Assembly: GCA_963718915.1 (NCBI GenBank)
Contig: CAVRAI010000003.1
Coordinates: forward strand, 240,001 to 272,000
Source of the DNA: an uncultured Chloroflexia bacterium
GTDB lineage: Bacteria; Chloroflexota; Ktedonobacteria; Ktedonobacterales; JADMIN01
Reading direction: 5' to 3'
Length of the DNA: 32,000 nucleotides
The number at the start of each line of letters is the position of its first letter. The stretch's first letter is position 1. A program made the translations under genes and the position numbers. This document shows positions 1 through 32,000 of the stretch, piece by piece. A model generated the notes under the pieces. That model had not been told where the DNA came from and ran no database searches. It worked only from the letters and a program-made list of their open reading frames with translations.

Positions 1-188
1 CCCCCCGTCTCTTCGGTGGCGGCCTCTATAACCAGATGGCGCAGCCCGTTGGCGCGCGCGCGGACTTTGCCCTGCGGATGCCGACCCGCGTGCAGTGGCC
101 CACGGAGCTAGTCGTGCGCGCATCCTGTGGCGGCGAACATGCCAGCGCGCCCACGGTGGAGCAGATCCCCATCGACGCGGCGCTCTAG
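1..188 (+). CDS. 3' end of a gene entering from upstream; the tail resembles a LacI/GalR-family repressor C-terminus
   Basis: A GC3-rich open frame (codon phase starting at position 3) runs from the window edge to TAG at 186-188. The translated tail ...ADFALRMPTRVQWPTELVVRASCGGE... resembles the typical LacI-family ending (..v.lp.eLvvReS..). A promoter with a LacI/cre-type operator and a glycosidase gene follow directly. Confidence 0.4.
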   Translation, partial: PRLFGGGLYNQMAQPVGARADFALRMPTRVQWPTELVVRASCGGEHASAPTVEQIPIDAAL

Positions 189-277
189 TCCGTGCCAGCC
201 GTTCCTTAATAAGTCCACGTCAAGCCTATGACAAGCCCATGCTCCCGACGAGTTTTGGCGCCATTGCCTGTGGACGC

Positions 278-306
278 TTGACAAGATAGGCGCCCATCCG
301 TATACT
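278..306 (+). promoter_or_regulatory. Sigma70-type promoter for the beta-glucosidase gene
   Basis: TTGACA (278-283), an exact 17-nt spacer, then TATACT (301-306). It lies 129 nt upstream of the ATG at 435. Confidence 0.6.
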
Positions 307-308
307 GT

Positions 309-334
309 TGTAAACGATTACGAAAACGATACCG
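309..334. promoter_or_regulatory. LacI/cre-type operator candidate(s) just downstream of the -10
   Basis: TGTAAACGATTACG (309-322) matches the LacI/CcpA-type consensus TGWAANCGNTNWCA at 13 of 14 positions. An overlapping weaker copy, CGAAAACGATACCG, lies at 321-334. An ACGAT/ATCGT motif occurs three times in 314-347. Confidence 0.45.
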
Positions 335-434
335 GAATCGTATTCAGCGCGTTGCGGAAAGGCCCGCTGCCCTGGCCAATACGCATTGCGCGCGTGTCAT
401 GATGCGCCACGTATTCAGAGAAGCGGGTATGTGA

Positions 435-1820
435 ATGATCTTTCCCCACGATTTCTTCTGGGGCGCGGCAACCTCTGCCTACCAGATCGAAGGCGCCACC
501 CGCGAGGATGGCCGCGGCCTCTCCGTCTGGGATCAGTTCGCGGCGACCCCCGGCCGCACCTATCAGGGCGAGACCGGAGAGAGTGCGGTGGAACACTACC
601 ACCGTATGGAGCAGGACGTTGCCCTGATGGCCGACCTGGGCCTGACCGCCTACCGGTTCTCCATCGCTTGGCCGCGCATCGTGCCCGATGGCGTTGGGGC
701 TGTCAACCAGCCCGGCATTGACTTCTACGACCGGCTGGTAGACCAGCTCCTCGCGCGCAATATCACGCCCGTGGTGACGCTTCATCACTGGGATCTGCCG
801 CTGGCGCTCTTCGAGCGGGGTGGCTGGCGCGACCGCGCGACCGCCGACGCCTTCGCCGACTACGCGACGACGATGGCGCGCGCGCTCGGGGATCGCGTGC
901 GCTGGTGGATTACGCAGAATGAGCCATGGTGTCCCGCCTATCTCGGCTACGCTGAAGGGATTCACGCGCCGGGCGTCAAAGGGGATATGCAGGCTGCTGT
1001 CGATGTCGGCCACCATTTGCTGCTGGCGCATGGGCTGGCGACACAGGCAATGCGCGCGGTGATGCCCGTCGAGGCACGCATAGGCATCGCCCTCAACCTC
1101 TTCCCGATCTTCGCCGGAGACACCCGCGCGGAGACGCTCCGAGCCACCGAACGCGCCTATCGCTTCCATACCCGCTGGTTTCTCGATCCGGTCTTCCGGG
1201 GTGAGTATACGCCCGGCCTCTTCGACGACCTCGGCGTGACGCCGCCGCCCATCCAGGATGGCGACCTCAAGATTATCAGCACGCCGACCGATTTTCTCGG
1301 CGTCAACTACTACAATCGCTGGGTCGTCCGCGCCGGGAGCGATGCGCCCGCGGACGGAAACGGGTCGGGCATCGAGTACGTCACCGATCTGCCCGACGCG
1401 ACCTTCACCGAGATGGGCTGGGAGGTCTACCCCCATGGGCTGGGACTTATCCTCGAAGACCTCACCCGCAACTATCACCCGCGCATGCTGCTCATTAGCG
1501 AGAATGGCGCGGCCTTCGACGATGTCTGGAATGGCAACGGCCACGTGAGCGATCCCCAGCGCGTGCGCTTCCTGAGCGAGCATCTGCGCGCGGTCGGCGA
1601 GGCTATAGCGCATGGAGCGCCTGTCGCGGGCTACTTCGTCTGGTCGCTCTTCGACAACTTCGAGTGGGCGGAGGGCTATAGCAAGCGCTTCGGCCTGGTC
1701 TATGTGGATTTCGCCACGCAGCGACGGATCATCAAAGATAGCGGCAAGTGGTACGCGGGCTTCATCGCCAACCAGCGCGCGCTGCATGCGATGCCGCCGA
1801 AGCCGCCTATGCCTCGTTAG
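435..1820 (+). CDS. GH1 family beta-glucosidase
   Basis: 461-aa ORF. The N-terminus FPHDFFWGAATSAYQIEGA, the acid/base motif TQNEPW and the nucleophile motif ISENGAA are GH1 hallmarks. The long antisense ORF 318..1787 is a GC artefact. Confidence 0.95.
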   Translation: MIFPHDFFWGAATSAYQIEGATREDGRGLSVWDQFAATPGRTYQGETGESAVEHYHRMEQDVALMADLGLTAYRFSIAWPRIVPDGVGAVNQPGIDFYDRLVDQLLARNITPVVTLHHWDLPLALFERGGWRDRATADAFADYATTMARALGDRVRWWITQNEPWCPAYLGYAEGIHAPGVKGDMQAAVDVGHHLLLAHGLATQAMRAVMPVEARIGIALNLFPIFAGDTRAETLRATERAYRFHTRWFLDPVFRGEYTPGLFDDLGVTPPPIQDGDLKIISTPTDFLGVNYYNRWVVRAGSDAPADGNGSGIEYVTDLPDATFTEMGWEVYPHGLGLILEDLTRNYHPRMLLISENGAAFDDVWNGNGHVSDPQRVRFLSEHLRAVGEAIAHGAPVAGYFVWSLFDNFEWAEGYSKRFGLVYVDFATQRRIIKDSGKWYAGFIANQRALHAMPPKPPMPR

Positions 1821-1940
1821 CCCGCGCGGATTGCGACCAGGAGGTACCGCTCATGCCCGCTATGCCATTTCCCGTGCAGGCGCTGGCGCTCATACTGATG
1901 GGCCTGGGCAGCGGTATCTTCTGGTCGCCCTTATTGAGCG

Positions 1941-2879
1941 CTAGGTTGGCCGACGTGTCAGCGGCGCATACGAGAACCAGCCGCCGCTAATACTGGCAGA
2001 CGACACCACCTGCGTGCCGCCACGCGGCCGCTCGCCCGCCCACTCGGCGAGCAGTTGCGCCCAGTAGCGCCGTGGCACATCGGGCCGCTTCAGGATGACG
2101 AAGAGCGCCCGCCACGGCTCCTTCTCCTCGGTCTCGAAGCTCCATGTGCTCCACGCCACCGGATCGCTCTCGCCGCCGTCCGTACGCTGCCAGCCGCCGT
2201 GCTCCAACTGTGCGATGTAGTGCGCGGTCAGCGCCGCGAGGTCGAGATCGGTCTCCACGCGCGCATTCGCGATAACGCGGTCGCCACCGCCACCGCTGCC
2301 GCCCTCCTGATATTGCTGTGACCGGGGCGGCGGCATGATTACCGGCAAGATGCTGAAGATGTCGTAGTGCATCATCCGGCTACGCGGCCCGTGGCGCATC
2401 GGCCCCGCGCCATCGGGCATCTGCGAGATGAGCACGCTCGTCCGCCCGTTCGCTGTGGTCTGCGTCATGAAGCTTAACCCTGGGCCGTCGTCGCGATAGA
2501 ACAGGGCATGGGTGCGGCCAGCCGCGCCAAAGCTGGAATGGACGAATCCACCCTGTCGCGGTGGGATGCCTTCCGGCGCGTTCCAGCCCGCCGCGGTGAG
2601 CCGCTCGGTATAGAAGGCGATGACCTCCTCAGCCGACTGGTCGGTATCGAGCGCGACGGTGGGCCTGGCGGCGACCAGCGAGCCGACGACACGGCTGCCG
2701 GGCGGGAGCGGAAAGTCAGCCGGAAAGCTCGGCGGCAATTGGCCTGGAAGTAGTTGCAGCCCCTCATCACTCGTCTCGTCCGTCGCGTCGGGGTAGCGCG
2801 CCGCGACCAGCGCCAGCGCCAACTCGCGGAGGCTCGCGTCATCATTCGTGGGGGATTGGGGGTTGATTGGCTCGTCCAT
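1941..2879 (-). CDS. Hypothetical protein, paralog A of a tandem pair (internally two-lobed, no signal peptide)
   Basis: 312-aa ORF with the SD GAGAGAGGAA 4 nt upstream of the ATG. It is roughly half identical by eye to the 3090..4007 product over its full length. Shared blocks include TNDDASLRELALAL, VIAFY..L...GW, QQYQ.GGS and HY..QLEHGGWQRTDG...PVAWSTW.FE...KEPWR.LFVI.KRPD. I recognise no family. Confidence 0.75.
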   Translation of the reverse strand: MDEPINPQSPTNDDASLRELALALVAARYPDATDETSDEGLQLLPGQLPPSFPADFPLPPGSRVVGSLVAARPTVALDTDQSAEEVIAFYTERLTAAGWNAPEGIPPRQGGFVHSSFGAAGRTHALFYRDDGPGLSFMTQTTANGRTSVLISQMPDGAGPMRHGPRSRMMHYDIFSILPVIMPPPRSQQYQEGGSGGGGDRVIANARVETDLDLAALTAHYIAQLEHGGWQRTDGGESDPVAWSTWSFETEEKEPWRALFVILKRPDVPRRYWAQLLAEWAGERPRGGTQVVSSASISGGWFSYAPLTRRPT

Positions 2880-2920
2880 GCGGTTCCTCTCTCACTGGCC
2901 GTCTGTTTTCCTTGCTCAGA

Positions 2921-2966
2921 CAGTACGGCATGACAACAGCATAGAGATGGTGACAGTGTACCGCAT
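2921..2966. repeat. Conserved ~45-nt intergenic motif, copy 1
   Basis: CAGTACGGCATGACAACAGCATAGAGATGGTGACAGTGTACCGCAT lies 42-87 nt upstream of the paralog A start. It is near-identical to 4048-4093 and related to 5209-5257. The 5' UTR 2880-2912 is also conserved with 4008-4040. Confidence 0.8.
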
Positions 2967-3048
2967 GGTGCGCCTGATTGCCTGTATTCGCATGGGCCAG
3001 AAACCTGGAATATCTTCCACCTGGTAGACGCGCGCCACCAACTCTGGC

Positions 3049-3072
3049 CCCCTCCCCGGCGCGGGGTAGGGG
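3049..3072. repeat. GC-rich REP-like hairpin
   Basis: CCCCTCCCCG-GCG-CGGGGTAGGGG forms a 10-bp stem with one bulge, 18 nt downstream of the paralog B stop. It shares GGGGTAGGGG with 12282-12291. Confidence 0.5.
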
Positions 3073-3089
3073 AGAGGCGCTCCCTCCGT

Positions 3090-4007
3090 CTACGGATCCA
3101 GCAGGTGGTGAGCCTGCCAGCCCAGCAACCCCGAACCAGTCGTGCGTGGGCCGCCCTGTAAGCGATCACCTGCCCATTCCGCAACGATGCGCAGCCACGA
3201 CTGTCTGGACGCGTCCGGTCGCTTGAAGATGACGAACAGCGACCGCCACGGCTCCTTGTTTTCATCCTCGAAAGTCCACGTGCTCCAGGCGACGGGGCCG
3301 TTCTCCTCGCCATCGGTGCGCTGCCAGCCGCCGTGCTCCAGCTGCGTGGTGTAGTGCGCGGCGAGCGTCGCGAGGTCGAGGGGAGACTCGATGCGCGCCT
3401 CCACTTCGATATTATCGCTTCCCGCGCTCCCGCCGCCCTGATATTGCTGGGTGTTTGGTGGCGGCTCGATGGGTGGAAGCATGTTGTACATCTCGCGGGG
3501 ATGTCCCATGCCGCGATGACTGCGCTGCAATTCCCGCGCACCATTAGGGGTGAGCGTGAGCTGAACGCGCGTGCGGCCATTCGGAGTCTTGTATGCAGAA
3601 ATCTGTAGCGAGGGACCGTCGTTACGATAGAGGGCGGTACCCTGGCGCGGTATCCTACCGACGATGCTTGGGCCAGATTCGAGGAAGCCGCCATGTCGCT
3701 CCGGTAAGCTTGGCTCCGGCATAATCCATCCCAATACGGCCAATTGCTCCTCGTAGAACGCGATGACCGCCTCGTCGTCTTGGTCGGTATTCAGGACGAC
3801 AATTGGTTTGTCGGCGACCAGTGAGCCAATCACACGGCTACCCGTCGGGAGCGGGATATCGCCAGGAAAGTCAGGTGGCAACGCTCCCAAGAGCAGTTGT
3901 GGCTCACCTTCGGCGGCGTAAGGATACCGCGCCATGAGCAGTGCGAGCGCCAACTCGCGGAGGCTCGCGTCATCATTCGTGGGCTGGGGATTGGTCTGCT
4001 CGTTCAT
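3090..4007 (-). CDS. Hypothetical protein, paralog B of the tandem pair
   Basis: 305-aa ORF with the same SD and leader as paralog A. It is collinear with 1941..2879 along its whole length. Confidence 0.75.
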   Translation of the reverse strand: MNEQTNPQPTNDDASLRELALALLMARYPYAAEGEPQLLLGALPPDFPGDIPLPTGSRVIGSLVADKPIVVLNTDQDDEAVIAFYEEQLAVLGWIMPEPSLPERHGGFLESGPSIVGRIPRQGTALYRNDGPSLQISAYKTPNGRTRVQLTLTPNGARELQRSHRGMGHPREMYNMLPPIEPPPNTQQYQGGGSAGSDNIEVEARIESPLDLATLAAHYTTQLEHGGWQRTDGEENGPVAWSTWTFEDENKEPWRSLFVIFKRPDASRQSWLRIVAEWAGDRLQGGPRTTGSGLLGWQAHHLLDP

Positions 4008-4047
4008 GCGATTCCTCTCTCACTGGCCGCCTGTTCCCGTGCGTATA

Positions 4048-4093
4048 CAGTACGGCATGACAACAGGATAGAGATGGTGACAGTGTACCGCAT
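4048..4093. repeat. Conserved ~45-nt intergenic motif, copy 2
   Basis: CAGTACGGCATGACAACAGGATAGAGATGGTGACAGTGTACCGCAT lies 41-86 nt upstream of the paralog B start. It differs from copy 1 at a single position. Confidence 0.8.
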
Positions 4094-4286
4094 ATCACGT
4101 TGCCATGCCGACTACACATGGACTGAAATCCTGGACTGGGGCAATTACTGGGTTTCCTCCTTCACAGTTATGGGGCGACGCAGACATAGGAAACCGGGCA
4201 GTATGTTAGACTCAGTAGCAGGTTGGCTCCCCTGCGCGCACTAGCGTTCACGGATGGTGTGGCGAATGAACGAAAGAGCAGGTGAC

Positions 4287-4694
4287 ATGATTCCACCGTT
4301 GCGGTCCGATGGTACACTTCCACCAGGCACACACCGTGCAACGCTTGCCGATGTACTAAACGCGTATCCTGCCGGGAATCAACAACGTCAGATGCTTAAC
4401 GACTCGCTCGTTCAGGTCCTGAACCAGTTATGGGGGCTGGATTCCACCTTCACCATCTTTGTAGATGGGAGTTATGTGACCGGGAAAGCAGAGCCTAACG
4501 ATATCGATCTGCTTATCATCACGATGCGCTATAATGAACTATCTTTGCAGCAGTATTTGGATCGCGTGTGTCCCGTGGAAGCGGTCTCCATGCACATCTA
4601 CGCCGAACCACGGCTACCGAATGCGATGCTGGATTTCTTCACCACGACACGCCTTGGAACCGCAAAAGGGATCATCGAGGTGACCAGCGCCTGA
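4287..4694 (+). CDS. Nucleotidyltransferase-fold (Pol-beta superfamily) protein, DUF6932-like
   Basis: The ORF is 4254..4694, and the likely start is ATG 4287 (MIPPLRSDGTLPPGTH..., a typical N-terminus for this family). The NTase signature is FVDGSYVTGKAEPNDIDLLI (GS ... DxD). The region is visibly lower in GC than its neighbours. Confidence 0.6.
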   Translation: MIPPLRSDGTLPPGTHRATLADVLNAYPAGNQQRQMLNDSLVQVLNQLWGLDSTFTIFVDGSYVTGKAEPNDIDLLIITMRYNELSLQQYLDRVCPVEAVSMHIYAEPRLPNAMLDFFTTTRLGTAKGIIEVTSA

Positions 4695-4714
4695 GGGAAA
4701 GAAGGAAAGTCATC

Positions 4715-4954
4715 ATGCGTTCCGTTCAGCCCCCCATTACCACTGAAGAGGAATATCACGGCTACCAGCGCGGTCGCGATACCCTGACGAAGGTGGTGCG
4801 AGAGCGTGAGCAACGCCTCATGGATGCGCTGGCGAGTGGGGATGAGACGCTCATCGAAGCCCGACGCTTCGAACTTTTGCATGTCTTAAATGATCGGCAG
4901 GCGATCATTGACGCAATTAAACAGTATGAACAGCATATGTCGCGAAGCGCCTAA
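4715..4954 (+). CDS. Small (79 aa) predicted all-helical protein, partner of the NTase gene
   Basis: ATG at 4715 is preceded by GGAAAGAAGGAAAG, 20 nt after the NTase stop. The sequence is charged and helical (PPITTEEEYHGYQRGRDTLTKVVREREQRLMDAL...). It vaguely resembles the N-terminal helical segment of some HigA-like antitoxins, but I see no HTH. Confidence 0.5.
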   Translation: MRSVQPPITTEEEYHGYQRGRDTLTKVVREREQRLMDALASGDETLIEARRFELLHVLNDRQAIIDAIKQYEQHMSRSA

Positions 4955-5208
4955 CTAGGTAGATCCATATAGCCAGGAATCAGGGCAATGCTTGCTGACC
5001 AGGCAGCGGCTATTGCGGCAGAACGATTCTTGATCTCTTGGGGCGTGGCGCATACTCAGGCATGCGGCAGGCTCAGCGCCACTCCAACTCTTCCATCCTC
5101 CCCCACCTCCGCAGTATTCCCTGATCTCTCACGGCGGGATGCCATACGGCTCGGAATAGCCCGCTACGGTAAACGCTATCGCCGCCTCAGTCGATTGGTC
5201 GGTATTTG

Positions 5209-5257
5209 TGCCGTGCGCTATGACAACAGGACAAAGATGGTGAAAGCGTACCGCGCT
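5209..5257. repeat. Conserved intergenic motif, diverged copy 3
   Basis: GTGCCGTGCGCTATGACAACAGGACAAAGATGGTGAAAGCGTACCGCGC is in the same orientation as copies 1 and 2. The core ATGACAACAGnAyArAGATGGTGAmAGyGTACCGC is retained. It lies 131 nt upstream of the STAND gene start. Confidence 0.65.
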
Positions 5258-5387
5258 CTGCGCCGCCTTGCTGGCCGCGCCATATCACTACATCTCATCC
5301 ATTGACTCTCAATGCGGCAGCGCATAGAATGACGACCAGGCGAGGCGTGTTATACCGCTACATAACAGGCTATCAGTAAAGAGATGA

Positions 5388-8300
5388 GTGAAGATGACTA
5401 CTCCCGCACGGCCAGCGCGCTCCCAGTCCATGCTGCGTATCTTTCTCAGTTCCACCAGCGTTGATCTGAAGGCGCATCGCGCGGCGGTGCGGCGGGTGAT
5501 CGAGACGTTCGACGAGCATCCGGTCGTGATGGAGGACTTCGGCGCGCACGATGGCGACGCCACGACCGTCTCGCTGGAGAAGCTGCATAGTTGCGATGTC
5601 TACGTGCTGCTGCTCGCCTGGCGCTACGGCACGATTCCCAACGACGATACGCTCTCGGTGACGCATCAGGAGTATCGCGCGGCAAAAGACGCCGGGATGC
5701 CGCTGCTGGTCTTCCTGGCGGATGAGGCGACCGAGCGCGACGACGGGCCAGACGCGCTCTTCCCCGCCACTGTGCGCGACGGCGACCACATCACCCAGCT
5801 ACACGCCTTCCGCAAGGAGGTTGGCGGTGACCGTGTGGCCGCATTCTTCACGACGCCCGAAAGCGTGGCGCTGGCGGTCGCGGCGGCGCTGCACCAACTG
5901 ATCCCGACGCTCAAGCCACAGGGGCCACGTCCCCCACATAAACTGGCTCCGCGCGCGCTGGAGTTCGTCGGGCGGACAAGCGAACTGGCGGAACTGTGTA
6001 ACCGGCTGCGGTCTGGGCAGAGCGTTGGCCTCTCGGCGCTGATTTCCGGGTTGGGCGGCGTGGGCAAGTCGGCGCTGGCGGCGGAGGCGCTTGCCACGCT
6101 GGCAGCGGAGCCGGACGCTTTCCCCGGCGGCGTCACCTGGGCGCGCTGCGATGGGCGCGAGGGGCTGGCTGGCCTCACCTGGCTCTACGATCAACTGCTG
6201 GCGGACTGGGGCGCGCCGCTTGCGCCGGAGCAACTGGCGCAGGCGCAGACGGCTGGCCCTGAGGCGGAGGTGGAGCTACGCGAGCGCGCGTTACAGGCGC
6301 GATCTGCGGGATGCCACGCCCGCGCTGGCGCTGCTGGATAACGTCGAGGTAGGGTTCCCGCTGGCCCGCGCGCTCGATACGCTGACGCCGCTGGGGATCA
6401 CGGCGCTGGTGACGGCGCGCCATCAGCCATCCGTCGCCCGCCTGCAACTGCTCCCACTGGATGTGCTGGATACGCCCGCCGCCGTCCAGCTCTTTGCCGA
6501 ACGCTACCGCGAGCGAGGTGGCGATTGGGACGACGCGCGTGATAGCCAAGCCGCCACCACGATTGTCGAGCAGTTGGGACGGCTGCCGCTGGCCATCGAG
6601 CTACAGGCCGCCCGCGCCGCCTTGCGCCGCTTGAGTGTCAGCCAGGTGAGCGCCGACCTGGAGCGCGACCACAGCCAGGGGCTGCTCGGCGACGCGCTGG
6701 ACGCCACCCGCAACATGCGCTACAGCTTCGAGCAGAGCCTGCGCACACTCACGCCGCTCCAGCGCACCCGCTTCGCCGCGCTGGGCTTGCCCGATGGCCC
6801 CGACTGGCCGCGTGATGTGATCGAGCGGCTACTGGCAGGCATCACGGAGGGAGGCGGCTGAAGAAGGCGATGACGAGCGCAACTGACGACGATGACGAGC
6901 CAACCGCCAGCGAGCTTGCCGCCGCCGGGGCCGATCTCGACCGCTTCGTGGCGCTCTCTCTAGTGAACCTTGCGCCGCCGGATGGGCGCGTGCGGCTACA
7001 TCCGCTGCTGCGCGAGTATGTCCACGAACTCTGGCAAAACGCGCCTGCCGACACACAGACTGCGGGGCTGCGCGCGCTGCTGGCGGGCATCGAAGGGCTG
7101 GCCACGGAGTACGTGCACGATTTCGCCGCGCTGGCCCACGAGGAGGAGATGATCGTCGGCGCGCTCGACACGGCGCAGACAGGGCAGTCAGAGCCACTGC
7201 GTATGGTCGGCATCGTCAATACACTCCTTGACTACCTGACCATAGGTGGCCACTGGCGCACAGGCATGCGGTTGTACCCATGGCAACTGGCGGCATACCG
7301 CGAGGTGGGCAACCGTAGCGGCGAAGGCACAACGCTCAACAACCTGGGCTAACTGGCCCGCAGCCTGGGCCAGCCGGAACAGGCGCGAGGCTACTACGAG
7401 CAGGCGCTCGTCATCGTGCGCGGAGGTGGGCAACGGGGCGTGGAAGGCACGACGCTCAACAACCTGGGCGCGTTTAGCCTACGGACTCGGCCAGCCAGAG
7501 CAGGCGCGCGCTTACTACGAGCAGGCGCTCGTCATCCTTCGCGAGGTGGGCAACCGTGCGATGGAGGGCACGACGCTCAACAACCTGGGCGAATTGGTCT
7601 ACGGCCTGGGCCAGCCAGAACAGGCGCGCAGCTACTACGAGCAGGCGCTGGCGATTCTCCGCGAGGTGGGCAACCGTAGCGATGGAGGGCACGACCCTCA
7701 ACAACCTGGGCGAATTGGCCCGCAGCCTGGGCCAGCCAGAACAGGCGCGCGCGCTACTACGAGCAGGCGCTGGCGATTCACCGCGAGGTGGGCAACCGTA
7801 GCGACGGAGGGCACGACGCTCAGCAACCTGGGCTGCTTGGCCCAAAGCCTGGGCCAGCCAGAAGAGGCGCGCACGCTACTACGAGCAGGCGCTGGCGATT
7901 CACCGCGAGGTGGGCAACCGTGCGATGGAAGGCACGACGCTCAACAACCTGGGCGCATTAGCCCAAAACCTGGGCCAGACCAGAACAGGCGCGCACGCTA
8001 CTACGAGCAGGCGCTGGCGATTCATCGCGAGGTGGGCAACCGTGCGATGGAGAGGCACGATCCTCAACAACCTGGGTGAATTGGCCCGCAGCCTGGGCCA
8101 ACCAGAACGAGGCGCGCACGCTACTACGAGCAGGCGCTGGCGATTCTTCGCGAGGTGGGCAATCGGGGCGTGGAAGGCACGATCCTCAACAACCTGGGCG
8201 CATTGGCCCACAGCCTGGGCCGACCAGAAGAGGCGCGCACGCTACTACGAGCAGGCGCTGGCGATTCTTCGCGAGGTGGGCAACGTGCGATGGAGGGCAC

Positions 8301-8964
8301 GATCCTCAACAACCTGGGCGAATTGGCCCGCAGCCTGGGCCAGCCGGAGGAGGCGCGTGCCTACTACGAGCAGGCGCTGGTGATTCTTCGTCAGGTCGGC
8401 AACCGTAGCGGCGAGGGCGCGATCCTCAACAATCTCGGTCTGTTGGCCCAAAGCCTGGGCCAGCCAGAACAGGCGCGCACCTACTACGAGCAGGCGCTGG
8501 CGATTCATCGCGAGGTGGGCAACCGTGCGATGGAAGGCACGACGCTCAACAACCTGGGCGCATTGGCCTACAGCCTCGACCAGCCAGAGGAGGCGCATGC
8601 CTACTACGAGCAGGCGCTCATCATCTACCGTGAGGTCGGCGACCGCAACGGTGAGGGCACGACGCTCAACAACCTGGGCGAATTGGCTCGCAGCCTCGAC
8701 CATCCAGAGGAGGCGAGCCGCTACTACGAGCAGGCGCTGGCGATCTTTCAGGAGATTGGGGAGGTGAGCAACGCGAGCGTCATCACCGAGAACATGGAAT
8801 ATCTTGCGCAAACCGATTCAGCCGCTGGCGACACATCCGACAATGGGCCAGGTGTGCCTGATGCGTACGCCGACGATATGCCTAACGCGGACCCGGTGAT
8901 ACTACAGGAGAAAGGCGAGCAGGCGACACGGCGCAAGCGGCGGTGGTGGCCGTGGGGACGATGA
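5388..8964 (+). pseudogene. Disrupted STAND/NLR-like NTPase: DUF4062 (TIR-like) N-terminus, NB-ARC P-loop, winged helix, about 12 TPR repeats
   Basis: The N-terminus RIFLSSTSVDLKAHRAAV...CDVYVLLLAWRYGTIP...SVTHQEYRAAKDAGMPLLVFL matches DUF4062. Walker A is GLGGVGKSALA and the Walker-B-like motif is LALLDNVE. RLHPLLREYV is a typical NB-ARC winged-helix motif. The 40-aa TPR units read EGTTLNNLG.LA.SLGQPEQAR.YYEQALAI.REVGNR... The coding sense hops between frames: frame 0 to 1 near 6290-6300 and back near 6816-6861. There is an in-frame TAA at 7350-7352. About 12 further single-base indels lie in 7420-8290. Confidence 0.8.
7290..8770 (+). repeat. Tandem array of about 12 x 120-bp TPR-coding units (121-123 bp where insertions occur)
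   Basis: G(A/G)GGCACGACGCTCAACAACCTGGGC recurs at about 7323, 7443, 7564, 7685, 7807, 7928, 8054, 8171, 8292, 8410, 8530 and 8650. The units are highly similar at the nucleotide level. All six frames stay open over long stretches, which generates the many overlapping ORFs in the track. Confidence 0.9.
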
Positions 8965-8995
8965 GCGACGGGCGGGCATTTTGTGGGGGTGGCGC

Positions 8996-9608
8996 GCCGC
9001 AGGCTGAGAGCCATGCGGCTAATCCTGGTCGTTCGGTATCCGCTCGATAGGCGACGTGCATACTCAATCCCAGGATTCGTAGACGTTATTAACGATGAGG
9101 CGTGAGTTGATCGAGAGGGCGCATTGCCATGAGCGAGCGTGTGTACTACCATCATTGTGTTTAGCACGACACGCGACAAGCCCGTTTTTCTCGTTGAAGA
9201 GATTGATGCGGCATTCAAAGAGGCGGCGCGCGAGATTCGTCCATCAAAAGAGCTGGCTACTGCTCGAACTGGAAACCATGCCCAATCACGTGCATCTCTT
9301 GCTGGAAAAAGCGCCGTGGGATGATCTCGAGCCGTTGGTTCGGCTATCTCAAAGGGCGCACCGCCCACACGCTGCTGGAGCGATTCCCCTGGCTGCGTGG
9401 CGACCTCAATTCCTATCCGCTTCTGGAATCGCAGTTCATCACTATACCCGGCACACTGACGAATCACTCGCCACCGTTCGCGCCTATATCCGCAACCAGC
9501 GAAAAGCTGGTGGACTGTCCGAATAATCCGAGCGAGCTGCAGACAGCATTCCAACCATCCACAGCGCTCCCTCGCCACAGGATTAGCCGCAGGGCTTCAG
9601 CCTGCGGC
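8996..9608. mobile_element. Decayed IS200-like/RAYT-like module: Y1 transposase remnant bracketed by inverted ~33-nt hairpin repeats
   Basis: The left repeat is GCCGCAGGCTGAGAGCCATGCGGCTAATCCTGG (8996-9028). The reverse complement of 9575-9608 is GCCGCAGGCTGAAGCCCTGCGGCTAATCCTGTGG. The two differ by one indel plus one mismatch over about 33 nt. Each can fold as a GCCGCAGG/CCTGCGGC-type hairpin. Confidence 0.6.
9129..9526 (+). pseudogene. IS200/IS605-family Y1 (HUH) transposase TnpA/RAYT-like, frameshifted
   Basis: Family motifs are scattered over three frames. They include IIVFSTTRDKPVFL...AAFKEAARE (frame of 9139) and ELETMPNHVHLLLE, the HUH motif, at about 9278-9307. YLKGRTAHTLLERFPWLRG lies in the frame of 9321, FWNRSSSLYP in another frame, and TVRAYIRNQ carries the catalytic Tyr at about 9485. 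At least 4 frame changes are needed to read it through. Confidence 0.65.
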
Positions 9609-9658
9609 TCGGTACCCCACACCATTTATGCCCGCGCTACATCACCTCATCTAGCTTC

Positions 9659-12208
9659 TCACGCCCAGCGCGCCAGCCCCAACTCCAGCGGATTGCTCAG
9701 CCCGGCGAAGCTCGGCGCCACCCGCACGCCATAGACCAGGCTGCCGTTGATCGGCGGCAACAGGTTCGCCGTATAGCAGTGCTCGCCGTCGGACGTCGTG
9801 CGGCTCGGCGTCATCGCCGTCACCCGGCGCTCGCGCAGATTGCCGTTCTCATCGCGCGCCGCCACCAGCTCCACCCGCACATCCTCCGGGCTGAGCAGCC
9901 CCAGTCGCACGCGCGCCTCCACCGTCACCGGATCGCCGAACGAGAGTCGGCCATCGTGCGGCCCCTCCGCGTGGATACTCACCTTCGGCCAGGCGGCGCG
10001 CACCATCCGCTTCCAGTCCGCCAGCTTGCGCGCCAGCGCGTAGCGATCCGCGTCGATCCGGCGGCCATAGGCCAGCGCGGGAACATACAATTCCTGGGTA
10101 TAGTCCTTCACCATCCGGCGCATGCTAAAGGCCGGAGCCACCGTCCGTATCGCCTCGCGCATCACCGCGATCCAGCCATGGGGCAGGTCATCGCCGCCGC
10201 GATCATAGAAGAGCGGCACAACCTGGTTTTCCAGCGTCGCATAGAGCGCCAGCGCGTCCGCCTCGTCGCGTGTGTTGTCGTCCTGATACTCACGCCGCTC
10301 GCCAAACGCCCAGCCGTTGCGCCCGTTATAGCCCTCCTCCCACCAGCCGTCGAGGATGCTGAGATTGGGCAGGCCGTTCAGGCTCGCCTTCTGGCCGCTG
10401 GTACCGCTGGCCTCGTGCGGGCGCACCGGATTGTTCAACCATATGTCGCAGCCGCTGACCAGATGCCGCGCCATATCCATGTCATAGTCTTCGAGGAAGA
10501 CGACCTTGCCGCTGAACTCTGGCTGGCGCGAGAACTCGTAGACCTGGCGGATCAGATCCTGGCCGGGTTTATCGTTGGGATGCGCCTTGCCCGCGAAGAC
10601 CAACTGCACCGGGCGGTCGGGATTGTTCAGCAGCCGCGCCAGCCGCTCGGGATCGCGGAAGATCAGCGTCGCGCGTTTATAGGTGGCGAAGCGCCGGGCG
10701 AAGCCAATCGTCAGCGCCTCCGCGTTGAGCAGCGTATGCGTCTCGCGCACCGCCGCCAGCCCCTCGCCCAGCCGCTCGCGTTGCCGCGCCAGCCGCGCCC
10801 GCGCAAAGGCCAGCAACTCCTCTTTGAGCTGGTTGTGCGCGGCCCACAGCTCATCGTCGGGGATCTCGCGCGCATGCTCCCAGAGCGCCGGATCGTCCAG
10901 GTGGGCGTACCAGTCTTTGCTCAGATGGCGCTGGTAGAGCGTATCCAGCGCGGGCGCTATCCACGTGGCGGTATGCACGCCGTTAGTGATCGAGGTGATC
11001 GGCGTCTCGTCTACCTCCAGCTCCGGCCAGAGGAACTGCCACATCCGGCGCGAGACCTCGCCATGCAACTTGCTGACGCCATTGCGCTGCGTCGAGAGCC
11101 GCAGCGCCAATATTGTCATGCTGAAGGCCGAGCCCCAGCCGTTCTCTTCGCGGGCAAGGTCGTGGAAGGAGTCGCGGTCGAGCCGCAGCTGCGGCCAGTA
11201 GTCGCCGAAATAGGTATCCACCAGCTCGAAGTTGAAGGCGTCGTTGCCCGCGGCCACGGGTGTGTGCGTGGTGAAGATGGCGTTGGCGGCGGCGATCTCG
11301 CGCGCGACCTCGAAGCTGATATCCAGCCCCTGCACCAGTTCGCGGCAGCGCTCCAGCCCCAGAAAGGCCGCGTGGCCCTCGTTCATATGCCAGACCATCG
11401 GGTCGATGCCCAGCGCCCGTATCGCGCGGACGCCGCCGATGCCCAGCATGATCTCCTGCGCGATACGCATCTCATGGTCGCCGCCATAGAGCCGCGCCGA
11501 GAGTACGCGGTCGCCAGGCGTGTTCGGCTCGACATCGGTATCCATCAGGTAGAGCGGGATGCGCCCCACCTGAATGCGCCAGACCTTGGCGTAGACCTTA
11601 CGCCCCGGCAGGTCCACGCTAATCATCATCTCGTGCCCGTCGGGGTCCAGCGCGGGCTGCGCCGGAACCTGCGAGAAGAGCAGCTTTTCGTAGATGGCCT
11701 CCTGCTCGCCCTTCGCGTTGATGCGCTGGCGAAAGTAGCCCTGCGGATAGAGGAATCCTACGCCGATGAAGGGCAGCCCCAGGTCGCTCGCCTCTTTGCA
11801 GTGGTCGCCCGAAAGGATGCCCAGGCCGCCGGAATAGATGGGCAGCGATTCGTGCAGCCCAAACTCGGCGGAGAAGTAGGCAATCGTGTGGCGCGCCTCA
11901 TCCGGGAAAGTCTGGCTGAACCAGGTCGTCTCGGGATGCATATAGGCGTCGAAGTCGGCGCAGACGGCATCGTAGCGCGCCAGGAAATCGGCATCGTCGG
12001 CGAGCGCCGCCAATCGCTCCGGCTCAACCTCCAGCAGCACGCGCACGGCGTTGTGCTCACTCGTCTGCCAGAGTTCCTGGCTGATCGTGGCGTAGAGGCG
12101 TTGCGCGGGGGGATTCCAGGTCCACCAGAGGTTATAGGCAAGTTCGCGCAGACGGTGAATGCGTTCGGGTATCTCAGGAAAAACGGCCATACGACCGAGA
12201 ATCTTCAC
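9659..12208 (-). CDS. glgP: Alpha-glucan (glycogen/maltodextrin) phosphorylase, GT35
   Basis: 849-aa ORF with a GTG start preceded by AAGGAG. The N-terminus FPEIPERIHRLRELAYNLWWTWNP is typical of the DUF3417-type alpha-glucan phosphorylases. The PLP-lysine region reads EASGTSGQKASLNG. The antisense ORF 9779..12223 is an artefact. Confidence 0.95.
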   Translation of the reverse strand: MKILGRMAVFPEIPERIHRLRELAYNLWWTWNPPAQRLYATISQELWQTSEHNAVRVLLEVEPERLAALADDADFLARYDAVCADFDAYMHPETTWFSQTFPDEARHTIAYFSAEFGLHESLPIYSGGLGILSGDHCKEASDLGLPFIGVGFLYPQGYFRQRINAKGEQEAIYEKLLFSQVPAQPALDPDGHEMMISVDLPGRKVYAKVWRIQVGRIPLYLMDTDVEPNTPGDRVLSARLYGGDHEMRIAQEIMLGIGGVRAIRALGIDPMVWHMNEGHAAFLGLERCRELVQGLDISFEVAREIAAANAIFTTHTPVAAGNDAFNFELVDTYFGDYWPQLRLDRDSFHDLAREENGWGSAFSMTILALRLSTQRNGVSKLHGEVSRRMWQFLWPELEVDETPITSITNGVHTATWIAPALDTLYQRHLSKDWYAHLDDPALWEHAREIPDDELWAAHNQLKEELLAFARARLARQRERLGEGLAAVRETHTLLNAEALTIGFARRFATYKRATLIFRDPERLARLLNNPDRPVQLVFAGKAHPNDKPGQDLIRQVYEFSRQPEFSGKVVFLEDYDMDMARHLVSGCDIWLNNPVRPHEASGTSGQKASLNGLPNLSILDGWWEEGYNGRNGWAFGERREYQDDNTRDEADALALYATLENQVVPLFYDRGGDDLPHGWIAVMREAIRTVAPAFSMRRMVKDYTQELYVPALAYGRRIDADRYALARKLADWKRMVRAAWPKVSIHAEGPHDGRLSFGDPVTVEARVRLGLLSPEDVRVELVAARDENGNLRERRVTAMTPSRTTSDGEHCYTANLLPPINGSLVYGVRVAPSFAGLSNPLELGLARWA

Positions 12209-12265
12209 AAAAAAGCTCCTTAAAGCGTGTGACGCGCCGTTACCCCTGTTAATACCTCTCCTTCA

Positions 12266-12317
12266 GCCCCCCTCACATCGTGGGGTAGGGGGTGCCCGTA
12301 GGCCGGGGGTGAGGTCC
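12266..12317. repeat. GC-rich REP-like element
   Basis: GCCCCCCTCACATCGTGGGGTAGGGGGTGCCCGTAGGCCGGGGGTGAGGTCC shares GGGGTAGGGG with 3063-3072. It shares GGCCGGGGGTGAGGT with 14299-14313. Confidence 0.5.
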
Positions 12318-12672
12318 ATCGATGGCGCGCACACGATGATTCATCCTCCCTCATTGTACCCAACGCCGCGCGCACTGCCAAAATCACAGCCAATTGCGTC
12401 GCGCGCCGAGACCGCGATTGCGGGGTATGTCTGGGAGATATCGAACCCCTGTCCAACTTTTCTACAGCACAGCCGTACACCATACGGCACAGCGAGCGAC
12501 TAGACGCAGGGTGAGGATCAGATTTCGCGCAAGACTGGACGATTGCGCGCCGGAGGTCTACAATGCGCCTAACGCCTTTACCATTCAGCCTGTGCGTTGA
12601 CAGCGCGAACCTGCACAATGGGATCTGCCTGAGGCGGCGCGCGGATTCATTGAGTGAAACGGGAGAACGCCC

Positions 12673-13044
12673 ATGCCATCGTCTGCAACGAAAGCTCAGC
12701 CGACCACCCAGAGCACTATCCGGCAAACCTCGCTGCTCTTCCACCTGGGCAAAACCGCCGCACTGATCTCTTCGATCATGAAGGACGCCCGCGTCCACTG
12801 GCTGCCCAAGCTCTTCTTCTTCGGCGCGTTAGGCGCGCTCCTGCTGGCGCTGCTCTTCCCCGAGTCGATTGTCGATATTTCCGGGGTGTTCGCTCCGGTC
12901 ATTGGCTGGGCATTCGACGCGGTAGGCATCCCGGCGGAGGCGACGCTGGACTGGGCGGTGCTTGGTGTGGCCGCCTTCAACCTGCTCAAGCTCTTCCCAC
13001 GCGATGTCGTCGGCGAGCATTACGACCACATCTTCCGCAAATAG
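12673..13044 (+). CDS. Small membrane protein (weakly DUF1232/YkvA-like)
   Basis: 123-aa ORF with the SD GGGAGAA 6 nt upstream. It has two hydrophobic segments (LPKLFFFGALGALLLALLF, WAVLGVAAFNLLKLF). An alternative start is ATG 12778. The family call is weak. Confidence 0.5.
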   Translation: MPSSATKAQPTTQSTIRQTSLLFHLGKTAALISSIMKDARVHWLPKLFFFGALGALLLALLFPESIVDISGVFAPVIGWAFDAVGIPAEATLDWAVLGVAAFNLLKLFPRDVVGEHYDHIFRK

Positions 13045-13165
13045 CCCGTATCGCCTGCGCTTCTTCTCGCTCTAAAAACACCGTTGTGTCATCGTCACGT
13101 CTTGTGAGATAGCAAGGTGGGATGAGACGCCGCAGTGGTAAGACAATCAGCGGGAGGGCGCGAGT

Positions 13166-13894
13166 ATGGAAGATGCGCGACGAGGCTGGGTTGAGAGGAT
13201 TGCCGTCGGGATGACCATTGCGCTGCTGTTTGTGTTGGCAGGATGCGACATTGGCGCATCAGTGAGCCGAGTATCCCACGGTGGCCAGAGAACACCAGGG
13301 CCAACCCCCGGTGGTCTGGCGCCGACGGCAACCGCCGCCAAGGTCACGCCGATAGCGACCGCGAGCGTGCGGTGCAAGGTACAGGCGCTGCCCTCAGGCT
13401 GGACATGGTACCAGGATGCGCGCTACTCCTTCCGCCTCGCCGTTCCTCCCGGCTGGCGCACTGGCTCATTCGACGATTACGGCCCCAATGGGCCAAACAG
13501 CGCTGCCACCTCTCCCGCCCATATCCATATCGTGGATTTCTTTGGCCCCGAAAGCCACGGACAGGCAAAGTTGAGTGGCAAGATGCGCTACGATACATCT
13601 CCCCCGGTGATTACCATCGAGGTGGACGTTGGTTCTGAGGTGCGCCCGACCCACTTTGGAAGCGGAGTATTGCCGAACTGGTACGCCCAGACGACTCCTA
13701 TTTGTATCGGCAAGACACCTATCACCCCCTATCTCTTCACCAATGACGAGGGCGACGTCGAGTGGGCCGCCGTGCTTCCCGCCGGACCGCATGGCTATCC
13801 CTATGAATTCTCGGTGGCCTCGGACCCTGACACGGCAACCCGCGATGGCATCTACTTTCAGACGGCGCTTGCCACCTTCACCGCCTCTCCCTGA
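13166..13894 (+). CDS. Putative lipoprotein, unknown function
   Basis: 242-aa ORF with the SD GGGAGGG. The signal peptide carries a lipobox (IALLFVLAGC), followed by a Pro/Gly/Thr-rich linker. Confidence 0.65.
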   Translation: MEDARRGWVERIAVGMTIALLFVLAGCDIGASVSRVSHGGQRTPGPTPGGLAPTATAAKVTPIATASVRCKVQALPSGWTWYQDARYSFRLAVPPGWRTGSFDDYGPNGPNSAATSPAHIHIVDFFGPESHGQAKLSGKMRYDTSPPVITIEVDVGSEVRPTHFGSGVLPNWYAQTTPICIGKTPITPYLFTNDEGDVEWAAVLPAGPHGYPYEFSVASDPDTATRDGIYFQTALATFTASP

Positions 13895-14050
13895 AACCAG
13901 ACGCCGACACACATTCATGTCCCACCAGATTCGCCATGCGGCCATTTTTCGCGTAACATATTCCGCGCGGCAGCGATAATAGACCAAATATCTACTTTTT
14001 GGCCTGTTGCGCTGGCATATCTCGCGAACGCATCCAGTAAGGGACCGGTT

Positions 14051-14182
14051 ATGGTGGCTATCCAGGCGGCAGATGCGGAGACCGACGCATTTGGAGCGGC
14101 GCTCAGCGGCGAACGCGCGCGGCTGGATATTATCACGGCCCGCGATACCCTCGAAGTGCTGCATACCTCCGAGTCTGCGTAA
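14051..14182 (+). CDS. Candidate small ORF (43 aa), unverified
   Basis: ATG 14051 to TAA 14180-14182 is preceded by AAGGGA. Codons are GC3-rich (MVAIQAADAETDAFGAALSGERARLDIITARDTLEVLHTSESA). It is below the ORF-track size cut-off and I recognise no homology. Confidence 0.2.
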   Translation: MVAIQAADAETDAFGAALSGERARLDIITARDTLEVLHTSESA

Positions 14183-14194
14183 CGGCGTGTGGCG

Positions 14195-14320
14195 CGGACC
14201 TCTCCCGGCCTTCGGCCACCCTCCCCTTGCAGGGGAGAGCATTGGCGACCATTCCGGCGGTTGGCGAGGCGCGTACTCCCCTCTCCTACGAGGAGAGGGG
14301 CCGGGGGTGAGGTTCTCCCC
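14195..14320. repeat. Cluster of GC-rich REP-like hairpins
   Basis: One hairpin is CTCCCCT-TGC-AGGGGAG (14221-14237). A perfect 10-bp stem CCCCTCTCCT-ACG-AGGAGAGGGG lies at 14278-14300, followed by GGCCGGGGGTGAGGT (14299-14313). Translation gives the spurious 'PSPRRRGEG / GEGPGVR' type peptides seen in ORFs 13466..14470 and 14189..14662. Confidence 0.6.
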
Positions 14321-14366
14321 TGGCGCGGTAGTGATAATGGCATAGAGATTGAGAGACGAACAATCG

Positions 14367-15710
14367 ATGAGCATGTTCAAGACGCTGAAGAACGGCAATT
14401 TCGCACGCCTCTGGTGCGCCGGACTGATCTCACAGGCGGGCGACTGGGTGTTGCTCATCGGCCTGCCCATCTATGTCTACATTCTGACGCGCTCGTTGCT
14501 AGCCACCAGCATCACTTTTGCTGCGGGCATCATCCCGCAGATAGTGCTCGGCTCAGTCGCCGGGGTGTTTGTGGACCGCTGGAATCGCAAGCGCACGCTG
14601 GTGATCGCCAATCTGCTGCTGGCGGTGGCGCTGCTGCCGTTGATGCTGGTTCGCACGCCTGACCACATCTGGATCGTCTACATCGTCATCTTCGCCGAAA
14701 CCTGCTTCGAGCAGTTTACCCTCCCAGCCCAGAATGCCCTGCTGCCCGCGCTCGTGACCGAGGAGCAGCTCGTACCCGCCAATGCGCTCAACTCGCTCAG
14801 CAGCAACCTCTCGCGTCTGGTTGGCCCGGCGCTCGGCGGCGTCATCGCTGGTTTCTTTGGGCTGAGCGGCATCGTCGTGGCGGATACGATCTCCTTCCTG
14901 TTGGCGGCGCTGGTGCTCACCGGCATTCCTGCCGCCGCGGCAAAGGGCGCTATATCCCAGTGTCCCGCCGGAGACAAGCCATTCGCCAGTCTGCGGCGCG
15001 AGTGGTCCGATGGGCTGCGGGTACTCTTCGGCAGCCGGACACTCTGGGTGCTGGTGGCGACCTTCACCATCTCGGCGCTGGGCGAGGGCGTCTTCGGTGT
15101 GCTCTATCCCGTCTTCGTCTATCAGGCGCTTCATGGCGGCGCGCTGGAGATCGGCGAGCTGATGAGCGCGCAGGCGGTCGGCGGATTGCTCGGCGGGATG
15201 GTGGCGGGCTGGCTCGGTCAGCGGCTGCTCTCGCGCTGGTCCATCGGCCTGAACTGGCTGGCCTTTGGCGCGATCTCGATTGCCATCTACGGCGCGCCCG
15301 CCTGGCTCGCGCTGGCTGGGGCGCCGCTGCCAGTGCTGTGGGTGGAGATTGGCCTGTTCATCGCGGTGGGCATCTCAGGTGTGGGCGTGCTCACCGGCTC
15401 GCAGTCGCGGCTACAGACCAGCGCGCCCGAGGCCTTCCTTGGCCGGATATTTGGCATCCTCGGCACGGCGATGGGCGCCTTCACGCTGGTGGGTACGCTG
15501 ATCGCTGGGACGGTCAGCAATACGCTCGGCATTATCCCAGTCCTCAACATCCAGGCGGCGGGCAAACTCCTCGCCGGAGTGCTGGCGCTGGCGCTGCTGC
15601 CGCGCATGATGCATCGACCGGCCAGCGCCTTGGTGGGTGACGCAACCGGCGGCACAGCGAACGTGCAGCCAGCGATGGACGGTTCATCGGTGGAGGCATC
15701 TCGCCCTTAG
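14367..15710 (+). CDS. MFS transporter (MFS_3/EntS-like efflux type)
   Basis: The ORF starts at TTG 14349 and the likely start is ATG 14367. The N-terminus FKTLKNGNFARLWCAGLISQAGDW...VFVDRWNRKRTL is typical of this subfamily. About 12 hydrophobic segments are present. Confidence 0.9.
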   Translation: MSMFKTLKNGNFARLWCAGLISQAGDWVLLIGLPIYVYILTRSLLATSITFAAGIIPQIVLGSVAGVFVDRWNRKRTLVIANLLLAVALLPLMLVRTPDHIWIVYIVIFAETCFEQFTLPAQNALLPALVTEEQLVPANALNSLSSNLSRLVGPALGGVIAGFFGLSGIVVADTISFLLAALVLTGIPAAAAKGAISQCPAGDKPFASLRREWSDGLRVLFGSRTLWVLVATFTISALGEGVFGVLYPVFVYQALHGGALEIGELMSAQAVGGLLGGMVAGWLGQRLLSRWSIGLNWLAFGAISIAIYGAPAWLALAGAPLPVLWVEIGLFIAVGISGVGVLTGSQSRLQTSAPEAFLGRIFGILGTAMGAFTLVGTLIAGTVSNTLGIIPVLNIQAAGKLLAGVLALALLPRMMHRPASALVGDATGGTANVQPAMDGSSVEASRP

Positions 15711-16687
15711 GTGGCTGGCTCGACGGGAGTTGTGACGTTTTGTGCTGGCGCTTCCTCGTCGCCGCGCGGCCACATCGCAACCCCCAACAGTATCCAGGCA
15801 ATGTCAGCCGCAAGAGCAGGCATACCTAACATGATTGCCACTTTCTGGGTTCCCGCGTAGTCCGAGCCTCCAGAAACCAGCATAGCGATGACAGATGCCG
15901 CCAAGGTGAGGAGTGGTATTATCCCCACAATCAGCGGGAGCCAGTTGTATCCTGGCAGAACGCGACGCCGTAGAGTCACGAGGCCATAGACGACTATGCC
16001 AATGGTGAAGATGATTGACCCTAACAGTCCCACCATATATCCCATCATCAAATAACCGTTGGGATCGTAGAAGTTGCAGTTCAGCGGACTATAGCAACTG
16101 TCGGCCTGTGAATACAACAAAACTGAGGTTAGCCCACTGCCCAGGCCGGAGATAACCATCCCGACGATCGCAAGGGTAATACTTATCCATCCGACCACGC
16201 CTGTCCTACTTGCCCCCCGCATCTGTAAACCGATGAGTGTGAGGACATAGAGCAGCACCAGCGCGGACGCTCCCCACGAGACGATATGGACGGGGAAAAG
16301 TGTGAGGCCGAGCGATGAGTTCTCATCGAGCAGTTGCGCTATGTCGATTGTCAGGTCCATTGCGGCAAATATGGTTGCGATGCCGCCGCCAATGATCGCT
16401 GATAAACTACCAACACGAATCCATACAGTGCGCGTCATGTGCAACTCCTCCCGTCGGCGCTCGGCCAGCGCGCTCACGATGAGATCGCCGAACGCGACTA
16501 GCCAGTAGCGTATGAGGCCGACATTCCCATACGTAGCGGTCGCATCGCGGCAACAATCGCGGAACACCTGAACCATGTGCGCGCCGTACTCTCGCCGGAA
16601 TGGTTGTGGATAGGCGACGAGCAAGCGACGATAGAGCCAGACGGAGCAGCGCACCATCCAGGGCATCTCGCGAGTGGTAGCGCTCAT
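15707..16687 (-). CDS. Integral membrane protein co-transcribed with PadR
   Basis: 326-aa ORF whose ATG overlaps the PadR stop (ATGA). The cytoplasmic N-terminus LYRRLLVAYPQPFRREYGAHMVQVF is the motif commonly found in membrane proteins downstream of PadR regulators. It is followed by about 7 TM segments. The region is lower in GC. Confidence 0.8.
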   Translation of the reverse strand: MSATTREMPWMVRCSVWLYRRLLVAYPQPFRREYGAHMVQVFRDCCRDATATYGNVGLIRYWLVAFGDLIVSALAERRREELHMTRTVWIRVGSLSAIIGGGIATIFAAMDLTIDIAQLLDENSSLGLTLFPVHIVSWGASALVLLYVLTLIGLQMRGASRTGVVGWISITLAIVGMVISGLGSGLTSVLLYSQADSCYSPLNCNFYDPNGYLMMGYMVGLLGSIIFTIGIVVYGLVTLRRRVLPGYNWLPLIVGIIPLLTLAASVIAMLVSGGSDYAGTQKVAIMLGMPALAADIAWILLGVAMWPRGDEEAPAQNVTTPVEPAT

Positions 16688-17070
16688 GACGCCCCCTCGA
16701 TTCCAGCCGCTCCGCCCGCGCCGGGCAGCAGCCGCCGCGCCTCCGCCGCGCGCACCAGTTGGGCCAGCCGCGCCGCCTCCTCCTGCGCCACGCGCCGCCC
16801 GAAGCCGGTCAGGCGATAGTAGCGGCGGCGCTCGTCGTCGAGGGTGGAATCGGGGCGCTCGTCCGATTCTTCGATCATGCCCAGATCCAGCATCTGCCTG
16901 ATCGAGCGGTAGAGCGTGCCAGGGCCGATATGCATCTGGCCGTTCGTCGCTTCCGCGATCTCCCGCATGATGCCGTAGCCGTGCCGCTCACCAGTGGCGA
17001 GCGCCAGCAAGATGTGGAAGACCGCCGGGCTGAGTGGGAGCAACTCCTCCGGCGCTGGCTGCGTATCCAT
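16684..17070 (-). CDS. PadR-family transcriptional regulator
   Basis: The best start is ATG 17070 (MDTQPAPEELLPLSP...), with the SD GAGGGGAAG upstream. The winged HTH reads AVFHILLALATGERHGYGIMREI...GPGTLYRSIRQMLDLGMIEE...RRRYYRLT. The rest of ORF 16684..17589 is a 5' over-extension. Confidence 0.9.
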   Translation of the reverse strand: MDTQPAPEELLPLSPAVFHILLALATGERHGYGIMREIAEATNGQMHIGPGTLYRSIRQMLDLGMIEESDERPDSTLDDERRRYYRLTGFGRRVAQEEAARLAQLVRAAEARRLLPGAGGAAGIEGAS

Positions 17071-17096
17071 AGGCTTCCCCTCGCTAGCTCCACCTC

Positions 17097-17144
17097 GGAT
17101 ATATCCAATGTGGATATAGTATACGCAGGCGGGCGGTAAGTCAA
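17097..17144 (-). promoter_or_regulatory. Candidate promoter and operator of the padR operon
   Basis: The minus strand reads TTGACT (17139-17144), a 15-17 nt spacer, then TATACT/TACTAT (17116-17123). Immediately downstream are a perfect palindrome GGATATATCC (17097-17106) and a second GGATATA copy (17112-17118). Confidence 0.45.
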
Positions 17145-17217
17145 GAGGGCTATCTGAACTCGTCTGGATGTATGTCATGCAGGCAATGGTGAGCGTCAGG
17201 AAGGAGCGCATGTATCC

Positions 17218-17835
17218 ATGAAACGTGGGAGTGTGCTGTCTATCGTGGCGGGCGTTGTCGTCCTGGCTGTAGCTGTGTTCGCCGCGCTCAATCAGGGGTG
17301 GGTATTTGCTGATTCGTCGCTCGGGACCGTAGGCCTCAGCGCACCACCCCAGCCCACTCCAATACATCATTACGGCGCGGAGTACGGAGCGATAACCGAT
17401 ACGCTGACGTCCCCGGATAATGTTACCTTCCAAATCGTCGCTGTCCAGCGGGGTACACATGAGTGGCTGTTCCACATTCATGCGCACAACAACACAGGGA
17501 GCAACGTAACAGTTCTGGGCGCCAACGCCGATCACTATTTCGTCCTGGTCGGCCAAGGTATTCCCGGCACACCATACACCTTCGGGCAACTTACCGTCAG
17601 GCTAACGCTACCAGAACAAGCAGTGGCGGTGGCGCATCCAGCCTTGTCGTCTCTCGTTGCGGGAGGCGCCGACGCCGATGGCTGGCTGGTAGCCAACCTC
17701 TCGAACTTCAAATACACTCCGACCCAACTATTATATGTGTACGGAACCGTGACAGCGCCAGCATGTACCAACCCCCACGACCAGAGCACCTGCCATCCGT
17801 CTACAGGCTATAGCATCATCGCGTGGAACTTGTAG
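17218..17835 (+). CDS. Secreted or membrane-anchored hypothetical protein
   Basis: 205-aa ORF with GGAAGGAG upstream. It has an N-terminal signal/anchor (SVLSIVAGVVVLAVAVFAAL). The body is beta-rich and possibly DUF4352-like, but that call is weak. Confidence 0.65.
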   Translation: MKRGSVLSIVAGVVVLAVAVFAALNQGWVFADSSLGTVGLSAPPQPTPIHHYGAEYGAITDTLTSPDNVTFQIVAVQRGTHEWLFHIHAHNNTGSNVTVLGANADHYFVLVGQGIPGTPYTFGQLTVRLTLPEQAVAVAHPALSSLVAGGADADGWLVANLSNFKYTPTQLLYVYGTVTAPACTNPHDQSTCHPSTGYSIIAWNL

Positions 17836-17914
17836 CCTGGCGCTTCGCTCCTGACCGTCATTGAGCTGTCTTGATGCGCCGTAACTTTGAGGGTTGCGGC
17901 GCTTTTGGTTGATG

Positions 17915-18583
17915 TTATTGCTCACCGTAGCGGCGCTGCAGCTCATCCAGCGACATCCATGTTTCGACCGGCTCGGTCTCGTAGGTGGTGCCGTGGGCAA
18001 GGCGATCACGCCCGCCGGGATGGTAGAGGACGATGATGCCCATCAGGAAGAAGCGGTCGAGCCGGGTGCGGATGCTGCTGGGACGATAGCGGAGCGTAAA
18101 TCCCAACCGCGGCGCGCTCCGGCCCAGCAGCGTGTAGCCGTAGAGCGCGTGAACGTCCTTGGGGAAGCCGCCCGCCGCGACCCACTGCGCCAGCGCTCGC
18201 AGATCCTCGCGCATCATCCGTAGCTGCTGCCAGGGCGTCGTCTCGTTCACAATCCGGGCGAGGACGCGGCTGTTGACGTGGAGGATCGCTATAGGATCGC
18301 GCCGCTTGATTTGCGTGCCGTCGGGTAGCGTGATCGGTTTGGCATCGACATGCGAGAACTGTACCTCGAAGAGGTGATGGGGCGCGTTGGGGATCTCATG
18401 GTGGGGCATCACGCGCAAGGTCAGCCACTCCCACAGCGGCCAAAACCGCAGAAAGCCCCGCGCCTGCCCGCTATGCGAGCCAAAGACCAGCCGCCACCAC
18501 GCGCGCACCGGTCGTTCGTGTTGCTGCGGTGGCATCGGCTCTAGAGGCGCGGGCGCCGGGGAGTTATCGTTGATGTTATGCAT
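17915..18583 (-). CDS. YkoP-like domain protein
   Basis: 222-aa ORF that overlaps the upstream MFS stop by 8 nt (AATGCATAA). The blocks ITLPDGTQIKRRDPIAILHVNS, ALYGYTLLGRSAPRLGFTL and RFFLMGIIVLYHPGGRDRL resemble, from memory, the B. subtilis YkoP family. The family name is tentative. Confidence 0.6.
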   Translation of the reverse strand: MHNINDNSPAPAPLEPMPPQQHERPVRAWWRLVFGSHSGQARGFLRFWPLWEWLTLRVMPHHEIPNAPHHLFEVQFSHVDAKPITLPDGTQIKRRDPIAILHVNSRVLARIVNETTPWQQLRMMREDLRALAQWVAAGGFPKDVHALYGYTLLGRSAPRLGFTLRYRPSSIRTRLDRFFLMGIIVLYHPGGRDRLAHGTTYETEPVETWMSLDELQRRYGEQ

Positions 18584-19943
18584 TGCGCACCGCGAAGATG
18601 AAGACCGCGCCCGCGATCATGCAGAGCGCCGCCAGCAGAAAGACCAGTTGATAGCCGAGCGTCGTCTGGCCCGCCAGGCCGCTAAAATGCAGGACGACGG
18701 CTCCGACCAGTGGCGCGAGCAGCGTCGGAAAGTTGGATGAGACGCTCCAGATGCCCATGTCTTTGCCCGCGTTCTGCGCCACCGGCAGGACATCCACCGC
18801 CAGCGCCCAGTCCACACTGCTATAGGCGCCGAAGCCCACACCGAAGAGCAACCCCAGCGGCCACAGCGGCGTACCCGGCGGCAGGAAGAGAAATCCCGAC
18901 GCGGCGACAGCCATGCAGCCCGTCGCGATGCAGACCAGCGGCACCCGCCCAAGCGTCAGCCGCAGCCGGTCGGAGAGAATGCCCAGGGCGATCGCGCTCG
19001 CCGCCGCCCCTGCCAGCGCCAGCACCGCCAGCGCCGCCGTCTGTGTCACGAAATTGCTGCTCTGCGCGACATTGGCGAAGTAGTATTCGATGAAGGTCAT
19101 GAAGAGGCTCAGCCCCAGCATCACCGAGGCGCGCGTGAGAAAGACCCAGGTGAAGTTGCCATGCTGCCAGGGTGCGAGCCAGTCCGCCGCGAAGCGCTGT
19201 CGCCAGTTCCCACGCCAGCCATGCGGCTCCTCGAAACGCTGCTGTACGCGCAGCAACTCCAGCGGGGTCTCGCGGACGCCGAAGATGGTGAGTAGCACAC
19301 CCGCAATGAGCACGACGGCGGTGAACAGATAAAAAACCGCGCTGCCCGCAGTGATGGTATCCTGGGAGATCGCAATCGTGGTGACCGACCCCAGCAGCAC
19401 CGCCGCCAGTCCCAGGCTACAGGCGTTGCCCAGTATCGTCATCAGGCCGATATAGCCCGACTGCTCGCCACGTTGGCCGGTGGGAACCATATCGGGCAGC
19501 AACCCCTGATACGCGCCGCCAATCACTCCGCTGCCCATCTGAAATAGCAACAGCCCGACGAATAATCCACCAAGACTCCCCGGCCGCGCGAGCACGACAG
19601 CGCCCACCACCTCGATGGCGGCGCCCAGCGCAATGTAGGGCCGCCGCCGCCCCAGTGGGCCAGTGGTGCGATCCGAGAGCGCGCCGACGATGGGCGGAAT
19701 GAAGACCGCAACCAGGCTGCCCGCCGCCGAGAGCCAGCCGAGCAGCGTCGCCTGCTGGGCGTTGCCAATGCTCCCTGGCGTCACAAACAGCAATAACTGC
19801 ACCGGCAGAACGATGGGCAGCATCGCCGCCGTCTGAAAATTCAGTGAGAACCACAACACACTCAGGCGCAGGTGACCGCCGACGGAGACGTGTTCGCTCT
19901 GCTCGGCGGCGTTCGCCTCATCATGCAGGTTGTGGAGATTCAT
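18576..19943 (-). CDS. MFS transporter
   Basis: The likely start is ATG 19943 (MNLHNLHDE...). It has about 12 TM segments, and the loop motif GALSDRTTGPLGRRRPYI is typical of MFS/GPH-like carriers. Confidence 0.85.
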   Translation of the reverse strand: MNLHNLHDEANAAEQSEHVSVGGHLRLSVLWFSLNFQTAAMLPIVLPVQLLLFVTPGSIGNAQQATLLGWLSAAGSLVAVFIPPIVGALSDRTTGPLGRRRPYIALGAAIEVVGAVVLARPGSLGGLFVGLLLFQMGSGVIGGAYQGLLPDMVPTGQRGEQSGYIGLMTILGNACSLGLAAVLLGSVTTIAISQDTITAGSAVFYLFTAVVLIAGVLLTIFGVRETPLELLRVQQRFEEPHGWRGNWRQRFAADWLAPWQHGNFTWVFLTRASVMLGLSLFMTFIEYYFANVAQSSNFVTQTAALAVLALAGAAASAIALGILSDRLRLTLGRVPLVCIATGCMAVAASGFLFLPPGTPLWPLGLLFGVGFGAYSSVDWALAVDVLPVAQNAGKDMGIWSVSSNFPTLLAPLVGAVVLHFSGLAGQTTLGYQLVFLLAALCMIAGAVFIFAVRNA

Positions 19944-20090
19944 CGCGCCCCCAGATTCGCTCGCGGCGCCGCGAAGGCGCCTGCCTGACACTATAGCGTC
20001 ATTGGGGCATTTTGGATAGTGGGTCGCGGAGACTGGCTGGCCTCCTCCGAGCAAGCAGACCAGCCAGGAGCGGTACTGCGCGCGCTGCCG

Positions 20091-21440
20091 CTACTTGGCG
20101 TCAGACGCCGGATCGCTCGCTGGCGCGGATTCCTCGCCAGCGGCTGTCTCCGGTCGCAGTGTCGCGAGGTCGAAGTTGGGATCCAGTAGCGCATGCGGAT
20201 CGGGAACTGGAACAGCCTCCGCGATGAGATCGCGCACCAGGTCCATCTGCGCATCATCATTGACCATCATCACGCCGCGCAGTTTGCCGTCTTCGATAAA
20301 GAACGCGCTGAACTGGTCGCGTCCCAGCGCCCCTCGCACGACCACATGCGCCGCGCTCGCGGGGTAGCCCAGCATGTTGATGGCGAGATCGAACTGATCG
20401 GAGAAGAAATAGGGCACGTGGCGATAGACCTCATCGCCACCCGTCATATTGGCGGCGGCGGTCTGCCCAGTGGCAATTGCGTTATCCCAATGCTCGAAGT
20501 GCATCCGTCCGAGCACAGGGTCGGGATAGGCGGCGAGATCCCCGGCGGCGTAGATATCGGGCGCCGAGGTTTGCAGGTGATCGTTGACGACGATGCCCTG
20601 GCGCGGATCGACCTCCAGCCCGGCCTGTTGCGCCAGATCGATATTGAGCAGGATGCCGACACCGACGATGGCAAGATCGCAGGAAATCGTCTCAGGCTCG
20701 GCTGTTTCGCCGTCTCCCACTGGTGTAATCTCCACACCGGCCAGCCGTCCATCTTCGCCCGCTGTAAAGCCGGTCACGCCATGCTGGTAGCGCAGGGTGG
20801 CCCCACGCCGCTCGTACTGTTTGGCGAGATAGTCCGACAGCGCGGGCGGCAGCATGGATGGCCACGGGCGATCCAGTGGCTCGACAATCGTGACCTGCGC
20901 GCTGCGGAAGAGCGAGTTGGCGGCGGTTTCCAGCCCGATGAAGCCAGAGCCGACGACGACGACACGCTTGCCGTGCTGGGCCAACTCGTCGCGGATAGCG
21001 TCGGAATCCGTCACCGTCCGCAGGTAATAGATGCCCGGCAGATCGGCGTTAGGCACATCAAGGACGCGCGGGCGCCCGCCTACAGCCAACAACAGCTTGC
21101 CGTATGTCAGTGTCTGCCCATCGGCCAGGCGCACCGTTTTGGCGGCGGGATCGAGCGCGGTGACCTCGCCGTGCAGCAGCTCGACACGCTGCTCGTCATA
21201 CCACTCCGGCTCATGCACATAGATGCCACCGTTGCCATACGTGCCGGTGTCGTTGATCTCGCCACGCAGATACTCCTTGGAGAGCGGCGGACGGTTATAG
21301 GGGCGTTGCGGCTCCTTGCAGACGATGACGATGCTGCCGTTGGGGTCGCGCTTGCGGATCTCTTCGGCGGCGGTGGCCGATGCCAGCCCTCCGCCAATCA
21401 GCAGATATGTGACTGCGCGCCCTGACTGTGCCGATGCCAT
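20091..21440 (-). CDS. FAD/NAD(P)-dependent oxidoreductase (ferredoxin/rubredoxin-reductase-like, AIF family)
   Basis: Two Rossmann motifs are present (YLLIGGGLASATAA and VVVVGSGFIGLETA), along with RPPLSKEYL and a C-terminal reductase dimerisation domain. ATG 21440 has AGGAGG 6 nt upstream. The ORF could extend to 21455. Confidence 0.9.
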   Translation of the reverse strand: MASAQSGRAVTYLLIGGGLASATAAEEIRKRDPNGSIVIVCKEPQRPYNRPPLSKEYLRGEINDTGTYGNGGIYVHEPEWYDEQRVELLHGEVTALDPAAKTVRLADGQTLTYGKLLLAVGGRPRVLDVPNADLPGIYYLRTVTDSDAIRDELAQHGKRVVVVGSGFIGLETAANSLFRSAQVTIVEPLDRPWPSMLPPALSDYLAKQYERRGATLRYQHGVTGFTAGEDGRLAGVEITPVGDGETAEPETISCDLAIVGVGILLNIDLAQQAGLEVDPRQGIVVNDHLQTSAPDIYAAGDLAAYPDPVLGRMHFEHWDNAIATGQTAAANMTGGDEVYRHVPYFFSDQFDLAINMLGYPASAAHVVVRGALGRDQFSAFFIEDGKLRGVMMVNDDAQMDLVRDLIAEAVPVPDPHALLDPNFDLATLRPETAAGEESAPASDPASDAK

Positions 21441-21626
21441 CCGATGCCTCCTCATCTCGCGAACCAGAGCAAGCCATCAACCTGTCACTTCCTTTACGGT
21501 AGCACAATATGGGCCTGTGTGCGCTGACAACCGGGAAGCACAGGATGTTTCCAAAGCAGACTGATTCATGTAGACTGGAATTTAGGATAATATTGCTGCT
21601 GATACCAGGATTATGAGAGGTTGCGC

Positions 21627-22541
21627 ATGGCCATCCCCGACTTTCAATCGCTTATGCTGCCTGTTCTCACATTTCTCGCGGATGGGCAAGAACACGCGAT
21701 GCGCGAAACAATAAGCGCTCTTGCCGATATGTTTGGACTCACTGATGCGGAGCGGGCAGAGACGTTATCAAGTGGGCAGCATACCTTCGACAATCGGGTG
21801 CGCTGGGCCGTTGTATACATGAAGCAGGCGGGACTACTTGAGTCTGCGCGCCGGGGAGTCTATCACATCACGGAACGCGGCATGGAGACGCTCAGCCAGA
21901 ATCCTGCGCGTATAGATATCAATTTCCTGGCCCAATACCCTGAATTCAACGAATCCAGAGCCGGATCTCGCAGACAGCGCAACGGACATGTGGTTCCTGA
22001 AGCAATAGATCAAGATGCTCAGCAAACGCCTGAAGAGCGTCTGGAGGATGGCTACCAGCGCATACGACTGGAGTTGGCTCAGGAACTCCTCGCCCGGATC
22101 ATGGGGTGTTCTCCCAGCTTTTTCGAGCGGTTGGTCGTCGAGTTGCTCGTAAAAATGGGATACGGTGGCTCACGGAAGGATGCGGGGGAAGCAATCGGAC
22201 GCAGCGGGGACGAAGGAATTGACGGTATCATCAAAGAGGATCGGCTTGGGCTGGATACGATTTATATCCAGGCGAAGAGATGGCAGGGAACTGTTGGCCG
22301 ACCAGATATTCAGCGGTTTACGGGTGCGCTGATGGGGCAGCGGGCGCGGAAGGGCATATTCATCACCACTTCAGACTTCTCCCGCGAGGCGCGCGAGTAT
22401 GTCAGCCATATTGACAGCAAGATTGTCCTTATAGATGGTGAGCAGCTAGCTCAACTCATGATTGATTATGGCGTAGGTGTTTCTGTAGCTACCATCTATG
22501 AGATCAAAAAGGTAGATTCCGACTACTTCTCAGAGGTTTAA
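21627..22541 (+). CDS. mrr: Mrr-family type IV (modification-dependent) restriction endonuclease
   Basis: ATG 21627 has GAGAGG 6 nt upstream. The Mrr_N winged helix reads IPDFQSLMLPVLTFLADGQEH...RVRWAVVYMKQAGLLES. The catalytic core is FERLVVELLVKMGYGG...GDEGIDGIIKEDRLGLDTIYIQAKRW. The gene is visibly lower in GC than flanking genes. Confidence 0.9.
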   Translation: MAIPDFQSLMLPVLTFLADGQEHAMRETISALADMFGLTDAERAETLSSGQHTFDNRVRWAVVYMKQAGLLESARRGVYHITERGMETLSQNPARIDINFLAQYPEFNESRAGSRRQRNGHVVPEAIDQDAQQTPEERLEDGYQRIRLELAQELLARIMGCSPSFFERLVVELLVKMGYGGSRKDAGEAIGRSGDEGIDGIIKEDRLGLDTIYIQAKRWQGTVGRPDIQRFTGALMGQRARKGIFITTSDFSREAREYVSHIDSKIVLIDGEQLAQLMIDYGVGVSVATIYEIKKVDSDYFSEV

Positions 22542-22701
22542 CGCCTGTTCTGTCTGAGTGGTTTTTGCGTGACTCCTTCCCCCCTTGCCTCTTTCCGACA
22601 CGGGGAGATACGAATACTCTGCGAACTCTCATCACGTCGTAGTATATATAGGAAAATGCGACGCGAGGCCTAAATCCTGGATGAAAGGAGGGCTGCTCTA
22701 T

Positions 22702-23370
22702 ATGGCGCAGATAAAGCGTGCAAATGCGGCGGCGCGCCCATCCTGGACCACCGCGCAGACCGTCGAGGCTCTCCGCGCTTACGGCATCGATTATCTGGCT
22801 GCAAGCCACAATGACGACCGTGCCTCAGGCAAAGACAAGATGTCCACGCGCCCGCCAATCTCGCAATTGCTTCGGGCGCTGGCATGCTCTCATGAGCCGC
22901 GAGTGCGGGATGCCATGATCGGTCTGCTGCTACTTCACCCCGAAATCGCCCGCGATGTCGTTCGTGTTGTCTCGCGGGCACGCCTCCAGGGCGATGACGA
23001 ACTGGCCGAACAAACAATCACGCTGGCGCTGGCAGCAATTTACCTTCAGCGCATCTGGTGGTTTCAATTAGCGCTTACCGATGGGGCTTCCCCCGCGCTC
23101 GATGAAGCTCTTTTCGCGCCATGGTGGCTGGAGCGGAACCTACCGCCACCGTCCATCGGCTACGGCGAAACGGGATTGCGGTGGCTGGCAACCTACGAGC
23201 AGGAGCGGACAGGTGTCGCGGCGAACTTTGCCGGTGACTGGCAGAATCAGGCGCGCCATGTCATCACACAGGGTCGGACTCCTTCAGCGGTCGAACAGCG
23301 GCCTGCCGATGCGTCGCTACCATTGGACCGGCAAGCGCTTCGGCGGATGTTTTATGTCAGGACAGGGTGA
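22702..23370 (+). CDS. Hypothetical protein, upstream partner of the NTase-fold gene
   Basis: The likely start is ATG 22702, with AAAGGAGGG upstream. The 222-aa product is helical and I see no recognisable HTH or catalytic motif. Confidence 0.55.
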   Translation: MAQIKRANAAARPSWTTAQTVEALRAYGIDYLAASHNDDRASGKDKMSTRPPISQLLRALACSHEPRVRDAMIGLLLLHPEIARDVVRVVSRARLQGDDELAEQTITLALAAIYLQRIWWFQLALTDGASPALDEALFAPWWLERNLPPPSIGYGETGLRWLATYEQERTGVAANFAGDWQNQARHVITQGRTPSAVEQRPADASLPLDRQALRRMFYVRTG

Positions 23371-23383
23371 AAGAGAGCACGCC

Positions 23384-23944
23384 ATGAGCTTCCGTCCGGA
23401 TGTGTCACGTGATGATATCGAGCGATTCCTCCAGCAGTTTGGCCAGCTAAGCCAGCAGTCAGGACGCCTGTATCTTGCCGGTGGGGCAGAACTTGTGCAC
23501 GGCGGACTCCGTGGCGAGGGAGCTACGACGGTTGACATCGATCTGCGCCTGGATGTCAGCGATGAATCTGCCGCCGAGACGCTTATCCGGCAGCTTATGC
23601 GTCAACTTGGCATCAATGTGGAGCTTGCGTCGCCTGCTGACTTTATCCCGCTGCCTTCGGACTGGCAAACACGCTCGCCGTTTGTTGGGCGTTACGGAAA
23701 CACCGATGTCTTCTATTTCGATTATTACGCCCTTGCGCTCTCTAAAATCGCGCGGGGTACCAGCCGTGACCTGAGTGATGTGTTATTGCTCGCTCAGAAT
23801 GGGCTGATTCAGCGCGAGGATCTTGAGGCTGCCTACCAGCAAATTCTGCCGCAGCTCGGCCATGGCCGATTCTTCAACATTGATCCAGCGAAATTCGCGG
23901 AGCAGTATGCGGCAACCCTCGCTCTATTGCCTGACCCGAACTAA
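23384..23944 (+). CDS. Nucleotidyltransferase-fold protein (DUF6036/AbiEii-like)
   Basis: ATG 23384 lies 13 nt after the upstream stop. The NTase signature is LAGGAELVHGGLRGEGATTVDIDLRL. The C-terminal part reads DYYALALSKIARGTSRDLSDVLLLAQNGLI, which is typical of this NTase group. Confidence 0.65.
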   Translation: MSFRPDVSRDDIERFLQQFGQLSQQSGRLYLAGGAELVHGGLRGEGATTVDIDLRLDVSDESAAETLIRQLMRQLGINVELASPADFIPLPSDWQTRSPFVGRYGNTDVFYFDYYALALSKIARGTSRDLSDVLLLAQNGLIQREDLEAAYQQILPQLGHGRFFNIDPAKFAEQYAATLALLPDPN

Positions 23945-23976
23945 ATGCGTGGTGGACTATTTCTGCCTGGATCGCA

Positions 23977-24022
23977 TGATACAATCGGTGATGTCCTAAT
24001 GTCCTATTGGACACTATCACCG
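23977..24022 (+). promoter_or_regulatory. Candidate extended -10 promoter plus an imperfect inverted repeat upstream of hutH
   Basis: TGATACAAT lies at 23977-23985. It is followed by CGGTGATGTCC (23986-23996) ... GGACACTATCACCG (24009-24022), which enclose a direct repeat TGTCCTA/TGTCCTA. Confidence 0.35.
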
Positions 24023-24159
24023 GGCAAAAATAGACAGAGACGCGCAATGAAGCGCGAGGAGCATAGCAATGGCGAAACGGGCGAGCGCTGGAGACCCTTC
24101 ACACCATACGATCAGTAACGATTGGCGGGAGCGGCCAGACGGGCCTCTCACTGGCCGAC

Positions 24160-25650
24160 GTGGTGGCGGTTGCGCGCGCAGGCGCCGCGGTGCGGCTGGC
24201 GCCTGATGCGATAGATCGTGTGACGACGGCGCGCGCCTTCATCGAACGGATTGGCGCTGAGGAGCGCACCGTCTACGGCGTCACCACTGGCTTCGGCCAC
24301 CTCAGCAGCGTCAAAATCTCCAGCGGCAATCTGGCTGACCTCCAGCGCAATCTGATTCGCAGCCATGCCAGCGGCGTCGGCGAGCCATTCGCGCCGGATA
24401 CCGTGCGCGCGGTGATGCTGCTGCTGGCGAACAGCCTGGCGCGTGGCCATTCGGGCGTCCGCGTCGCGGTGATCGAGCTGCTCGTCAGCATGCTCAACGC
24501 GGGCGTCACTCCCGTCGTGCCGAAGCGCGGCTCCGTCGGCGCGAGCGGTGACCTCGCGCCGCTGGCCCACCTGGCGCTCACGCTGATTGGCGAGGGCGAG
24601 GCGGAGTATCAGGGCGAGCGGTTGCCCGGCGGCGCGGCGCTGGAGCGCGCGGGACTCACCCCGGTGACGCTGGGCGCGAAGGAGGGGCTGGCGCTCATCA
24701 ACGGCACCCACGTGATGGAGGCGTGCGGGACGCTGGCGCTGGCCGATGCCCGGCGGCTGGTACGCGCAGCGGAGGTGGCGGTGGCGATGTCCACCGAGGC
24801 GCTACTTGGCAGCTTTGTCCCGCTGGACGCCCGCATCCATGCCCTGCGCCCGCAGCCAGGACAGCAACAGACCGCCGCACGCCTGCGCGCGCTGCTGGCG
24901 GGGAGCGAGATCAACCCCAGCCACGCCGATTGCGGGCGGGTGCAGGATCCCTATACCCTGCGGTGCGCGCCACAGGTGCTCGGCGCGGCGCGTGACGCCC
25001 TTGCCTACTGCGCGGGCGTCTTCGATAACGAACTGGACGCCGTGACCGATAATCCGCTGATCTTCGCGCAGGACGGCGATGTGCTGAGCGGCGGCAACTT
25101 CCACGGACAGCCACTGGCGCTCGCGCTCGACTTCCTGGCGATTGCGCTGACGCACGTGGCGAGCTTCTCCGAGCGTCGCACATATAGTCTCCTAGAGCCG
25201 CACGCCTGGGATACTGGCGAACACGCGCTCAAGCCGTTTCTGACGCCGGAACCCGGCCTGAACTCCGGCTACATGATCGCGCAATATGTCGCGGCGGCGC
25301 TGGTCAACGAGATCAAGGTGTTGGCGCATCCCGCCAGCATCGATTCGATCCCCACCTCGGCGGGGATGGAAGACTTCGTCAGCATGGGTTCGACCGCCGC
25401 CATCAAGCTCCAGCAGTTGCTGCCGCTGGCCTGGCGCGTCATCGCCATCGAGTTGATCTGCGCCGCGCAGGGATTGGAGTTCCGCAAGCCGCTCCAGCCG
25501 GGCAAAGGCGTCGCCAGCGCGCATGCCGCCGTGCGCGAGATCGTGCCCGCGCTGACCAGCGACCGCCCGCCCGCGCCCGATATCGAGGCGCTGACCATCG
25601 CGCTGCAAGCTGGCCTGCTCGACGCCCTCGCGCCAGATAAGGAAGAATAG
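24160..25650 (+). CDS. hutH: Histidine ammonia-lyase
   Basis: The MIO-forming motif is GSVGASGDLAPLAHL. The selectivity dyad S-H in NLIRSHASGVG indicates HAL rather than PAL/TAL. The 5' end is uncertain: GTG 24160 is the first canonical start in this frame, but conserved-looking sequence extends upstream (see findings). Confidence 0.93.
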   Translation: MVAVARAGAAVRLAPDAIDRVTTARAFIERIGAEERTVYGVTTGFGHLSSVKISSGNLADLQRNLIRSHASGVGEPFAPDTVRAVMLLLANSLARGHSGVRVAVIELLVSMLNAGVTPVVPKRGSVGASGDLAPLAHLALTLIGEGEAEYQGERLPGGAALERAGLTPVTLGAKEGLALINGTHVMEACGTLALADARRLVRAAEVAVAMSTEALLGSFVPLDARIHALRPQPGQQQTAARLRALLAGSEINPSHADCGRVQDPYTLRCAPQVLGAARDALAYCAGVFDNELDAVTDNPLIFAQDGDVLSGGNFHGQPLALALDFLAIALTHVASFSERRTYSLLEPHAWDTGEHALKPFLTPEPGLNSGYMIAQYVAAALVNEIKVLAHPASIDSIPTSAGMEDFVSMGSTAAIKLQQLLPLAWRVIAIELICAAQGLEFRKPLQPGKGVASAHAAVREIVPALTSDRPPAPDIEALTIALQAGLLDALAPDKEE

Positions 25651-25681
25651 AGGCGGCTGTGAATCGCTGAGGAGGCGCACA

Positions 25682-26197
25682 GTGGACATGTCGACGGATG
25701 AGCAGAACTGGTGGCGCCTGTTCACCGATCCGCACGGACGCTTTCACGTCGAGGTTCCTACCTCATGGCATGTGGAACAGTCTGAGGGCGCTTTCACCCA
25801 TAGCCACCAGGGGCATGTCTGGCAGGGGCGTCGCTACTTTACCCACTTGCTATCACCGGGTAGTGGTAGCAACGTACGACGAATGAGTCTGACGATTCGC
25901 ATCGAACAATTTGCGGAGACCCCGCCGCCGATCACTGGAGATCTGCCGGAGCCTACCGATCTCAAAACCCTGCGCGCCTACCGCATCGCTCACGACTCAG
26001 ACTGGCTCACCTGTATCGTTGGATACGCGCGAGTGCATATCCAGTACGAGATTCAGGGCGTATCTGGCGTATATCATGCCGTGGATTGGGAGCCGCCCGC
26101 AGCGCTCTCACCAGACGAGCGGCGCAGACGATTGGCGCTCGTCCAGCGCATCATTGATTCATTCGACCTGTTCGCACCGGATGGAGACCTGGCGTAG
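25682..26197 (+). CDS. Hypothetical protein
   Basis: 171-aa ORF with GAGGAGG upstream (start GTG 25682 or ATG 25688). I recognise no family. Confidence 0.55.
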   Translation: MDMSTDEQNWWRLFTDPHGRFHVEVPTSWHVEQSEGAFTHSHQGHVWQGRRYFTHLLSPGSGSNVRRMSLTIRIEQFAETPPPITGDLPEPTDLKTLRAYRIAHDSDWLTCIVGYARVHIQYEIQGVSGVYHAVDWEPPAALSPDERRRRLALVQRIIDSFDLFAPDGDLA

Positions 26198-26216
26198 CGC
26201 AGCGTCTCCCCATTCG

Positions 26217-26236
26217 CCGTAGCGTTTACGCTACGG
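26217..26236. terminator. Hairpin between convergent genes (possible bidirectional terminator)
   Basis: CCGTAGCG-TTTA-CGCTACGG forms a perfect 8-bp stem between the stops at 26197 (+) and 26267 (-). There is no clear U-tract. Confidence 0.35.
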
Positions 26237-26266
26237 ACAGGACACCCAATGTGTTGTTCGCCCGCG

Positions 26267-27391
26267 TTAATACACACCTGGCGTCTTGATGGCGACGGCC
26301 TTGCGTAGCGACTCCATGTCGCGCACGGTCATCGCCAGGTCGCGGGCGAGACGGCCCACCTCGCGCATGTTGTGGTAGTAGTTCATCTGCATGTCGATGC
26401 CCATCAGCAGCCCCAGCAGCATCGCCTCGGGCAGCGCCTCGCGCTCGATGGCGGAAAGCGGCCGCACACGATGGTAGGCTGCGACGGTTGCCCGCAGCAG
26501 CGGTGGCCGCCGATCACCCAGCCCCCAGGCAAGGTCGAAGAGCGGCGTATCGCGGTGGGCGCGCTCGAAGTCCAGCACGCCGCTGATGATGGCGTTCGAT
26601 GATTCACCGCGCCAGAGCACGTTGGCCATCGTAAAGTCGCCATGGACGACCATCTTGGGCAACTGCGGATAGAGGTCGCCAAAGTAGCGCGTCGCCAGTC
26701 GCTCGCGCACGAAGCCCAGCAGCCCTTCGGGCAACTCCGGTGTTGGCTGCCAGCTCTCCAGCACCCGATCTACCGTTTCGAGCGTCCATGCGGTCCAGGG
26801 CTGGAACGAGCTTCCCTCAGGCGTACAGCTCTCCAGCGCGCTATGGAGCGAGGCCAGCATCTCCGCCGCCTTCGGGCGTCCCCACATCCAGTCGTTCTCG
26901 CTCGCCTGATGCCCGTCGCGCGCGGCATAGAGCGCCCACGTCGAGTCAGCGCCCTCGCAAAAATCGGCGCCGTTGGCGGCGGTGATGACACGCGGCGCAA
27001 GCATCCCCTCCTCAAATAGGTGCCTAAGGATGCTGTGGGTATAGTGGATGGATTCGACGGGATACCAGTCGTGGAAGCGCTTCAGAAAGTAGCGCTTATT
27101 GCCCGCAACCACCTCCCAGTAGTGGGCGCGCGGACGCTGCGTCGGCGTGCTTTCCGGCTTGCCGAACCGGCATTCCTGGAGGGCGTAGTGGCTGAGAATC
27201 TCTTCGACGACGCCAGTGGCGTTCCACTCGTCAAGCGTGAGCGTGCCACCGGCGAGACCGAAGCTCTCGGCGCAGTCCTCACAACCGATCAGTTCTCCGG
27301 CAGGGTTGACGACAAGCAGATCATCAAGCACACGACCACACGAAGGGCAAAATAATTGCTGAGGCGCGATGGGAGACATCGGAGCGGGCAT
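26267..27391 (-). CDS. Aminoglycoside-phosphotransferase-like (APH/homoserine-kinase-II-type) kinase with an N-terminal CxxC...CxxC zinc ribbon
   Basis: The SD is AAGGAG, 5 nt upstream. The catalytic loop is VVHGDFTMANVLW (HGDxxxxN) and the metal-binding motif is VLDFERA. The N-terminus FCPSCGRVLDD...GCEDCAESF carries four Cys. Confidence 0.8.
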   Translation of the reverse strand: MPAPMSPIAPQQLFCPSCGRVLDDLLVVNPAGELIGCEDCAESFGLAGGTLTLDEWNATGVVEEILSHYALQECRFGKPESTPTQRPRAHYWEVVAGNKRYFLKRFHDWYPVESIHYTHSILRHLFEEGMLAPRVITAANGADFCEGADSTWALYAARDGHQASENDWMWGRPKAAEMLASLHSALESCTPEGSSFQPWTAWTLETVDRVLESWQPTPELPEGLLGFVRERLATRYFGDLYPQLPKMVVHGDFTMANVLWRGESSNAIISGVLDFERAHRDTPLFDLAWGLGDRRPPLLRATVAAYHRVRPLSAIEREALPEAMLLGLLMGIDMQMNYYHNMREVGRLARDLAMTVRDMESLRKAVAIKTPGVY

Positions 27392-27900
27392 GGAAACTCC
27401 TTAGTAAGACTGCTGGGCGCTGTGCAGCCGGCATAGCCGTTGAAACGTACATCCCTGCACCGCCTCGTCAGACACGGTCCCCTGGCGCCCGTAACTCCAG
27501 AATAGCATTTCGAGATACGTCATCATCGAAGATCTGGGCCGCTCGGCATTGAGCAAGGCAGCATATACGCTGAGCCGCCGTGTTTACTTCGCTGATTTCC
27601 ACATACAGGCAAAACACACTGGCATAGTGGGGAATCATCAGGAGCTTAGGGGGCAACCGCGTCCTGCGGTTTCCGGTTGCGTCAATGACCATTCCCCATT
27701 ACGGAAGCCGAGGGAGATCCTGGGCTGGCAACGGCTCATCCGACAAACCGAGTCTGTCATACGCCGCCATGTCGTTACCAAACGTCAGACCCATTCGCGT
27801 GAATTTCCGGTGGCCTTCCGATATGGCGCCAGCATAACACAGAAGGCCCAACCATGCAAAGACTATTACATCTGGCGGTAGCCATATCAGGTCATGCCAG

Positions 27901-27930
27901 ATGGCGACGAATGGCGACGAATGGCGACGG
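27901..27930. repeat. 3 x 10-bp perfect or near-perfect tandem repeat
   Basis: ATGGCGACGA ATGGCGACGA ATGGCGACGG lies immediately downstream of the aminotransferase stop. Confidence 0.85.
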
Positions 27931-27936
27931 ACGGCC

Positions 27937-29133
27937 TCAGGCGTGCGATACACCGCTCGTCTGTGCCTGTCGCGCTGCCAGCCAGCCCTTAATCTGCGCC
28001 AGCGCCCGCTCGATCTGCTCGATGGAGTTGGCGTATGACAGCCGGATATAGCCCTCGCCAAACGCGCCAAACGCCGTCCCCGCCAGCACCGCGACGCCCG
28101 CCTCATTCAGCAGCGCATCGGCCAGCTCGCGCGAGTGCAGCCCTGTTCCGGTGATATTGGGGAAGGCGTAGAAGGCGCCGCCCGGTGTCGCGCACGTCAC
28201 GCCGGGGATGTCGTTCAGCCCGGCGACGATCACATCGCGCCGCTTATGGAACTCCGCCACCATCTCCTCCGACGGCTGCTGCGATCCGGTGAGCGCGACG
28301 ACGCCCGCCATCTGGGTAAAGGTTGCCGTGCAGGAGTTGCTGTTGGTCATCAGCCGGGTAATCGCGGGAACCATCTCGCGCGGGAAGAGGCCATAGCCCA
28401 GCCGCCACCCCGTCATAGCGTAGATTTTCGAGAAGCCGTCAAGCACAATAGTGCGTTCGCGCATACCAGGGCGCGCGGCGATGCTGACATGTTCGCCGCC
28501 ATAGAGCATGCGGCTGTAGATCTCATCGGAGAGCACCATCAGGTCGGGATATTTCAGCACCGTGGCGGCAATCTGCTCCAGGTCGTCGCGGCTGAGGACG
28601 CCGCCCGTGGGGTTGTGTGGCGAGTTCAGAATGATCAGGCGCGTCCGCTCATTGACGGCGTCGCAGAGTTTGTCCACATCCAGCGAGAAGCCACGCGCCT
28701 CCTCGATCTGCGCGGGCACCGCGCGTGCGCCGACAAACTGGATCATCGACTCATAGATGGGGAAGCCTGGATTGGGGTAGATGACCTCGTCGCCCTCCCC
28801 ACACAGCGCGAGGATGGAGAAGAACATGACCGGCTTGCCGCCCGGCGTCACCACCACGTCATCCGGCGCGAAGGCGATCCCACGGCGTGCGGTCGCGTCC
28901 TGGGCGATGGCCGCGCGCAGTTCGGGGATGCCTGGCGCGGGCGTGTAGTGGGTGTAGCCATCGGCCAGCGCCTGGCGCGCCGCCTCGATGATGTAGGCAG
29001 GTGTTGTGAAGTCAGGCTCGCCAATTTCCAGGTGGATAATCTCTCTACCCTGCGCTTCGAGCGCTTTGGCGCGCGCCAGCACCTCGAACGCCGTCTCAGT
29101 GCCCAGTTGTCCCATTCTCTGTGCGAACTTCAT
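27937..29133 (-). CDS. Class I/II PLP-dependent aminotransferase (aspartate aminotransferase-like)
   Basis: The best start is ATG 29133 (MKFAQRMGQLGTETAFEVLARAKALEAQGREIIHLEIGEPDF), with GGAGAAGAG upstream. The PLP-lysine motif is SKIYAMTGWRLGY, and NPHNPTGG is also present. Confidence 0.93.
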   Translation of the reverse strand: MKFAQRMGQLGTETAFEVLARAKALEAQGREIIHLEIGEPDFTTPAYIIEAARQALADGYTHYTPAPGIPELRAAIAQDATARRGIAFAPDDVVVTPGGKPVMFFSILALCGEGDEVIYPNPGFPIYESMIQFVGARAVPAQIEEARGFSLDVDKLCDAVNERTRLIILNSPHNPTGGVLSRDDLEQIAATVLKYPDLMVLSDEIYSRMLYGGEHVSIAARPGMRERTIVLDGFSKIYAMTGWRLGYGLFPREMVPAITRLMTNSNSCTATFTQMAGVVALTGSQQPSEEMVAEFHKRRDVIVAGLNDIPGVTCATPGGAFYAFPNITGTGLHSRELADALLNEAGVAVLAGTAFGAFGEGYIRLSYANSIEQIERALAQIKGWLAARQAQTSGVSHA

Positions 29134-29221
29134 TGGTCTCTTCTCCACACTCGCGACTCTGCGAGTGATGCATACAGGTCGTCTTTCCGTGCATAGGCGG
29201 AGGGGCGAGGCAAGCCAGCTT

Positions 29222-29492
29222 CGCGGCATAATGTGGTTTTACGATGTACGACGGACCGCCACGGTGGCTGGCGGTTAAAACCGCGCCTGAGCGGCCTCGC
29301 TGCGCTCCGCCACGAAACCCGCCGTCGCGGGTTGTGGCAAACCGCTCGCCAGCAGGTCTCGCGTTGGAACACGATCTGGGAAGTCCGCGCAGGCGGACTT
29401 CGTGGCCGCAGGCCCTTCAGGCGCGGTTTCAACCGCCCGCGCTGCCCAGCACATGTCCGTCGTACTTTCTAAAACCACATAAATGCCGCGGC
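29222..29492. repeat. ~270-bp nested, almost fully self-complementary element (MITE/REPIN-like cluster or structured RNA)
   Basis: Several segments pair: 29223-29229/29483-29489, 29231-29241/29470-29480, 29246-29256/29455-29465 and 29270-29296/29411-29437. The 29270-29296/29411-29437 arms are 27 nt with 3 mismatches. A further pairing is 29300-29316/29399-29411. Perfect local hairpins lie at 29316-29333 (AACCCGC-CGTC-GCGGGTT) and 29380-29401 (GAAGTCCGC-GCAG-GCGGACTTC). Confidence 0.6.
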
Positions 29493-29570
29493 GAATTACG
29501 CTACGGCCTGCCTCTCCGCCAGCCGCCCACCATCTTGAGGGATGATAGCACGATTCCCGCCACAATCGTA

Positions 29571-30578
29571 CTACCAGTCGCTCGGCAGCGTCGAGCGGCC
29601 CTGGCCGAGCGCGTCGTTGTTTAGCCCGGCGGGAAGCGCCTCGCCCTTCAGCCCGGCAATCAGGTTGCGCGCCGCGATATCGGCCATCTTGCCACGGGTC
29701 ACGCGGCTGGCGCTGGCGATATGCGGCACGACGAGGCAGTTGGGCTGCTGGACGAGCGGCGAATCGGCGGCCAGCGGCTCCGGCTCGGTCACGTCGAGAG
29801 CGGCTCCGGCGATCTGCCCGCTTTGCAACGCCTCCAACAGCGCATCGGCGTCCACCACCGGCCCGCGCGAGGTGTTGATCAGAATCGCGCTGGACTTCAT
29901 CAGCGCGAACCGCTCGCGGTTCATCAGGTGATGGGTTTCGGGCGTGAGTGGCGTGTGGACGCTCACGAAGTCGGCCTGCGCCAGCACATCTTCCAGCGGC
30001 GCATAGGTCAGGCCGTACTGTTGCTCAAAATCCTCATGGCGAATCACGTCATAGTAGATGACCCGCATCTCGAAGCCACGGGCGCGTTTGGCCATCTCGA
30101 CGCCGATACGTCCCAGCCCCACCAGGCCGAGCGTCGCGTGATGCACGTCGTGGCCAAGCAGCAGCATCGGCCCCCAGGTCTTCCACCTGTCCGCCCGCAC
30201 GTAGTCCGCTCCCTCGACGATACGGCGCGCCGAGGCCATCAGCAACGCGAAGGCAAAGTCCGCCGTCGTCTCGGTGAGCACGCCCGGCGTGTTGCCCATC
30301 AGAATGCCGCGGCTACTGCCCGCCGGAATATCGAGGTTGTCGAAGCCGACGGCGTAGTTGCTCACGACGCGCAGACGCGGGCAGGCGTCCATCAGCTCGC
30401 CGTCGATCTTATCGGTGAGCAGGCTGACCAGCCCATCGGCGTCGCGGGTCTCGCGCAGGATCACCTCACGCGAGGGCGGCAATTCATCTTCCCAGACGGT
30501 GGCGTCGCAGAACGCGCGAATCTGATCAAGCCCTTCATTGGGGATAACGCGCGTGACAAAGACCTTTGGCTTGCCCAT
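29571..30578 (-). CDS. D-isomer-specific 2-hydroxyacid dehydrogenase (glyoxylate/hydroxypyruvate reductase-like)
   Basis: 335-aa ORF with the SD AGAGGAG. The N-terminus is KPKVFVTRVIPNEGL. The NAD motif is LGLVGLGRIGVEMAKRA. The catalytic region has the R..E..H arrangement (NTSRGPVVD...DVTEPEP...PHIASAS). Confidence 0.92.
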   Translation of the reverse strand: MGKPKVFVTRVIPNEGLDQIRAFCDATVWEDELPPSREVILRETRDADGLVSLLTDKIDGELMDACPRLRVVSNYAVGFDNLDIPAGSSRGILMGNTPGVLTETTADFAFALLMASARRIVEGADYVRADRWKTWGPMLLLGHDVHHATLGLVGLGRIGVEMAKRARGFEMRVIYYDVIRHEDFEQQYGLTYAPLEDVLAQADFVSVHTPLTPETHHLMNRERFALMKSSAILINTSRGPVVDADALLEALQSGQIAGAALDVTEPEPLAADSPLVQQPNCLVVPHIASASRVTRGKMADIAARNLIAGLKGEALPAGLNNDALGQGRSTLPSDW

Positions 30579-30650
30579 ACGTACGACTCCTCTATTCCTG
30601 TTCTTTCAAGAATGGCCCTATCCGACTCCAGCGGCGGATCGTGGCGCGGC

Positions 30651-30676
30651 GCGCGTGACGAGCGCGCGTGACGAGC
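30651..30676. repeat. 2 x 13-bp perfect tandem duplication
   Basis: GCGCGTGACGAGC GCGCGTGACGAGC lies in the divergent intergenic region. Confidence 0.85.
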
Positions 30677-31020
30677 GCGGCTCCGTCTTCCAGTGTACTC
30701 CACACGGTAGCTCTCTGCGCGATACTTCTAGGATTGCCGCTCTCCACGTCAAGATACTATTCGTCACCCTGCTTGGTATTCCAAGCGGCGCTTTGGGATA
30801 CACTGTCTTCTGATAACACGGTCGGAATCCTCTTCATTGTATGCATTTGTGGTGCTTTGGCTGCGTCCTAATCGTATGAAATGACACAACAGCAGTGGGA
30901 CGGCGCGTGGCGTCGTCTTCCACGGGAATAATTAGCAGGTGTTCGGCGCTGTGCGGGAGATTGTTAGCGCCTGCGTGGATGAACAGGCGCACTGGGGCTG
31001 AGAGAAGGGCAGAGCGTGTG

Positions 31021-32000
31021 ATGGAGAGCAGCAATTCGGGATACGCCAGCAGATCACCACAATCCGCATTCTCGTCATCGTTGCGGCGCAGAGACGACCA
31101 GGCGACGCCCCCGCCCGCGCAACGTCGCGCCTTCCGGCGTCTGCATGCCCAGCAACAGTTTTTGCCGCTACTCATCCTGACGATTGCGCTGATGTTGCTC
31201 GTGGTCATTGCGACTGGCTACGTGGCCGCGCGCGCCAACGCAATCAGCAGCGCCGAAGCGACCGCCCGATCCAATGCCCAACTCGCCCGCGAAGTGGTGA
31301 GCGAACGCGGCCAATTCCCCGCGCTTGCCAATAATCAACTGGTGGCAAGCACTGGTACCAGCAACTACGCCCTGGTCAATGATACCTGGGTGGTCGACCA
31401 CGTGCGCCAGTTGACTGGCGATCAGACGGTGATCTATCAACTCATCGCTACCAACACCAGCCCGTCCTCATTACAGGCAATCTCCTCCAATATGCGCAGG
31501 TTCGACGCGCAGGGCCACCCTATCGCCAACACCCGCGCCACCGGCCAGACGATGCCGACAAACGCGCAGTCCGCGATCTTTGGCGCGTGCGGCCAGATCA
31601 CCGACAGCGCCGCCTGTTACGGCATCTTCAGCGGCGAGGTGACAATTGCTGGTGTGAGCTACGTCGCCGCATTCGAGCCATTGGTAGATCAGGGCGGCCA
31701 ACTGGTGGGCGCCGTCGGCGTGCTCATGCCACTGGACGACGTGCTGGCGCCGCCGAAACAACTGGCGATTATGCTGCTGATGATGGGGCTGCTCGTCGGA
31801 TTGATCGCGCTGGTCACGGGCACATGGCTGGCCAGCCGCACTCCCAACCGCCTGCTGGCGCAACTCGATGGCCAGCTCGACGTGATGGCGGGCGCCGCCA
31901 CCGAACTGGGACGGCTGGCGCACCAGCAGCAGTTCCGATTGCAACGTCAGCAGCGCACCGCGCGCCAGGTGGGCGAGCACGCGCGCAGGTTGGAGGCGCT
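31021..32000 (+). CDS. Membrane sensor protein with a periplasmic Cache-like domain, 5' part (runs off the window)
   Basis: This frame-1 ORF is absent from the track because it has no stop in the window. ATG 31021 has GAGAAGGG upstream, and an alternative ATG lies at 30979. TM1 is FLPLLILTIALMLLVVIATGYV. The ~150-aa extracytoplasmic domain has Cache-like blocks (YALVNDTWVVDHVRQLTGDQTVIYQ, VSYVAAFEPLVDQGGQLVGAVGVLMPLD). TM2 is LAIMLLMMGLLVGLIALVTG, followed by a coiled-coil. The minus-strand ORFs 31168..31440 and 31471..31980 are antisense artefacts. Confidence 0.65.
   Translation, partial: MESSNSGYASRSPQSAFSSSLRRRDDQATPPPAQRRAFRRLHAQQQFLPLLILTIALMLLVVIATGYVAARANAISSAEATARSNAQLAREVVSERGQFPALANNQLVASTGTSNYALVNDTWVVDHVRQLTGDQTVIYQLIATNTSPSSLQAISSNMRRFDAQGHPIANTRATGQTMPTNAQSAIFGACGQITDSAACYGIFSGEVTIAGVSYVAAFEPLVDQGGQLVGAVGVLMPLDDVLAPPKQLAIMLLMMGLLVGLIALVTGTWLASRTPNRLLAQLDGQLDVMAGAATELGRLAHQQQFRLQRQQRTARQVGEHARRLEA

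Follow-up and report, generated by a model that had tools for sequence, protein, structure and literature searches.

Has an immune-receptor gene died, or has its sequence been put together wrongly? This question is raised by a locus on the forward strand (5394-8964) of the window, the 32,000-nucleotide stretch of DNA analyzed here, which comes from a high-GC member of the Ktedonobacterales (Chloroflexota). We find that the locus encodes a DUF4062 domain, a STAND P-loop NTPase in which every NB-ARC-type motif is present, and twelve TPR units of 120 nt each. It belongs to the bacterial NLR-like anti-phage sensors, in the class with NIR(DUF4062)-STAND-TPR architecture. Its reading frame is interrupted about 16 times overall, almost always by single-base indels. 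Reading it at full length requires the repair of two changes of frame (a +1 insertion at 6302 and another shift near 6858), a TAA stop codon at 7350-7352, and 12 insertions and 2 deletions in the repeat array; the repaired protein is 1188 aa long.

An earlier note on this DNA had described the same open reading frames (ORFs) and frames, which three-frame translation reproduces, and had read the gene as either recently dead or live and mis-assembled. Exactly these two alternatives remain. A full-length product is impossible from the sequence as written (two shifts in the NTPase module, one stop, and 14 array indels). However, "recently dead" is not the better-supported branch, as the lesion pattern fits consensus errors that merge variants.

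Domain architecture of the repaired protein

The tripartite architecture of DUF4062, STAND NTPase, and TPR domains is real: Pfam, a family profile, TRF, and the alignment of repeat units recover its parts. The present analysis demonstrates the identity of the gene, its domain order, its motifs, and its catalytic Glu (Table 1). NADase activity and its trigger are extrapolated from homologues.

The 5' ORF runs uninterrupted in frame 0 from 5388 to 6341. The gene more likely starts at the ATG at 5394 than at 5388, and the same start is present in the 90%-identical JGI contig L082. A Pfam profile search places DUF4062 (PF13271) at aa 17-99, scoring 80.4 bits (gathering threshold 24.7; E = 1.1e-22) and spanning positions 1-82 of the 82 in the model, in line with the earlier assignment. 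The DUF4062 domain of KpSwz (PDB 10wc) also matches segment A (E = 3.2e-6). In this alignment, E95 falls on KpSwz position 97, the E97A site of the deposited mutant, and it is invariant in nine homologues. The catalytic Glu is essential in both KpSwz (E97) and PsAvs2 (E108) (bioRxiv 10.64898/2026.05.01.722283; 10.64898/2026.09.04.749371). From KpSwz, PsAvs2, and TEP1, we infer that the domain would cleave NAD+ by hydrolysis into ADP-ribose and nicotinamide.

An AF2 model of the domain shows five beta-alpha-beta repeats over residues 18-174, at a mean pLDDT of only 66. Foldseek matches are weak and mixed with other Rossmann-like folds (RPS4/RRS1 TIR, E = 5e-3, TM 0.6; L6 TIR; nucleoside 2-deoxyribosyltransferase), and they give noisy support, the query being a two-domain model of medium confidence. 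The TIR-like character proposed earlier is borne out by three 2026 preprints, discussed below, that show DUF4062 to be a TIR-like NADase. Upstream, the predicted promoter-like site and its surroundings (5227-5343) are about 94% conserved in L082. With this site kept, the 5' ORF could still be expressed, as had been suggested.

Within the NTPase (NOD) module, the motifs GLGGVGKS, LLDNVE, TARH, GRLPLAIE, and RLHPLLRE occur in order and are invariant or nearly so across 10 sequences. The first aligns with the APAF-1 P-loop, and RVRLHPLLREY aligns with AfsR "rYRFHDLVRLYA". The earlier NB-ARC assignment stands at the level of profiles and motifs but not at Pfam's own threshold. Pfam NB-ARC (PF00931) scores 13.3 bits (E = 0.05), short of its cut-off of 23.5, and covers the P-loop region only; we therefore base the assignment on the family profile. 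The family NOD profile matches AfsR (8k60) at E = 3.9e-19 over profile positions 4-371, from P-loop to winged helix, APAF-1 at E = 1.3e-10, and plant NRCs weakly. It aligns the segment B stretch to the AfsR NOD, and NCBIfam AfsR matches segment B as well (E = 2.4e-10). Segment A carries a Pfam AAA_16 match (E = 1.3e-9; 40.1 bits against a cut-off of 32.6). NACHT (PF05729) is absent from the gene at E <= 1 in the Pfam search, and no PADLOC-DB v2 model, Avs models included, is hit at E <= 0.1 by the N-terminal 636 aa of the repaired protein.

The repeats form a single TRF array (7299-8744, period 120, 12.0 copies, 84% matches). Pfam TPR_12 and TPR_10 match it down to E = 7e-41 (TPR_12), and the gene also has a weak TPR_NPHP3 match. 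Each unit after repair is a near-perfect 40-aa TPR. Central units u3-u9 (7540-8388) are mutually 85-92% identical in nucleotides; the units share a perfect consensus, and their variation clusters at a few positions. The array is of the "highly internally conserved" kind, for which diversification by repeat reshuffling has been proposed. The 3' end of the gene is complete, since the same basic, Trp-rich tail ends four homologues (L004, L008, L009, and L013).

Table 1. Features of the locus and its immediate surroundings (positions in the window).
Feature	Position	Strand	Evidence
DUF6932 nucleotidyltransferase-like gene, upstream	4254-4694	+	Pfam DUF6932, E 3.6e-22
80-aa ORF, upstream	4712-4954	+	Open reading frame
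Predicted sigma-70-like promoter-like site, TTGACT-17-TAGAAT	5302-5330	+	Consensus scan, 10/12 matches
Segment A, frame 0: DUF4062/NIR domain (fold about 5436-5912) and NTPase start	5394-6302	+	Pfam, PDB, AF2
Putative catalytic Glu codon, E95 counted from GTG 5388; motif SVTHQEY	5670-5672	+	Alignment to KpSwz
Walker A/P-loop GLGGVGKS	6048-6071	+	Direct reading; G, G, GK invariant in family alignment
Frameshift 1, one extra A: CAGGCGCG[A]TCTGCGG	6302	+	In-frame CGT CTG in L082 (blastn)
Segment B, frame 1: Walker B to winged-helix start	6304-6858	+	Three-frame translation
Walker B LLDNVE	6325-6348	+	Invariant in family alignment A3
TARH sensor motif	6412-6423	+	Invariant in family alignment A3
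GRLPLAIE (GLPL-like)	6577-6600	+	Invariant in family alignment A3
Frameshift 2 (-1 or +2) and frame-1 stop TGA 6859-6861	6856-6861	+	Three-frame reading
Segment C, frame 0: winged helix and helical linker up to TPR-array N-cap	6861-7298	+	Three-frame translation
MHD-like RVRLHPLLREY in winged helix	6987-7019	+	R, R, HPLL invariant in A3
Twelve 120-nt (40-aa) TPR units	7299-8748	+	TRF, unit alignment and repair, Pfam
In-frame TAA, unit 1	7350-7352	+	Other units have GAA, GCA, TGC, or CTG there
Capping helix and C-terminal tail RRKRRWWPWGR (8929-8961), stop 8962-8964	8749-8964	+	Three-frame reading
IS200/RAYT-like Y1 transposase remnant, downstream	8986-9618	+	Pfam Y1_Tnp, E 1e-4; NCBIfam IS200, E 1e-3

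Homologues and neighborhood

The search for intact homologues returned proteins of 946-1100 aa (L003, L004, L008, L009, L012, and L013), and such homologues occur in Ktedonobacterales MAGs. The family is large: grouping at 50% identity gives 75 clusters (E <= 1e-30), many with a length of 900-1250 aa. The single relative at 90% identity, L082 (1.3 kb), covers frameshift 1 only and diverges after NVEV. A genome scan found no locus above 80% identity; in a metagenome scan, relatives reached at most 77% identity among the matches listed, with no independent near-identical copy there. Several family members are disrupted, by a DDE_3 IS insertion (L001), an in-frame stop (L005), or frameshifts (JGI metagenome contigs L075 and L077). 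These lesions are impossible as sequencing errors and indicate that real inactivation is common in the family.

The upstream neighbors (4254-4954) are context outside the gene and lie in a low-GC (53%) stretch of the GC profile; PADLOC has a match for the DUF6932 gene in its candidate system PDC-M63A (E = 2.3e-12). Downstream, the RAYT-like remnant sits between inverted repeats (8986-9027 and 9578-9618) and can be read only across three frames (1->2->0->2). An Mrr type IV restriction enzyme is encoded 12.7 kb from the gene, and the remaining neighbors are metabolic or transport genes. At L001, TIR_2 genes flank the homologue.

Origin of the frame breaks

Reading frame 1 runs to the stop at 6859-6861, frame 0 resumes from about 6861, and the frame then changes repeatedly through the repeats. 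The extra A at 6302 lies outside any homopolymer, at a synonymous Arg third position where homologues have CGT or CGC. Frameshift 2 lies within an acidic linker and cannot be assigned to an exact base because the linker varies in length (DNA alignment with L003, L004, L073, and L074). In the array, indels were placed by aligning the 12 units to the four in-frame units. This yields 12 one-base insertions (7418, 7471, 7678, 7753, 7800, 7875, 7979, 7997, 8052, 8108, 8120, and 8241) and two one-base deletions (after 7436 and after 8283). A recurrent G insertion is restricted to u4-u8, the mutually most similar central units, and 8109-8162 and 8230-8283 are 100% identical, extra G included.

On balance, we lean toward the frame breaks being artefacts of assembly or consensus, with the gene in the living cell intact or nearly so. 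Errors of assembly at variable positions of the repeats explain their pattern no worse than real decay does. An assembler or polisher might have merged non-identical copies, be they neighboring repeat units, paralogues, or strain variants, and, where a position varied, either written its two alleles one after the other or left it out. Consistent with this, about 15 single-base indels stand against one stop and no larger deletion, while the promoter and the C-terminal tail are kept and the array still has a length of 12 units. For six of seven insertion types (11 of 12 events), the added base matches the alternative allele found at the adjacent column elsewhere in the array, and both deletions fall on polymorphic columns; the naive P of 0.0017 for this allele doubling rises, however, to 0.02 by types once alignment freedom is modeled by simulating random insertions with re-alignment. 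The confinement of the recurrent G to the most similar units points the same way, as does the placement of the two shifts outside the repeats, one at a synonymous position and the other in a linker of variable length. Profiles cover at least 12 single-copy genes in the window completely and without a frameshift, and the adjoining RAYT-like gene is likewise damaged by frameshifts only. RAYT-like genes are usually multi-copy. Downstream of the shifts there is no excess amino acid divergence, although the relative-rate test has low power (SE about 0.04) and is too weak against a recent real inactivation. A homologous array in L002, a MAG whose contig names suggest long-read assembly, has units of impossible length, 113-116 nt, in a sequence that is conserved in other respects; this cannot reflect real decay. 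Against an artefact, the TAA at 7350 is a substitution rather than an indel, most indels lie outside homopolymers, and other family members carry lesions that no sequencing error could produce.

Other sources of error were considered and rejected. Random sequencing error across the assembly is excluded by the full-length profile matches of at least 12 other genes, and homopolymer-type long-read error is ruled out for most sites, where indels lie outside homopolymers. A purely context-specific base-calling error for the recurrent G fails at u10, which shares the 50-nt context of u5-u8 and lacks the insertion. A diversity-generating retroelement was also discarded, as no reverse transcriptase was found among the window ORFs scanned.

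Genuine decay is plausible, if short of probable. Here the sequence would be correct and the NIR-NB-ARC-TPR sensor inactivated by the TAA, the first frameshift, or both. The array would have kept recombining, copying one frameshifted unit into five neighbors by gene conversion or unequal crossing-over, while decay also reached the RAYT-like element in this dispensable island; the longest possible product would be a 315-aa fragment with NIR and Walker A. The TAA is explained this way, as are non-homopolymer indels in an assembly that is base-perfect elsewhere in the window. So are the identical extra G, which in u5-u8 sits inside 54-nt segments sharing 96-100% identity, a result expected of concerted evolution, the unaffected u10 in the same sequence context, and a compensating +1/-1 pair 18 nt apart (7418/7436). 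Disruption affects about 8 of 12 close homologues and is unambiguous in some (L001 and L005), which fits the birth-and-death turnover expected of immune receptors, and the dN/dS of 0.25 for segment A and the 5' ORF relative to L082 shows a lineage under selection until recently. However, decay would have to account for at least 11 independent indels against a single stop, without a larger deletion or a measurable excess of amino acid change, and for an insertion bias of about 13:3. In bacterial pseudogenes, a deletion bias is usual and an insertion bias unusual. The inserted bases also coincide with alternative alleles of neighboring columns, and indel-only damage extends to the neighboring gene.

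In two further readings, the locus as written still serves the cell. It is very unlikely that a broken copy is kept as a silent reservoir of TPR cassettes for intact paralogues, or that its 5' ORF (5394-6341) makes a stand-alone NIR NADase protein from the conserved promoter. The conserved promoter-like site and 5' region in L082, the dN/dS of the 5' ORF, and array units with perfect consensus and variation at few positions would suit either role, as would the two or three paralogues per genome in related MAGs and the action of small NIR proteins in defense (Vesta VstA). Yet the last 13 residues of the 5' ORF are out of frame, Walker B and any sensor are missing from it, and dN/dS over 10% divergence mostly reflects time before any inactivation. 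Decoding of the frame changes in vivo, by programmed ribosomal frameshifting or transcriptional slippage, has a negligible chance of being right: protein signal is conserved across frames, but it would have to cover about 16 shifts, some forward and some backward, as well as a stop codon, and intact homologues manage without recoding. Programmed frameshifting was rejected because slippery heptamers and homopolymer runs are absent from the lesion sites.

Returning to merged copies, we regard it as rather doubtful, though worth stating, that the indels are footprints of real heterogeneity, in which TPR-array alleles of the population or of paralogues, differing at hypervariable positions, were merged in the consensus. 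If this were true, an NLR-like receptor would have been caught diversifying its sensor by repeat reshuffling, a process that has been put forward for bacterial NB-ARC/TPR proteins whose repeats are highly conserved, but has not been seen at work. In a variant of the idea, a copy with a broken frame would still be trading cassettes with live paralogues. Were the heterogeneity biological, the locus would be a convenient one in which to follow how receptors diversify in a natural population. Immune receptors that are rich in near-identical repeat units are exactly the kind of gene that assemblies corrupt. Thus, "pseudogene" calls in this family (the present locus, L002, and L014) need read-level checks before immune-gene decay is concluded from them.

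Possible mechanism and known relatives

The earlier note had held that a DUF4062 effector on a STAND-TPR protein was uncharacterized. This no longer holds, because 2026 preprints characterize DUF4062 as a TIR-like NADase: as Swarozyc, with cryo-EM structures (bioRxiv 10.64898/2026.05.01.722283), as Evangelion (bioRxiv 10.64898/2026.06.25.731849), and in PsAvs2, a DUF4062/NIR-STAND-TPR Avs protein that is a terminase-triggered NADase (bioRxiv 10.64898/2026.09.04.749371). The last also reports that NIR occurs on further NLR-like proteins, which carry repeats of various kinds. If homology to PsAvs2 and other STAND proteins is a guide, the C-terminal TPR array would bind an invader protein. Binding would release the NB-ARC-type NTPase for nucleotide exchange and oligomerization, bringing the N-terminal TIR-like DUF4062 domains together.

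PsAvs2, from Pseudomonas chlororaphis, resembles the present gene in its N-terminal DUF4062 with a catalytic Glu, its central STAND NTPase, and its C-terminal TPR-type repeats. Its logic would be expected to apply here too, with sensing of a phage protein leading to oligomerization, NAD+ hydrolysis, and abortive infection. The two share the effector-STAND-repeat layout, whereas the N-terminal 636 aa of the present protein lack a PADLOC Avs match and its NOD is of AfsR/APAF-1 (NB-ARC) type. Its sensor consists of regular, near-identical 40-aa TPR_12 units rather than the Avs2 terminase-binding domain, its host belongs to the Chloroflexota, and the present copy is frame-broken.

Swarozyc (KpSwz, PDB 10wc/11cq/11cv), Evangelion, Vulcan, and Vesta are DUF4062 effector systems as well. 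KpSwz has a homologous DUF4062 (E = 3.2e-6) with the catalytic Glu in the same place, and its trigger is the phage portal. These systems differ in pairing DUF4062 with small auxiliary, HEAT, or phosphatase partners, without a STAND NTPase. Eukaryotic TEP1, NWD1/2, NPHP3, and TTC41 share the order of N-terminal DUF4062/NIR, STAND NTPase, and repeats, and NPHP3 and TTC41 also use TPR_12-type repeats. According to the 2026 preprints, however, the eukaryotic NIR-NLR-like proteins use NACHT NTPases, for which the present gene gives no signal.

The best structural relatives of the NOD are AfsR and related actinobacterial NB-ARC-TPR proteins (PDB 8k60, 8jke; NCBIfam FxSxx_TPR, HaaT). AfsR likewise has TPR repeats after a NOD that matches from P-loop to winged helix (E = 4e-19), but it is a transcription regulator with an N-terminal SARP DNA-binding domain, whereas the present N-terminal module is probably an NADase effector. 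Filamentous bacteria, with Chloroflexi listed, have NB-ARC/TPR NLR-like proteins whose repeats show high internal conservation (Dyrka et al., bioRxiv 10.1101/2020.01.06.895854). They resemble the present gene in phylum, NB-ARC/TPR composition, units that are 80-90% identical, and variation at few positions. Their N-termini are amyloid (BASS) or Bell-domain signaling modules, whereas the present one would be an enzymatic NIR effector. The locus alone adds little: it would extend the newly characterized NIR(DUF4062) NADase effector to an AfsR/APAF-1-type NB-ARC-TPR receptor family of filamentous Chloroflexota, and it provides a repaired 1188-aa sequence, along with intact homologues such as L004.

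Gene layout and module identity

A single gene is covered by six ORFs that overlap one another and occupy three frames. Frame 0 runs from the gene start to ...ALQAR, a frame 1 stretch extends from LRDATPALALLDNVE to ...ITEGGG*, and frame 0 resumes at ...KKAMTSATDDDDEP, taking in RVRLHPLLREY and the beginning of the first TPR unit. The next interruption is an in-frame TAA (7350-7352), beyond which the frame switches every 40 to 120 codons. In the raw pieces, Pfam detects DUF4062 (E = 1.1e-22), as the earlier note had anticipated, together with AAA_16 (E = 1.3e-9) and strong TPR_12/TPR_10 matches. Since ORF tiling, three-frame reading, Pfam matches, and the TRF array agree, a DUF4062-NTPase-TPR gene readable only by changing frame is confirmed. 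From the 90%-identical JGI metagenome contig L082, the conserved start is predicted to be ATG 5394, not GTG 5388; the candidate promoter site is also conserved in this contig.

Features of the gene under study and its surroundings (window positions)
Feature	Position	Remarks
24-nt motif ATGACAACAGGAYARAGATGGTGA	2930-2953, 4057-4080, 5220-5243 (+)	three same-strand copies
Duplication of about 170 nt	2830-2990 and 3957-4110	contains two motif copies
DUF6932 nucleotidyltransferase-like gene	4254-4694	upstream, low-GC; matches PADLOC candidate defence system PDC-M63A
80-aa ORF	4712-4954	after DUF6932 gene; no family match
Candidate promoter site	5302-5330	TTGACT-17-TAGAAT
DUF4062-NTPase-TPR gene	5388-8964 (+)	
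TPR array (TRF)	7299-8744	single array, 120 nt x 12.0 copies
Basic Trp-rich tail	8929-8961	
IS200/RAYT-like Y1 transposase remnant	8986-9618	imperfect inverted repeats 8986-9027 and 9578-9618
Mrr type IV methyl-directed restriction enzyme, intact	within 21621-23944	PADLOC mREase_IV, E = 2e-95; 12.7 kb downstream of gene under study

The N-terminal domain matches the solved DUF4062 structure of the Swarozyc protein KpSwz (E = 3.2e-6), with E95 (the Glu in SVTHQEY, codon 5670-5672) aligned with the catalytic E97 position; this Glu does not vary among homologues. An AF2 model of medium confidence has five beta-alpha units, as expected of a DUF4062 domain, and a fold search returned weak matches only, to plant TIR domains and a nucleoside deoxyribosyltransferase. 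The NB-ARC module proposed in the earlier note is recovered by a profile from ten family members, which matches the whole AfsR NOD (E = 3.9e-19) and APAF-1 (E = 1.3e-10), and by conserved motifs (Walker A, Walker B, TARH, GRLPLAIE, and RLHPLLRE), but not by Pfam NB-ARC, where it scores 13.3 bits against a cut-off of 23.5. Pfam gives no NACHT signal in the NTPase, and none of the PADLOC defence models match the repaired N-terminal 636 aa. Because of these matches and absences, the NTPase is filed, on sequence grounds, as NB-ARC-type STAND and is assigned to neither Avs nor bNACHT.

Relatives and genomic surroundings

In large databases, the nearest proteins are short and many are visibly out of frame. 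The earlier note had suggested a search for intact orthologues; the genome scan found intact homologues, genes of 946-1100 aa with the three modules alike and a C-terminal RRRWWPW tail (L003, L004, L008, L009, L012, and L013), carried by Ktedonobacterales and Chloroflexota MAGs. The top matches assign the window to a high-GC lineage of the Ktedonobacterales. An exhaustive HMMER search, clustered at 50% identity, gave 75 clusters at E <= 1e-30 and 2663 at E <= 1e-10, many of them 900-1250 aa long with a match spanning all 300 N-terminal residues. Among 12 close relatives, about 8 are disrupted, and in L082 (1150-1325) similarity is lost abruptly after NVEV. The homologous genes of Microflora-Danica-type MAGs (L002/L006, 10011-10700; L014, 10001-11950) are likewise full of frame changes; contig names suggest that these MAGs are long-read assemblies.

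In all full-length members, the last TPR gives way to a low-complexity linker and then to a closing basic Trp-rich tail, (K/R)RRRWWPW(G/Q)R (as in the window, L004, L008, L009, and L013). Possible roles include membrane contact, nucleic-acid contact, or localisation. In the MAG MFD05502.bin.2.92, the homologue is followed, a few kb further on, by two genes with TIR_2 domains (L001, 12856-15960); therefore, in that genome, the family member sits beside further NAD-linked immune-type genes.

GC falls to 53% at 4001-5000, against 63% for the window. The DUF6932 gene and the 80-aa ORF may be an acquired two-gene module. Further downstream, after Mrr, a DUF6036 nucleotidyltransferase ORF overlaps a 261-aa ORF of another frame, and this stretch is a second small defence-like cluster. 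The defence-island context raised in the earlier note is thus only weakly indicated: the PDC-M63A match and Mrr count towards it, and it goes no further because all other genes serve metabolism or transport. The ATGACAACAGGAYARAGATGGTGA motif (0 copies expected by chance) lies twice inside a duplication that takes in the first codons, and the sequence before them, of two tandem paralogous ORFs on the minus strand (1941-2879 and 3090-4007). The third copy precedes the DUF4062 gene by 150 nt, and L082 conserves it. A common regulatory or mobile sequence is one possibility.

Origin of the frame breaks

The damaged stretch is limited to about 6302-9400. Alignment of the 12 TPR units against the four in-frame units of exactly 120 nt reveals 12 one-base insertions and two one-base deletions in the array; once repaired, each unit is a near-perfect 40-aa TPR (REVGNRAMEGTTLNNLGxLAxSLGQPExARxYYEQALAIx). 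Two frameshifts affect the NOD: a surplus A at 6302 (CAGGCGCG[A]TCTGCGG, by comparison with L082), and a shift at about 6856-6861, within an acidic linker of varying length among homologues. The product after repair is 1188 aa. The RAYT-like gene, included in the damaged stretch, is readable only across three frames, over which its motifs (IIVFSTTRDKP, MPNHVHLLLE, LKGRTAHTLLERFPWLRG, and YIRNQ) are scattered; like the NLR-like gene, it carries indels only. A general assembly error across the window is excluded, because many other genes show complete profile coverage (beta-glucosidase, glycogen phosphorylase, two MFS transporters, flavoprotein reductase, Mrr, histidine ammonia-lyase, aminotransferase, and several others).

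Both alternatives of the earlier note, a dead gene and a mis-assembled live one, still stand. We lean slightly towards a local artefact of assembly, and regard true pseudogenization as a serious but less probable explanation. Real decay would account for the TAA, the non-homopolymer indel contexts, the presence in u10 of the u5-u8 context without their surplus G, and a +1/-1 pair lying close together. It also has unambiguous precedents among relatives: a DDE_3 transposase (IS) inserted after residue 466 of the L001 homologue (9533-10400), an in-frame nonsense codon after TARH in L005 (about 11005), which has just two TPR units, and frameshifts in common between the JGI metagenome contigs L075 and L077. 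However, the damage consists almost entirely of +/-1 indels, strongly favouring insertions, with a single stop and no larger deletion, while the candidate promoter, the count of units, and the C-terminal tail are preserved.

Further points favour an artefact. The inserted base is the adjacent-column base of other units in 6 of 7 insertion types (11 of 12 events), as in GAA[C]GAGG (units CAG or GAG), GGA[G]AGG (GGA or GGG), and CA[C][G]CTAC (CAC or CAG); random insertions, simulated and re-aligned likewise, give this allele-doubling pattern in 40% of cases, from which P = 0.02 follows. Both deletions fall on polymorphic columns, and the recurrent insertion is found only in those central units that resemble each other most and would suffer most from cross-mapping. 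The two NOD shifts occur at a synonymous site and in the length-variable linker, and amino-acid identity to outgroups past the shifts equals that of intact relatives, in a low-power test. Furthermore, every TPR unit of the L002 array measures 113-116 nt, 4-7 nt short, with the remaining bases matching the consensus. Real decay is not a credible source of such units; the family is therefore hard to assemble, and public-MAG arrays of the L002/L006/L014 type point to systematic consensus errors. If the merged variants were real heterogeneity, the sensor array would be undergoing real diversification, which is the most interesting reading left.

Comparison with known systems

The description in the earlier note holds, but its claim that DUF4062-NB-ARC-TPR is an uncharacterised system does not. 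Three 2026 preprints present DUF4062 as a TIR-like NADase in anti-phage defence: Swarozyc, with cryo-EM structures and activation by portal (bioRxiv 10.64898/2026.05.01.722283), the DUF4062 system Evangelion (bioRxiv 10.64898/2026.06.25.731849), and the DUF4062-STAND-TPR protein PsAvs2 (WP_273864396.1; bioRxiv 10.64898/2026.09.04.749371). Because NB-ARC/TPR repeat proteins have also been described already, the architecture is of a known kind, and the gene is a new member of a class already characterised, probably mis-assembled and, if not, decayed. From these homologues, we infer a mechanism in which ligand binding by the sensor would lead to NTP-dependent oligomerisation, activation of the NIR (DUF4062) domain, and depletion of NAD+. 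In filamentous bacteria, including Chloroflexi, NB-ARC/TPR NLR-like proteins have units 80-90% identical to one another, and repeat reshuffling has been proposed as their diversification route (bioRxiv 10.1101/2020.01.06.895854). The central TPR units of the window gene, at 85-92% identity among themselves, share this high internal conservation.
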